Below are positions 1 to 64,000 of a DNA stretch of 64,000 bases, piece by piece. Positions within the stretch are counted from its first letter, which is position 1; each line of letters opens with the position of its first letter. The notes beneath the pieces are model-generated. The model saw only the letters and a program-made list of their open reading frames with translations. It searched no databases and was not told where the DNA came from. A program made the translations under genes and the position numbers. The stretch covers positions 680,396-744,395 of the forward strand of contig CAWFJJ010000024.1 in NCBI GenBank assembly GCA_963816185.1, read 5' to 3'. Source of the DNA: Thermoanaerobaculia bacterium (GTDB taxonomy: Bacteria; Acidobacteriota; Thermoanaerobaculia; UBA5066).

Positions 1-343
1 CCTCGCCTCGGCCCAGTACCGCGGAACGGGTACGAATGACTTCGGGTACCGGTACGGGAACGTGACCCTCGTGAACGCGGCATACGAGCACAAGCTGGGG
101 AGCGCCGTGGATGCCCTGCTCGAGCTGAATTACCGCCACGCGCAGCAGGATCGCGTGAACGACGCGGGAGACCTCGACCCGAACACCGGGGGCGACATCG
201 TCTACCTGACGCCGCGGGCCGTGATCGATCTCGGCCGAGGCGTCGCGGGCCGCGCCGCGATCCAGATTCCGCTCGTTCGCGCGCTCTACGGCGAGCAAAC
301 GGAGCGGTTCGTGGCGAGCCTCGGGTTGACGTACCTCTTCTGA
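1..343 (+). CDS. 3' part of an outer-membrane beta-barrel/transporter-like protein (starts before the window)
   Basis: Open frame from the window edge; alternating amphipathic strands; C-terminal aromatic signature GLTYLF. Confidence 0.5.
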   Translation, partial: LASAQYRGTGTNDFGYRYGNVTLVNAAYEHKLGSAVDALLELNYRHAQQDRVNDAGDLDPNTGGDIVYLTPRAVIDLGRGVAGRAAIQIPLVRALYGEQTERFVASLGLTYLF

Positions 344-358
344 CGGCCGCGTCAAGTC

Positions 359-979
359 CTACTCGGCGATATCGGTCTCAGTGGATCCGGCGGGGGCCGC
401 GCGGAAGACGAGCGGCACTGAGCCCAGGCGGATCTCGTCCCCGTCGGCCAGCTCGACTCGGCCCTCGACCCGCTGGCCCTTTAACCAGGTGCCGTTCTTG
501 CTGCCAAGATCCTCCAGCGTCGCGGTGTCGCCCGAGATGAGGATCCGTGCATGGCGCCGCGAGATGGACTTCATCGAGATCACGACCGACACGTCGTCGT
601 CCCGCCCCAGGACGTTCTCGCCCGGGTGCAGGTCGAAATCCCGGGCCAGGTGTGTCACGCGAAACCGCGCGACAGAGGCGGGCGCGTCGAAGCGGAAGGC
701 GTAACCGAACCCATAAGCGGTCTTGAGGAAGCGGGGGCTCCGCGCGTCCTCGCCGATGGCGGACCGCACTTCGGAGACGAGGCTCTTGAGGTTCGACTCC
801 TCCACGAAGACGCGTGGCCAGAGCGACTCGTAGAGGCTCGCCTTGGAGACGGCCTTCGGTGCGTTATCGATGAGGAGCTCCAGAAGGCGAAAGGCCTTGG
901 GCGAGACGTGAACTGGCTTTCTTCCACGCCGAAGCTCGCGTGCCTCCGCGTCGAACAGAAACTCGCCGAATCGGATCAT
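359..979 (-). CDS. Winged-helix (OmpR/CadC-type) transcriptional regulator with C-terminal FHA domain
   Basis: N-terminal FGEFLFD...LWP...EESNL...GFGY; FHA motifs LGR, SRRHA, DLGSKNGT. Confidence 0.9.
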   Translation of the reverse strand: MIRFGEFLFDAEARELRRGRKPVHVSPKAFRLLELLIDNAPKAVSKASLYESLWPRVFVEESNLKSLVSEVRSAIGEDARSPRFLKTAYGFGYAFRFDAPASVARFRVTHLARDFDLHPGENVLGRDDDVSVVISMKSISRRHARILISGDTATLEDLGSKNGTWLKGQRVEGRVELADGDEIRLGSVPLVFRAAPAGSTETDIAE

Positions 980-1059
980 CGAAACCTACCGGATTCCTAC
1001 GATTTCCTCACGACTTCCGGCGCGCGGGAAGGCACGTTGTAGGCGGAAAGGAGAACGCC

Positions 1060-1749
1060 ATGAATCTACATCGAAACCGCGCGCCCGCTTTTCTTCTCCC
1101 GCTGCTTTTCCTGATCGTTTCTCCAGCGATGCTAGCGCAGGCCATGAGGGCCGAGAACGACGACGTCCGGCTGCCGGAGGCCGTCACCGAGGGCCAGCTG
1201 CTCTTCGAGTTCGTCGGGCAGGTCTCAAACTTCACCCCGACCACCTCCACACAGTACGGCTACTTCACGTGGGTTCGTGATGTCGACACGCTTTTTTCGG
1301 GAAGTCCCGCTAACGAGACGTCCGCACGGTTCACGTTCTACCGCGAGATGACGAACGTCAATGTCGTCATCAATGGCACACTCAAGATCATCTCCCGCGA
1401 GGGGACCACGACGCTCTATCTACAGCCGTCCGGCGGCGCCACGTTCTCGAATCCCGACTCGTTCCGGGCGGGCACGGCCATCCAGACATCCCGCTCGCAT
1501 CAGCAGGTCATCGTCGACACCGTGACCTCGGCGTTCACGGTGGTCAACTTCGAAACCGTCACGGCGACGCCGCGATTCATGCTCGACGGACACGACACGA
1601 CTCTGGGCCGCGTCGGAGACGTTTACCGCACGTCCAAGCAGGGCCACCTCTTCTCGCCGAGCCCCGCGGGCTATTTCAGCGGCTACTCCGTCAGCGTCGC
1701 CCGAACGACGGGCGGCCTCCTCTCGGGAAGCGGCGCGATTCAGGAATAG
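1060..1749 (+). CDS. Secreted hypothetical protein
   Basis: AAGGAG RBS before ATG 1060; hydrophobic signal peptide; beta-rich mature region. Confidence 0.7.
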   Translation: MNLHRNRAPAFLLPLLFLIVSPAMLAQAMRAENDDVRLPEAVTEGQLLFEFVGQVSNFTPTTSTQYGYFTWVRDVDTLFSGSPANETSARFTFYREMTNVNVVINGTLKIISREGTTTLYLQPSGGATFSNPDSFRAGTAIQTSRSHQQVIVDTVTSAFTVVNFETVTATPRFMLDGHDTTLGRVGDVYRTSKQGHLFSPSPAGYFSGYSVSVARTTGGLLSGSGAIQE

Positions 1750-1761
1750 AGCCGCGGAAGT

Positions 1762-4161
1762 TCAGGACGGAAACCCGACGCGCTTGATTAACGCTGCGAA
1801 GCGGGAGTCGGAACGGATCGGCTCCCAGCGCAGGTCCCGTTCGAGCCAGACGAGCCAATGGGTTCGCTCCTCGACTCCCTTTTCCAGCCAGGCGAAGGCC
1901 CGATCCTTGTCTCCGAGCGCCGCATGAACGAGGGCCACGCCGTAAGCGGTGACGTATTCCTTCTTCGACCGCGCCTCCAGGTTGGAGAGAACCTGGAGCG
2001 CTTCCCGGCGCTTGCCCATGACGCCGTAGACGTAGCCGATCGCCGCGACCGTCGGCACCCACTCCTTGAGCGGCCCGGTCGCCTGGTACTCCGCGATGGC
2101 CTGCTCGTAGAGCCCCTTCGCCTGATAGACCCGCCCGAGGAAGAGGTGCGCAGGCGGGTATTGGGGATTCATCTCGAGGGCCTTTCGCAGCTCCTCCGCC
2201 GCCCGGTCCTGCTCGTAGCTGTAGTGAAGGAGGAAGCCCATGTCCGACTCGATCGGGACGGAGAGGGGATCGAGCTCGTGCGCTCGCTTGATCTGGGCGC
2301 GTGCTTCGGGGAGGCGCCCGGTCGCCGTCAAGAGGTAGGCGTACCAGTCGTGTGCCGTCGCATAATTCGGATTCAGCTCGATGGCTCGCTGGAACTCGCG
2401 CTCGGCTCCGGGCCAGTCCCAATCGAAATAGAACTTTTCGTAGGCCAGGGAGGCGTGCGGCTCGGCGAGAGAGGCATCCAGCTCGAGGGCCTTCCCGGCG
2501 GCCTCCCGCGCCTTTGGAAAGACTTCCCGGGGCGCGACGAGACTCAAGTATCCGAGCTGCGTGTAGGAGTCGGCGATCCCCGAGTAGGCCACGGCGTAGG
2601 CAGGATCGACGTCCAGCGCCTGCTGGAAAAACCCGATTGCCTTCTTGAGGTTCTCGCCATCGCGCTTGTTCCAGAAGTACCGTCCCTTCACATAGGCCTC
2701 GAAGGCGGCCGGATCGACGCGCCTCGTCTTCGCGAGCTGGGATATTTCCGGTGGAGTCAGCTCGAGGCGGCCGGCGCGGGCGATCGCCTGCGCGATTTCA
2801 CTTTCCAGAGCGAGCACGTCGTGGAGGTCACGTTCGTACGTCTGAGCCCAGAGGTGTTTGTCCGACGCCGCCTCGATGAGCTGGGCCGTCACGCGGACCT
2901 TGCTGTCCGCCCGCGAGACCGATCCCTCAACGACGGCGTCGACGCCGAGCTCCCGTGCGATCTCGGGCAGCCGCTTTTTCGTGTCGCGGTACGACATGAC
3001 CGAGGTCCGGGAGGTGACGCGGAGCCCGCTGATCCGGGCGAGGTCGGCGATCAGCTCCTCCGTCATCCCGTCGGCGAAATATTCCTGGGTCGCATCGCCG
3101 GAAAGGTTCTGAAGAGGAAGAACCGCCAGCGATCGGATCGCGGTGCCTTTCCCTCGTGTGCCGAGGCGTCCGCGGAGACCGCCCACATCGAGGGCGAAAA
3201 GAAGCGCGGCGGCCAGGACGATTACACCCGCTGCGATGGCGGCGACTCGACCGCGACCCACCCTTGTGCCCACCATCGCCACGCCGGACATCTGAACCGC
3301 CGAAGCCGACGTCGACGCAATCTCGCGAAGCGCGTAGGTCAGATCGCGTGCCGACTGGAACCTCTCGTCGGGGCTCTTCTCCAGGCAACGCGTGATGACG
3401 CGCGCGAGCGCGAGAGGAATCGTCTTCCCTGATTCCGAAGGGTCCGGCGGCGATTCCTTGAGAATTGCCGCCATCGCATCGGCGGACGTCTTTCCCGCGA
3501 AAGCCCGCCTGCCGGTCACCATCTCGTAGAGCACGGATCCGAACGAGAAAATATCGCTCCGCGCATCCACAGGGAGCCCACGTACCTGCTCGGGAGACAT
3601 GTAGGCGGCGGAGCCCATCACGGTGCCGGGCTGCGTCTGCGACGCCGTGAGGACCGAGCTGCCCACCTCCTCCGGTGCGCCGGGCTGGAGCCTTGCCAGG
3701 CCGAAGTCGAGGATCTTCACCCGTCCGTCTTCGGTGAGGAAGACGTTCTCGGGCTTCAGGTCCCGGTGGACGATCCCCTGCGCGTGCGCCGCCGCGAGGC
3801 CATCGGCGATTGACACGGCGATTTCAACCGCCTTTCGCCAGGAGAGTGACTCCCGATCGAGCCGTCCGCGAAGCGTCTCACCTCGGAGCAGCTCGGTGAC
3901 GGAGTAGCACAGTCCGTCCTCGACCCCGAAATCGTGGATCGCGAGAATGTTGGGATGGGAGAGGGCTGCGACGGCCCGGGCCTCGCGCTCGAAGCGGCCC
4001 AAAGCGGCCGGGTCGGAAGCCAGGTGCTCCTGTAGCACCTTAATCGCGACCTCGCGGCCGAGACGTGTGTCCCGCGCGAGGTAGACGGCGCCCATGCCAC
4101 CCGAACCCAGATGCGAGAGGATCTCGTATGGCCCTAACCGGCTACCTTCTGAGAACGCCAT
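1762..4161 (-). CDS. Ser/Thr protein kinase with TM, TolB-like domain and TPR repeats
   Basis: [18 protein letters not shown] and DFG motifs; SLAVLPL...[11 protein letters not shown]; TPR repeats. Confidence 0.95.
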
Positions 4162-4196
4162 GAGACTCCCACTTTGCGTCCATTCTAGTCGCTGCG

Positions 4197-4727
4197 TTGT
4201 CCGCAGGTAGCGTCCGGGCTCATGAAGAGCACGCTGACGAGGTTCGCATCGCGGCCGGCAGCGGGGAAGTCCCGAGGTGGCGGCCTTCCGTGCGGACGTC
4301 GTCCGACTTCTCTAAACTCGCCCGTATGCGACCCGCTCCCGAGAACGCGCAGCGAATCTATCTCAGGAGCGGATATGGCGGCGACCCGCTCGCGTTCTCC
4401 GTTCGATGGTTCGTTCCGGCGGACTTCGACGCCGGCGGGGAGGCCGAGATCGCGAGCCACGCGACGGGAAAGGCCGAGCTGACGTCCTGCCTGACGCTTC
4501 TCGGCGTCACGGCCCTCGCCGTCATGGTCGGCGACGTCATGGACGGGACGCCGGTGTTCGATTTCAAGCCGTGCACTCCCACGGAAGCCGCCGAGCACGC
4601 CTGCCGGGAAGGCCAGCGCGCGCGGACCATCGCGTACTCGCAGACCGTCTACGTCGAGGCGGCGCCCATCGAGGTCTTCCGCCGCCTCTCGCTCTGGGAG
4701 AACGCACGCCGGAGGTGGGCGCGATGA
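4197..4727 (+). CDS. Hypothetical protein, start uncertain
   Basis: ORF overlaps the queD start (ATGA); weak resemblance of [10 protein letters not shown] to the TrmO motif, not confirmed. Confidence 0.35.
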
Positions 4728-5146
4728 GGGAGCCGTCCGTTCGCATCACGACGCACACGCACTTCTCGGCCGCCCACCGTCTCCATAACGAATCCAAAGA
4801 CGCCGAGTGGAATCGCCGGGTCTTCGACAAGTGCAACAACCCGTACTCTCACGGGCACACGTACGGGCTCGACGTCACGGTGGAAGGGCCGGTGGACCCG
4901 CTCACGGGCTGGGTGATGGATTTCGGCATGATCAAGCGAGTCGTGAACGAGCGGATCGTGAGGGCGTGCGACCGCAAGAACCTGAACGTGGACGTCCCGT
5001 TCCTCACGGGCGTGAACCCGACCGCGGAGAACATCGCGATCCGCATCTGGGACGTCCTCGAGCCCGCCGTCTCTCCCGGCCGGCTCGTCAAGGTGGAGCT
5101 CCACGAGACGGAGCGGAACAAGGTCGTCTATACGGGGCCGCGGTGA
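4724..5146 (+). CDS. queD: 6-carboxy-5,6,7,8-tetrahydropterin synthase
   Basis: FSAAHRL, KCNNPYSHGHTY, PTAENIA and ETERN motifs. Confidence 0.9.
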   Translation: MREPSVRITTHTHFSAAHRLHNESKDAEWNRRVFDKCNNPYSHGHTYGLDVTVEGPVDPLTGWVMDFGMIKRVVNERIVRACDRKNLNVDVPFLTGVNPTAENIAIRIWDVLEPAVSPGRLVKVELHETERNKVVYTGPR

Positions 5147-5913
5147 GGGCCCTCATCTCCAACGACGACGGTGTGCACAGCCCCGGCATCGGTGCGCTCG
5201 AGCGTGCCGCGCGAAGCGCGGGGTTCGAGACGTACATCGTCGCGCCCGACCGCGAGCAAAGCGCCTCGGCGCACTCGCTCACGATGCACCGCCCGCTTCG
5301 CGTCCTGAAGACGGGCGAGAGGACCTGGGTCGTCGACGGGACGCCGACGGACTCGGTGAACATCGCGCTCTGCTCGGTCCTGAAGGCGAATCCACCCGAC
5401 TTCGTGTTCGCGGGCGTGAACGCCGGCCCGAATCTCGGCGACGACGTGACCTATTCGGGCACGGTCGCCTGCGCGTTCGAAGGAACGCTGCTCGGCGTTC
5501 CGTCGATCGCGTTCTCCCTGGACTACGCGCGCGACGCGGCCGGCACGGTCGACTATTCGGAAGCGGAGAAGGCGGCGGCGCAGATCATCGCGTGGGCGAG
5601 GGATCACCCGCCCGCGCCGGATACGTTGTGGAACGTCAACGTCCCGGCGGGAAAGCCGAAAGGGTTTCGCTCCACGCGCATGGGTCGGCGGCGGTACGGA
5701 GAGAATATCGTCGAGAAGATCGACCCGCGCGGTCGCCCGTACTACTGGATCGGCGGGACCTTCGTCGACACGAAGGCCGAGGGAACCGATCTCCTCGCGG
5801 TGGCCGAGGGATGGATATCCGTGACGCCGCTCCACATGGACATGACGGACTATCGCGCCCTCGCCGATCTCGACGGTCTCGGCGAGAAGATCGCTCCTCC
5901 CCGCGCGGGCTAA
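5143..5913 (+). CDS. surE: 5'/3'-nucleotidase SurE
   Basis: SNDDG, GTPTD, GVNAGPNLG, YSGT and VTPL motifs; adjacent to pcm. Confidence 0.95.
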   Translation: MRALISNDDGVHSPGIGALERAARSAGFETYIVAPDREQSASAHSLTMHRPLRVLKTGERTWVVDGTPTDSVNIALCSVLKANPPDFVFAGVNAGPNLGDDVTYSGTVACAFEGTLLGVPSIAFSLDYARDAAGTVDYSEAEKAAAQIIAWARDHPPAPDTLWNVNVPAGKPKGFRSTRMGRRRYGENIVEKIDPRGRPYYWIGGTFVDTKAEGTDLLAVAEGWISVTPLHMDMTDYRALADLDGLGEKIAPPRAG

Positions 5914-5923
5914 GATCGAGCGC

Positions 5924-6628
5924 GTGAAACCGGTCGACCGGGACGTGGAGCGCGCCGCGCGCGCCGGGGCCGGCGCTCGCCGGGCGCTCGTGGAGAGGCT
6001 CAAAGCCGCGGGGCTCTGCCGGGATCCTCGCGTCTCGGAGGCGATGGGATCCGTTCCGCGCCACCTCTTCGTGCCGGCGGCGCTCCGGGGCGAAGCCTAC
6101 GGCGACCACGCGCTGCCGATCGGGCACGGCCAGACGATCACGCAGGCGGCGAACGTGGCCCGCGCAGCCGAGCTCGCGGCCCTGACGCCGTCCTCGCGCG
6201 TCCTCGAGATCGGAACCGGCTCGGGCTATCAGGCCGCCGTCCTCGCGCGCCTCGCGCGTTGGGTCTTCTCGCTCGAGCGCATCGCGGCTCTGGGGAAGGG
6301 GGCCGTGCACCTTCTCAAGACGCTCGGGATCTCGAACGTCTCCATCAAGGTCTTCGACGGCTCGTACGGGTGGAGCGAGCACGCCCCGTACGACGCGATC
6401 CTCGTGGCTGCGGCCGCGCCGGAGGTGCCGGACCCGCTCGTCGCGCAGCTCGCCGCGGGGGGGCGCCTCGTGATCCCGGTCGGCCCCGCGGCGCGGCAGA
6501 GGCTGCTCGTCGTCCGCAAGCTCCCGAACGGCCGGACGCGGGCCGAGGACGCCGGCGAGGTCGCGTACGTTCCGCTCGTGGGCCGCTTCGGCTTCGCGCC
6601 CGCCGGGACGGAGAGGATCTCCCGATGA
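5924..6628 (+). CDS. pcm: Protein-L-isoaspartate O-methyltransferase
   Basis: VPRHLF, VLEIGTGSGYQ, APYDAI; conserved surE-pcm synteny. Confidence 0.95.
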   Translation: MKPVDRDVERAARAGAGARRALVERLKAAGLCRDPRVSEAMGSVPRHLFVPAALRGEAYGDHALPIGHGQTITQAANVARAAELAALTPSSRVLEIGTGSGYQAAVLARLARWVFSLERIAALGKGAVHLLKTLGISNVSIKVFDGSYGWSEHAPYDAILVAAAAPEVPDPLVAQLAAGGRLVIPVGPAARQRLLVVRKLPNGRTRAEDAGEVAYVPLVGRFGFAPAGTERISR

Positions 6629-6951
6629 ACGGGCGCGATCCGGCGGTGGACGATTCCGGCGGATGGACCGCCGCCGCGCGGCGCTTCAGGATCTCGGGCC
6701 GCGTGCAGGGAGTGGGCTACCGCGCGTTCGCCGCCCGAGCGGGCCGCGCGCTGGACCTCAGGGGCGGAGCCCGGAACCTCGACGACGGTCGCGTCGAGGT
6801 CGTCGCGTCCGGCGCGACCCATGCCCTGGATCGCCTGGAAGCGGCCCTGGGGGAGGGGCCGCACCTCTCGCGCGTGAGCCGCGTCGAGGTCGAGATCCTC
6901 GCCGCGCCTCCGTCGTCCGCCGATCTTGCCGCCTGCGACGTGGAGTTTTGA
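6625..6951 (+). CDS. acyP: Acylphosphatase
   Basis: GRVQGVGYR and NLDDGRVEV motifs. Confidence 0.9.
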   Translation: MNGRDPAVDDSGGWTAAARRFRISGRVQGVGYRAFAARAGRALDLRGGARNLDDGRVEVVASGATHALDRLEAALGEGPHLSRVSRVEVEILAAPPSSADLAACDVEF

Positions 6952-6976
6952 CATCGCCGTTTAAGATCGGAGAGAC

Positions 6977-8629
6977 GTGAACGAACGAAAAATCCTGATC
7001 GTCGACGACGACGAGGACATTCTCCTCATCGTCCAGACGCTTCTCACGAACGCCGGCTACGCCCCGATCCTCGCGCGGAACGGGCGGGAAGGCATCGAGC
7101 AGGCTACGGCGCTGCAGCCGGACGTGATCCTCCTGGACGTCACGATGCCGCAGATGTCCGGATGGGAGGTCTGCGCGACGCTGAAGAACCTGCCCGAGAC
7201 GTCGTCCATCCCGATCGTGATGCTCACGGTGAAGTCCGAGATCAAGGACCTCATCACGGGGATGCAGGTCGGCGCCGACGACTACATCACGAAGCCGTTC
7301 ACGAAGCGCCATCTGCTCGAGACCGTGGAACGGCTCCTCGAGCCGGGGGAGGGCCCGCGGTCGGCGTTTCTCCCGAGGGACACGGGAGACGCGCGGACGC
7401 GCAACCTGCTCTTCGACACGGTGTCGGGCCTCCCGACGATCCCGGTCATCGTGGACGCGCTCCGGGAATGGCTCCTCGTCGACCAGGAAGTGGGCGTCCT
7501 GTTCATCGACTTCGAGAAATACGCGCACATCGAAGACTATTACGGATGGGAGGTCTTCGACGACGTCCTGAGGGAAGCCGCGAAGGCTCTGAAGCGCCTT
7601 CTCGGAACGCTGTTCTCCACCGAAGACCTCATCGCGATCAACCGGCCATCGGGCTCGGAGTTCTACGTCTTCCTCTCGGTGCCGCCCGGCCTGCGGGGCG
7701 ACGAGATCCTCGAGCGGCTGCAACGCAAGGCGCGCCAGATCGAGGAGTCGCTGCGCGCGACGCTGAGCGAGAAGTTCGAGCACCGCATCCAGAGGAAGAT
7801 CGGCCTGTACGTCGGCTACGCGAAGCTCGTTTACAGCCCGCAGGTCCGGCTCGAGCGGCTGGTCTACCGCGCGCTCCGCGAGGCGATCACCGTAGCGTCG
7901 ACGAAAGAGGGCGAGCGCGCGGCGCTCTTGAGGGAGCAGTTCAAGGACGTGCTCGTGCACCGCCAGATCGAGACGCTGTATCAGCCGATCATCGACCTCG
8001 GGACCGGCGGTGTGTTCGCGCACGAGGCTCTTTCGCGCGGTCCGGCCGACTCGCCGTTCGAGAACCCCGAGATGCTCTTCGACTACGCGCTGAAATCGGA
8101 CCAGGTGTGGAGCCTCGAGAAGATCTGCATGCAGTTCTCGGCCGAACGCTTCGTCGGAAAGCGCCCCGGCATGCTCTTCGTGAACGTGGAGACGGAGCTC
8201 ATCCACGCGCTGAAATCGCGCGGACACGAAGTGCTCCAGCCGCTCCTCGCGATCCAGAGCGGCGTCGTCCTCGAGATCACGGAGCGCGCCGCCATTCGCG
8301 ACTACGACCTGTTTCGCGAGAGCGTGAGGGTGCTCCGCGAGCTCGGTTTCCGCATCGCGATCGACGACGCGGGCTCGGGCTATGCATCGCTCCAGTCCAT
8401 CGCCGAGCTCCGCCCGCAGTACCTCAAGATCTCGAACTACCTCGTGACGGGCCTCCACGAGGACTCGATCAAGCGCGACGTCGTCGAGATGCTCGTCCGT
8501 CTCGCCGCGCGCATCGACGCGGAGACGGTGGCCGAAGGCATCGAGACGGAGGCGGAGAAGGCCGAGGTGAAGCGTCTCGGCGTCACGTACGGGCAGGGCT
8601 ACCTGCTCGGACGGCCCGCCCCGTTGTGA
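6977..8629 (+). CDS. Response regulator with degenerate GGDEF and EAL phosphodiesterase domains
   Basis: REC (VDDD, LLDVTMP, KPF); SGSEF in place of GGDEF; EAL, DDAGSGY, AEGIET, QGY. Confidence 0.9.
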   Translation: MNERKILIVDDDEDILLIVQTLLTNAGYAPILARNGREGIEQATALQPDVILLDVTMPQMSGWEVCATLKNLPETSSIPIVMLTVKSEIKDLITGMQVGADDYITKPFTKRHLLETVERLLEPGEGPRSAFLPRDTGDARTRNLLFDTVSGLPTIPVIVDALREWLLVDQEVGVLFIDFEKYAHIEDYYGWEVFDDVLREAAKALKRLLGTLFSTEDLIAINRPSGSEFYVFLSVPPGLRGDEILERLQRKARQIEESLRATLSEKFEHRIQRKIGLYVGYAKLVYSPQVRLERLVYRALREAITVASTKEGERAALLREQFKDVLVHRQIETLYQPIIDLGTGGVFAHEALSRGPADSPFENPEMLFDYALKSDQVWSLEKICMQFSAERFVGKRPGMLFVNVETELIHALKSRGHEVLQPLLAIQSGVVLEITERAAIRDYDLFRESVRVLRELGFRIAIDDAGSGYASLQSIAELRPQYLKISNYLVTGLHEDSIKRDVVEMLVRLAARIDAETVAEGIETEAEKAEVKRLGVTYGQGYLLGRPAPL

Positions 8630-8671
8630 ACGGCATCCGGAAGACGTGAACGTCGAGGGGAGGTCGATGTC

Positions 8672-9937
8672 ATGCGCGCCCCGTCATCGAGACCGATCTG
8701 GCTCGTCGTCCTCCTGCTCGGCCCGGGCCCTTCGGCCGCGCAGAACATCCTCGCGAACCCGGGCTTCACCGCGAGTCTCGCCGGATGGACGGTGGAGTCG
8801 GGCGTCTCGGCGGGCTGGTCTCCCCTCGACATCGCCGGATCGGCGGTGTCCGGCTCCGCGCTCGTCACGAATTCCTCGGGCGTCGACGGGTTTTCCGGAG
8901 GGCTGGCGCAGTGCGTCGCCGTGGTTCCCGGTGTCGGGTACGCGTTTCGCGTACGCTTTCGCGTCCCGTCGGCACAGTCGAGCGCCGCGCGGGTTCAGGC
9001 GGCTCTCGATTACTTCTCGGGTCCCTCGTGCGTCGGGACCACGACCGGCGGATTCGGAAACGACACCGGGGCGATCACGTCCGGATTCGACTCCTGGAAC
9101 GACTTTGTCATCGGCACGGGCGTCATCCCCACAGGCGTGACGAGCGTCCTCGTCGGCGCCCGCCTCGCGAAGGTGTCTGCCGGCGGAGTCGTTCGGGCGT
9201 ATTTCGACTCGCCTTCGCTGGCACCGGTCGCGACGCTCACGATTCCCGCTTCGGCGTCGATCCACGGGCAGAACGGAACGTTTTTTCAGACGGATCTGTG
9301 GGTTCTCGGTTCCTCGGCGCTGTTCGACGTAACGGTCACGGCCCGACATCGCTGTTTTGCTTCTCAGACCTGCACCCATGCGAGTCAGCCTTTCCAGGTC
9401 CATCCCCGCCAGTCCGTGTATTTCACCGACGCGCTCGTCACGCTGTTCGGCGATCCCGGTACGTCCGGGGCGATCGAGCTGAGCTTCGACACGGCCACTC
9501 CGATCACGGTGCTGTCGCGAACGTACTCGCCGTCGCTTCCCGCGCCGACGACGGGGACGTCGGTGCCGGCGTCTGCCTCATCCGAGGCCCGCACGCGCGC
9601 GGTCCTGGTCGGGCTCGCCTCGAGCGGCGGCGACCTGTCCCAGGGCTTCCGCTCGAACGTGGGCGTCTACAACCCGGGCGCTTCGGCCGTCTCGGTGACG
9701 GTCACGTTGCACGCTAGCTCGGGAGCGACGCTGGGGGATCCGGTTTCGCTCGAACTGGCGCCGAACGAAGCCCAGCAGGTGAACGACATCTTCTCCGCGG
9801 CGGGCGCCGGGCCGACTCTGTCGAGGAACGCGTATGCCGTCGTGACGTCCGGCGCGGCCGTGTTCTCCTATGCCACGGTCATCGACAACCAGTCCCAGGA
9901 CTCCGTGTTCATTGCGGGGGCGGACGACGGATCCTGA
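8672..9937 (+). CDS. Secreted hypothetical protein (beta-sandwich domains)
   Basis: Signal peptide, NPGF, FQTDLWV, FRSNVG, YATVIDNQSQD; a style typical of acidobacterial secreted proteins. Confidence 0.7.
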   Translation: MRAPSSRPIWLVVLLLGPGPSAAQNILANPGFTASLAGWTVESGVSAGWSPLDIAGSAVSGSALVTNSSGVDGFSGGLAQCVAVVPGVGYAFRVRFRVPSAQSSAARVQAALDYFSGPSCVGTTTGGFGNDTGAITSGFDSWNDFVIGTGVIPTGVTSVLVGARLAKVSAGGVVRAYFDSPSLAPVATLTIPASASIHGQNGTFFQTDLWVLGSSALFDVTVTARHRCFASQTCTHASQPFQVHPRQSVYFTDALVTLFGDPGTSGAIELSFDTATPITVLSRTYSPSLPAPTTGTSVPASASSEARTRAVLVGLASSGGDLSQGFRSNVGVYNPGASAVSVTVTLHASSGATLGDPVSLELAPNEAQQVNDIFSAAGAGPTLSRNAYAVVTSGAAVFSYATVIDNQSQDSVFIAGADDGS

Positions 9938-11073
9938 GGGCCCGAGGGACGCGGACGGGAGCTCAGGCGACCGGCGAGCGACGAGACCGTGGCGGATCGA
10001 TCGCCTTCTCTCGTGCGGACGAGAAAGCGCGTGCCGGGTGCGGTCCGCTCGCGCTTGACGTACCCGAGGGCGGTCGCCGACCGGAAGCCCGCCGCGCGCG
10101 ACGCGCTCGTCACGGCGCCGACCTTCTCTCCTTCGAAGAAGATCTCGCTGCCGGCTGAAGGAGCTTCGCCGTCCAGGAGCAGCCGAACCAGGCTCCGGTT
10201 CACGTGGCCGTACGTCTTGATGCGAGCCACCGTCTCCTGCCCGATGTAGCAGCCCTTCGTGTCGGAGACGAATCCCCGCTCTCTCAGCCCCGCCTCATCC
10301 GGGAGGACGGCTTCGGTCAGCTCGAATCCCCAGCGGGGGATCCCCGCCTGGATGCGCAGACTCTCCATGTCGGCGTCCGAAGCCTGCCTCGCCCCGGCGA
10401 CGAGGAACGCCTTTCGGATCTCTTCTGAATGGGAAGAAAGGCAGCGGACGTCGTAGCCCGGGACGCCCGTCCGGTTCTCGCGAACGAGGCGGATGGGAAT
10501 GCCGGTGTCGTGGCCTGTTGACTGAGGAGCATCGGGAGTCGCTGGTTCTTCTTCGAAAAGTAATGAGGCGTGGAACGAGGCCGTCAGCGCCTCCGGCGGC
10601 TCGTGCGCCGGAACGGCGCTGGAGGCCGATTCTTCGAATGGGATTCGCGCCGTGACGTGACCATGCGGCGTGTCCGGCAACGCCGCGGCGGGTCCAAGCC
10701 TTATTACCTTTCTAAGAAATTCTTCTACCGCGTCTCCCGCCGCCGAATGCTGGAGGTGAAAGACGGCCGTCTCCGATGTGAGATTCCCGACTTCGACCTC
10801 GTTGAAAACCAAATACTTCCGAAGCAGATCTTCAATCTTCTTCGCGAGCTCCGGCTCGCAGTCGATCTCGAGGCGGTCCTCCTCGCAGAGGACGACGCAG
10901 TCGGCAAGGAGCTTTCCCTTCGGCGTGAGGAAGGCCGCCGCGCAGCCGGTGCCCGGCGTGAGCTTCTTGATGTCGTTCGTGACGAGGCCGTGGAGGAATG
11001 AAGCGCGCTCCTTGCCCGTCAGGATCACGGCGCCCCGGCCGGTCACGTCGAAGAAAAGAGGAGCGGACTCCAC
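9868..11073 (-). CDS. ygfZ: YgfZ/GcvT-like folate-binding protein (start at GTG 11073 inferred)
   Basis: FLHGLVTNDI, LTPKGK, signature KGCYIGQE. Confidence 0.85.
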   Translation of the reverse strand: MESAPLFFDVTGRGAVILTGKERASFLHGLVTNDIKKLTPGTGCAAAFLTPKGKLLADCVVLCEEDRLEIDCEPELAKKIEDLLRKYLVFNEVEVGNLTSETAVFHLQHSAAGDAVEEFLRKVIRLGPAAALPDTPHGHVTARIPFEESASSAVPAHEPPEALTASFHASLLFEEEPATPDAPQSTGHDTGIPIRLVRENRTGVPGYDVRCLSSHSEEIRKAFLVAGARQASDADMESLRIQAGIPRWGFELTEAVLPDEAGLRERGFVSDTKGCYIGQETVARIKTYGHVNRSLVRLLLDGEAPSAGSEIFFEGEKVGAVTSASRAAGFRSATALGYVKRERTAPGTRFLVRTREGDRSATVSSLAGRLSSRPRPSGPQDPSSAPAMNTESWDWLSMTVA

Positions 11074-11143
11074 GCCCGGGATTCTCGCATTCGGCGACGC
11101 ATCTTCGATCCGTGCGACAATGCGCCGACGTGACAGAGGTTTC

Positions 11144-12106
11144 GTGAACGACGCCGCCCCGAAGGCCGCGGGCGGCGCCCGGCGCCGGCGGCGCGGCGGG
11201 CGCGGACGATCGGGCGCCAAGCCACAGGCGCCCGAGGACCTAGCCGATGCCCCGTTTCCGGAGGCCGAACCCGTTTTCGCCGCCCCGCCCCCCGTCCCCG
11301 TCACGTCGAATTTCATCGAGGGCATGGGGACCCCGCCGCCGGCAGGAGCCATGAATCAGGAAGAACAGAATCTCGCCCTCTTCATCGACATCGACAACCT
11401 CCTCATTGGATTGCGCGAGACCGGGCATCCGAAGTTCGACGTCAAGCTCCTCATCTCGCGGCTGTTGGAGAAGGGGAAGATCGTCGTCAAGCGCGCGTAT
11501 GCCGACTGGAGCCGCTACACGGAGTACAAGCGCGCCTTCCACGAAAGCGCGTTCGAGCTCATCGACATCCCGCAGCATCGCATGACCGGAAAGAACTCGG
11601 CCGACATCCGGATGGTCGTCGACGCGATGGACCTCGCCTCGAACAAAGAGCACATCACGACGTTCGTCATCGGTTCGGGCGACTCGGATTTCTCTCCGCT
11701 CGTGTCGAAGCTGAAAGAGAACAACAAGCAGGTGCTCGGCTTCGGCGTCAAGGGCTCGACCTCGGAGCTGCTCATCGACAACTGCGACGAGTTCCTCTAC
11801 TACGAGGACCTCGTCCGCGAGAAGACGAAGACGGCGTCCCTCCAAGGCCTGCCCGAGAAGACCGCCGAGGCGTTCTCCCTGCTCATGGACTCCATCCTCG
11901 CGTTGAAGCGCGAGAACAAAGAGATCCTCTGGGGCTCGATGGTCAAGCAGACCATGCAGCGGAAGAACCCGTCGTTCAACGAGAGCTATTACGGCTTCCG
12001 TGCGTTCTCGGAGCTGCTCGAGGCTGCCGAAGAGTCGAAAGTCATCAGCCTGAAGCGCGACGCGAAGAGCGGCTCGTACATCATCACGGGCTTCGGGAAC
12101 ACCTGA
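11144..12106 (+). CDS. NYN domain protein with C-terminal OST-HTH/LOTUS (alternative start ATG 11351)
   Basis: ALFIDIDN, RAYADW, KNSADI, SGDSDFSPL; YYGFRAFSELL. Confidence 0.9.
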   Translation: MNDAAPKAAGGARRRRRGGRGRSGAKPQAPEDLADAPFPEAEPVFAAPPPVPVTSNFIEGMGTPPPAGAMNQEEQNLALFIDIDNLLIGLRETGHPKFDVKLLISRLLEKGKIVVKRAYADWSRYTEYKRAFHESAFELIDIPQHRMTGKNSADIRMVVDAMDLASNKEHITTFVIGSGDSDFSPLVSKLKENNKQVLGFGVKGSTSELLIDNCDEFLYYEDLVREKTKTASLQGLPEKTAEAFSLLMDSILALKRENKEILWGSMVKQTMQRKNPSFNESYYGFRAFSELLEAAEESKVISLKRDAKSGSYIITGFGNT

Positions 12107-12152
12107 AGCGCTCGAGACGCGTCCGAAGAGAACGAAGAGAAGATTTCTTAGA

Positions 12153-12809
12153 ATGAGTAAGAGGGGCCCGGGGCGTGGCGGTGTGCGCCGAGCAGACGTT
12201 TCTCGTCGCGCGTCGCGGGAGCCCAAGCCCGATTCAACTTCTAAGAAAATCCTCGGTTCTCTTCGGACCTTCCCCTCGATCTGGCCTGTCATCTCCCGCG
12301 AGACGCTCGGCAGCTTCAAGGTCTTCGCGGTCCGGCGCGAGATGCTGCGTTCTCCCCGGACGAATCTCCCGCACCCGTTCTACGTTCTCGATTGCCCGGA
12401 CTGGGCGAACGTGGTCGCGCTGACTGACCGGAACGAGGTCGTCCTCGTCAGGCAGTTCCGCGCGGGCACGCGCTCGGTCACGCTGGAGATCCCGGGCGGC
12501 GGCGTGGAGGCGCACGACGGCTCGGCACTCGTGGCGGCCCGCCGCGAGCTGCGCGAGGAGACGGGCCACGTGGCGCGAAGCTGGAACCGCCTCGGTGTCG
12601 TGGAACCGAATCCGGCCATCCTGTCGAACCGGTGCACGACGTATCTCGCGCGCGGGTGCCGGCCCGTCGGGGATCTCATCCCCGACGCTGGCGAAGACCT
12701 CGCCGTGGAGCTCGTGCCGTTGACCAGCATCCCGGGCCTCATCCGGCGCGGCCGCATCACACATTCTCTGGTGATCGCGGCTTTTCACTTTCTTTCGCTC
12801 GCGGGTTGA
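12153..12809 (+). CDS. NUDIX hydrolase (ADP-ribose pyrophosphatase-like)
   Basis: EIPGG...ARRELREETG Nudix box; LVRQFR. Confidence 0.9.
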   Translation: MSKRGPGRGGVRRADVSRRASREPKPDSTSKKILGSLRTFPSIWPVISRETLGSFKVFAVRREMLRSPRTNLPHPFYVLDCPDWANVVALTDRNEVVLVRQFRAGTRSVTLEIPGGGVEAHDGSALVAARRELREETGHVARSWNRLGVVEPNPAILSNRCTTYLARGCRPVGDLIPDAGEDLAVELVPLTSIPGLIRRGRITHSLVIAAFHFLSLAG

Positions 12810-12853
12810 GATCGGGGCACAACCGTCCCTAGAATCCCTCCCGGGAGGGAGCC

Positions 12854-13831
12854 ATGAAGAAGCTCGGTGCAGCCGCGGTCGTTCTCGTCGCCTGCTCGGG
12901 AGCCTTTCTCGTCGCGAGCACGAAGACGCCTGCCGTGAGGACCTTCGAAGCCACGTACGTCGGGACGATCGCGGCGCTTCCCGCCGCGGCGAAGAAGGCG
13001 GAGGTGTGGATCCCGCTGCCGTCGGACGGCCCCTACCAGGCGATTTCCGACATCAAGGTGGATGCGCCGGCCCCCTTCACGCTCGAAACGGACTCGATGG
13101 GAAATCGGATGGCGCATTTTGTGCTCGAGAAGCCAGAGCAGTTCGGGAAGGACGTAGTGGTCAAGGCCACGTATCGCGTCACGAGGCGGGAAGCCGTCAC
13201 TCCCTCTCCGGGCAGTGCGAAGACGGCCGAGCCTCCCCGCGCAGCAGCTTTTCTGAAGCCGAACCGGCTCGTGCCGCTCACGTCCCGCGTGAAGGAGCTC
13301 GCCGACACCCTGTCCGCCGGCAAGACCGGCGCCGTCTCCAAGGCACACGCGTTTTACGACTATCTCGTCGACAACGGCACGTACGAAAAGGTGACGCCTG
13401 GCTGGGGCAAGGGCGATTCGGAGCGCTTCTGCGACATCAAGAAGGGAAACTGCACCGATTTCCATTCGGCGTTCATGGCGCTCGCGAGGTCCGAGGGCAT
13501 TCCGGTGCGCTTCTCGATCGGCTTTCCGCTCCTGCATGACAAGGAGGGCATCGTTCCCGGATACCACTGCTGGGCCGAGTTCTGGGCGCCAGGACAGGGT
13601 TGGGTGCCGATCGACGCGTCGGACGCGGCGAAGACGAAGGAGCCCGTGAAGAAGGCGTACCTCTTCGGCCACCTCGACCCGGACCGCTTCGACATCACGA
13701 CCGGCCGCGATCTCACGCTGTCCCCGCCCCAGAAGGACGGCCCTTTGAACTTCTTCATTTACCCGTACGTCGAGGTGGACGGGAGGGCCTTCGCGGAGAC
13801 GAAGATCCGGCTCGAATATCACGATCTGTGA
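12854..13831 (+). CDS. Transglutaminase-like exported protein
   Basis: GNCTDFH, YHCWAEF, GWVPID catalytic triad. Confidence 0.9.
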   Translation: MKKLGAAAVVLVACSGAFLVASTKTPAVRTFEATYVGTIAALPAAAKKAEVWIPLPSDGPYQAISDIKVDAPAPFTLETDSMGNRMAHFVLEKPEQFGKDVVVKATYRVTRREAVTPSPGSAKTAEPPRAAAFLKPNRLVPLTSRVKELADTLSAGKTGAVSKAHAFYDYLVDNGTYEKVTPGWGKGDSERFCDIKKGNCTDFHSAFMALARSEGIPVRFSIGFPLLHDKEGIVPGYHCWAEFWAPGQGWVPIDASDAAKTKEPVKKAYLFGHLDPDRFDITTGRDLTLSPPQKDGPLNFFIYPYVEVDGRAFAETKIRLEYHDL

Positions 13832-14822
13832 CGGTGAGGGGCCCTGACCCGTCGATTGCGAACGCAACGCGCGCGAGCCGAGTCGGAGTCTCGGCCTCCA
13901 TCCACGTCGCCACACGCCGGTCGGCGGTGAGCGCGAGCGTTCCGGGCACCGGCAGAAGGGGCGCATGGAGGACACGGCGCGAGGCCGCCCCCTCCGGCGC
14001 ATCGGGGCGTGACCCGACGACGAGGGCGAGATTCCCGATTTCGCCCTCGATCCTGACGACGGCAGGCTCGGGCCCGAGCGTGAGCCAGACCTCCTGGGGA
14101 AAAGGTGCTCCACCGGAACCGCGGAGACGCCGGACCGCCCGCGCCGCGGCGCGCAGGCGGCGAGCCTTCGAGGGGTCGGGCTCGAGTCCTTCGAGATGCT
14201 GGCTCGCATCGGTCAACCGGCGGTCGAGAGCGGCGAGATCGTCCGTCTTTCCGGCGGCGAGGAGGAGGCGTGCGAGGTCGGGTGCCGCGCGCTCGAGGCG
14301 GCGCGAGACGCCTTCGGCGACGCGCGGCGTCTGGACGGACTCGGCGAAGGTCAGCCAGGCGACCGTCGCCTCCCATTTCGCGACGAGCGTCTGGCCGGGC
14401 AGGGGGAAACGCGCGCGGAGCGCGCCCGCGAGCGCGCGCTCGCGAAGCCCGAGGAGCGGTCCCGCTGCGTCGGCCGGCACGTCGGCAAGGGCCCGGCGAA
14501 AGGCCTCGCCGTCGTAGATGCGAACCTGTCGCCCGAGCTTCGGGTCGAACGGCGTCGCGAACGAGACACCCTCGGGCGGGGCGCCGGGACGCGCGGCAAG
14601 CCGCTCCGCCGTCTCTCCGAGGAGAACCTCGGCCAGCGGATCGGGCGTACCTTCGGCTCTGAGGCGGGCGGCGCCCCGCGCGAGGAGGGCCGCCGCGAGC
14701 GGAAGGCGCATGTCGTCGGCTGCGAGATACCGGCCCACGACGACGAGGTTCCTGCTGCCTTCGGGCCCTTCCGCGAAGAGGGAATCGGAAGAGAGAGCCG
14801 CGACGAGGAGCGCGGCGATCAT
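13755..14822 (-). CDS. Hypothetical exported protein
   Basis: ATG 14822 overlaps the SPFH stop; signal-like N-terminus MIAALLVAAL. Confidence 0.6.
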   Translation of the reverse strand: MIAALLVAALSSDSLFAEGPEGSRNLVVVGRYLAADDMRLPLAAALLARGAARLRAEGTPDPLAEVLLGETAERLAARPGAPPEGVSFATPFDPKLGRQVRIYDGEAFRRALADVPADAAGPLLGLRERALAGALRARFPLPGQTLVAKWEATVAWLTFAESVQTPRVAEGVSRRLERAAPDLARLLLAAGKTDDLAALDRRLTDASQHLEGLEPDPSKARRLRAAARAVRRLRGSGGAPFPQEVWLTLGPEPAVVRIEGEIGNLALVVGSRPDAPEGAASRRVLHAPLLPVPGTLALTADRRVATWMEAETPTRLARVAFAIDGSGPLTVTDRDIRAGSSSPRRPSRPPRRTGK

Positions 14823-16009
14823 CGTGAAGTCCCACTCGCGATGCGCTTGCTCATCTCGGGTGCGAGGATGTCTGCAGTCAGATTCGGCATCACGATAACC
14901 TGCACCTTGTCGCCAAGCTTTTCGGCGAGGGTCTTGTTGACCCAGGTCGGGTTCGCCTGGATGAGCTCCACCTCCCGCTTGAGATTCTCGAACTGTGCGA
15001 GAGACGTTTGACGGATCGCGTAGGCCTCGGCCTCGGCCATGGTCTTGCGCCGCGAGGCCTCGGCCTCGGCCTGGATCTTCATCGTCTCGGACTGTGACTG
15101 CGCGTCCTTCAGCTTTCGTGCCTTCTGGGCCTCGGCCTCGAGCTCCTGCTGCTTGATCCCCTTCTCCTTGAGCGGCAGGATGTAGGTCATCGCGTCGGCC
15201 TCGGCCTTCGCCTCGATGAGGCGGCGATTCGCGGCCGCCTCGGCCTCCTTGTCGGAGCGGGCCTTGCGCGCCTCTGCCTCGAGCCGCTGCTGCTCGATCT
15301 CCTGCTTCTTGAAGCGGAGGTTCGCCTCGGTGCGTTCGACGAGCTGTGACTGCTCGAGGAGCGCGAGGCGGCCGCGCTCGAACTCGATCGGCAGCTTGAG
15401 ATCGCTCACGAGCACGTCCTTGAGAACGATGCCGGTCTCGGCGAGGCGCTCGCCGGCCTGCTTCGCGGCCCGTGCCGCGAGCTCCTCCCGTTTGCTCGCG
15501 AGAAGCGACGGAGCGTCGTACTCGGGCGCGATGGCGCGAAAGGCGGACGCGAGAACCGGCCCGACGACTTCGGGTCCCGGGTCGGCAGGCAGGCCTTCCC
15601 ATCGCACGAGGAGCTGCCCGCGGTCGAGAGCCCAGCGTGCCTGGATGACAAGCCCGACCGCGAAACCGTCCCGCGTCGGAATGGTGAACGAAGCGGCGGG
15701 CCCTGCGAGCAGCTGATCCGATACCCGAACGCGCCTGAGGACGTACAGCGAGCCCGGGAGAAAGTGGCTTCCCGGCGAAACGATGCGGGTGGAGCCGGTG
15801 AACTTGCCGATGACGAGGCCGACGTCGCCGGGCGCCACAGACTTGAAGCTTCGCTCGACCCAGCGCACACCGGACCACAGGGCGACGACGAGCGTCGCTC
15901 CGAGGAGGATGTTGCGCAGGGGCAGGTGTTGCCTCCAGCCGCCGTGGCCGCCGAGGGCGCTGAGTTTCGCGCGGAGGCTGGGAGGGTCGTCGGGATCGGT
16001 GCCGTTCAT
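14819..16009 (-). CDS. SPFH/band 7 domain membrane protein with coiled-coil
   Basis: TM segment then VAPGDVG, TRDG, long EA-rich coiled-coil; AAGGAG RBS. Confidence 0.85.
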   Translation of the reverse strand: MNGTDPDDPPSLRAKLSALGGHGGWRQHLPLRNILLGATLVVALWSGVRWVERSFKSVAPGDVGLVIGKFTGSTRIVSPGSHFLPGSLYVLRRVRVSDQLLAGPAASFTIPTRDGFAVGLVIQARWALDRGQLLVRWEGLPADPGPEVVGPVLASAFRAIAPEYDAPSLLASKREELAARAAKQAGERLAETGIVLKDVLVSDLKLPIEFERGRLALLEQSQLVERTEANLRFKKQEIEQQRLEAEARKARSDKEAEAAANRRLIEAKAEADAMTYILPLKEKGIKQQELEAEAQKARKLKDAQSQSETMKIQAEAEASRRKTMAEAEAYAIRQTSLAQFENLKREVELIQANPTWVNKTLAEKLGDKVQVIVMPNLTADILAPEMSKRIASGTSR

Positions 16010-16245
16010 CTTCGTCTCCTTCGCGGCGGAAGGGCCGCACGGAGGCGTCTTCACGAACGATGCCGGGCACCCCGTGCCGTGGACGGGGCGCTCTTCGCTC
16101 ATCCGCGATCTCTGTTTCGAAGAAACATACTCCGCATCGCATGATTCCGCCATCACACGCATCACACGGGATGAGAGACGCCGCGCGGCACGAAGCATGA
16201 AACGCCCTCTCCGGGCGCGGACAGGACCCGCGCCGGGAGGTTCAC

Positions 16246-17769
16246 ATGTTTCGCCGCTATCTCGCCCCGATCCTGAGGCTTCTCGCGTTTCTCGCCCTTC
16301 TCGCGTCGCCCCTCGTCCTCGCGGCGATCGCCCGCGCCGAGGAGCCGGAAGGAAAGGACCTCGTCGCGCTCCGCTCGCTCGTCCTCGGCGAGACGCCGAT
16401 CGATCGCTTCGGGCGCGGCGGGCGCGTCGCGGCCAGCGCTCGGGTCCAGCTTCTGGAGCGCAACGGGAGTCGCGTTCTCGTCTCGGCTCCTGCCTGGGGC
16501 TCGGTCGCTGCGGCGCGCGGCTTTGCAGACTCCTCGGCGTTCTTCGTCCTCGACGATCCGCTGGAGCCGATCGACCGGCTCGTGACCAACGCGCGCCTCC
16601 TCCTCGAGGCCAACGATCGGCCGGTCCTCGCGGCTGCGTATCTTCACGAAGTCACTCGGCGCGATGCGGCGCATGTCGAGGCGTGGGAGCTCCTCGGCCG
16701 CGCCGGCGAGCTTCTCGCCGCGTCGGCACGGCGGGGTGAGGACGGGCGCGAGCCCGCGTCCGTCCTCCTCGCCCGGGTCTGGGGCGTGTCGCTCGTTCCG
16801 AAAGGCGACGGGAGCGGGTATCGATACGACGGCGCGGCCTACCGGCGCGTGATCGCCCTCGCTCCTCCCGCCGACGTGGCCGAGCGCGCCCGCCTGCGCC
16901 TCCTGACCTCGTGCGGGCCGGTCGTGAATCCGCTGGCGCCGGCCGATGCCGACGCCGTCTCACGACGCGAGCGCGACCTGGCCGAGTTCCTCTCTTCGTT
17001 CCCGGCGTCGCCTCGGCGCGTGCAATTCCTCCTCGAGCGTGCGCGCCTCCTGTCGTGGCTGGCCGAGGGCGCCGCCCGGCGAGGGGACCGCGAGACCTCC
17101 GCCGGCTACCGCGACGCGGCGATCGAGGCCGCCTCGGAGGTCACGGCGACGACGCCCGATGCGGCGCGCCGCCGCGCGGCCGACCGCCTCGTGGCGCGTC
17201 TCACCAAATCGCTTCCGCGCAAGATCGTTTCCGACAAGGCCGTCGTCTCCGCTTCCGGCCTGCGCGCGCAGTTCGTCGCGAAGGGCGGCGTCACGGCGCT
17301 CGTGGTGACGCGGCCTGACGGCAGGGATGCGATCCAGCCCTATCCCGTCGTCGGCGCGGATCCGGCAAGCCTTGCGTTCGACTCCACGGGCCAGAAGCTC
17401 GTGTGGGACGAGGCGCCGGCGGCCGGCCACCGAAGGACGCGCCTCCTCGACATCGTCCGGGCGCGCGTGATCGAGCCGGCAGCGGCCGCCGAGCCCGAGC
17501 TCCTGTCGGCCGGCGCTCAGGGTCCCTCGAGCGGTCAGGGGCCGGGAGAAGACCGATACACGACGTCTCTCGGCTTCTCACCGGACGGCCGCCTCCTCCT
17601 CGTCGTCTGCGAGGGGTTCACACCCGAAGGCGTGCGGATTCCGAAGCGGCACGTCCTCTGCGACACGGATGGCGCGCGCCGGCCGGTCCTCGTGGATCGC
17701 CCGTACTCGGCTCCGGGCGTCGTGGACTGGAATCGCCTGGAGCAGATGACCGGGCGGCTGAGCGGATAA
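16246..17769 (+). CDS. Hypothetical exported protein (TPR-like helices plus beta-propeller-like C-terminus)
   Basis: GGAGG RBS, signal peptide, FSPDGR/FDSTGQ repeats. Confidence 0.65.
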   Translation: MFRRYLAPILRLLAFLALLASPLVLAAIARAEEPEGKDLVALRSLVLGETPIDRFGRGGRVAASARVQLLERNGSRVLVSAPAWGSVAAARGFADSSAFFVLDDPLEPIDRLVTNARLLLEANDRPVLAAAYLHEVTRRDAAHVEAWELLGRAGELLAASARRGEDGREPASVLLARVWGVSLVPKGDGSGYRYDGAAYRRVIALAPPADVAERARLRLLTSCGPVVNPLAPADADAVSRRERDLAEFLSSFPASPRRVQFLLERARLLSWLAEGAARRGDRETSAGYRDAAIEAASEVTATTPDAARRRAADRLVARLTKSLPRKIVSDKAVVSASGLRAQFVAKGGVTALVVTRPDGRDAIQPYPVVGADPASLAFDSTGQKLVWDEAPAAGHRRTRLLDIVRARVIEPAAAAEPELLSAGAQGPSSGQGPGEDRYTTSLGFSPDGRLLLVVCEGFTPEGVRIPKRHVLCDTDGARRPVLVDRPYSAPGVVDWNRLEQMTGRLSG

Positions 17770-17778
17770 TCGCGGCGG

Positions 17779-18303
17779 ATGACGATCACGCTGAAGGAGA
17801 ACGAAGACCGGAGGCTGCGGCGAAAATCCGCAGCCTTTCGCTTGAAGCACGATGTCGGAAAAGCGCTCCGCTGGAGCGCGCCGGAAGACAGGGAAAAGGA
17901 CGCCGAGGCTCTGCGCGCGCGGCTTGCAGCCGACCTCCTGCCGCGCGCGAGCGGCGGCGGCGCGAATCGTGACGTCCTGGAAACTTTCTTCGAATGGAAG
18001 AGGGAAGAGGGGCCGTTGTTTGCGAGCGGCGATCCGGATCTGGAAGCGGTCGAGCGGGCCATGACGACGGTGGGTCGCCTCGTCCCCCGACTCGCCTCCC
18101 CCCTCTTTCCATTCAAAGAATCCTCCTCTTCTCTTTCCGAATCTTCTCTTTCCGAAAACAAGTCCCTTCCTCTCTCCGAGCCTTCCCTCGTTTCCCTCGA
18201 CGAAGCCTGTCTCGAGGCGTCGCGTGCCTGCACGGCGTTCTACCGCCGCGTCGCTCTCGACGACGGGCCGGAGATCGTGCGGCCTCTCGGAGAGCGCCGG
18301 TGA
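17779..18303 (+). CDS. Hypothetical protein with H-box-like LKHDVGK motif
   Basis: Coupled to the downstream sigma54 regulator (GTGA overlap). Confidence 0.55.
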   Translation: MTITLKENEDRRLRRKSAAFRLKHDVGKALRWSAPEDREKDAEALRARLAADLLPRASGGGANRDVLETFFEWKREEGPLFASGDPDLEAVERAMTTVGRLVPRLASPLFPFKESSSSLSESSLSENKSLPLSEPSLVSLDEACLEASRACTAFYRRVALDDGPEIVRPLGERR

Positions 18304-19949
18304 CGGCCCGTGGCCCGCGCGTTCTCGTCGTCGACGATCAGCCCAAGACCGCCGAGTTCCTGCGGCGTCACGCGCCGGATCTGGTCTTGCTCGGCCCTTC
18401 GGCGGAGAAAGCCTGGGCGGGAAGCTGGCCGGAAGCCGAGGCGGCGCTTGCGCGTGCTGGGCGAATTCCGGATCTCGTCGTTCTCGATCTGAGATTCGAC
18501 ATTTCCGACGAGGATCTCCTGCCCGACAGGCGTCCTCTCGGCGAGTCGGCGGCGGGGAAGAGGGACCGGCGGGATCGGCGGGACCGGCAGGGCCTGTTCA
18601 TCCTGGAACGCCTGCGCCACCGCGAGAGGGATCTGCCCGTCGTCCTGACGACGGCACACGAGGAGATCCCGTTCGAGGACGAGGCCCGCCGCCTTCGCGC
18701 CGACGCGTTCACGTACACGGTGGGCGAGGACGAGGCGACGGGCGAGGGGCTCGTCCGCCTCGTGCGCCGCGTTCTCGCGGAGAGCGAATCGCCTCTGTCG
18801 ACGGGAAGGTTCTTCTGGGGCCGCGGTGCCGCGATGAGGGACCTGCGCCGCCGGATCGCGTCCCTGGCGCCCACGCCGCTGCCGCTCCTCCTCACGGGAC
18901 CGACGGGTTCGGGCAAGAACTTCCTCGTGAAAGAGGTGATCCACCCCCTCTCGTCGCGCAAAGGGCCCCTCGTCTCCTTCGATTGCGCGACGGTGCCGGA
19001 GACGCTCCTGCAAGCCGCGCTCTTCGGCTCGGTGCGCGGTTCATACACGGGCTCGGTCGCGGACCGGGCGGGGGTCTTCGAGGCCGCGGCGGGCGGGACT
19101 CTCTTTCTCGACGAGATCGAGAACCTGTCTTCCGATGCCCAGAAAGCTCTTCTGACGGCGCTCAACGACGGCGTCGTGCGGCGGGTCGGGGCCACGGCCG
19201 CCGTGCCGCACACGGCGAGGATCGTGGCCGCGTCCAACGCGGACCTCAGGAAGCGCGTTCAGGACGGGCTCTTTCGCGCGGATCTTCTGATGCGCCTCAA
19301 CCCCGCGCTTGCGCTCGAGCTGCCGCCGCTGTCCGCGCGGCGCGAGGACCTCGAGGACCTCGCCGACGACTTCGCGGCGACGTTCTTCTCGGACGCGGTT
19401 CATCGTCAGGAGATCGCCGTGCAGGTGCGTGCGGCCGGAGGAGCGGAGCCGGACCGGGAAGATACGTTCGAGCTCGCGCGGGGAGAGGAAGAGGTCGCGC
19501 GGAGCCGGGCCCCGGTCGTCTTCGCCCTCCCGCGCAAGGGCTGGCAGGCGATCGCCCGTCATCCGTGGCCCGGAAACGTGCGGCAATTCGCGATGGTCCT
19601 CGCAGACCTTCTCGCGGCCACCCTGTACGGCCGAACGGCCGCCACGAAGGATCGGACGGGCCGCGTCGTCTTCACGATGGATCCGCGGCTGCTCTTCGAT
19701 CTGCTGGCCGAGGCGCGCCAGGAGGACGTGCCTTCGGCCGGCGAGGTCCTCTCTCTTCCGCGTCCGAAAGTGGAAAGCGTCGAGGGTTTCCGGCGCGAGC
19801 TCGAGCGCTCCGCCTTCCGGCAGGTGTTTCGCGAGTGCGAGGGCGACTTCGCGCGCATGGCCGAGCGCATGACGGGATCGGCGGCCGACGAACGGGCGGT
19901 GCGTCTGCGTTTCAACAAGCTCGGTCTCTCGGCTCGCCGTGGGGCGTGA
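18300..19949 (+). CDS. NtrC-like sigma54-dependent response regulator (REC-AAA+)
   Basis: VVDD, VVLDL; GPTGSGK, GSYTGS (GAFTGA variant), LFLDEI, FRADL, WPGNVR. Confidence 0.85.
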   Translation: MTARGPRVLVVDDQPKTAEFLRRHAPDLVLLGPSAEKAWAGSWPEAEAALARAGRIPDLVVLDLRFDISDEDLLPDRRPLGESAAGKRDRRDRRDRQGLFILERLRHRERDLPVVLTTAHEEIPFEDEARRLRADAFTYTVGEDEATGEGLVRLVRRVLAESESPLSTGRFFWGRGAAMRDLRRRIASLAPTPLPLLLTGPTGSGKNFLVKEVIHPLSSRKGPLVSFDCATVPETLLQAALFGSVRGSYTGSVADRAGVFEAAAGGTLFLDEIENLSSDAQKALLTALNDGVVRRVGATAAVPHTARIVAASNADLRKRVQDGLFRADLLMRLNPALALELPPLSARREDLEDLADDFAATFFSDAVHRQEIAVQVRAAGGAEPDREDTFELARGEEEVARSRAPVVFALPRKGWQAIARHPWPGNVRQFAMVLADLLAATLYGRTAATKDRTGRVVFTMDPRLLFDLLAEARQEDVPSAGEVLSLPRPKVESVEGFRRELERSAFRQVFRECEGDFARMAERMTGSAADERAVRLRFNKLGLSARRGA

Positions 19950-22453
19950 GCGTGCTGCTGGCGATCCTGCCGGTCCTCCTTGCCATCGCTCCGGGGCCGG
20001 AGACGGATTGCGCCGAGGATCCCGCGACTCTCGCGAGCCAGGCCGAAAAGCTCGTCGCGGACGGAACACCGCTCCCGGAAGACCTCGCTCAGGCTCGGAA
20101 TTTGGTCCGGCGCGCACGTCTCGCGTCGCCCTCGCTCGCTCTCGCCCTGCGCGGCGCGGACCTCGCGGCCGCCGCGGGAGACACGGACGACGAGGCACGC
20201 CTCCTCGAGATTGCGGCGAGGGACGCTCCGGAGCTCCTCTCGCCGGCCGAACGCCTCGTGCTCGCGCGGCAAGCCGAGGCGCGAGGGGACCGGCGCGGCG
20301 CGATTCTCCAGTACGGGCACGTCCTGGCCGCGCTTCAAAGGCGCGGGCGGTCGGGCGCGGACTGGATCGGCGAAAACATCCGGCGACTGGACGCCGAGGA
20401 CGAAGCCCGAAGGCTCCCGGCTCGCCCCGGATTCGCTCCCCCCTCCGTGGACGCCCGCCGCGCCTTCGCCGACGGCAAGACGGCTCTGAGGCGCGGGGCG
20501 AACGAGCCGGCGCGCGAGGCGTTCCGGAAGGCGCTCCGGCTCTCGCCCGGATACTCCGAGGCCGCGCTCGCGCTCGGAAGCGTCGAGGAACGGAACGGAC
20601 GGACGGCCGAGGCGGCGGCGGCGTACCGGACGGCGCTCGCGGCGGAGCCGGACGGCTTCGAAGCTCTCGTGGCCCTTTCGAATCTGCTCTGGAACGAGCC
20701 CGACCGCTCCGCGAAGGAGGAGTCGCTCGCGCTTCTCGACCGCGCCGTCGCGCTCCGTCCTGATCTCCCGCGCCTCCAGCGCGAGGCGGCAGACCGCTGG
20801 GCGGCCTGGGGCGACCCGGCGCGCGCCCTCGAACGGCTCGACGGGTGGTGGGCGCTCGCCTCGCCCGGCGAACGAGCGCAAGCCGCCGGCTTCCGGGAGC
20901 GCTTGCACGCGGGCCTCGCGCGGACGGCGGGCCCCGAGCCGGTCGTTCTCGGATCGGATCCGGCCTCTCCCGCGGTGGGAGCATTCCGCCTCGCGCAGGT
21001 TTACGCGAGCCGGTCCGACGTGCGCGACTGGGACGCGGCCGAGTCCGAGCTTGCCGAGGCCGAGCGCCTGGACCCCGGCTTCGTCCCGGCTCTCGAGCTG
21101 CGCGCCGCCCTGCGCGAGCGTCGGGAAGATCTGGCGGGCGCCGAGCAGATCCTCAAGCGCGCCGTTGCCATCGACCCTTCGCGCGCGATCGCGTGGGAGC
21201 GGCTGGCCGAGCTTCTGGGCCGGCAGGCAGGCCGGGAGCGCGACGTCGAGATCGCCTGGGAGCACGCGGATCAGGCCGGCTCTCGCGAGGCTCTCTTCGC
21301 GCTCGCCCGCATCGCGTCGAGCGAAGGGCGTTCGTCGCGCGCCGTAGCTCTTTACCGGCGCTACCTCTCGGAAGCGGCGGGAGGCGTTCATGCCGAGGAG
21401 GCGCAAGCAGGGCTCGAGCGCGAAGAGAGGCGGCAGGGAACGCTGCGCGGCGCCACGCTCGGCGCCGCCTTGTGCGTCCTCCTGGCGGGCGGTCTTTCCT
21501 GGGCGAGGAGGCGCGTGGGCCTCACGCTCGAGGAGTGGCTGAAGCGCGACCCCGGCGCGACGCGTGACGCACGTTCCGTGGCGGGTCGCCTTTCTCACGA
21601 GGCGTTCAAGCACGGCGGCCTGCTTCTCGGCGAGGCGGTGGAACGCCTGGGCCCGCACGAGGGGCTCGCCGAGGCTGCGCCGCTCCTCGTCGAACGTCTT
21701 TACGGGAGCTCGGGCGCTCCCGGGCTCGTCGCCGAAGGACGAAGGGCTCTTTCCGATCTCGAGTCGTTGGCACGCCGCCGTGGAGCGCGCCTGAACCTGC
21801 GATTCAAGGATCCGCTTTTTTCCCGGGTCTTCCGTTCGCTCGAGGCCCTCGAGAAGGCGGCCGGCGATCTCGCGCGCCTCGCCGAGAGTGGCTCGCTGCC
21901 GCCGCGCCGACTCGCCAGGCTGAGCCGGGAAATTCGCGAGGCCGCTTCGGCGCTCAACCCGCGGACCGCGCAGCTCTTGACGGCAACCCTCGATGCGGCG
22001 GGCTCCACAGAAGCTCGCTTCGAGCGGCTCGCGTCGATTCTCGCGAGCGTCGCGCGCGAAAACGACGCGGCGGTGCCGCCGCTCGCGGGGCTGGGTCTTT
22101 TCGGGGAGGTGGCCGACAGAAATTACGTCCGCGTCCGGATCCCGGAGGGAGACTGGGCCACCCTCTGGCGGAATCTCTTCGCGAACGCCCTGCGCGCTCC
22201 GCGCCTTGCGCTCCTCGCCGAGGAGCGGCGCGACCCGGTGACCGGCCAGGCCCTCGCGCGGTTCGTGCTCTTCGACGGCGATCCGAGGCTCTTGACCGCA
22301 GAGATGATCCGGGGGCGAGCCGCGGAGCGGGGCCTCGGAATCGTCGCGGACCTGGTCCGGCGATGGGACGGCCTCGTGGACGTGACGCCGGGAACGGGGG
22401 ACTTCACGAAGGGCGTCGCGGTGGAGTTCGCGGCCGTGGAGGAGGCCGCATGA
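19946..22453 (+). CDS. TPR-repeat membrane protein with degenerate histidine kinase-like C-terminus
   Basis: Signal peptide, TPRs, TM segment, LSHEAFKH, LWRNLFANAL (N-box), RGLGIV (G2-like). Confidence 0.7.
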   Translation: MSVLLAILPVLLAIAPGPETDCAEDPATLASQAEKLVADGTPLPEDLAQARNLVRRARLASPSLALALRGADLAAAAGDTDDEARLLEIAARDAPELLSPAERLVLARQAEARGDRRGAILQYGHVLAALQRRGRSGADWIGENIRRLDAEDEARRLPARPGFAPPSVDARRAFADGKTALRRGANEPAREAFRKALRLSPGYSEAALALGSVEERNGRTAEAAAAYRTALAAEPDGFEALVALSNLLWNEPDRSAKEESLALLDRAVALRPDLPRLQREAADRWAAWGDPARALERLDGWWALASPGERAQAAGFRERLHAGLARTAGPEPVVLGSDPASPAVGAFRLAQVYASRSDVRDWDAAESELAEAERLDPGFVPALELRAALRERREDLAGAEQILKRAVAIDPSRAIAWERLAELLGRQAGRERDVEIAWEHADQAGSREALFALARIASSEGRSSRAVALYRRYLSEAAGGVHAEEAQAGLEREERRQGTLRGATLGAALCVLLAGGLSWARRRVGLTLEEWLKRDPGATRDARSVAGRLSHEAFKHGGLLLGEAVERLGPHEGLAEAAPLLVERLYGSSGAPGLVAEGRRALSDLESLARRRGARLNLRFKDPLFSRVFRSLEALEKAAGDLARLAESGSLPPRRLARLSREIREAASALNPRTAQLLTATLDAAGSTEARFERLASILASVARENDAAVPPLAGLGLFGEVADRNYVRVRIPEGDWATLWRNLFANALRAPRLALLAEERRDPVTGQALARFVLFDGDPRLLTAEMIRGRAAERGLGIVADLVRRWDGLVDVTPGTGDFTKGVAVEFAAVEEAA

Positions 22454-22914
22454 CGGCACGGCGCAAGGTCCTCGTCGTGGAGGACGGTACGGAATACGTG
22501 GAAGGCTTCGAGCGCCTCACGGCCGCACGGAACCTCGACGTCCTCTTCGCGCGGGCGAAAGACCTCGAGTCGGCCCGCGCGGCTCTCGCGGGGGAGCGGC
22601 CCGGGGCCGTCTTTCTCGACGTCGTCTTCGACCGCGCTCCGGAGGCCTCTCTCGCGGGAGACGCTGAGTCGCTCGTCGCGCGGTTCGGCGGGGACCGTGC
22701 GCGCGCCCTCCGCCATCTCGCGACGCACCAGGGCTTCTACATCCTCGACGCCCTCGCGCCGATGCTCGAAGAGCTGCCGGTCATCCTCGCGTACGACTTC
22801 GCAGTCGAGCCGCAGCGGCTCGAAGCGCTGCGGCGTCGGGTGCCCCGGCTTTCGGGGCTGCAAGACGGCGCGTCGATCTCACAGGCGCTCGAGATGATGC
22901 TGACAAGCTCGTGA
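22450..22914 (+). CDS. Atypical single-domain response regulator
   Basis: VLVVED, VFLDVVFD, and a QGFYIL insertion shared with the upstream REC domain. Confidence 0.7.
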   Translation: MTARRKVLVVEDGTEYVEGFERLTAARNLDVLFARAKDLESARAALAGERPGAVFLDVVFDRAPEASLAGDAESLVARFGGDRARALRHLATHQGFYILDALAPMLEELPVILAYDFAVEPQRLEALRRRVPRLSGLQDGASISQALEMMLTSS

Positions 22915-23030
22915 GCCGCGCGCGACACCATGGCAGTCCTTCTTCCCGGTCTCTACCAACGCGCACGGGACCCGACCGCGTGCCGCTGCGGACGCTGCGC
23001 TGCCCGACCTGAGATACGCTCTCCGACCGC

Positions 23031-23393
23031 ATGAATTCGAGACCGGAAGCCCGTGTTCGCCTCGTGACCCGCGCAATCCTGGCGGTCGGGTTCGCCAGCG
23101 CGGTCGTGATCTACCTCGTCAACGCCACGCCCCCCGACGCGGCGGACTTTGAATTCGAGAATTCCAAGAAGTACCTTCGCGAACTGGAGGTCTACGGCGG
23201 CAAGGCGAACGTCATGGCCACGCAGTTCCGGCACTGGTTCGACGGACTGTGGCACGGCAGATCCCTCGCTTTCACGGTTGCCGTTATTGCCGTCCTCCTG
23301 GCTCTGGTCTACAACTTCTTCGCCACGCCCCTGCCGCCCGCCCTCGAGGGCGACGCGGGGCGTGAAGCGAACGGGAGCGGACGCGGCGCATGA
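23031..23393 (+). CDS. Small membrane protein
   Basis: Two TM segments; YLRELEVYGGKAN. Confidence 0.7.
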   Translation: MNSRPEARVRLVTRAILAVGFASAVVIYLVNATPPDAADFEFENSKKYLRELEVYGGKANVMATQFRHWFDGLWHGRSLAFTVAVIAVLLALVYNFFATPLPPALEGDAGREANGSGRGA

Positions 23394-23905
23394 CGGTCCG
23401 CGATGACGATCATCGCGGCATGCATCCCCGCGCCAGCGAGCTCGTCGCACGACTGAACCTCGCTCCCCATTCCGAGGGTGGCTATTTCACGCGTGCCTTC
23501 CGCTCAGAGGCAATCGTATTCCCATCCGATTCCCGGGGGGCGCGCTCAGCGCTCAGCGTGATCTACTTTCTTCTCGTCGCCGGTACGCCGAGTCGCTGGC
23601 ATCGCGTCTCTTCCGACGAGGCCTGGCACCACTACGAGGGTTCGCCGCTCGAGATCTTCTCCGCGTCGCCCCTGGGCGGTGCCGTCATGCGTCACACGCT
23701 CGGGCCTCTCTCCGCGACATCCGCACCCGTCCATGTCGTTCCTTCCGGCTGGTGGCAGGCAGCCCGGACTCTTGGTCCTTACTGCCTGGTCGGCTGTTCC
23801 GTCGGGCCGGGCTTCGAGTACGAGGACTTTGCGCTCCTGGCCAACGTTCCGGTCGGAGAACGGCCCCCTTTCGACCCGCCCTCACTCCAGGCGGCTTTCC
23901 TTTAG
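23390..23905 (+). CDS. Cupin_5 (DUF985) family protein
   Basis: PHSEGGYF, IYFLL, WHRV, WHHYEG, WWQAA, VGPGFEY. Confidence 0.9.
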   Translation: MTVRDDDHRGMHPRASELVARLNLAPHSEGGYFTRAFRSEAIVFPSDSRGARSALSVIYFLLVAGTPSRWHRVSSDEAWHHYEGSPLEIFSASPLGGAVMRHTLGPLSATSAPVHVVPSGWWQAARTLGPYCLVGCSVGPGFEYEDFALLANVPVGERPPFDPPSLQAAFL

Positions 23906-23961
23906 TCCCTCGTCGTCACTCGCGGACTCGACCTTCCAAGGAACCCCGTTCTCCGATCTCC

Positions 23962-25020
23962 TTAGATCTCCCGAAACACGAACCGCTTGAGAACCTGAAT
24001 CCTCTCGGAGGCGTGGGTCGGATCCATGAGCCAGATGGCGCCCGCGACCGAGGAGAGAAGCGAGTTGCCGTCCTGGGGCGTGAAGCAGAACCCCACGATC
24101 TCCCGGCCCTTGTCGGCGACGGCGAGCGTGGGCGTCGAGATGACGGTCTGCGAGAGGATGCGGCCGTAATACCCGTGATCGCGGCCGAAGGAGAACACTT
24201 CGTTCGCACTCTTCCGTTCCGTGAGCGCGACGAGCGGATTCTCCTTCAGGTGCTCGACGACCGTCTTCTTGTCGGTCGGCTTCGTGAGCTCGAAGTTGAA
24301 CCACACGGAGTGCATGTATTGCGTGTTGAGCTTCAGGGCCGACGAGAAGACCTTGGGCTCCAGGCTGAGCGTCTCGTACAGGTGAAAGACGTCGCGGGCA
24401 TGGTGCGTCCCGAACTGCTCGTCGTCGTGCTTGCCGACCGTCGGCGCGGGGATGTACTCCTTCGTCTGCGAGACGTCGTTCGCGCGCCGCATGCAGACGA
24501 ACTGCGCGCGATCCATCACGAGGTCGTCTCCCGACATGCCGAGCGTCTTGATCAGGATCGCGAGGTTGTGCGTGTTGCACGACACGACTTGCAGGAAGCG
24601 GTCCTCGCCCGGGATGAGGGCCGAATCGTTGATCCCGCGCGCGTACATCTTGCCGAACCCGAACTCGGAGCCCTGCGCGACGAAACCACGGGGGCCCTTG
24701 AGGTGCTTGTAGTAGGCCTCCTTGTTGTCGTTTCCGGCGGGCGTGCAGTCGATGACCACGGTCGCGCGCTCGAGAGCTTCCTGTGCGCTGTAGGAGACCA
24801 TGTGGCCGAGGGCCTCGAAATCCGCGGTCTTGTCCTCCTCCGTCGCGAGGTGCGCGCCGCGCGACATCAGGTGGGCCACCTTCGCGCGCTCGGTCTTCAT
24901 GGGCGTGCGCTTGTGAAACGTCACTTCATCGATGCCGAGGTGCTGCTTGAAGTCGGTGAAGAGCCCGATGAGAGGCTCTCCGATCGTCCCGGTCCCGACG
25001 ATGTGAACGATGTTCTTCAT
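23962..25020 (-). CDS. Archaeal-type (class II) glyceraldehyde-3-phosphate dehydrogenase-like protein
   Basis: GTGTIG, VIDCTP, VVSCNTH, RRAND motifs. Confidence 0.7.
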   Translation of the reverse strand: MKNIVHIVGTGTIGEPLIGLFTDFKQHLGIDEVTFHKRTPMKTERAKVAHLMSRGAHLATEEDKTADFEALGHMVSYSAQEALERATVVIDCTPAGNDNKEAYYKHLKGPRGFVAQGSEFGFGKMYARGINDSALIPGEDRFLQVVSCNTHNLAILIKTLGMSGDDLVMDRAQFVCMRRANDVSQTKEYIPAPTVGKHDDEQFGTHHARDVFHLYETLSLEPKVFSSALKLNTQYMHSVWFNFELTKPTDKKTVVEHLKENPLVALTERKSANEVFSFGRDHGYYGRILSQTVISTPTLAVADKGREIVGFCFTPQDGNSLLSSVAGAIWLMDPTHASERIQVLKRFVFREI

Positions 25021-25131
25021 GACATGCTCCTGACGCGAAGGCACTTCCCGCGGGGAATTCCCTTATAGCCGTCCGGGGCGGTGGAATTCAACGGGCACGT
25101 CCGAAAAAGGCCGCGTGCTAACGTCGATTCG

Positions 25132-25773
25132 ATGCCGGACGCGGCCCCGGTGAGGCTCACGTCGCTCGAGATTCCGGGTCCCGCGGGCCCCCTCGAGGCT
25201 CTCCTGCGCTCGCCGGTGGCTCCGTCGGGGGCGGCGCTCGTCGCGCACCCGCATCCCCGGCTCGGGGGCACGATGCGCACGAAGGTCGTGCATCGCACGG
25301 CACGCCTTCTGTCCGGGCGATTCTCGCTGGCGGCCCTGCGCTTCAATTTCCGGGGGGTGGGCGCGTCCGCGGGGACGTACGACGGCGGCGCCGGCGAAAC
25401 GGAGGACGTCGTCGCGGCAGGACGCTGGCTGAGGGCCAGCCGGCCGGACGGCCCCTTCGTCCTTTCCGGCTTCTCGTTCGGGGCTCTGTGCGCCCTGAGG
25501 GCTGCCGAGCGCCTCGCGCCCGAGGTGCTGCTTCTCATCGGAGTTCCGACCGACCGGGACGCACCCGAAGGCGTCGCCCCCGAGGGCACGCATGTCGCGT
25601 GGATTCAAGGCGGGGACGACGAGTTCAGCTCGGCCGCTCGTGCCCGGGAAATCGCCGCCGCGAGAGGCTGGACGTTCCTCGTCGTGCCGGGGGCGGATCA
25701 TTTCTTCTCGGGCTGCCTGGGCGAGTTCGAGAGCATGACGGGCGATGCGATTGCCCCATGGCTGTCGCGATGA
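25132..25773 (+). CDS. Alpha/beta hydrolase
   Basis: HPHPRLGGTM, RFNFRGVG, GFSFG, GADHFF. Confidence 0.9.
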   Translation: MPDAAPVRLTSLEIPGPAGPLEALLRSPVAPSGAALVAHPHPRLGGTMRTKVVHRTARLLSGRFSLAALRFNFRGVGASAGTYDGGAGETEDVVAAGRWLRASRPDGPFVLSGFSFGALCALRAAERLAPEVLLLIGVPTDRDAPEGVAPEGTHVAWIQGGDDEFSSAARAREIAAARGWTFLVVPGADHFFSGCLGEFESMTGDAIAPWLSR

Positions 25774-26333
25774 TGGTTTCGGAAGAGGGGAGAGGGATTC
25801 TTCGAAAGGTGGCGTTGGCTGCGGCGGCCCGCGCGATGGGACTTCCAGCATCCCCGCGGCCGGTGATCGCTGCGGTAACCGCTCTCGCCAGCCCTGCGCC
25901 CGTCTTTGTGACGTGGAAGCGGGACGGGCGGCCGCGGGGGCGCAGCGGAACGACCGAGACCGCGCGCGGGCTCGTCGAAGAGGTCGAGGAGCACGCCGTG
26001 GCGGCGCTCCTGCACGACCCGAGATTCCCTCCAGCGACCGCCAAGGAGCTCCCGCGCTACGCGCCCGAGATCTCCGTTCTTTCCACCTTCGAAGAAATCT
26101 TCTCTTCCTCCGAAGGAATCTCCGATCTCTCCCGGCTCGACTCGGGCCTGCATGGTGTCGTCGTCGAAAAAGGGAAACGCCGCGGGGTCGTCCTGCCTCA
26201 GGATGCCGCGACGTTCGGCTGGGACGGCGCGCGCATCCTGTCCCAGGCGTGCCTCAGGGCGGGGCTGCCGGAGGAGAGCTGGAAGGCCGCGAGCCCTCCC
26301 CGCCTCCTCCGGTTCACCGCGGAGGTCTTCTGA
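25770..26333 (+). CDS. AMMECR1 domain protein
   Basis: FVTW, DPRFPP, EISVLS, GVVLPQ, KAGL-like RAGL. Confidence 0.85.
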   Translation: MMVSEEGRGILRKVALAAAARAMGLPASPRPVIAAVTALASPAPVFVTWKRDGRPRGRSGTTETARGLVEEVEEHAVAALLHDPRFPPATAKELPRYAPEISVLSTFEEIFSSSEGISDLSRLDSGLHGVVVEKGKRRGVVLPQDAATFGWDGARILSQACLRAGLPEESWKAASPPRLLRFTAEVF

Positions 26334-26340
26334 CCGCGGG

Positions 26341-27075
26341 CTACTTCTCGATCGAAAGCAGCTCGACGTCGAAGACCAGCGTCGCGCCGCCTTTGATCTT
26401 CGGAGGGCTTCCCGCGTCGCCGTAGGCGAGATCCGAAGGGCACACGAAGCGGGCCTTGCCGCCCGTCTTCATGAGCTGGAGGCCCTGCGTCCAGCACGGG
26501 ATCACACCGTTCAAGGGGAACGTCACGGGCTCGCCGCGATCGATCGAACTGTCGAACACCGTTCCGTCCGTGAGGGTGCCGCGGTAATGGACTTTCACCT
26601 TGTCGGTCGGCTTCGGCGAGGCGCCCGTTCCCGCCTTGATCTCCTTGTAAAGGAAACCGGTCGGCTGCTTGACGGCTCCGTTCTCGGCGACCTCCTTCGC
26701 GAGGAAAGCTGCGCCGGCCTTCTTCTCGGCTTCGGCGCCCGAGGCGACGCGCGCGTTCGCGAAGTCGCGGATCTTCGGCCCGTACGCCTGGAGATCCACC
26801 TTATGTGGACGGCCGAGGACTCCATCCGTGATGCCCTCCTGGACGGAGGCGAGGTCGGCCGCGGAGAGCTTCAGCGGCAGGAGGTTCTGGCTCAGGACGA
26901 GGCCGAGGGCGTAAAGGGTCTTCGCGCTTTCAGTCGCGGGTCCCGTACCGGCGACCTTGGTGGAGCCGGTCTTGGCGGGGGCGGCTTTCGCGGTGGCGGG
27001 CTTGGCGGCATCGTCGGCGAGCGCCAGGGTGGCCGAAGACAGAAGAAGAACGGAGGCGATGAGGTTTCGCCGCAT
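26341..27075 (-). CDS. FKBP-type peptidyl-prolyl isomerase (FkpA/Mip-like)
   Basis: VHYRGTL, FDSS, VIPCW, LAYG, LVFDVEL. Confidence 0.95.
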
Positions 27076-27135
27076 GGGATGAGGTCCTCGCTTTTCGTTT
27101 GATGACGGCCCGGAGGGCGCGGCCGAAGATCGATT

Positions 27136-27960
27136 CTACCGCGCGGACGCGGCCGGGCGCGACAGAATGTGGAGGAGAACGCCCGCGGCGACGGCCGCGT
27201 TCAGGGAGTCGACACGGCCGGCGAGAGGCAGCGTGACGCGATGGTCGAGCGACGCGGCGATCTCAGGGGAGATTCCGTGGCCTTCGGAGCCGATCACGAG
27301 GGCGAGAGGTCGGACGCCTGCGAGGTCTTCGGGAGCCGTGCCGCCATGCGCCGCAGCTCCGCCGAGGGCTATGCCTTGCCGGCGAGCCCAGGCGATGGCC
27401 TCACTTGGAGCGACGCCCTCCACGACGGGCAATCGGAAGGCGCTGCCTGCCGACGCGCGCAGCGCGCGCGGTGAAAAAGGCCACGCACAGCCGGGCGTCA
27501 GGAGAGCGGCGGCAGCTCCGAACGCCTCGCCGCTCCGGAGGATCGCCCCCACGTTCGCGGGGTCCTGGACGTCGTCGAGGAGGAGAAAAAGAGAAGACGA
27601 GGAGGGAGATGTCTTTGAAGGTAATAGGGCTGAAAGCGAAGTCAGATCGCGGTGGGGAGGCGCCGCGAGCGCGACGACGCCGCGTGTCGAGGGGAGATCC
27701 GAGAGCTTCCGAAGAACGCGCGCCGAGACACGTGTTACGCGGGCGTCCCCTCTTCCCGTTCTAAGAAAATCTTCGTCTTCTTTTTCTGCTCTCTCTTCCT
27801 CCGGATTTCTCTGAACAAAGACTTCTTCTATCTGCACCCCCGCGTCGAGAGCCTCCTCGATCATTCGCGCACCCTCGAGCAGCATCTTTTCGTGCGCCGC
27901 GACGGCCTTGACGGCGGCCGCGATACGCGGGTTCGACGGGGATTCGATGCGCGTCGTCAT
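27136..27960 (-). CDS. TrmH/SpoU family RNA methyltransferase
   Basis: QDPANVGAILR, IGSEGHG, SLNAAVA. Confidence 0.92.
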   Translation of the reverse strand: MTTRIESPSNPRIAAAVKAVAAHEKMLLEGARMIEEALDAGVQIEEVFVQRNPEEERAEKEDEDFLRTGRGDARVTRVSARVLRKLSDLPSTRGVVALAAPPHRDLTSLSALLPSKTSPSSSSLFLLLDDVQDPANVGAILRSGEAFGAAAALLTPGCAWPFSPRALRASAGSAFRLPVVEGVAPSEAIAWARRQGIALGGAAAHGGTAPEDLAGVRPLALVIGSEGHGISPEIAASLDHRVTLPLAGRVDSLNAAVAAGVLLHILSRPAASAR

Positions 27961-28033
27961 GGAGCGCCAACGAGTGTAGTTCCTTCCGGCGAAGCGAGCG
28001 GAAGTGCGAATCGGTGTGCTTAAATCCCCCCGA

Positions 28034-29215
28034 ATGAAGCTGTCGCTTCCGGTCGCGGGCAGCGTCGCCGCGAAGGCCACGCCGCTGACCGCCCTCTGGA
28101 CGTTCCCCTCCGTCCTTTTCTCCGCGTTCCTCGTGGCCTGGGGGGCCGAGGCCGCTCAGTTCCTCGTGTCGCAGGGCCTGGCGCTCGCGATCCTGGCGTG
28201 GCTTCAGACGCTCCCCGAATTCGCGGTGGAAGCCGTCATTGCATGGGAGGCCGGGAAGGACCCGGCGAAGGTGCATCTCGCCATCGCGAATTTCACCGGC
28301 TCGATCCGCCTTCTCGTCGGACTCGGCTGGCCTCTCGTCTATTTCGTGGCGGCGTTTTTCGCCCGGAAGACGGGTAAGAGGAAGACGTGGATCGCGATCG
28401 AGTTCGACGACGAGCACGCGATCGAGATCGTGGGCCTCCTTCCACCGCTCCTCTGGTTCACCGTGATCTGGTGGAAAGGCACGCTCGGCCTCCTCGATGC
28501 CGCCGTGCTCACCGTTTGCTACGTCGGCTATCTCGTCGCGCTGTTGAAGGTGCCTCCGCGCGAGGGTGACGTGGAGGAGATGGAAGACCTCCCGGCCGTG
28601 TCGCGCTGGGCCCTCTCGCGGGGGCCCCGCGGGAGGGGATGGGCGATCGCGGGCATCTTCCTCGTCGGGGGCGCTCTCCTCGCCGTGTCGGCCCACGCGT
28701 TCGTGGAGTCCATGCTCGCGCTCGCGATCTCCGCCGGAGTCTCGCAATTCGTCTTCGTCCAGTGGGTCGCGCCGTTTCTCTCCGAGTTTCCCGAGAAGCT
28801 CTCGGCGTTCAACTGGGCGCGCCAGATCACGAAAGCGCCGATGGCCGTGATGAATCTCGTCTCGTCCACGATCAACCAGTGGTCTATTCTCTCGGGCCTC
28901 ATTCCGGTCATCTACTCGATCTCGAGAGGAACCCCGTCGGCCATCGCCTTCGATCAGCACCAGCGCCTGGAGATCCTTCTGACGATCCTGCAGAGCTTTC
29001 TCGGCTGGCTCCTCCTCCTGAACCTGGACCTGCGCGCTTTCGAGGCCGCGATCCTCTTCGTGTTTTGGCTGGTTCAGTTCACCTTTCCCGAGACTCGCGG
29101 CGCGATGATCGGCGTCTATTCCGGCTGGTGCGGCGTCGAGATCGCGATGATCGCTTTTGGAATGCGGAAGCCGCGCGCCTTTCGGGCCGCCTGGAATACT
29201 TTGAGGCACCGGTGA
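28034..29215 (+). CDS. Na+/Ca2+ (CaCA) antiporter-like membrane protein
   Basis: Alpha-repeats QTLPE and SEFPE; about 10 TM segments. Confidence 0.8.
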   Translation: MKLSLPVAGSVAAKATPLTALWTFPSVLFSAFLVAWGAEAAQFLVSQGLALAILAWLQTLPEFAVEAVIAWEAGKDPAKVHLAIANFTGSIRLLVGLGWPLVYFVAAFFARKTGKRKTWIAIEFDDEHAIEIVGLLPPLLWFTVIWWKGTLGLLDAAVLTVCYVGYLVALLKVPPREGDVEEMEDLPAVSRWALSRGPRGRGWAIAGIFLVGGALLAVSAHAFVESMLALAISAGVSQFVFVQWVAPFLSEFPEKLSAFNWARQITKAPMAVMNLVSSTINQWSILSGLIPVIYSISRGTPSAIAFDQHQRLEILLTILQSFLGWLLLLNLDLRAFEAAILFVFWLVQFTFPETRGAMIGVYSGWCGVEIAMIAFGMRKPRAFRAAWNTLRHR

Positions 29216-30405
29216 GATTCGCGTCGCGCGCTTCCCGTGTCGCCGGCTCGGCGACGTTCGCGGTCATGAAGGCCGCGGCGGAGCTGCGCGCCAAAGGCAT
29301 CGACGTCGTGGACTTCGGCCCGGGGGAGCCCGACTTTCCGACGCCGGCGTTCGTGAAACGCGCCGCGATCGACGCGATCGAGTCGGACTTCACGAAATAC
29401 ACCGACTCCTCGGGCACTCCGGAGCTGCGCGAGGCGATCGCCGCGCGGTACCGGGCGAAGTGGAACGCGCCGTACACGGCCGCTGAGGTCGTCGTGACGG
29501 CCGGCGGCAAGCAGGCGCTGCACACGGCCTGCCTCGCGCTCTTCGAAGAGGGCGACGACGTCCTCGTGCCCGTGCCGTACTGGGTGTCCTTTCCCGAGAT
29601 GGTGACGCTTTCGGGGGCGCGAACCGTGTTCGTGCCCATTCCCGCCGGCGCTCTCTTCCGTTTGACGGCGGCCGACGTGGCGCGCGCCGCGACGCCCGCG
29701 ACGCGGGGACTCATCGTGAACACGCCGAACAACCCGACGGGTGCCGTCGTGGATCCTTCGGAGATCGAAGCCATCGTCCGTCTCGCGGCTTCGCGCGGCT
29801 GGACGGTGCTCTTCGACGAGTGCTACGACCGCTTCGTCTTCGAAGGGAAGCATCTCTCGGCGGCCTCGCTGGCCGAACGATTCCCCGAGACGATTCTCGT
29901 GGTCGGGACGCTTTCGAAGACGTATGCGATGACGGGCTGGCGCGTCGGCTTCGCACTCGGTCCGAAGCCTCTCATCGATCTCATGGGCCGCGTCGTGGGC
30001 CATGCGACCTCGAACGTCTGCTCGATCACGCAGCGGGCGGCGGTCGCGGCGCTGACTCGGCTCGACGAGGCGCGGCCCGCCGTGGAAGGCATGATGGCCG
30101 AGTACGCGCGCCGGAGAGAGTTCCTCATTCCGGCCCTGAACGCCCTCCCGGGCGTGACGTGCGCGGCTCCAGGCGGCACGTTCTACGCCTTTCCGGACGT
30201 CTCGGCCCATTACGGAAGAACGATCGGCGGACATGCGGTCACCGGCTCTCAGAGCTTCGCGAAGGCGCTTCTCGAAACCGTCGCCGTGGCCGTGACTCCC
30301 GGCATCGCGTTCGGCGAGGACCGCTGCGTCCGGATCTCGTTCGCCACCTCCCGCGCTCGAATCGAAGAAGGCGTCGCCCGGCTCAGCCGGGCGCTCGCGG
30401 GTTAA
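29212..30405 (+). CDS. Class I PLP aminotransferase (aspartate aminotransferase)
   Basis: GEPDF, PNNPTG, DECY, SKTYAMTGWRVG. Confidence 0.92.
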   Translation: MRFASRASRVAGSATFAVMKAAAELRAKGIDVVDFGPGEPDFPTPAFVKRAAIDAIESDFTKYTDSSGTPELREAIAARYRAKWNAPYTAAEVVVTAGGKQALHTACLALFEEGDDVLVPVPYWVSFPEMVTLSGARTVFVPIPAGALFRLTAADVARAATPATRGLIVNTPNNPTGAVVDPSEIEAIVRLAASRGWTVLFDECYDRFVFEGKHLSAASLAERFPETILVVGTLSKTYAMTGWRVGFALGPKPLIDLMGRVVGHATSNVCSITQRAAVAALTRLDEARPAVEGMMAEYARRREFLIPALNALPGVTCAAPGGTFYAFPDVSAHYGRTIGGHAVTGSQSFAKALLETVAVAVTPGIAFGEDRCVRISFATSRARIEEGVARLSRALAG

Positions 30406-30483
30406 AGGGCTCCGTCACCGCGCCTTCAAGCCGCCCGTGAGAGCGCTTACACTTCCCGAAGACCTCACGGAAGGGGAGAGTTA

Positions 30484-32030
<1,547 letters not shown>

Positions 32031-32041
<11 letters not shown>

Positions 32042-33329
32042 GCCGAGCTATACGCCGCTCGGTGACCTTTGCGACTCCGAGCGGGGAATAACCTATGGAA
32101 TCGTAAAAGTAGGCGACTTTGTTCCCGGCGGCGTCCGAGTGATTCGAGGTGGAGACATTCGCAATGGGCGTATCGCATTCGATGACGAGAAGAGAGTCAC
32201 AGAGGGGATTAGCCAGCAGTTTCAGCGAACCATCCTCAAGGGCGGCGAAATCATTATCAACTTGATCGCTGAGCCCGGACACACCGCCATCGTGCCGCAG
32301 GATCTGGCTGGCGCAAATGTCTCGCGCGACGTCGGCGTGATTCCCCTTAACAACTCGGTTGATCACCGGTATGTCGACTACTGCCTTAAGTCGCCGCAGG
32401 CCATTCAATGGCTCACCGCGCGGCTACAGGGCAGCGTGACACAGAAGATCAACCTCGGAACGCTTCGTGACCTACCCATCCCGACTCCTACCGTGGAGGA
32501 ACAGAGCGCTATAGCCGGAATTCTCGGCGCTCTCGACGACAAGATCGAGCTAAACCGACGGATGAACGAGACGCTTGAGGCGATGGCACGGGCGATCTTC
32601 AAGTCCTGGTTCGTCGACTTCGACGTCGTCCGCGCCAAGGCGGAAGACCGCGGCTCAAGCCTCCCGAAACCCCTCTCCGCCATCTTCCCCGCCCGCCTTG
32701 TGGACTCCGACCTGGGCGAGATTCCGGAAGGATGGGGAGTGGGGACCGTCGCTCACTTCTGCACTCTAAATCCGGAAACATGGTCGAAGGAGACACGTCC
32801 GCCCATTATCAAGTACGTCGATCTCTCGAATACGAAGTGGGGCCGAATCGAGACAGTCACGGCCCATACACAGAAGGACGCGCCGAGTCGGGCGCAGCGG
32901 GTCCTGCGAACGCGAGACACGATTGTCGGTTCGGTACGACCCGGGAACGGCTCGTACGCCTTCGTCTCCGAGGACGGACTTACCGGTAGCACGGGCTTCG
33001 CCGTCCTTCGGCCTCTAAGAGTCGAATACGCGGAGTTCGTGTACTTCGCGGTCACGGCTGCCGGGAACATCGATGCGCTCGCGCACTTGGCGGATGGCGG
33101 AGCTTATCCGGCGGTACGTCCCGAAGTCGTCGCGGCAACTCAAGCAGTCAAGCCAGGAGATGCCGTGATCGAGAGATTTTCAAGTATTACGCGGCCGCTG
33201 CTCGCCAAGATGGCCGAGAACGAGCGCGGAACCCGCACGCTCGCCGCCCTTCGCGACACTCTGCTGCCGAAGCTGCTGTCGGGCGAGCTTAGGGTGGGGG
33301 AGGGAAACCGACGCGGCGGCCAACCATGA
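32031..33329 (+). CDS. hsdS: Type I R-M specificity subunit
   Basis: [36 protein letters not shown]. Confidence 0.95.
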
Positions 33330-34390
33330 GCAGAGATGAGCGCCGCTTTGAGCTGCCGAGGAGTATCGAACGGCATCTCGCAACGCTATCGACGCTTTAC
33401 GCCAAAGAGGGGCAGACGCAGAAGCAGCGAATCCTCGTCAACGCGCACGTCAGAGTGCATGAGGAATGGAGCAGGGATAATTGGGACGGCGGCACATACG
33501 GTCATGCGCTCTACCTGGCGGTTCCAGAGGTTCTCTACGTCGAAGTTTTGAGAAAGAAGGAAACCCTCCAGGAGGAAATCAAGGCCGACCTGAATAAGGT
33601 CCATAACGTCCAGCATGAATTCATCGAGGAGGTGTTCCTGGAGATGGACGTGCCCGCCGATTTGGATTGGCGGCGTGAATCGGGTGTCCTTGAGGCGGGG
33701 AAGCGCGATGTTCCCTCCGATACTCTGAAGCGGATTTGGGGGGACAGTGGATTCCGCGTGTTCTTGAGCCACAAAGCAGAGGTAAAAAAGGAGGCATCTG
33801 GCCTTAAAGAAAGAATTTGCGTGTACGGTGTATCGGCATTTGTGGCGCACGAAGACATCCACCCGACAAAGGAATGGCAGGACGAAATTGAAAGCGCCTT
33901 GTCCTCGATGGATGCTTTCGTAGCCCTTATGACGGACAACTTTCACGACAGCCTCTGGACTGACCAGGAGGTGGGGTATGCGCTTGGTCGCGGCGTACCG
34001 ATCATCGCTGTGAAGTTGGGCCGCGATCCATATGGGTTCATCGGCCGATTTCAGGCGCTGTCGTGTGGTTGGTCGGACGTGGCCGAAGGAATCACGAAGC
34101 TTCTCGTGAAGACATCACGCATGAAGGATGCGTATGTCGCCGCGGTGGCAAGGTGTCGGAGCTATGATGACGGTAACTTACTCGCAAGAGTACTCGGTAG
34201 TATCGATGGACTTACAACCGCTCAGGGCGATGCGCTGGCAGTTGCGTTCAACGAGAACCCGGAGGTGAGCGGAAGTTTTGGCTTTAGCGGAACGTGGGCT
34301 GCAAAGCACGGAGAAGGTTTGATTCCTCATCTTATACGGACAACTGGCCGTGGGTACCATCTGGCGAAAACCGGAAAGATCCAAGTGTGA
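33326..34390 (+). CDS. TIR domain protein with uncharacterised N-terminal domain
   Basis: VFLSH...FVAHEDI...WQDEI...WTDQEVG (putative catalytic Glu). Confidence 0.85.
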   Translation: MSRDERRFELPRSIERHLATLSTLYAKEGQTQKQRILVNAHVRVHEEWSRDNWDGGTYGHALYLAVPEVLYVEVLRKKETLQEEIKADLNKVHNVQHEFIEEVFLEMDVPADLDWRRESGVLEAGKRDVPSDTLKRIWGDSGFRVFLSHKAEVKKEASGLKERICVYGVSAFVAHEDIHPTKEWQDEIESALSSMDAFVALMTDNFHDSLWTDQEVGYALGRGVPIIAVKLGRDPYGFIGRFQALSCGWSDVAEGITKLLVKTSRMKDAYVAAVARCRSYDDGNLLARVLGSIDGLTTAQGDALAVAFNENPEVSGSFGFSGTWAAKHGEGLIPHLIRTTGRGYHLAKTGKIQV

Positions 34391-34579
34391 GTGTGACCGA
34401 ATGCGTGTCTGCACCCTAGGTCCAGCGGCGTGTCGTGCGTGCTTGGACCTGTTGCGAGGAGCAGCGGTGTCGGATCAGGGGCTGAGTCCGTTGAGCGTTC
34501 GGCCATCAGCCGTCTCTTGGCCGACCTGGGTGTTAGCAGATGCTCATACATGCCTTCGGAGGGCCCGAAGCCCATCCGG

Positions 34580-35152
34580 TCAAAGTGCGCGTTTCGACGT
34601 CTGCGCACGCAGCGTCTTCAACACCTTGTTGACGATCTTCAGGTCGAATCGCTCCGGGTCGTAGCGTGGGCCGGCCCATTTCCTCATCTGCGTGTGCTCC
34701 TCGTGCTTAGGGTCGCGCCAGGCCTCGAGGAAGTCCTCGTAGCCGGGGATGCCGCCGCAGTCCTCGGGCGGAGCGGAGCGAGCGCCGTCGAGGCAGATGG
34801 GGTAGCGCACAGCGGGGTCAGGAGCGAATCGCTTCTCGACGGCGATGTCGTGGATCCATTCGTCGCCGAGGTCGTAGACGTACGTGAAGCGGTCAACGTC
34901 CGGCGAGACCAGGCCACCGAGGCGAGTCGTGCGCGGGTGGCGTGGGAAGGGCGGCTCGGCGACCTTCGCCCGCCCGACGTTGAACTCGTAGAGGTGGGCA
35001 TGTTTCCAGCCAAACGACCACTGGATGATCTCGTGAAGAAGGTGGAACGTCCGGGTGCTCGTGACCTGGATGACGCGAAAGACCGGCGGCTCGATTTCGC
35101 GGATCTGAATCCGGAGCTGGAGCGCCTCTTCGGGGAAAGCCGCGGCTTTCAT
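34580..35152 (-). CDS. Plasmid pRiA4b ORF-3 family protein
   Basis: LHEIIQ..FGW..HLYEF, YVYDLGDEW, PPEDCGG motifs. Confidence 0.9.
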   Translation of the reverse strand: MKAAAFPEEALQLRIQIREIEPPVFRVIQVTSTRTFHLLHEIIQWSFGWKHAHLYEFNVGRAKVAEPPFPRHPRTTRLGGLVSPDVDRFTYVYDLGDEWIHDIAVEKRFAPDPAVRYPICLDGARSAPPEDCGGIPGYEDFLEAWRDPKHEEHTQMRKWAGPRYDPERFDLKIVNKVLKTLRAQTSKRAL

Positions 35153-35171
35153 GGGCGTAGAATTCTGTCTC

Positions 35172-35495
35172 ATGAAAGCCGCCGAAGCAATTCCTGCAGG
35201 CCGAATAGCGGCTTCGACAGAGGTCATCGCCGGCTTCTGCCGGCGGCATCACATCCGCAAGCTCTCGTTGTTCGGCTCCGTGCTGCGCGACGACTTCCGT
35301 CCGGAGAGCGACGTCGACGTTCTCGTCGAGTTCGAGCCCGCCCACGTTCCCGGATTTATTCGAATGGCAGCGATGGAGAACGAACTCTCGGTGTTGCTAG
35401 GACGAAAGATTGACCTGTTGACCCCGAACTCGATCAGCCACTATTTTCGCGAGAGGGTTCTTCGGGAAGCGTGCCTGCTGCATGACGCAGCATGA
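35172..35495 (+). CDS. Minimal nucleotidyltransferase (MNT antitoxin)
   Basis: LFGSVLRDDFRPESDVDVLVEF. Confidence 0.9.
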   Translation: MKAAEAIPAGRIAASTEVIAGFCRRHHIRKLSLFGSVLRDDFRPESDVDVLVEFEPAHVPGFIRMAAMENELSVLLGRKIDLLTPNSISHYFRERVLREACLLHDAA

Positions 35496-35829
35496 AGCGC
35501 TCGTTCGACTCGGGCACATGCTGGAAGCGTCGCGAGAAGCGACGGAGCTCGCCCGAGGGAAGACGCGGCAGTATCTCAGTCAGAACCGGCTTCTCGAGCT
35601 CGCATTGACGCGTCTCGTGGAGATTGTGGGCGAGGCCGCCTCCCGGGTCCCGAAAGAGGATCAGGCGCGCTTTCCGGACATTCCATGGGCCGACATCGTG
35701 GGAATGCGAAACCGTCTCGTTCACGGCTATACGGAGATCGACATCGACGCGCTGTGGAGCACGATAGAAGAGGATCTGCCGGCGCTTGTCCCACTGCTCG
35801 AAGCCGCCTTGGGGCCCGGTCGGAAATAG
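35482..35829 (+). CDS. HEPN (DUF86/HepT-like) RNase toxin
   Basis: EIVGEA, IPW, RNRLVHGY (Rx4HxY). Confidence 0.9.
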   Translation: MTQHEALVRLGHMLEASREATELARGKTRQYLSQNRLLELALTRLVEIVGEAASRVPKEDQARFPDIPWADIVGMRNRLVHGYTEIDIDALWSTIEEDLPALVPLLEAALGPGRK

Positions 35830-35835
35830 ATCACG

Positions 35836-39408
<3,573 letters not shown>

Positions 39409-39418
39409 CGGCTCGCTC

Positions 39419-42010
39419 GTGAAGAAGCCGAAGCGAGTCTCTGGGATGAATCGGGGGTTGGCCCCGATGGACGCGATGGTCGACGCATCCGACCAGTACG
39501 CGGTGGCGCTGTCCTTTGCCAGCGAAGACGAGGCCCTGGTGAGGGGCGTGTATCGGTATCTACGTTCGCACGAGATCAACGCGTTCTTCGCCCCATCGAA
39601 GATCAGTCAGCTCTGGGGCAAAGACGAGCATGAGTTTGAACGGATCTACGGACCGGGTTCGCGGTACGTGGTCCCATTCATCTCCGAGCACTATATTCGC
39701 AAGGAATGGCCACGGCTCGAGTTCCGAGCGGCACGAAAGGAGGCGCGCATCCGCGATGCGGAGTTCATCCTTCCCGTCCGCGTTGATGACACGGCACTGC
39801 CGGGGCTGCGGAGGAAAACGCAGTACGTTGACGCCCGGCAGCACACTCCGAAAGAGATTGCAGCATTCCTCATCGAGAAACTCGAGGCCGATGTGAGAAC
39901 GTCCGATGCGGCGCCCATCATTCGTCGCCCGAGGAAGCAGATTCGCATGCTACGCGACGATGAGCGCGAGTTACTCGGCCTTCTCGCGACCGTGCCGCTC
40001 CCTCTGCCCACGGCTCATTTGCGCGCTCTCGTCCCAGAAGGCAGATGGGCTACGCGCATTCCCCGTTGGCGCAGCCTCGGCATCGTCACGAGTGACGTGC
40101 GCGGATTCGATGACGTTGATTCAAGACTCCGTCGGCAACTGCTAGCGGATAAGCCCGCCGCGACTAGATGGCGAGAACGGTGGGTTGCGCTCCTTGCTCC
40201 GCTGCAGATGCATACGGATACCGGGCTGATGCTTGCGCTCGAACTCATCGGTCTGCGTCGGGTTGGCGAAGCCGTGGACGTTCTCGCTTCAATCGCGGTC
40301 GGTCTCGAGCCTGGTTTTTGGAATAGCCTCTACCTGACCACCTTTTCGGGCCTAGCGGGGTCAACGTTCGTAAGGTCGGCTGATTCCGCCGCTCGAGTCA
40401 AGTTCCACAACGCATACGGCGTGGTGCTTTCACGGAACGGCGATCACAGGGAGGCACTCGCGCAGTTCACGCAGCTCCGCGCTCTCAGCCGCAGAGGGCG
40501 CAACGCGTGGGGCGAGGGTCAGTCCTATATCAACGCTGGCGTCGCAGCGGCAGGGACGGACGACGTCCCGGCCGCGATGGCCTGGTACAAGAAGGCTGCT
40601 GCGTTCGGCAAGAAGCATCGAGACTACGTGCTGGCCGGTCGCGCGGTCGGCAACATGGCGAACTTCGTCGGCCCTGCGGCCGCGACCGAGCTCCTCGAGG
40701 AAAGCGAACGGTTCAAGCTCCGCGGCGGAGACATCGAAGGACTCGCCGGAACCGCTGTCGTTCGCGGCAACGTAGCTGTTCAGCAGGCCGATCTCGTTGG
40801 TGCCGCGAGGCACTACCGTCACGCGGTTCAACTCGCGAGGAAGCTTGATCTGCTGTACCTTCGTGCCGTGGCCTCGCGAAGCCTTGCGCAGACCGAAGCG
40901 GGTCGCGGCCGACCGAAGAAGGCATATCCACTATACCGAGAGTCGGCGCGAATCTGTCAGGCGGAAGGCTTCGTTGCAGACCATGCTCATGCCGTCGCAG
41001 GCGAGGCGCTGGCACGGATGGCCGCAGGTGAGTTTGCACGCGCTGGGAAACTCTTCGAAGCACTGGCGGAGCTCCATCGCCAGGCGGGACAACGTGAGCA
41101 GGCGGCGGTCGCGCGACATGACGTGGGTGCGATGTTCGCAGCGCGCCGGCGTCAGGCAGAGGCATACCGCGTCTTCATCAATGTGATTCGTGAGTTTAAG
41201 GAATATCGCGTTCATGCGTGGGTGAGACGGACTCAGGTAGATGCAGCCACAGTCGCTCCCGATGAGGGCACAGCCGCATCGCTCCTACGTAGCGCACGAC
41301 GCGGAGCGGCGTCGGCCAAGGACTTCGAGACGCTACAGCGGGCTACGGTGCAGCTAGTCAGACGCCGGTTGGACCGAAACGACGTCAGAGGCGCCGTGCG
41401 GGAGATGGATATCGCGCTTCGGACGCTTCCTTCGCCTCTCGATCTTCCGTTGCTTGCGGATCGCTTCCGCTTCATTCTCGAATCGCATCATGATCGGCGA
41501 GTCGCGCCGGCCTTTCACCGCTTGGTTGCCGTCGCCAGAGCCGCCCACGCCCGGGAGCGCGTCATCGATGCACACATGGAAGCTGGTGATTACCTGTGGG
41601 CGAAGGAGTCAGCGCGGGAGCGCGCCAACGCGTATCAGGCATACGCCGTCGCGATGATAGAGGCTGGCCAACTGGACGAAGCCACGTTGATGAAAGCCTG
41701 CATGCACATCTTCGGCCGCCTCTACGCGGCCGCCAAACGGGAAGACGCCGAGGTGCTCACGCGCCTCGAAGAGGCGACGCATGCCTGGCTTCGGAAGCAA
41801 AATGCTCGGCACGCATCAGGCCTGATTCAGTTCACGCTCTGGCCTCTCCGCTTGGCGGCGCGCATCTGGGCACTCCCCGACCACGGTCGGCGGTTGTCGA
41901 AGCGCAAGGCTCAGTTCATCCTGACTGAGGAATTCCAAATGGCGTTAGGCAGAGCGGCTTCACCGAAAAGGAAGACACGTGTCCGTCAGCGTGTGTCCGC
42001 AAAGCGATAG
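39419..42010 (+). CDS. TIR - winged helix - TPR protein (start may be 39446/39467)
   Basis: VALSFASED...FISEHY..KEWPRLE TIR; helical TPR-like repeats over the C-terminal two thirds. Confidence 0.8.
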   Translation: MKKPKRVSGMNRGLAPMDAMVDASDQYAVALSFASEDEALVRGVYRYLRSHEINAFFAPSKISQLWGKDEHEFERIYGPGSRYVVPFISEHYIRKEWPRLEFRAARKEARIRDAEFILPVRVDDTALPGLRRKTQYVDARQHTPKEIAAFLIEKLEADVRTSDAAPIIRRPRKQIRMLRDDERELLGLLATVPLPLPTAHLRALVPEGRWATRIPRWRSLGIVTSDVRGFDDVDSRLRRQLLADKPAATRWRERWVALLAPLQMHTDTGLMLALELIGLRRVGEAVDVLASIAVGLEPGFWNSLYLTTFSGLAGSTFVRSADSAARVKFHNAYGVVLSRNGDHREALAQFTQLRALSRRGRNAWGEGQSYINAGVAAAGTDDVPAAMAWYKKAAAFGKKHRDYVLAGRAVGNMANFVGPAAATELLEESERFKLRGGDIEGLAGTAVVRGNVAVQQADLVGAARHYRHAVQLARKLDLLYLRAVASRSLAQTEAGRGRPKKAYPLYRESARICQAEGFVADHAHAVAGEALARMAAGEFARAGKLFEALAELHRQAGQREQAAVARHDVGAMFAARRRQAEAYRVFINVIREFKEYRVHAWVRRTQVDAATVAPDEGTAASLLRSARRGAASAKDFETLQRATVQLVRRRLDRNDVRGAVREMDIALRTLPSPLDLPLLADRFRFILESHHDRRVAPAFHRLVAVARAAHARERVIDAHMEAGDYLWAKESARERANAYQAYAVAMIEAGQLDEATLMKACMHIFGRLYAAAKREDAEVLTRLEEATHAWLRKQNARHASGLIQFTLWPLRLAARIWALPDHGRRLSKRKAQFILTEEFQMALGRAASPKRKTRVRQRVSAKR

Positions 42011-42047
42011 GTGAGAAGACTCACCGTCCGAGTTCCGGGGTTTCGTC

Positions 42048-43031
42048 CTAGCGGTAGCGCACGTCGGCCGGCGTGGCGGGCGGGGGAGCCGGCTCGAGGG
42101 CGACGCGGTCGCGGCCGGCTTTCTTGGCGGCATAGAGGGCGGCGTCCGCGCGGGCGACGAGCGATTCGAGCGAGGTCCTGTCGAAGAGGCCCTGATGGAT
42201 GGCGACGCCGGCGGAGACCGTGATCGGGAGCGGGATCCGCGGAGGCCCGAGGGATGCGACGGCCATCCGGATCCGCTCCAGCGCGTGCAGGGCCGCCTCG
42301 GCGTCTGCTTCCACGAGGAGCACGATGAATTCTTCGCCGCCATACCGGCCCGCCGCGTCGATGCCGCGGACGGTGCGCGCCACGGCGCGCGCGACGGCCG
42401 TCAACGCGGCGTCTCCGGCGAGGTGTCCGAACCGGTCGTTGAACTTCTTGAAATGGTCGACGTCGAGCATTGCGATCGCGAGGCTCCTCCCCGTCCGGCT
42501 CGAGCGGGCGAGCTCGGCCAGGGCGCGCTCCTCGAAGGCCGCACGGTTTAGGAGGCCGGTCAGCGGGTCCGTGGTGGCGCGCGTGAAAAGGCTCCTCTCC
42601 TGCTCGGCGACGCGCGGAAGAAGGAGCGCCGTGAAGAGAACGAACCCCGCCCCGAGCGGCGATACGAGCGGCGTCGCGACGAGGACCTGCCGCCGGGCGG
42701 CGAGCTCGGCGAGCGCCGCGAGGACGAGCACGCTGGAAGCGGCGAAGAGGAACGCGCGCGTGCGCCGGCCGCCGCGCGCCAGGTCCGAGAGGAACGCGAC
42801 GGCCACGAGGGGAAGGCACACCCCGAGGCCCGTCTCGACCCGGTGGCGCGCGGGCCCGTCGAAGAGGAACGGGGCGCCGAGAAACGCCGCGACGCCGAGC
42901 GCGAGCGCCGCGTAGAGGGCGAGGTGCATCCGCGCGCGGGCGGCGCCGAGCAGCGTGAGCGCGAGAATCCCGAACGACGCGGCGGTCAGCGCGAAGAGGA
43001 GCGTCGCGACCCGCGTGTTCGAGAGCCACAT
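42048..43031 (-). CDS. Membrane-bound diguanylate cyclase
   Basis: TM segments, DPLTGLLNR, DVDHFK, RYGGEEF. Confidence 0.92.
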   Translation of the reverse strand: MWLSNTRVATLLFALTAASFGILALTLLGAARARMHLALYAALALGVAAFLGAPFLFDGPARHRVETGLGVCLPLVAVAFLSDLARGGRRTRAFLFAASSVLVLAALAELAARRQVLVATPLVSPLGAGFVLFTALLLPRVAEQERSLFTRATTDPLTGLLNRAAFEERALAELARSSRTGRSLAIAMLDVDHFKKFNDRFGHLAGDAALTAVARAVARTVRGIDAAGRYGGEEFIVLLVEADAEAALHALERIRMAVASLGPPRIPLPITVSAGVAIHQGLFDRTSLESLVARADAALYAAKKAGRDRVALEPAPPPATPADVRYR

Positions 43032-43041
43032 CCCGCCGGGC

Positions 43042-45006
43042 TCACTTCAGCCAGCGGTCGAACCAGGCGAGCACCCGGAAGACGCGGTCCTTCTTGTCCT
43101 CCTCGCGATAGAGGCCGTGGCCCTCGTCGGGATAGATGACGAGCTGCGTCGGCACGCCCAGCGTCTTCAGGGCGTGCCAGAACTCGTAGCCCTGCGGGGC
43201 CGGCACCTCGGCGTCGCGTTCGCCGTGGAGGACCAGGGTCGGCGTCTTGACGTTCTTGATGAACGTGAGAGGCGAGCTCTTCGCATAGACCGCCGGGTCG
43301 TCGTACACCGAGGCGCCGAAGTACGGGAGCATCCAGGAGTCGATGCGGTTCTGGCCGTAATAGCTTTGCCAGTTCACGATGCCTGCGCCCGCGACGGCTG
43401 CGGCGAAGCGGTTCGTCTGCGTGACGGCCCACATCGCCATGTAGCCCCCGTAGCTCCAGCCGAAGAGGCCGACGCGCTTCGGATCGACGGGCCGCGTCCT
43501 CAGGACCTCGTCGAGGCCCGCGAGGATGTCGCGCAGGTCGCCGCCTCCGAAGTCCTTCACGTTGCCGGCCGTGAAGGTTTCGCCCTGTCCGAAGCTGCCG
43601 CGCGGATTCGGGAGGAACACGAAATACCCCCGTGCGACGAGCGCCCCGAGGAGCGGCGACGGCCACGCATTGCGATGCGCGGAGGCAGGACCTCCGTGCA
43701 CGAAGACCGCGAGAGGGTATTTCTTTCGCTCGTCGACGCGCGCAGGCGGAAGGAGCCAGCCCTGGACACTCTGGCCGTCGCTCGTGACGCGCACGCTCGC
43801 GGCGCGGCCCCATTCGGGTCGCAGCCCCTCGTTCTCCCGAGTCAGGCGGGTCCACGCGCCGATCGGGCCGGCCCAGACTTCGGGCGGGGAGTCGAACGAC
43901 TGGCGCACCACGGCCGAGGCGACGCCATCCCGCGCCAGGGCGAAGCCGAGGCCTCGGCCTGGCGAGAGCGTCCCGCCTCCCGAAAACAGCGTGTGAGCCG
44001 CGCCGGTCGCGGGATCGAACGCCACGACGGCGGTGGACTCGCCGGCGAGCTCGGTCACGAGGAGCCGGGACGCGGAGGACCAGGCGAGAAAGCCTGCGGA
44101 GGTGCGGCGCCCCGAGGTCAGATTCCGCGGCGCGCCCCCGGTTGCCGGCACCAGCAACACGTCGCCTCCCGTCGCACCGTGATCGCTCATGAGGCCGTGG
44201 ATGACCGCCACGGTCGAGCCGTCGGGCGAAAAGACGGGGTTCGCGATCTGGAGAGGCGGCTTCCAGAGAAGGCGCGTGGCTCCGGAGGCCGCATCCACCG
44301 CGAGGAGGTCGGCGCGCCACCAGTTGTCGTCGCCCGAGCCTTTCGCCGCCACGGCCGCGAAGGTGCGGCCGTCCGCCGACCAGTCGTACTCGTAAACGTA
44401 GAGGTCTGGCGGCGACGCGAAGCGCAGGGCCTTCGTCTGCACGTCCACGACCGCGATACGCTGCTCGTTGATCCGCTCTTCGACCACACCCGCGTCGCGG
44501 GCCGTGGGGCCCAGCGGCCCCGGCTCCTTCGAGGGGTTCTCGATGACGAGGACCGCGAGAGACCGGCCGTCTTGAGACCAGCGAGGCTCCTGGAACGTCC
44601 CCTTGAGCTTCGTGAGCCGCGACGCGGAGCCGCCGGAGACCGGAGCCGTCCAAAGGGCCGTCCCGCCCGCATGGGAGACGAACGCGAGCGTCTTGCCGTC
44701 GGGCGAGAAGGCGACGTCGCCTTCGCGGATCGGAGAGCCGTCGAGAGACGCCGTGATCCGGACGACCGGGGCGCCGGACCGCGCTTCCTGCACGAGAATT
44801 CGCGAGGCCCGCGGAGTGTTCTCGTCCCGCACCGGCTCCACCCGCGCGACGTGCGTGCCGTCCGGAGAGATCGCGACGCCGAGAATCTCCCGAACTTTCG
44901 CGAGGCGCGCATAGAGCGCGTCGAACGACTCCTCCGCTTCGGCAGGTGCGGAGGGGAAAGCCAGAAGACACGAGAGCGCGGCAAAGGCAGGGACGAGACG
45001 TCGCAT
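43042..45006 (-). CDS. S9 family (prolyl oligo/acylaminoacyl) peptidase
   Basis: Beta-propeller repeats, HGGP, GWSYGG, D and H (EGH) triad. Confidence 0.95.
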   Translation of the reverse strand: MRRLVPAFAALSCLLAFPSAPAEAEESFDALYARLAKVREILGVAISPDGTHVARVEPVRDENTPRASRILVQEARSGAPVVRITASLDGSPIREGDVAFSPDGKTLAFVSHAGGTALWTAPVSGGSASRLTKLKGTFQEPRWSQDGRSLAVLVIENPSKEPGPLGPTARDAGVVEERINEQRIAVVDVQTKALRFASPPDLYVYEYDWSADGRTFAAVAAKGSGDDNWWRADLLAVDAASGATRLLWKPPLQIANPVFSPDGSTVAVIHGLMSDHGATGGDVLLVPATGGAPRNLTSGRRTSAGFLAWSSASRLLVTELAGESTAVVAFDPATGAAHTLFSGGGTLSPGRGLGFALARDGVASAVVRQSFDSPPEVWAGPIGAWTRLTRENEGLRPEWGRAASVRVTSDGQSVQGWLLPPARVDERKKYPLAVFVHGGPASAHRNAWPSPLLGALVARGYFVFLPNPRGSFGQGETFTAGNVKDFGGGDLRDILAGLDEVLRTRPVDPKRVGLFGWSYGGYMAMWAVTQTNRFAAAVAGAGIVNWQSYYGQNRIDSWMLPYFGASVYDDPAVYAKSSPLTFIKNVKTPTLVLHGERDAEVPAPQGYEFWHALKTLGVPTQLVIYPDEGHGLYREEDKKDRVFRVLAWFDRWLK

Positions 45007-45097
45007 CGTTCCTCCTCGGACGGGTCGATTATCGCCGCGCCGCGCGGCGGTGCCGACAGAGGGGATCGTGGACGACGGCCGGCCACGCCTGGAACCG

Positions 45098-46693
45098 CTA
45101 GGCCATGCCCTCGAGCGACTTGATCAGGAGGTGTTTCTGCACCTTCCCGAGCACGTTGCGGGGAAGCTCGGCCACCGCGCGAAGCTCGCGCGGCTTCTTG
45201 AAATCCGCGAGATGCGAGGCGGCGAAGGAGGTGATCTCCTCGCAAATCCTCTTCGCGCCTTCCTCGTCGCAGCGCTCGACGAGGACGACGGCCGCCGCGA
45301 TGCGCTGGCCCCAGACGCGGTCGGGCAGGCCGACGACGGCCGCGTCCTTGACCGCGGGGTGCAGCCGGAGAACGTCCTCGATCTCGCGGGCCGAGATCTT
45401 GTAACCGCCGCTCTTGATCACGTCGACCGACTTGCGGCCGAGGATCGTCACGTAGCCGTCGGCGTCCCGTCTCGCCACGTCACCCGTCAGGAACCAGCCG
45501 TCTCGGAACGCGGCCGCCGTGTCGGCCTCGCGCCCCCAGTAGCCGCTCATGAGGCCGCTGCCCTTGACGTGGATCTCTCCAGGCTCGCCTTCCGGGGTGT
45601 CGTGCCCGTCGTCGTCGACGAGCCGCATCGCGCAGCCGGGCACGGGGAACCCGACGGTGCCCGGCCGCCGCTCTCCCTCGTAAGGATTCGAGAGCGTGAA
45701 AAGCGTCTCGCTCATTCCGTACCGTTCCAGGATCGCGTGACCGGTCCTCTCGCGGAATGCGGCGAAGTCGGCCGACGGGAGCGCCGCGCTGCCGGACGTG
45801 AAGAGCCTGGCCTTCCGGAGCGCCTCGGCTCGCTCGGGATGACCTTCCAGATGTTCGAGCAGGCGGACGTACATCGTCGGCACGCCCATGAACGCCGTGG
45901 CACCCTCGTTCGCGAACGCGTCCACGACGCGCGCCGCGTCGAAGCGCTCTTCGAGGAGAAGAGTGAATCCGCGAAGGAGCGCGCCCGCCACTCCGAGACA
46001 GAGCCCGTGCACGTGGAAAAGGGGAAGCGCGAGCACGAGGCGATCGGCCGGGCTGAAGCGCCAGAGGTCCATCATTGCGCGCGTGTTCGTCTCGAGGGCG
46101 CGATGCGACAACGCGACACCCTTGCTCTTGCCCGTCGTACCCGACGTGTAGATGAGCATCGCGACATCGTCGTCATGTGGCGGGTCGGTCCGTACGAGGC
46201 TCGAAGAGGAAGATTTCTTAGAAGGGGAAGAGAGAGATACAGATTTCTTAGAGGGGGAGGAGGGGAGGGCGGCGGGAATGGGGAGGACGTGCCGTAGCTG
46301 CGGGGGTCTTTGTTTTCTCAGGACTTCTTCCAGGACGGCATGGCAAGGTTCGCCCTCCCGCGTCAGGACCGCGACCGCGCCCGAGTCCTCGAGGATGTGC
46401 CGGGCCTCGTCGGCCTTGTACCGCGTGTTGATCGGAACGTGGATGACACCCGACGAGAGGTGCCCGACGAAAGCGGCGACGAGCTCGGGACAGGTCTCGG
46501 CGAAAACCGCGACGCGATCCCCACGCTTGACGCCCGCGCGCTCCAGAAAGATGACGTATGACTCAGCCCACCGGCGTATTTCTTCGAATGGGTAAGAGCG
46601 GCCGTTCCAGACGACAGCCGAATGCGCGGCGCGGTTGCGCAGCGCGAGAAGTAAGCGCGAGCCGGCCGACAAATGCTCCATGGCCCTATTCAC
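45098..46693 (-). CDS. Acyl-CoA synthetase (malonyl-CoA synthetase-like)
   Basis: YTSGTTGKSKG, LPLFHVHGL, ERYGMSE, GKVQK. Confidence 0.92.
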   Translation of the reverse strand: MNRAMEHLSAGSRLLLALRNRAAHSAVVWNGRSYPFEEIRRWAESYVIFLERAGVKRGDRVAVFAETCPELVAAFVGHLSSGVIHVPINTRYKADEARHILEDSGAVAVLTREGEPCHAVLEEVLRKQRPPQLRHVLPIPAALPSSPSKKSVSLSSPSKKSSSSSLVRTDPPHDDDVAMLIYTSGTTGKSKGVALSHRALETNTRAMMDLWRFSPADRLVLALPLFHVHGLCLGVAGALLRGFTLLLEERFDAARVVDAFANEGATAFMGVPTMYVRLLEHLEGHPERAEALRKARLFTSGSAALPSADFAAFRERTGHAILERYGMSETLFTLSNPYEGERRPGTVGFPVPGCAMRLVDDDGHDTPEGEPGEIHVKGSGLMSGYWGREADTAAAFRDGWFLTGDVARRDADGYVTILGRKSVDVIKSGGYKISAREIEDVLRLHPAVKDAAVVGLPDRVWGQRIAAAVVLVERCDEEGAKRICEEITSFAASHLADFKKPRELRAVAELPRNVLGKVQKHLLIKSLEGMA

Positions 46694-46760
46694 CTTCTAA
46701 GAAAATCCATCTTCTCCCGCTGCTCCTCGATTGCTCGTGTCGAGAGGGAGCAAAGAATCT

Positions 46761-47480
46761 TCATACGCCCGACACCCCGAGGAACTCCTCGCGGACGCGC
46801 GGGTCGCCGGCGAGGTCCCGCGCGCGGCCCGCGAGGGTCACGCGGCCCGTCTCGAGGACGCAGGCGTGATCGGCGAGCGCGAGGGCGTGGGCCACGTTCT
46901 GCTCGACGAGGAGGACCGTCACGCCGGCCTTGCGAATCGCGGAAAGCGAGGCGAACACCTGACGGACGAGGCGCGGGGAGAGGCCGAGGGCCGGCTCGTC
47001 GAGGAGGAGGAGGCGCGGGCGCGCCATGAGGCCGCGGCCGATCGCGCACATCTGCTGCTCTCCTCCCGAGAGCGTGCCGGCCTTCTGGGCGTGCCGCTCC
47101 TTGAGGACCGGGAACATCGCGAAGACCTGCTCGAGCGTGCGCGTGGACTCCTTGCGCGCCCTCTTTCCCCATGCCCCCATCTCGAGGTTCTCGAGAACCG
47201 TCATGCCCGGCCAGAGCTGGCGCGCCTCGGGCACGAGCACGAGGCCGTCCGGAGCCCGCGTGTGCGCCGGACGGTTCACGAGGTCGCAGCCATCGAACAG
47301 GATGCGTCCGCGCCGGGGCGTGAGGAGGCCGGCGATCGTCTTCAGGAGAGTGGTCTTGCCGGCGCCGTTGGCGCCCACGAGCGTCAGGATCTCGCCGGCC
47401 TCGACGCGGAAGGACACGTCCCAGACGGCCTGCACGTTTCCGTAGGAGACGTCGAGGCTCTCGACGACGAGGAGGCTCAA
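46761..47480 (-). CDS. livF: Branched-chain amino acid ABC ATPase
   Basis: GANGAGKT, LSGGEQQM, LVEQN. Confidence 0.9.
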   Translation of the reverse strand: MSLLVVESLDVSYGNVQAVWDVSFRVEAGEILTLVGANGAGKTTLLKTIAGLLTPRRGRILFDGCDLVNRPAHTRAPDGLVLVPEARQLWPGMTVLENLEMGAWGKRARKESTRTLEQVFAMFPVLKERHAQKAGTLSGGEQQMCAIGRGLMARPRLLLLDEPALGLSPRLVRQVFASLSAIRKAGVTVLLVEQNVAHALALADHACVLETGRVTLAGRARDLAGDPRVREEFLGVSGV

Positions 47481-48220
47481 GACGCCGCCTCCTCCGGGGC
47501 GTCGCCGAAGTACGCCGCCACGACGGCCGGATCGCGCAACGCCTCCTCGGGGCGCCCCTCGGCGATCGTTTCGCCGAAGTTCAGGACCAGGATGCGGTCC
47601 GAAAGCCCGACCACCGCGTGGACGTGATGCTCGATGAGGAGGATCGTGAGGCCTTGATCGCGCAGCTCGCGGACGAGAACCATCGCGGCGTTGATCTCGG
47701 CCGGGTTCAGGCCGCCCATGATCTCGTCGAGGCAGAGCACGTCCGGCTCGGTCGCAAGGGCCCGCGCGATCTCGAGGCGCTTGAGCTCGCCGAGCGCCAG
47801 AGTGCCTGCGAGGGATCCGGCGCGCGCCCCGAGCCCGGTTCGCGCGAGAAGGTCGCGCACCCGGGTCTTCTCGTCGGCGCCGCGCCTTCGTCCCCTTCCG
47901 AAGCGGGCTCCGACGGCCACGTTGTCCGCCACCGTCATCTCGCGGAAGGGCCGGACGACCTGGTGGGTCCGCACGAGCCCGCGATGCGCGACGGCCCAGA
48001 CCGGAAGGCCGTCGAGGCGCTCGCCCCGAAGGCGAACGGAGCCGGATGTCGGCTTCTGAGCGCCCGTCAGACACGAAAAAAGAGTCGTCTTGCCGGCCCC
48101 GTTCGGTCCGATGACGCCGAAGATCTCGCCTGGCTTGACGTCGAACGAAACGGCCTTGACGGCCACGAGGCCGCCGAAGCGTTTCGTGAGCGCGCGGACG
48201 GAGACGACCGGCTCAGGCAT
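47477..48220 (-). CDS. livG: Branched-chain amino acid ABC ATPase
   Basis: FGGLVAV, GPNGAGKT, LIEH, AAYFG. Confidence 0.9.
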   Translation of the reverse strand: MPEPVVSVRALTKRFGGLVAVKAVSFDVKPGEIFGVIGPNGAGKTTLFSCLTGAQKPTSGSVRLRGERLDGLPVWAVAHRGLVRTHQVVRPFREMTVADNVAVGARFGRGRRRGADEKTRVRDLLARTGLGARAGSLAGTLALGELKRLEIARALATEPDVLCLDEIMGGLNPAEINAAMVLVRELRDQGLTILLIEHHVHAVVGLSDRILVLNFGETIAEGRPEEALRDPAVVAAYFGDAPEEAAS

Positions 48221-49160
48221 CGACGTAGAAGCGCCGCAGACGTCGCGCGGAGAGCCGTCTCACGAGGCCGAGGAGGCCCTTGGGCTCGAACAGCATGACG
48301 GCGATCAGGAGCGCCCCGTAGATGAAGAGCGAAGAGTTGAGCAGGGCCGGGATCGACAAGAGCTTGAGCTGGAGCCAGCCGAAGAGGATGGCGCCGAGAA
48401 CCGGTCCCGCGACCGTCCCGACTCCGCCGACGATCGGCATCAGGACGATCGTGAGACTCAGGCGGAAGTCGAACACCGAGCCCGGCGACACGTACTGGAA
48501 ATTGATCGCGAACAGGCCGCCCGCCAGGCCGACGAGGGCGGCGGAAAGAGCGTGGATGGTGACTTTCAGTCGCGTCGAGTTCACACCGAGCGCCTCGGCC
48601 GCGTCGATGTCCTGCTTCACGGCGGCGAGAGCGGATCCGAAAGCGCTCCGCGAGATCGCGAGCGCGATCCAGACGAGCGCCACCGCGAGGAGCGTCATCT
48701 CACGGAAGTTCGACTCGAAGTCGAATGAGCCCGCGGGCATCCTGAGCCCGCTGGCGCCGCCCGCGAACGAGAGGCTCGAGGCCACGACCCGTACGGCTTC
48801 CCCGACGCCGATCGTGGCGATCGTGAAGTAAGGCCCGCGCAGCCGAAACGTGGGGTAGCCGATGATCACGGAAAAGACCGCGGCGAGGAGCGCGCCGAGC
48901 GGAAGCGTCAGGACGGGCGACATGCCCCGAAGCGCGAGGAGCACGGTCGTGTAGGCGCCGATTCCGAGAAAAGCGGAGTAACCGATCGAAACCTGGCCTG
49001 CAAACCCTCCGAGAAGATTCCACGAGGAAGCCAGCACGACGGCCAGCGCGACGCTCCACAGGTCGTTCAGGGTGTCCCGTTCGAGAAAGGAAGGAGCGAA
49101 GTAAAGCGCACCCGCCGCGACGAGCATTCCAGCCGCCTCGAGGCCTCGCTTCGAAGTCAC
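48213..49160 (-). CDS. livM: Branched-chain amino acid ABC permease
   Basis: WNLLGGFAGQVS, RLRGPYF, GGVGT. Confidence 0.88.
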   Translation of the reverse strand: MTSKRGLEAAGMLVAAGALYFAPSFLERDTLNDLWSVALAVVLASSWNLLGGFAGQVSIGYSAFLGIGAYTTVLLALRGMSPVLTLPLGALLAAVFSVIIGYPTFRLRGPYFTIATIGVGEAVRVVASSLSFAGGASGLRMPAGSFDFESNFREMTLLAVALVWIALAISRSAFGSALAAVKQDIDAAEALGVNSTRLKVTIHALSAALVGLAGGLFAINFQYVSPGSVFDFRLSLTIVLMPIVGGVGTVAGPVLGAILFGWLQLKLLSIPALLNSSLFIYGALLIAVMLFEPKGLLGLVRRLSARRLRRFYVDA

Positions 49161-50059
49161 CCGCGCCCCCTGACGCGCGCGAAGCGAAGGAGTCCCGGGA
49201 GGCCCTGCGGCAGCACCACGAGCGTCACGACGAGGAGCGTGAAGCTGAGGGCGTCCTGGAGCGACGTCGGGAGGGTCGTGAAAGCCGCCGTTCCGTTTTC
49301 GAGGAGGGCGAGGACGAAGGCGCCGGCAGCCACACCCGTCACGCTCTCGAGGCCGCCCAGGACGATGATACAGAAGGCCTTGAGGAGGAAACTGCGTCCG
49401 AAGTCGGGTGTGAAGGCGAAGAGCGTGGAGAGAAGAGTCCCCGCGAGCCCCGCGAACGCCGTTCCGACGCCAAAAGCCACCGCCGAGATCCGGTCCGCGT
49501 CCACTCCGGAGACGAGCGCAGCGTCGCGGTTCTGCGTGACGGCGCGAATCGCCTTGCCGAGGTACGTGCGGTGGAGGACGAATTCGAGGACGAGAAGCGA
49601 GAGGATGGACATTCCGAAGACCCCGAGCGCGGGGACACCCACGCGCACGCCGAGGAGCGAGACCGACTTGAGCGTGTACGAGGTCAGGATCGACTGCGTA
49701 TCCCCGCTCCAGAGCACGTAGGCGAGATCCTGGAGGACGAGCCAGACTCCGAAGAGAAGCAGGAGGCTCTCCATCGAAGGTGTCGAGCCGGATCGCGGGA
49801 GGCGGCGGACCACAGTGCGGTAGAGAGCGACACCGCCTACGAAGAACAGGGGCACGACGATGACGCTCGAAAGGAAGGGGTCGATCGAAAAACGCGTGAA
49901 GAGCGTGAACGTCGCGTACGCCCCGAGCATCATGATCCCGGCGTGCGCGAGGTTGATGATCCGCATGACCCCGTAGATCACAGCAAGCCCATACGCCATC
50001 GTGGCGTAGAGGCCCGCGGCGAGGAACGAATTGACGAGAACGCCGACGATCTCCTGCAC
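49157..50059 (-). CDS. livH: Branched-chain amino acid ABC permease
   Basis: IYGVMRIINLAH, GKAIRA, VLGGL. Confidence 0.88.
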   Translation of the reverse strand: MQEIVGVLVNSFLAAGLYATMAYGLAVIYGVMRIINLAHAGIMMLGAYATFTLFTRFSIDPFLSSVIVVPLFFVGGVALYRTVVRRLPRSGSTPSMESLLLLFGVWLVLQDLAYVLWSGDTQSILTSYTLKSVSLLGVRVGVPALGVFGMSILSLLVLEFVLHRTYLGKAIRAVTQNRDAALVSGVDADRISAVAFGVGTAFAGLAGTLLSTLFAFTPDFGRSFLLKAFCIIVLGGLESVTGVAAGAFVLALLENGTAAFTTLPTSLQDALSFTLLVVTLVVLPQGLPGLLRFARVRGRG

Positions 50060-50179
50060 AGGTCCTTGAGCGTAGCAGGCCCGGGCGTTCGGCGGCCTCA
50101 GGGCAGCTGCCGAGGAAACCACGTGGGGGCCAGCGACGCGCAGAGGACGACCGCCGAATTCCGTCTGGCGGCAGCAACG

Positions 50180-50869
50180 TCAGGCCGATTGCCTCCTCGA
50201 GGGTGTGGCGACACCTTTGATAAGCAGCCACAGCGCGAGCACAACTTGGAATACGAGCGCCGGCAGCCACTGGAAATATCCGGTCAGCGGCCCCGTGGAG
50301 AAACCGGCGAGCTGCAGGGGCAGTCCCACCGCGAGCAGACCCGAAGTGACCACGCCCATCCATGCGATCGAGACGGGCACCATCCGTCCGCGCAGGAGGA
50401 GATAGGAAAAGATCGTACTCCCCGCGGCAAAGAAGATTGCACCGACGGGGACGCTCGGGCCCGGCATCAGCAGAAACGCGCGCAGCGCGTTCGTTGTAGG
50501 GATGTCCGGGGCACCCGTCCCCATCCCCGGTTTCGCGAGCCACAGCAGTCGCAGGTAGCTCGGGATGCTGAGCGAACCGAGCACGCCTTCGGCAACGCGA
50601 CAGGCCAGGGCCAGCATTGCCAGCTCGTGGTCCTGGTCGCGCGTGATCCCGTACATCGCCACGGCCAGCACGAGGGCCGAGAAGGATTCGAGCAGGGTAA
50701 TCAGGATCGTCATGCGCACGTCCGTCGCGTACTCAGCGATGCGCGCGAGTTTCGCGGCATCGCCCTCGGCGCTGTGCACATGGTGCATCAGCACCTCACT
50801 GCAGATACCGATCGCTGAGTAGAAGAGGTACGTGAATCCGGCGACTCTTGCGCTTGTGGTGCGCGTCAT
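50180..50869 (-). CDS. DUF4386-like membrane protein
   Basis: ARVAGFTYL N-terminus, WLLIKG C-terminus, multiple TM segments. Confidence 0.75.
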   Translation of the reverse strand: MTRTTSARVAGFTYLFYSAIGICSEVLMHHVHSAEGDAAKLARIAEYATDVRMTILITLLESFSALVLAVAMYGITRDQDHELAMLALACRVAEGVLGSLSIPSYLRLLWLAKPGMGTGAPDIPTTNALRAFLLMPGPSVPVGAIFFAAGSTIFSYLLLRGRMVPVSIAWMGVVTSGLLAVGLPLQLAGFSTGPLTGYFQWLPALVFQVVLALWLLIKGVATPSRRQSA

Positions 50870-50960
50870 GTCAACTCCTCGCCGCGCTCGTGGCTGCCAA
50901 TGCCGATGTCATCTCGCTGCCGATGTGGGTGACGTCGGCTCCGTGACGTTCACGCCCAGG

Positions 50961-51704
50961 CTAGTACACAGCGTCCGTGCCGCTTACTCGATCGGGACCA
51001 GCTCCGGAAGGTGGCAATCCCCTTAGCAGGAGCCAAACGCCCATCGTCAGTTCGAAGAAGAAGATAGGAGCTCCATAAATCTCGACGCCGACGACCTTCG
51101 CAAGGTCGGGCAAGATGATGAACGCGAATGCGCACGCTCCCATCAGGCACGACGCACACATTCCCCATGTCGCCAACGTCCTTGGGATGAAGCGGGACTT
51201 GAACCAGAGATAGCAGAAGGCAGTGCTTCGAAGCCCGGCGAGCACCAGGCCGACGTTATACGCAGCGCCATGCGCACCGACCGACAGCCTCGCCAGGGCA
51301 CGCAACTGGTCTGCATCGAATGCATGCAGGTAGTCCGCACCACTCAGGATCCGCAATACATCGAAGTCACTGAGCGTGACGACGACCAGGGTCGCGGTCT
51401 CTATCAGCCCCCAGCCCGCGGCGACCAAAGCGAGGCTTCGATTGACTGGCATGAGGACCACGTACAGAGCAATGATCAAGACGACATCGATCGCGAAGAC
51501 GGTGAGATTACTGGCGGTGCCCAGACGAAAGAGCCGTTCGTGCGCCATGATGTTTCGCGCCGTTTGCGCGGCATTGTCGAAGGCGATGAGATGGGTGCGC
51601 ACATAGAACTCGGCGAAGATCGCCGGCGGCAGCGCAAGCAGATAAGAGCATCCCACAACTGTCGCTGCTTTACGTTGTGATTCGTCGATGGCTGCGATTG
51701 TCAT
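50961..51704 (-). CDS. DUF4386-like membrane protein (gene cassette)
   Basis: TARNI, KSRFIPR, FFEL..GVWLLLRG; starts 14 bp after attC. Confidence 0.78.
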   Translation of the reverse strand: MTIAAIDESQRKAATVVGCSYLLALPPAIFAEFYVRTHLIAFDNAAQTARNIMAHERLFRLGTASNLTVFAIDVVLIIALYVVLMPVNRSLALVAAGWGLIETATLVVVTLSDFDVLRILSGADYLHAFDADQLRALARLSVGAHGAAYNVGLVLAGLRSTAFCYLWFKSRFIPRTLATWGMCASCLMGACAFAFIILPDLAKVVGVEIYGAPIFFFELTMGVWLLLRGLPPSGAGPDRVSGTDAVY

Positions 51705-51717
51705 TCCGCTCCCCACC

Positions 51718-51795
51718 GTCTAACGATACGCGTTCAGCGGCGAGCGGGGGCGAGCGAAGCGAGCTACGCGAGTCCGCTGCAGCCGCGGGTTGAAC
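51718..51795 (-). other. attC site
   Basis: Minus strand GTTCAAC...TGCAGCGG...CCGCTGA...GTTAGAC imperfect palindrome between co-oriented genes. Confidence 0.88.
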
Positions 51796-51811
51796 CGCGC
51801 TGACGGTCAAC

Positions 51812-52231
51812 TCACGGTTGAATCTCCCACGGTACCCACGAGACCGGGACTCCGGCGCGAACCGTGTTGTGCACCTCAGCGAGGGTGTCGGTCTGCCGCA
51901 ACAGAGCGGCAATCTCGGCTTGTGACGCTGGTGACGAAACTCGAGCGCGATACGTTATCGCCGAGGCGGCGAGACCAACGCCCGCGAATTCCCCGCTGGC
52001 TTCCACCTCTACCGTGTCAACCGGAATCTTCAGCCGATCAGCCTCGCGGTAGATGTCGTTGCAGAAGCACGTCGCCAGGGCGAGCATCAGAAACTCACCG
52101 CCGTTCACTGCCGAGCCTCGACCGAGACTCTTTCCCGGGATTGTGACGTGCTGCATGCTTCCAGCGGTGCTGACCGAAACGTCGTGTGATGTACCCGTAT
52201 TCTTCACGAAGGCTGCGATCTGCACTCTCAA
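51812..52231 (-). CDS. OsmC/Ohr family protein (gene cassette)
   Basis: NGGEFLMLALATCFCND, EVHNT. Confidence 0.8.
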   Translation of the reverse strand: MRVQIAAFVKNTGTSHDVSVSTAGSMQHVTIPGKSLGRGSAVNGGEFLMLALATCFCNDIYREADRLKIPVDTVEVEASGEFAGVGLAASAITYRARVSSPASQAEIAALLRQTDTLAEVHNTVRAGVPVSWVPWEIQP

Positions 52232-52266
52232 CCTCCAGATCGGTAAGCGAAGCGGCCTAACGATAT

Positions 52267-52434
52267 CGTTTCAATGAAGACGAGAAAAGGGCTGTCCTCG
52301 CCGACGTGGTCACCGAAGAATCGGGCCACACACTTTAACGGTGCGTTTTCATGATTCAGGACGAGCGGGGAGAGGAGCTGGGACGAGGCGAGGTGCCGAC
52401 CTCTGCGCCGGGGCTTGACAGGAACCTTCATGGG
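52267..52434 (+). mobile_element. Internally deleted mini-IS1111 inside an attC remnant (52255-52443)
   Basis: Left end, a short tnp fragment and the right end match the IS at 53558-54997; flanked by GCCTAAC and GTTGGGC. Confidence 0.85.
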
Positions 52435-52449
52435 CAGTTGGGCCGCGCG

Positions 52450-52914
52450 TCACCCTCGTGCGACGGAGCCGCCTCGCCGCCACAGTGAAAGCCCTAGGCC
52501 AACGACCATGACGACGAACAGCAGCAGGTTCACGTGTGGCCCGACCGGCGCCCCCACGCGGGGCAGTGGAACGAAACCAAGAACCAACTGCCCGGCGAGG
52601 TAGTTCAACGCGAGGAGCGCGAACATCAAGGGCACCGCGTTTCGGTATCGAAGAAGGACGAGCCCGCACAGGAGACAGAAGAATAGCCGCCAGAGCGATC
52701 CTTGCGCGAAGACTGCCACCACCGTCTGAGCGACCGCGGGCGTGAACGAATCGAGTGGAATCCCATCCGCGTCCCTCGCCGTCGGGTACCCGTTGAGAAT
52801 AATGGCTAGGCTCTGAGCGCCCTTCATCGCGACTACCAGGCCAAAGAGCCAGAGCGCCAACCTAGAGCCCCGATACTCATTATCCAGACGCCGCGGTAGA
52901 AGCACGTCGAGCAT
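52450..52914 (-). CDS. Hypothetical membrane protein (gene cassette)
   Basis: GGAGG RBS, four TM segments; cassette ends GCGGCCTAAC / GTTGGGCCGC are complementary. Confidence 0.75.
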   Translation of the reverse strand: MLDVLLPRRLDNEYRGSRLALWLFGLVVAMKGAQSLAIILNGYPTARDADGIPLDSFTPAVAQTVVAVFAQGSLWRLFFCLLCGLVLLRYRNAVPLMFALLALNYLAGQLVLGFVPLPRVGAPVGPHVNLLLFVVMVVGLGLSLWRRGGSVARG

Positions 52915-52951
52915 GATCTGGCCTCCAGTGGTTCCGGTTACCCGGGAAGCG

Positions 52952-53009
52952 GCCTAACAATATCAAGCTCAGCGGCGAGCGTAGTGAGCCCGCTGCAGCG
53001 TTGTTAGGC
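52952..53009 (-). other. attC site (intact; matches the IS1111 target)
   Basis: GCCTAAC...GTTAGGC 58 bp palindrome; the upstream gene's TAA lies in R''. Confidence 0.92.
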
Positions 53010-53525
53010 GCCGCGAATCCACGGGAGAGTGCGCTTAGCAAAGGCGAGGCGTCCGAGCAGGAGATGAAAGACAAGGGATCCGAGGCAAAAACCACCAAAG
53101 ACGAGCGCCCCCACGGCGAGAACGAAAAGGACCTCGAGGACAATCGCGGTCACATGGAAGCCGAGGAGCAGCGAAACGCCGATCGCTAGCGCGAATGTTC
53201 CTGCCATGCCTTGGGCAAACCTACGGGGGCCAGGAGCCGGTGAGAGCGTGATGCGACCCGGCCCGGCCGCTGCGATCCGATTGTAGAGCGCATCGAACGG
53301 GTTCCAACGAGGGAAGAGCGCGCTCCACCAAAGGACCCCTCCGAGAGCCAGGAAGATCAACGGCGCCTTGAGGACGACAGCCACAAGAACGACCGAGGCG
53401 ACGAGCCGCGGCTGAAAAAGAAGTGCGGAGTACTGAACCGGGCAGATTGCTGCAGACGGCTCCTCAAACCCCTGCTGGAGAATGAAGTTGCGCTTGAGGC
53501 CGGCGACAGCAAAGGTCGGGTCCAT
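53004..53525 (-). CDS. DUF4395-like membrane protein (gene cassette)
   Basis: PRRFAQGM, GFCLG motifs; cassette ends GCGGCGCCTAA / GTTAGGCGCCGC are complementary. Confidence 0.78.
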   Translation of the reverse strand: MDPTFAVAGLKRNFILQQGFEEPSAAICPVQYSALLFQPRLVASVVLVAVVLKAPLIFLALGGVLWWSALFPRWNPFDALYNRIAAAGPGRITLSPAPGPRRFAQGMAGTFALAIGVSLLLGFHVTAIVLEVLFVLAVGALVFGGFCLGSLVFHLLLGRLAFAKRTLPWIRGA

Positions 53526-53676
53526 AGATAAGGCCTTCCAGCGGCGCCTAAGGATATCGTTTCAATGAAGACGAGAAAAGGGCTGTCCTCGCCGACGTGG
53601 TCACCGAAGAATCGGGCCACAACGATTAACGGGGTCAACCTCCGAGGAGGTGCCCCAAGCAAGGGAGGACAGCCCG

Positions 53677-54780
53677 ATGAAATCTTATGTGGGACTGGAC
53701 GTTCACAGCAAGTCGAGCGTTTTCATGATTCAGAACGAGCGGGGAGAGGAGCTGGGACGAGGCGAGGTGCCGACCTCTGTGGAAGGGTTTTCCTCGTTGC
53801 GGCTACGTTTCAAGCTTCGCGCCTCGACGCTGGTGGCTCTCGAATCGGGGACGATGGCGTTTTTTGCGGCGCGAAAGCTTAGTGAGCTGGGGCTTTCACC
53901 CGTCGTGGTGGATGCGCGAGAGGTCAGGATCAAAGCCCATCGGCCCCGGCAGAAAAGCGACACGAGAGACGCCGTTGAACTGTGCGAAGGCCTGCGGCGT
54001 GGAATCTACCGGTCGATCGTGCATGTGCCGCCGGAGAAGATCGAGCACCTTAGAAATACCCTCTCGAGGCGCCGCCATTTCGTGCGTCTCGGGACGGCGC
54101 AGATCAACGCGGCGAAAAAGATGCTCCGGAGCGCGGGGCTCTCCGAGCTCAGCCGCCAGCATCTCGGGACCCTTCGCGCGTGGCAGCGCCTTCTTGGGGC
54201 CCTGGTTCCACATCCGCAGGTAAGGAGCTACGTCGAGCTTCACCACCGCGCCTGGCAGACTGCCCTCGAGCAGAAGAACGCGTGCGAGAAGAGCCTCGAA
54301 AGCCAGCACGCCGCCTTCGGCGAAGACCTCGAGAGACTCAAAACCGTTCCAGGAGTCGGGGAGATCGTGGCGCTGACGGCAATCGCTGTCTTCTCAGACG
54401 CCACGCGCTTTCCGACCGCCAAGCATGCGGCGAGCTACGCGGGGCTCGTCCCGCAAACCTACCAGTCGGGCGAAACGAACCGCCAGGGCCACATCACCAG
54501 GACGGGTTCGCCGGAGCTGCGGGCCATGCTCGTGCAGGCGGCTCACACGGCCAGGCGGCAAAGCAGCCCACTGAATCCGTTTCTGAGAACTCTCACGTTG
54601 CGCCTGGGGACACGCCGCGCTGTCACGGCCGTGGCGCATCGTCTCTGTCGGGTTCTTTACGCGATGCTTCGAGACAAGACGAGCTTTGATCGATCGATGC
54701 TGAAAGCCCACGAGCCGCGCACGGCGGTAAAGGATGCCCGGATCTATCGACTGAAACCTCAAGCGGCAAAGAGCCGCTGA
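53677..54780 (+). CDS. IS110/IS1111 DEDD transposase
   Basis: VGLDVH, ALES, KSDTRDA, TVPGVG, YAGLVP..QSG, AVAHRL. Confidence 0.95.
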   Translation: MKSYVGLDVHSKSSVFMIQNERGEELGRGEVPTSVEGFSSLRLRFKLRASTLVALESGTMAFFAARKLSELGLSPVVVDAREVRIKAHRPRQKSDTRDAVELCEGLRRGIYRSIVHVPPEKIEHLRNTLSRRRHFVRLGTAQINAAKKMLRSAGLSELSRQHLGTLRAWQRLLGALVPHPQVRSYVELHHRAWQTALEQKNACEKSLESQHAAFGEDLERLKTVPGVGEIVALTAIAVFSDATRFPTAKHAASYAGLVPQTYQSGETNRQGHITRTGSPELRAMLVQAAHTARRQSSPLNPFLRTLTLRLGTRRAVTAVAHRLCRVLYAMLRDKTSFDRSMLKAHEPRTAVKDARIYRLKPQAAKSR

Positions 54781-54975
54781 AGACGAAGAAAGGAAAAGCA
54801 CGCCGCAAATCTTGCCGAGAATCGGGTGGATGACCCTGCTGCTGAGCATTGGGCCGCAGAGCCCGGGATATCGTTTGGGGCGCCATCCGCTGAAGTGATA
54901 CGTGGGGCTCTGACCCCGAATGGACGAGTGGCCGGCTGTTTCGTGCGGCGCAAGCAAGAAATTATTCAGCGAGGG
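54781..54975 (+). ncRNA. Candidate bridge/seekRNA of the IS1111 element
   Basis: About 200 nt 3' non-coding region; stem CAGAGCCC/GGGCTCTG encloses GGATATC and CCGCTGAAGTGATA, which match the target flanks. Confidence 0.7.
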
Positions 54976-54977
54976 GC

Positions 54978-54997
54978 TTGACAGGAATCTTCATGGG
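54978..54997 (+). promoter_or_regulatory. -35 half of the IS circle-junction promoter
   Basis: TTGACA at 54978; joining the IS ends places TTCAAT exactly 17 bp downstream. Confidence 0.7.
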
Positions 54998-55096
54998 CAA
55001 GCTCAGCGGCGAGCGCAGCGAGCGAGATGGGATGAGAAGGCCGGTCTCCCCGGCGCAGTCGGAAAATTCGCTGCAGGAAGAAAACGGGCTTGAGGC

Positions 55097-55424
55097 TGCT
55101 CTGCTCCCCAATTTACTAGACAGGTGAAGATTGAAGTTTAAGTTCACGAAACTCCATGGGCGAAAGCATGCCGAGGGAAGAGTGGGGGGCGATGCGGTTG
55201 TAGTCGTCGATTCAGGCGGGGAGCTGCCGGATGACGGTTTCGGCGTCTGAAAGATCGGCGACCTGGGCGTAGTCATGCTTGATCGTGTTCACGAAGGCTT
55301 CGGCCATTCCGTTGGACTCGGGGCTGTAGGCCGGCGTCGTCAGTGGAAACTCCGCCATAACGGCTCGCCTTTCTGGATCCGATTCTGGACCCGGAAGTGT
55401 CTAGCCGAGATGGGGGGCAGAGCA
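55097..55424 (-). mobile_element. Internally deleted IS3-family (IS2-like) remnant
   Basis: TG...CA ends with IRs TGCTCTGCTCCCC / GGGGGGCAGAGCA; encodes SPESNGMAEAFV...DYN...PHSSLG with a stop. Confidence 0.8.
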
Positions 55425-55568
55425 ACGAGGCTCCCGGTCGGCTGAGAGAGTGACGAGCAGGAGCCCCGCGATGACGCCTAGTGCAAGGCCGACGATGAAC
55501 ACTGCGGCTGTTCGCGCGCGTTGGGTCACGAGCCGACCTCCCTCAATTACATGTGGAGTGGAAGGCAT
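55425..55568 (-). pseudogene. 5' part of a cassette gene (one TM) interrupted by the IS3 remnant
   Basis: ORF begins just after attC 55574 and runs into the IS end. Confidence 0.45.
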
Positions 55569-55573
55569 TCGCA

Positions 55574-55661
55574 GCCTAACGGGTGGCGCGTCAGCGGCGA
55601 GCAACGCGAGCGACCCGAGCGAAGCGAGGGACGGCGAGTCCGCTGCACGCGCATGTTAGGC
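55574..55661 (-). other. attC site
   Basis: GCCTAAC...TCAGCGG...CCGCTGCA...GTTAGGC. Confidence 0.88.
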
Positions 55662-55741
55662 GGCGGCTCAGAAAGCACCACAGACTCCATCCGGTGTGCT
55701 CAACACTCTGCCATTCACCAAGTCAACATCTACCCGAAGCC

Positions 55742-56614
55742 TCACCGCCGTCCGCCGCTCCGGGCCAGTTCGCACAGGGCCTCCGCCAGGAGCGCGTTGA
55801 AGGCCTCGGGCTGCTCGAGCATGAGGTAATGCCCCGCTCCCTTCATTATCGCCGCCTGGTAGCCGGGGGCATACTTGCGGTTGCCCTCCAAGTTGGTGGG
55901 AAACAGGTCGGAGCTGATGGCGCAGATGGGGGCCTTGATCTCGCGCAGCGCCGGCAGCGGGCTGTAGGCCATGCTGGAGCGGGCGACGGCCACGCTAATC
56001 TCCTGCGGCGCCGACAGCACCGTTTCCAGCACGCGCGCCTTGATGGGCTCGGGCGTGCTCGCTGAGAAAAGGTATTGCGACGTTATGGCGGTGGTCGTGG
56101 CCCGGTAGTCGGCCTGCAGCGCCGACAGGAACTTCTCCATCTCCTCGGCCGCGATCCTTCCCTCGAAGTCCACCCAGCTGTCCACCAACACCAGGCCGGC
56201 CACCCGGCCCGGCATGCGGCGCGCGGCCTCCAGGACCGCCGGCCCGCCAAGGGAGTGGCCGATGAGCACCACTCGCTTCAAGCCCAGCGCCTCGACCACC
56301 GACACCACGTCCTGGCCGAAAGCGGCCATCGTCCAGTCCTTGCGCCCGCGTCCGCTCTGGCCGTGGCCGGCCAGGTCGAGCGCGACGACGCGGTGCTTCG
56401 CGGCGAAGCGGGCCATCTGCCCGTCCCAGAAGCCCCGGTTGCAGCCCCCGCAGTGGACGAATACCAGGGCCGGATCGCCCTTGCCGGCCGCGTCATAGCG
56501 GATGAGGACCCCGTCGGGCGAGGTGGCGGTGCCGGAAACGGCCTCCTGGGAGCCGGCCCTGGCCGGCGGCGACAGTGCCACAAGGGCGATGACTAGGCCG
56601 AATGTGGTCTTCAT
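55742..56614 (-). CDS. Secreted alpha/beta hydrolase (gene cassette)
   Basis: Signal peptide, DLAGHG, GHSLGG, AGHY; AAGGAGG RBS. Confidence 0.9.
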   Translation of the reverse strand: MKTTFGLVIALVALSPPARAGSQEAVSGTATSPDGVLIRYDAAGKGDPALVFVHCGGCNRGFWDGQMARFAAKHRVVALDLAGHGQSGRGRKDWTMAAFGQDVVSVVEALGLKRVVLIGHSLGGPAVLEAARRMPGRVAGLVLVDSWVDFEGRIAAEEMEKFLSALQADYRATTTAITSQYLFSASTPEPIKARVLETVLSAPQEISVAVARSSMAYSPLPALREIKAPICAISSDLFPTNLEGNRKYAPGYQAAIMKGAGHYLMLEQPEAFNALLAEALCELARSGGRR

Positions 56615-56696
56615 CGAATCCTCCTTCGCCTCAGCGTGTCACCGCCGGAGGCAGCACTTCCCGAGGCTCGCGCACACCCACATCCGCGTCTGGTCC

Positions 56697-56753
56697 GCCT
56701 AACGATACCGCGTTCAGCGGCGAGCGCAGTGAGTCCGCAACGCGTTGTTAGGC
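56697..56753 (-). other. attC site
   Basis: GCCTAAC...TTCAGCGG...CCGC...GTTAGGC, 57 bp. Confidence 0.88.
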
Positions 56754-56759
56754 TGACTG

Positions 56760-57020
56760 CGGGTTCGGTCCAGGCACATGGGTTACACAGCAGTCCAGGC
56801 ACATGGGTGACACAGGGCAGAGTTCGGGCGGGAGGAGAAACGCCCGATGCCCTGGAAGGAGACGACACCCGTGGCCGAGAGGATGCAGAGCCTGGCGGAT
56901 TATCGAAGCGGGCTTTTCGCGGTGAGGTTTCTGGCCGAGCGGCACGGCGTGAGCCGCAAGACGCTCTACAAGTGGATCGAGAGATTCGAGGCGGAGGGTA
57001 CCTATGTGCCCGACCGTTCA
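56760..57020 (+). mobile_element. Internally deleted mini-IS481
   Basis: Left end and first ~50 codons match 60370 onward; joined near 56998 to the right end ACCTATGTGCCCGACC seen at 58392. Confidence 0.85.
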
Positions 57021-57039
57021 TCTGGAGTAGGATTACGAC

Positions 57040-57276
57040 ATGACGGACGCCGCCGTACGCCTGCGCGAGACCTTGCTGACGTTGCCCGAGGAAGACCGTG
57101 CGTGGCTGGCGGCAGAGCTGGCCGCAAGCCTTGACGGACCGCCGGACGCGGACGCGGCCGAGGCGTGGGATGCCGAGGTGCAGGGGCGGATAGCGGAAGT
57201 TAAGGCGGGGAAGGCGAAGCTGGTGAGCTGGGCCGAGGTGAGTGAACGCCTCGAGGGCCGGCTGAAGAAGCCTTGA
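57040..57276 (+). CDS. Addiction-module antitoxin
   Basis: LTLPEEDRAWLA...AWDAEVQGRI...LVSW pattern. Confidence 0.85.
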   Translation: MTDAAVRLRETLLTLPEEDRAWLAAELAASLDGPPDADAAEAWDAEVQGRIAEVKAGKAKLVSWAEVSERLEGRLKKP

Positions 57277-57590
57277 CGCGCCGAATTCGCGTGCACCCGG
57301 CCGCCGCTGAAGAGGCTGAGGCCGCGGTTGCGTGGTACGAGCACGAACGCGAAGGGCTTGGCCGAGCGCTGAAGGACGATTTCGACGCTGCCGCAGCACG
57401 ACTGGCTTCTGGCCTGGAAGATGGAATGCCCGCGCGAGGACGAGCCGCCGCGAGTGGCGCGCGACGACTGGTTCTGGGCCGATTCCATTACGACGTCGTA
57501 TTCCTGCTTGAAGGGACCGATGTGACGATCGTGGCCTATGCGCACCACGCGCGGCGTCCAGGCTACTGGCGCGATCGATTGCCCACCTAA
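57273..57590 (+). CDS. RelE/ParE family toxin
   Basis: HPAAAEE..WYE..GLG, RFHY, HHARRPGYW; overlaps the antitoxin. Confidence 0.88.
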   Translation: MTRRIRVHPAAAEEAEAAVAWYEHEREGLGRALKDDFDAAAARLASGLEDGMPARGRAAASGARRLVLGRFHYDVVFLLEGTDVTIVAYAHHARRPGYWRDRLPT

Positions 57591-57596
57591 GGATAT

Positions 57597-58414
57597 CGTT
57601 TCAATGAAGACGAGAAAAGGGCTGTCCTCGCCGACGTGGTCACCGAAGAATCGGGCCACACAGTTTAACGGGGTCAACCTCCGAGGAGGTGCCCCAAGCA
57701 AGGGAGGACAGCCCGATGAAATCTTATGTGGGACTGGACGTTCACAGCAAGTCGAGCGTTTTCATGATTCAGAACGAGCGGGGAGAGGAGCTGGGACGAG
57801 GCGAGGTGCCGACCTCTGTGGAAGGGTTTTCCTCGTTGCGGCTACGTTTCAAGCTTCGCGCCTCGACGCTGGTGGCTCTCGAATCGGGGACGATGGCGTT
57901 TTTTGCGGCGCGAAAGCTCAGTGAGCTGGGGCTTTCGCCTGTCGTGGTGGATGCGCGAGAGGTCAGGATCAAAGCCCATCGGCCCCGGCAGAAAAGCGAC
58001 ACGAGAGACGCCGTTGAACTGTGCGAAGGCCTGCGGCGTGGAATCTACCGGGGCCACTTCGAGGTCAGGCGCGTCAGCCGCAACGGCGGGATCCGCTGGA
58101 AGACGGGCTGGCTCAGCGTCAGCCACCCGCTGATCGACGAGTACGTCGGGCTCGAGGAGGTCGACGACGGCATCTGGAACCTGTACTTCGGTTCGCTGCT
58201 GCTGGGCCGCTTCGACGAGCGCGACAAGACACTCTATGCAGCCTTTTATGAACACCGGCCTTGGCACCGCGGCGGCCGCACTGGCCGCGGCGCTGAAGGC
58301 TCAACGCAAGAAGATTTCCGCGATCTCCACAGCGCGACGGCGACGAGGTAACTGTTGATAAGTGTTACCCATGTGCCTGGACCAAAGTGTTACCTATGTG
58401 CCCGACCATTCACA
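57597..58414 (+). mobile_element. Chimeric remnant: IS1111 left part fused to IS481 right part
   Basis: 57597-58050 matches 53558 onward; 58051-58351 matches 61412-61713; ends with IS481 repeats and ...TTCACA. Confidence 0.85.
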
Positions 58415-58449
58415 TACGGGCTTCGCTCTTTCCGTACGTGGCCACCTAG

Positions 58450-59810
58450 TAGACCGCATCGGGTTTTCTTGGACAGGTGATAAGACATCTGGTGTCCAAG
58501 GAGGTTCGTATGCGGAGGCGATTCAAGGGGGCCTCGGTGGACGCGACCGAAGCCGGAGGCGAGGTGGCGGCCACTGAGACCGGCGACGGACCGGAGAGGT
58601 GGACCTCGGGGCGGAAGGCCGACGTGGTCTTGCGGCTGCTGCGAGGCGAGGACGTGGCGACGGTGTCACGAGAGATCGGCGTGCCGGCCCACCAACTCGA
58701 GGAATGGCGGCGTGTTTTCGTCGAGGGCGGCAAGGGATACCTCAGGAGCCGGGGAGAGCCTGACCAGGAGCGCGAGCTGACGCGCGCCCGCGCCAAAGTG
58801 GGCGAACTGATGATGGAGTTGGAGCTGGCCGAGGGGCTCCTGAAAAAAAGGGGCTTCGGGGACGACCTGAAGAAGCTCGGACGATGAAAGACGAGGTCAG
58901 CCCGGCCACGGGACGCCGGTATCCCTTCACGATGATCTGCAGCGTCTATCGCCTGGCCCGCTCGAGCGGTTACGCAGCCGCAAATGGGCGGGATGTCGAC
59001 GCGGTGAACGTGAGGCCGGGCCCGCGGCCGAAGGTTTCTGACGAAGAGCTTCTGCAGTTGATCCGCAGCGAGATCGAAAGCTGCCCCTTTGTTGGGGAAG
59101 GCCACCGCAAGGTGCATTGCCGCCTCAATAAGCGTGGAACCGTCGTGGGCAGGGGCCGGATCCTTCGTCTGATGCGCCAGGACCGGCTGCTCGTGCCCCA
59201 GAGAACGCGCCGAGTCCACGGCAACGCGGCTCACGATGGAACGATCGTAACGAACAGATCGAACCAGATGTGGGGCACGGACGGGACGCGTTTCTACACA
59301 CGCCGGGATGGCTGGTGCTGGTTCTTTGGCGCGGTCGACCACGCCTCGGTCAAGGTCGTCGGCCACCACGTGGCCAAGATCGGCGATCGCTTCGCGGCGC
59401 TCGAGCCCATCAAGCAGGGCATCGCCGAGAACTTCGGCGGCTACGCCGGTGCCATCGCCGCCGGGCTGAAGCTGCGGTTGGACTGGGGCACTCAGTACAC
59501 ATCGCACGTTTTTGAAGGCGAGACGCGCTGGCTCGGAATCGAGCTGTCCCACTCCTTCGTCGCCGAGCCCCAGTGCAACGGCGTGGCCGAGCGCTTCATG
59601 CGAACGGTGAAAGAGGAATGTCTTTGGCTCTTCGACTTCGAAGACCTCGAGCAGGCGCGGGCCCAGATCGCCGAATTCATCGATCTTTACAACCACGAGT
59701 GGCTCATCGAGCGCCTCGGCTACCGGACACCGGCCGTCGCGCATCGAGAGCTGCTCCAGGAGGCGGCGTGATTAGCGCCGTTAACTGTCCAGGAAATCGG
59801 GTGCGGTACA
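58450..59810 (+). mobile_element. IS3-family element (orfA 58510-58887, orfB 58884-59771)
   Basis: IRs TAGACCGCATCGGG / TCGGGTGCGGTACA, CTAG duplication, A7G slippery site at 58843, DDE (WGTD, D.GTQY, NGVAERF). Confidence 0.9.
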
Positions 59811-60260
59811 CTAGCGACCTCGCGCGAAGCTCCTCATGAGAAACGAATACAGGGCGCACCCCACGCCGAGGATGATGGAGTACTGGATGGAAGCGAGAAT
59901 CCTGGCAGGGGTATGGGCCGGCTGATTGGTCCGAAGAAGCACGGCCAGCGAAGCTGCGCCCACTCCGATCATGCAAAGAAGAACGGACAGCCACAACCGA
60001 GCTGAGGGATTCTTCGTGACCGCTCCAGCGACGAGAGAAGACGGAAGATAGAAGAAGAGCCAGATCGCTAAGGCGAACGCAACGCTGAATGCGAGCACGC
60101 CGCCTGCGCTGAGCGCCGCCTCGCGATTGCCCCTAGAGAGAGCGCCCAGGACCACAGGAGAGAGAAAGGCCGCCATGAGGCCTGCAATCGCGGCGACAAC
60201 TAGGCACCCGGCGCCGATGTGAGCCAAGGCCTCCCTACGAAACACCGTGTCATCAGCCAT
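59811..60260 (-). CDS. Hypothetical membrane protein (gene cassette)
   Basis: Four TM segments; starts 17 bp after attC 60277. Confidence 0.7.
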   Translation of the reverse strand: MADDTVFRREALAHIGAGCLVVAAIAGLMAAFLSPVVLGALSRGNREAALSAGGVLAFSVAFALAIWLFFYLPSSLVAGAVTKNPSARLWLSVLLCMIGVGAASLAVLLRTNQPAHTPARILASIQYSIILGVGCALYSFLMRSFARGR

Positions 60261-60276
60261 GGCTGTGCATTCGTGA

Positions 60277-60364
60277 ACCTAACGATACCGAGCTCAGCGG
60301 CGAGCCGCAATGCCGGAAGAAACGCCAAGACGGCACCCGAGTCCGCTGCAGCGCGTTGTTAGGC
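60277..60364 (-). other. attC site
   Basis: ACCTAAC...CTCAGCGG...CCGCTGCA...GTTAGGC, 88 bp. Confidence 0.9.
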
Positions 60365-60369
60365 CCGGC

Positions 60370-63022
<2,653 letters not shown>

Positions 63023-63798
63023 CCTTAGGTCTACGGGGCCTACGATGACCTGTTCCGTGCCCTCCAAGACGTTTACGCCCAGGAGATCGAGCGAACTGCG
63101 ACCACGGCTCCGGATGATGCTTCCAGCCGTGATCTAGGGCAACACTTGGCGATTCTTTATGCCCGTCGGGTACTCCCAGATGATGGCGCGTTTCTGCATC
63201 GGTTTTTTGCTCTGGCTTCAGACGCTGTTCGCGCAGATACCATCGCTTTCATCGGCCGGGTACTTCACGCCGAGAAGAATCGGCGATTGCCGGATGTTCG
63301 AGAGCGATTCGAGGGATTCTGGCGAGAAAGGCTAGCCTCGCTCCGCGGCGCACCTGGGGGCTCGTTGCTGGAACTGGCGGCCTTTGGATCGTGGCTCCGG
63401 CCGACGCAGTTGATCCCGGAGTAACCGGCCTTCTCCTTCTTGATTCAGCCCCCCGCCTCCGAGGCGGCTTGCCGGTGTCCTACGGTCTTCTAACCCAGCT
63501 GGTGGCCTTTGCTCCGAAGTACCCGGAGATGGCTCTCGATCTACTTGAACAGTTCCTCGATGGCGAAGGTGATTCAGACAAGTTCTCGTGGCATGACCGA
63601 GAGATTCGCCCGATTCTCGTCGCCGCACGGGACGCTGGAGGGGGTGAAATCAAGCCGCAAGTGACGCGCGTCATCAGCAGACTAGGTGCCCGAGGTTCGC
63701 CGGTTTTCGTTTCCGTGCTGAAGGCAGGCGCCTCGGCGGAGGGAGGCGAGGGATCAAGACACTCGCCTACGCCGCCGCCCGGCGGCGAAGTCCAGTAG
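63023..63798 (+). pseudogene. 3' fragment of a large helical hypothetical protein, truncated by IS3 and frameshifted near 63400
   Basis: Frame is open from the IS end (…DLGQHLAILYARR…ELAAFGSW) and continues in another frame (…W..REIRPIL…ISRLGARG). Confidence 0.5.
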
Positions 63799-64000
63799 TA
63801 GTGCCCTTCGTGTCACCCGTTGCGGTCGTACCGGGGGAGGACCATGGTGCCGCGACCACTCGTGTGAACGGCCTCGCAGACCTCCTACCTTTTCAGCCTC
63901 TGCGCGACCGCGATATCACGCGCCGTGGTGGAGCTGAGTCGCCCGACCGCGCACCGAATCCTTGGTGCGCAGACTCTCGGCGTCGCTGACCGTTCGCGGA

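Follow-up and report, generated by a model that had tools for sequence, protein, structure and literature searches.

Which bases of an insertion sequence (IS), if any, lead it into an integron attachment site? The question is raised by an IS1111-family element that interrupts an attC site in a contig from a soil acidobacterium (Thermoanaerobaculia); the whole stretch of 64,000 nucleotides that we analyzed is called the window in the following. A preliminary description made from the letters of the window had proposed that the 3' non-coding region of the IS encodes an RNA programmed against attC. What it said about the sequence itself (coordinates, motifs, the left flank ...GGATAT and the right flank CAAGCTCAGCGG) is literally true, and our analysis supports both an IS1111-type element whose 3' region encodes a guide RNA directed against an attC family of integrons and the presence of guide, filled sites and an empty site (52952-53009) in one locus. 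The map of the guides had to be corrected. We consider it very probable that the element is a recently active IS1111-family IS with a seekRNA gene in its 3' non-coding region, and that this RNA is programmed for one arm of the attC sites in the integrons of this lineage.

An IS1111-family element in attC sites

The ends of the IS at 53558 and 54997, already given in the preliminary description, are fixed by the comparison of filled and empty sites and by six full copies in the same genome, which share 99-100% identity and have intact reading frames and ends (Table 1). Filled and empty sites differ by the IS alone, as expected for site-specific insertion without target duplication; one C can be assigned either to the left IS end or to the right flank. 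The terminal extensions of 7 nt and 3 nt follow the rule given for IS1111 in excerpts of PMC11187229, and the initial CG of the left extension is a core that is common to the right flank in relatives. ATGAAG/CTTCAT subterminal repeats with these extensions were found at the expected places in 33 of 48 related loci, among which each IS lineage occupies a different target; in the relative L018 the left extension has 8 nt instead of 7. The subterminal repeat comprises 7 bp in the subgroup of the window element and 13-15 bp in relatives at 52-63% protein identity. For IS1111 a length of 11-13 bp is quoted in PMC11187229 and of 7-17 bp in PMC11208160 (excerpts of both), so that the window element is at the lower limit of the published range. 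The non-coding region 3' of the transposase gene (217 nt) is longer than the one on its 5' side (119 nt), which is the IS1111 layout.

The transposase is recognized by PF01548 (DEDD_Tnp_IS110; 9e-14, 52 bits, cut-off 29) and PF02371 (Transposase_20; 5.3e-24, 84.8 bits, cut-off 21.3) and contains GLVPQTYQSG, a G..P....SG motif. Across 25 homologues there is no variation at D8, D95, D98 and S264 and hardly any at E56 and G265. The assignment of catalytic roles to these residues has one basis in IS621. Its other basis is the motif description in the excerpts of PMC11187229. With 367 aa the protein exceeds the range of 330-350 aa given for IS1111 transposases.

Table 1. Positions of the IS, its target sites and the predicted guide RNA within the window.
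Feature	Position	Strand	Remarks
Complete IS1111-family IS, 1440 bp	53558..54997	+	six same-genome copies; filled versus empty sites
Left terminal extension, 7 nt, CGTTTCA	53558..53564	+	
Left subterminal inverted repeat ATGAAGA	53565..53571	+	
Right subterminal inverted repeat TCTTCAT with 3-nt extension GGG	54988..54997	+	
Transposase gene, 367 aa + stop	53677..54780	+	DEDD/RuvC-like N-terminal domain, IS110-type C-terminal domain
TTGACA, -35-like, right end of IS	54978..54983	+	
Left half of interrupted attC: GCCTAAG (R''-type box) and left target GATAT	53546..53557	+	
Right half of interrupted attC with right target CAAGCTCAGCGGCGAGCG	54998..55015	+	CAAGCTCAGCGG identical at six copies
Empty attC of the same family, 58 nt	52952..53009	+	right target identical; left AATAT versus GATAT
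Truncated IS copy (its initial 455 bp) within the left half of a further attC (CCTAAGGATAT)	57597..58051	+	
Decayed left-end IS remnants adjoining GCCTAACGATAT	52267..52405	+	
Stem P1, 5' strand CGGGUGG	54823..54829	+	pairs with 54883-54889; compensatory changes in 5/6 counted pairs
Stem P2, 5' strand CCCU	54834..54837	+	pairs with 54877-54880; C-G to U-A in 4 sequences
Guide T, right-flank pairing	54838..54850	+	covariation with right flank
Hairpin P3, GGGC-CGCAGA-GCCC, between the guides	54851..54864	+	G-C to A-U in 4 sequences
Guide B, GGGAUAUCGUUU	54865..54876	+	equals top strand of left flank, core and first IS bases
3' strands of P2 (GGGG) and P1 (CCAUCCG)	54877..54889	+	
Conserved 3' scaffold: P4 (GGGG 54904-07 / CCCC 54914-17) and motif GACCCCGAAUGGACG..UGG	54890..54945	+	

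All six copies sit in attC-like sites at a single position and in a single orientation, carry the same two guides (T, GCTGAGCATT; B, GGATATCGTTT) and are directly followed by CAAGCTCAGCGG. The left flank of the remaining copies, where it was recovered, is of the type CTAAC/G GATAT. Together with the relatives L017-L020, L043 and L050 the six copies are all inserted between GATAY and CRNGYTCAGCGG; the empty attC of the window carries AATATCAAGCTCAGCGG at 52959-52975. Five intact attC sites of 57-88 nt lie in 51718-60364, each with CAGCGG / CCGC(T/A) inner repeats, and the attC sites of the window show RYYYAAC ... GTTRRRY ends, L''/L' repeats, a variable centre and neighbouring short same-strand ORFs. 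These cassette-like ORFs on the minus strand (DUF4386, OsmC, DUF4395, alpha/beta hydrolase) run antisense to the IS, and the one that was checked (53004-53525) has its stop codon within GCCTAAC. A repeat that follows AGCGAG (GATGGGATGAGAAGGCCGG..., 54998-55078, at four places in the genome) was considered as a second mobile element; the shared stretch extends over only about 80 nt, and it is read as a long-centre attC variant and not as an insertion.

The search for an integron integrase in the assembly of origin, whose contig stops at the end of the window, gave a best score of 74 bits against a cut-off of 265. An integrase above the curated cut-off is present in 20 of 29 genomes of the genus. 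In one of these congeneric genomes (G007) intI (463.7 bits) is located 2-6 kb from two copies of the same IS and an empty perfect target, and there the IS copies and the empty attC of the same family are also placed among short same-strand ORFs. This proximity to an integron integrase identifies the targets as real attC sites.

Fold of the guide RNA and the position of its guides

An alignment of 22 distinct sequences (the window element and 21 relatives) yielded a covariation-supported fold of the seekRNA type, in which P1 and P2 close a loop containing guide T, hairpin P3 and guide B, in that order. Over these sequences the four-stem model is paired to 96.5%, with 46 cells changed on both sides versus 10.9 in shuffles (0/500 shuffles reach 46), and slid controls drop to 31-56% paired. 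The alignment columns of the 3' scaffold are invariant or near-invariant, and the covariance model R1 matches 54816-54945 at 113 bits. A search of 52000-56000 against Rfam 15 (E<=1) found no seekRNA or bridge RNA family and returned only asX2, a chance match far below threshold. A terminator-like match at 54849-66 is simply P3 followed by B.

The preliminary description had drawn a different geometry: an 8-bp stem, CAGAGCCC (54857-64) with GGGCTCTG (54905-12), that encloses GGATATC as left guide (54866-72), a small TGG-GGCG-CCA hairpin and CCGCTGAAGTGATA (54887-900) as right guide, with TTGGGC (54849-54) and TGGACG (54921-26) as donor guides. The stem is indeed perfectly complementary, and the minimum-energy fold of the window sequence alone favours it over P1-P3, but a fold computed from this one non-coding region does not surpass those of shuffles (z 0.09, 96/200 as good; z -1.19, 30/200). 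The pairing of the stem over the 22 relatives (72.6%) does not exceed that of shuffles (72.7%), 343 of 500 of which do at least as well, and a single cell is changed on both sides, so that comparative support is lacking. Its 5' half forms P3 instead, with 4 compensatory G-C to A-U changes, and the bases of the small hairpin are the 3' strands of the covarying P2 and P1.

The two target guides of this geometry fared differently when they were compared with the flanks. GGATATC agrees with the left flank, belongs to the real guide B and tracks the flank: in L020 and L050, with the left flank GATAC, it reads GGATACC and B becomes GGGAUACCGUUU (GAUAU to GAUAC). The proposed right guide does not. 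The reverse complement of CCGCTGAAGTGATA has TATCA and TCAGCGG in common with the target, but the segment is identical in all five subgroup rows of alignment A2 despite right flanks that differ at 3 positions, and relatives whose targets are unrelated have a similar, likewise conserved sequence in these columns. It consists of the first 3 nt of its length in the 3' strand of P1, which covaries, and of invariant scaffold; the true right-flank guide is T. Since homologues keep CCGCTGAAGTGATA while their targets differ, which is the observation that the preliminary description itself had named as refuting it, this guide was rejected. A left guide in front of a right guide is, moreover, the order of IS110 and not of IS1111 in the excerpts of PMC11187229. 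As to the proposed donor guides, TTGGGC stretches from the end of T into the P3 stem, and TGGACG lies within a motif that is largely kept in relatives with differing ends. Taken as a whole we regard the earlier geometry as extremely improbable, and its map would have misdirected any reprogramming experiment. Inspection of 54890-54997 by eye for stretches that track the IS ends in relatives identified no donor guide. One candidate, GAAUGGACG, resembles the left repeat AATGAAGACG minus 2 nt, but it does not follow the repeat variants in L039, L040, L045, L036, L044 and L047.

The relation between guides and flanks was quantified for 21 elements with both flanks known, using 10000 permutations of the flanks. 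T scored 7.57/10 on its own flank versus 4.28 on the flanks of other elements, B scored 5.10/6 versus 2.97, and the summed match of T and B was equalled in none of the permutations. For held-out loci outside the model, aligned via the model-based alignment A3, T put the own flank first in 6 of 8 cases and B put it first or tied in 5 of 6. In the attC-targeting subgroup (L017-L020, L050, L043) T covaries with the right flank base for base: T sequences ending in ..AGCUU, AACUC, AACGC and AGCGC parallel the right flanks CAAGCT, CGAGTT, CGCGTT and CGCGCT. The identity of B to the left junction exceeds chance and amounts to 11 nt (GGATATCGTTT, 54866-76 = 53553-63) at a position that matches the flank family-wide; being identical to the top strand, B can base-pair with the target's bottom strand.

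The matches are not perfect throughout. The own-flank score of T is below 8/10 in 7 of the 21 elements, and L024, L059 and the held-out L025 are poor matches. Against each of its six right flanks, the T guide of the window element either is mismatched once, at flank base three, or requires a 1-nt bulge; in the contiguous register it leaves the core C unpaired. Such imperfect matches, and the fact that the RNA of this element is a prediction, would agree with a targeting in which the protein alone picks attC by its sequence or folded hairpin and the flank matches are by-products, for example of GC-rich palindromic content. Many targets of the clade are palindromic or hairpin-forming, and the attC bottom strand folds. 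Against this, T and B occupy the same two places in the loop even where the targets of the elements are unrelated, and they follow the flanks base for base, the permutations and the held-out loci gave the results described above, and the subgroup transposases are 85-95% identical, yet their T guides and targets differ. In addition, excerpts of PMC11187229 report an experimentally shown RNA requirement for four IS1111 members. Targeting by the protein alone is therefore very unlikely, and guidance by T and B is the reading that we follow below.

Probable recent activity and proposed mechanism

The near identity of the six copies, together with their intact frames and ends, indicates a recent spread of this variant. 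One could suppose instead that the element is a fossil in this genome, because the A at 54848 in T no longer recognizes sites efficiently. All six copies have this mismatch with the right flank, the genome still contains at least two perfect targets free of the IS (C29:452112 and C2:10055), and the truncated copy and the remnants show decay. But L043 tolerates a single T mismatch at the same position at two sites, and the state of the six copies speaks for recent movement. In the DNA runs X2 and X3, which belong to the study that also yielded the possible source sample, no contig joins the flanks as an empty site or the IS ends as a circle junction; as contigs lose rare forms, these missing joints say little and are not evidence. 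We judge a fossil to be unlikely and retain a recently active element.

RNA libraries of two studies contain contigs of the guide region, one from X19 covering 54735-54950 and one from X20 covering 54809-54936 at a depth of 30.4. Both have 54848 A>T, the guide variant of L017. They are a weak hint at expression of the seekRNA, as the contigs show neither ends nor strand and may derive from DNA carry-over. In run X20 both IS ends are covered and 53981-54690 is not, an absence that is no evidence either.

By analogy with ISEc11, ISKpn4 and ISPst6 (excerpts of PMC11187229) and with IS621 (excerpts of PMC11208160), the seekRNA would derive from the transcript of the transposase gene, with a promoter assembled at the circle junction as its driver, and would bind the transposase. 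When the junction of the window element is built in silico, TTGACA comes to lie 17 nt from TTCAAT (53561-53566, left end), and TTGACA or TGGACA is retained in the right ends of relatives. We infer from the junction promoter described for IS1111 in PMC11187229 (excerpts) that this candidate could act as such; a promoter scan found no promoter-like site upstream of the guide RNA. The recombinase would then join the circular IS between GATAT and CAAGC without duplication. Excision would probably need the same flank pairing, and the reach of B into CGTTT, the first IS bases, would agree with pairing at the left junction. Read in the direction of the cassettes (minus strand), the IS is located between L' and R', 5 nt before GTTAGGC and antisense to the cassette genes, and should for this reason split the attC hairpin and freeze that cassette.

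Evolution and comparison with known systems

The environmental IS1111 clade to which the element belongs has hosts among Acidobacteriota, 'Eisenbacteria', delta-proteobacterial and Binatia-type genomes. The subgroup of the window inserts in the R'-proximal arm of attC, and the element L022 from Holophagales has entered an attC of this family at its centre. The L028 type and L033 have two tandem target loops, and the observed insertion sites match the added loop only; the first loop of the L028 type predicts a site with GAAAAC on the left and CGGGCCAAC on the right. These two-loop elements suggest retargeting by duplication of the guide module and not by point change. It is conceivable, though we put it slightly below an even chance, that the clade as a whole is a natural retargeting series in which attC was captured at least twice and independently of the proteobacterial IS1111-attC elements, T co-evolves with the attC of the host, and guide modules were duplicated.

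Target pairing in the IS1111 branch has been studied far less than in IS621, and the locus is a clean natural source of data on its rules: it supplies a covariation-resolved fold, places the guides exactly, and shows at which position a mismatch is tolerated and that the core admits a G.T wobble. It also adds five closely related elements with guides that follow variants of one attC family. The findings are evidence, too, that RNA-guided IS colonise integrons outside Proteobacteria, where they should immobilise cassettes through the splitting of attC. The principle of the IS1111 seekRNA and its attC-targeting members are already known, and the window element adds another one. Among the titles and abstracts that our literature searches returned, none mentions this element or attC-targeting IS1111 in Acidobacteriota, which is not proof of absence.

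Guidance by a seekRNA was shown experimentally in 2024 for the attC-targeting ISKpn4, ISPst6 and ISPa25 (excerpts of PMC11187229), and the preliminary description overstated the interest of the locus in this respect. The likeness of the window element to these three comprises the IS1111-type anatomy with a guide encoded in the 3' non-coding region, insertion in attC at one place and in one direction, antisense to the cassette genes, and two short target matches, of which the top-strand-pairing one is 5' of the bottom-strand-pairing one. The same order, with the right-flank guide 5' of the left guide, is given for IS1111 seekRNAs in general in PMC11187229 (excerpts). The comparison with ISKpn4 and ISPst6 was made with their published description. 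Their hosts are Proteobacteria, whereas the window element is found in Thermoanaerobaculia-type soil genomes of the Acidobacteriota.

On the 72,556 plasmids searched, no homologue exceeds about 33% identity to the transposase, and its nearest relatives (52-63% identity) target non-attC sequences. As these relatives do not target attC, this ability was probably gained separately from ISKpn4, ISPst6 and ISPa25. Tetu and Holmes reportedly described in 2008 an IS1111-attC subgroup that is inserted in integron attC sites. In excerpts of PMC3001079 this subgroup is a monophyletic ISPa21/ISPst6 transposase clade that inserts near the 5' end of attC, in contrast to the R'-proximal arm used by the window element. 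The insertion point, the low identity on plasmids and the non-attC relatives speak indirectly against a membership in this clade.

IS5075/IS4321, which target the terminal repeats of Tn21-type transposons, resemble the window element in having subterminal repeats bounded by extensions of 7 nt and 3 nt and a non-coding region downstream. By our own reading IS5075 (L065) also has a stem, AAAACGGAA (the complement of the right flank TTCCGTTTT), a hairpin and TATTTTC (target top strand). Its transposase aligns with that of the window over 91% of the length (residues 5-338) at 24.6% identity; its repeats have 12 bp instead of 7, and its target is different. The covariance model R1 gave no match on IS5075 at E<=1, so that the likeness to characterized seekRNAs is architectural and not at the level of sequence.

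With IS621 (excerpts of PMC11208160) the element has in common a single DEDD/Ser recombinase and a core that is included in both pairings. In contrast to the bridge RNA of IS621, which is encoded 5' of the gene, the RNA of the window element is encoded 3' of it; the two guides follow each other in the opposite order within the loop, the RNA of the window element showed no separate loop for donor binding, and the subterminal repeats are longer. The similarity of the transposase to the proteins of IS621 and ISCro4, both of the IS110 group, is confined to its C-terminal third (residues 211-341, E about 1e-8). Finally, ISEc11 and ISXne4 (excerpts of PMC11187229) resemble the series described here in that close relatives keep the stems of the seekRNA and differ in guides and target. 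The window series is the finer one, with five variants at 85-95% protein identity in which 1-3 guide bases follow the variants of attC.

IS boundaries, copies and transposase

Re-reading of the sequence placed all strings quoted in the preliminary description at the positions assigned to them. The IS1111-type element lies between ...GCCTAAGGATAT on the left and CAAGCTCAGCGGCGAGCG on the right, and the empty attC includes AATATCAAGCTCAGCGG without interruption. The genome assembly consists of 30 contigs (5.09 Mb), of which C24 ends with the window. Six full copies of the IS with 99-100% identity are present in this genome. Because all six carry CAAGCTCAGCGG directly at the 3' side and all recovered left flanks read CTAAC/G-GATAT, the boundaries proposed earlier are right; the sole ambiguity is one C, which can be assigned to either side. 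Short left-end remnants are located in the window and at one other place in the genome. One further copy is truncated: it breaks off after 455 bp and occupies an attC left half (CCTAAGGATAT). From there the reading frame extends into unrelated sequence as a 211-aa ORF, in which no more than the N-terminal PF01548 part is recognised; this copy is a product of rearrangement or deletion.

The transposase (367 aa) comprises PF01548 (DEDD_Tnp_IS110) and PF02371 (Transposase_20). An alignment of 25 homologues revealed that D8, D95, D98 and S264 are invariant and that E56 and G265 are nearly invariant. Environmental homologues are numerous (1255 proteins at E≤1e-10 among 8000 candidates scored), and the best plasmid-borne homologue (72,556 plasmids searched) shows about 33% identity. 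The motif GLVPQTYQSG agrees with the pattern GL-P----S(t)G, which section 6 of PMC11187229 gives for IS1111 transposases. The non-coding region downstream of the gene has a length of 217 nt compared with 119 nt upstream. The rule for IS1111 ends used in the table is that of the Introduction of PMC11187229. Scanning one genome per species yielded 48 related loci, and ATGAAG and CTTCAT were found at the expected places in 33 of them. Despite the 7-bp repeat the ends were accepted as IS1111-type, because relatives at 52-63% identity have repeats of 13-15 bp (ATGAAGACGGGTTGC type) and likewise 7-nt and 3-nt extensions.

Features of the element, of its RNA and of related loci
Feature	Position	Sequence	Observation
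IS1111-type element	53558-54997		
Transposase ORF	53677 (ATG) to 54780		
Left extension, 7 nt		CGTTTCA	agrees with IS1111 rule
Subterminal inverted repeats, 7 bp		ATGAAGA / TCTTCAT	
Right extension, 3 nt		GGG	agrees with IS1111 rule
Empty attC	52952-53009		
Left-end remnant	52267-52405		
Truncated copy	57597-58051		
Region of truncated copy and its 211-aa ORF	57597-58351		
Stem P1	54823-29 / 54883-89		compensatory changes in 5/6 counted pairs
Stem P2	54834-37 / 54877-80		C-G to U-A in 4 sequences
Stem P3	54851-54 / 54861-64		G-C to A-U in 4 sequences
Stem P4	54904-07 / 54914-17		nearly invariant
Guide T	54838-50	GCUGCUGAGCAUU	
Guide B	54865-54876		
T of L017, two sites		...GAGCUU	right flank CAAGCTCAGC
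T of L018		...GAACUC	right flank CGAGTTCAGC
T of L019		...GAACGC	right flank CGCGTTCAGC
T of L020, L050		...GAGCGC	right flank CGCGCTCAGC
Tandem target-loop modules	L028:3560-3880; L033:3590-3857		

RNA fold and target guides

The fold was analyzed using RNAalifold and pair counting on A2, an alignment of a 132-nt stretch from 22 distinct elements which ends with the conserved motif GACCCCGAAUGGAC. Four stems were supported, of which P4 is uninformative for covariation due to its near invariance. In the four-stem model 96.5% of the cells are paired and 46 cells show double-sided changes, compared with 10.9 in shuffles (0 of 500 as high); sliding the partners by 1-3 columns reduced pairing to 31-56%. 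The 8-bp stem described previously did not hold in this analysis: it was paired in 72.6% of cells versus 72.7% in shuffles (343 of 500 as high) and showed one double change. This stem is present in the single-sequence minimum-energy fold, and that fold is not better than that of shuffled sequence (z 0.09 and z -1.19 in two runs). The bases of the small TGG-GGCG-CCA hairpin turned out to be the 3' strands of P2 and P1.

The loop closed by P1 and P2 consists of a 5' segment (T), hairpin P3 and a 3' segment (B). Recurrently across elements, T is the reverse complement of the right flank's first 9-10 nt, and B copies the final 5-6 nt of the left flank together with the core CG or TG. Using a fixed register and 21 elements with both flanks, T scored 7.57 of 10 on its own flank versus 4.28 on 358 clearly different flanks, and B scored 5.10 of 6 versus 2.97 on 362 others. 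T reached at least 8 in 14 and B at least 5 in 17 of the 21 elements, and the observed sum of 266 was attained in none of 10000 permutations of the flank assignment (mean 166.8, maximum 203). Weak T matches were found in L024, L026, L040, L044 and L059; in L028 and L033 the module aligned in A2 differs from the one matching the flanks. For a held-out test, 11 further loci, found by the covariance model R1 and left out of its building, were aligned to R1. Here T ranked its own flank first in six of eight loci with a right flank (failures: L063, L025), and B ranked it first or tied in five of six with a left flank; the failure, L046, has two ends which resemble different element types.

The window's element belongs to a subgroup with 85-95% protein identity (further members L017-L020, L043, L050 and L032), hosted by Thermoanaerobaculia and Acidobacteriota genomes. 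All members with recovered flanks (L032 has none) are inserted at one same position of attC-like sites, and their guides track the site variants. T varies with the right flank as listed in the table, and GAUAU in B is exchanged for GAUAC exactly in L020 and L050, both of which have the left flank GATAC. At the window locus 11 nt of B (GGATAT + CGTTT) equal the left junction. T pairs with flank positions 2-13 with one mismatch, an A opposite the third right-flank base at all six sites; an alternative register needs a 1-nt bulge. The segment previously taken for the right guide, CCGCTGAAGTGATA, is invariant in all five subgroup rows of A2 although the site variants differ, and in relatives with unrelated targets these columns are occupied by a conserved sequence resembling it (CCGCAGCGAAACA type). 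This segment is scaffold. The preliminary guide map was half wrong; the finding itself is real and its classification was correct.

The T mismatch (about 54846-54848) is the sole one both in the window's element (six sites) and, at the same position, in L043 (two sites), a hint that the guide position opposite the third right-flank base tolerates mismatch. Two tandem target loops occur at five loci in two genomes (L028, L029, L037, L051, L054) and in L033. The complete module predicts a target of type GAAAAC/CGGGCCAAC. In all four parsed copies in genome G061, the real flanks at the insertion site (GCGAGC/CGGGGGATG) are matched by the added, shorter loop module, with T CAUCCCCCG and B CGAGCCG. 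The pattern suggests that retargeting took place by duplication of a guide module.

Target sites and the integron

Besides the interrupted sites, the region 51718-60364 contains five intact attC sites of 57-88 nt with GCCTAAC...GTTAGGC ends and inner CAGCGG / CCGCTG repeats. Between the sites lie short minus-strand ORFs (DUF4386, OsmC-like, DUF4395, alpha/beta hydrolase). The stop of the DUF4395 ORF falls within GCCTAAC when the minus strand is read, and the cassettes are therefore on this strand. In cassette orientation the insertion point of the IS is between L' and R', 5 nt ahead of GTTAGGC, and the transposase gene is antisense to the cassettes. In the same genome, small clusters of attC-like sites belonging to this family are found on C2, C7, C24, C25, C28 and C29. 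Perfect empty targets are found at C29:452112 and C2:10055; unlike these, the window's empty attC has the left target AATAT.

An integron integrase was not found in this assembly (best 74 bits versus a cut-off of 265), and C24 stops at the window's end. An IS481-like transposase (418 aa; HTH_32, rve, LZ_Tnp_IS481) and an IS3-like pair (HTH_21; rve) are located at 60457-62767, at the contig end directly after the last attC, and these elements are probably the reason for the assembly break and for the integrase not being seen. Counting this genome, 20 of 29 genomes of the genus contain an integrase over the cut-off. The congeneric genome G007 harbors intI (463.7 bits, PF13495 + PF00589); 2-6 kb away from this gene are two IS copies, an empty perfect target (GTCTAACGATAT/CAAGCTCAGCGG) and short ORFs on the same strand. 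At this locus (L081, G007:C2:421657-428303) two of the first few attC sites hold the IS, and the cassettes lie downstream of intI on the same strand, in contrast to the divergent arrangement of class 1 integrons.

The attC half right of the IS (54998-55078) has a long centre (..AGCGAGCGAGATGGGATGAGAAGGCCGG..), which recurs at three further attC-like sites (C2:10049, C7:292, C24:336987) and resembles the target of delta-proteobacterial L028-type elements (..GAGCGCAGCGAGC/CGGGGGATGAG..). A 264-nt stretch directly after an attC (56737-56999; GTTAGGC at 56747-53) is found with 93-95% identity at C25:611913, C25:606553, C24:335401 and C24:740743, and three of these four places lie beside a copy or a remnant of the IS. 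The stretch is possibly a cassette present several times or a mobile unit of another kind; a 262-aa minus-strand ORF overlapping it belongs to no Pfam family.

Distribution, proposed mechanism and relation to known systems

R1 gave exactly six matches in the window's genome, all within the six IS copies. Among 60 relatives searched, it matched 4 of the 28 other genomes of the genus; the 8 genomes of other genera in the family and the 24 of two other families in the order gave no match. Such a patchy distribution is in keeping with a mobile element. Sampled words of the IS are present in soil metagenome runs, but the four best holders are not independent, as they come from one study, which may include the source sample. 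In four runs compared, two RNA libraries, each of a different study, gave contigs covering 54735-54950 and 54809-54936, and both show A>T at 54848, the L017 guide variant. This cover is no more than a weak hint of expression, as contigs of this kind reveal neither transcript ends nor strand and are possibly DNA-derived.

By analogy with the systems treated in the relevant passages of PMC11187229 and PMC11208160, excision would produce a circle whose junction, as built from the sequence, puts TTGACA (54978-83) 17 nt from TTCAAT (53561-66). Transcription from this junction would yield the transposase mRNA and the 3' RNA, which would be trimmed to a seekRNA and then bound by the transposase. This serine recombinase would exchange strands at the core, so that the IS enters without duplication, and excision would use the same guide pairings, at both junctions. 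As insertion parts R' from the remaining attC, recombination of that cassette should be blocked. A donor-binding stretch was not identified by eye in 54890-54997 compared among relatives.

IS1111 elements targeting attC were reportedly described in 2008-2009. RNA guidance was shown for ISKpn4 and ISPst6 in 2024, and ISPa25 was examined by sequence, as stated in sections of PMC11187229. The phenomenon is already known; the window's element is a further member from a different phylum. The closer relatives (52-63% identity) use other targets, often palindromic, and the insertion point appears different from that near the 5' end of attC which a passage of PMC3001079 gives for the known IS1111-attC group. 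Together with the low identity to plasmid-borne homologues, these points make it likely that attC was captured independently of that group.

The Holophagales element L022 (57% protein identity; L022:1800-2030, 3162-3420) is located in the centre of a same-family attC, GTCTAAC...CAGCGGCGAGCGAAG/CGAGTCCGCTGCAACCCGGGTTAGGC. Its B (CGAAGCG) matches the left flank and its T partly the right flank (6 of 10). Within the IS clade, the centre of attC looks like a second targeted position.

The guide order T to B is that of IS1111 seekRNAs and the reverse of IS110 (PMC11187229, sections 9 and 14); it is also opposite to IS621, for which PMC11187229 and the passage on LTG and RTG in PMC11208160 give the reversed order. 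For IS621 and ISCro4, solved IS110-group proteins, the match to the transposase is confined to the C-terminal third (E about 1e-8). The IS5075 transposase of the IS1111 family aligns over 91% of the length with 24.6% identity. IS5075, as read in the plasmid locus L065, has this layout too: a GAACCU / AGGUUC stem, then AAAACGGAA, which is complementary to the right flank TTCCGTTTT, a GGCU...AGCC hairpin and TATTTTC, which equals the target top strand. R1 gave no match in IS5075 at E≤1, and the likeness between the two RNAs is therefore one of architecture.
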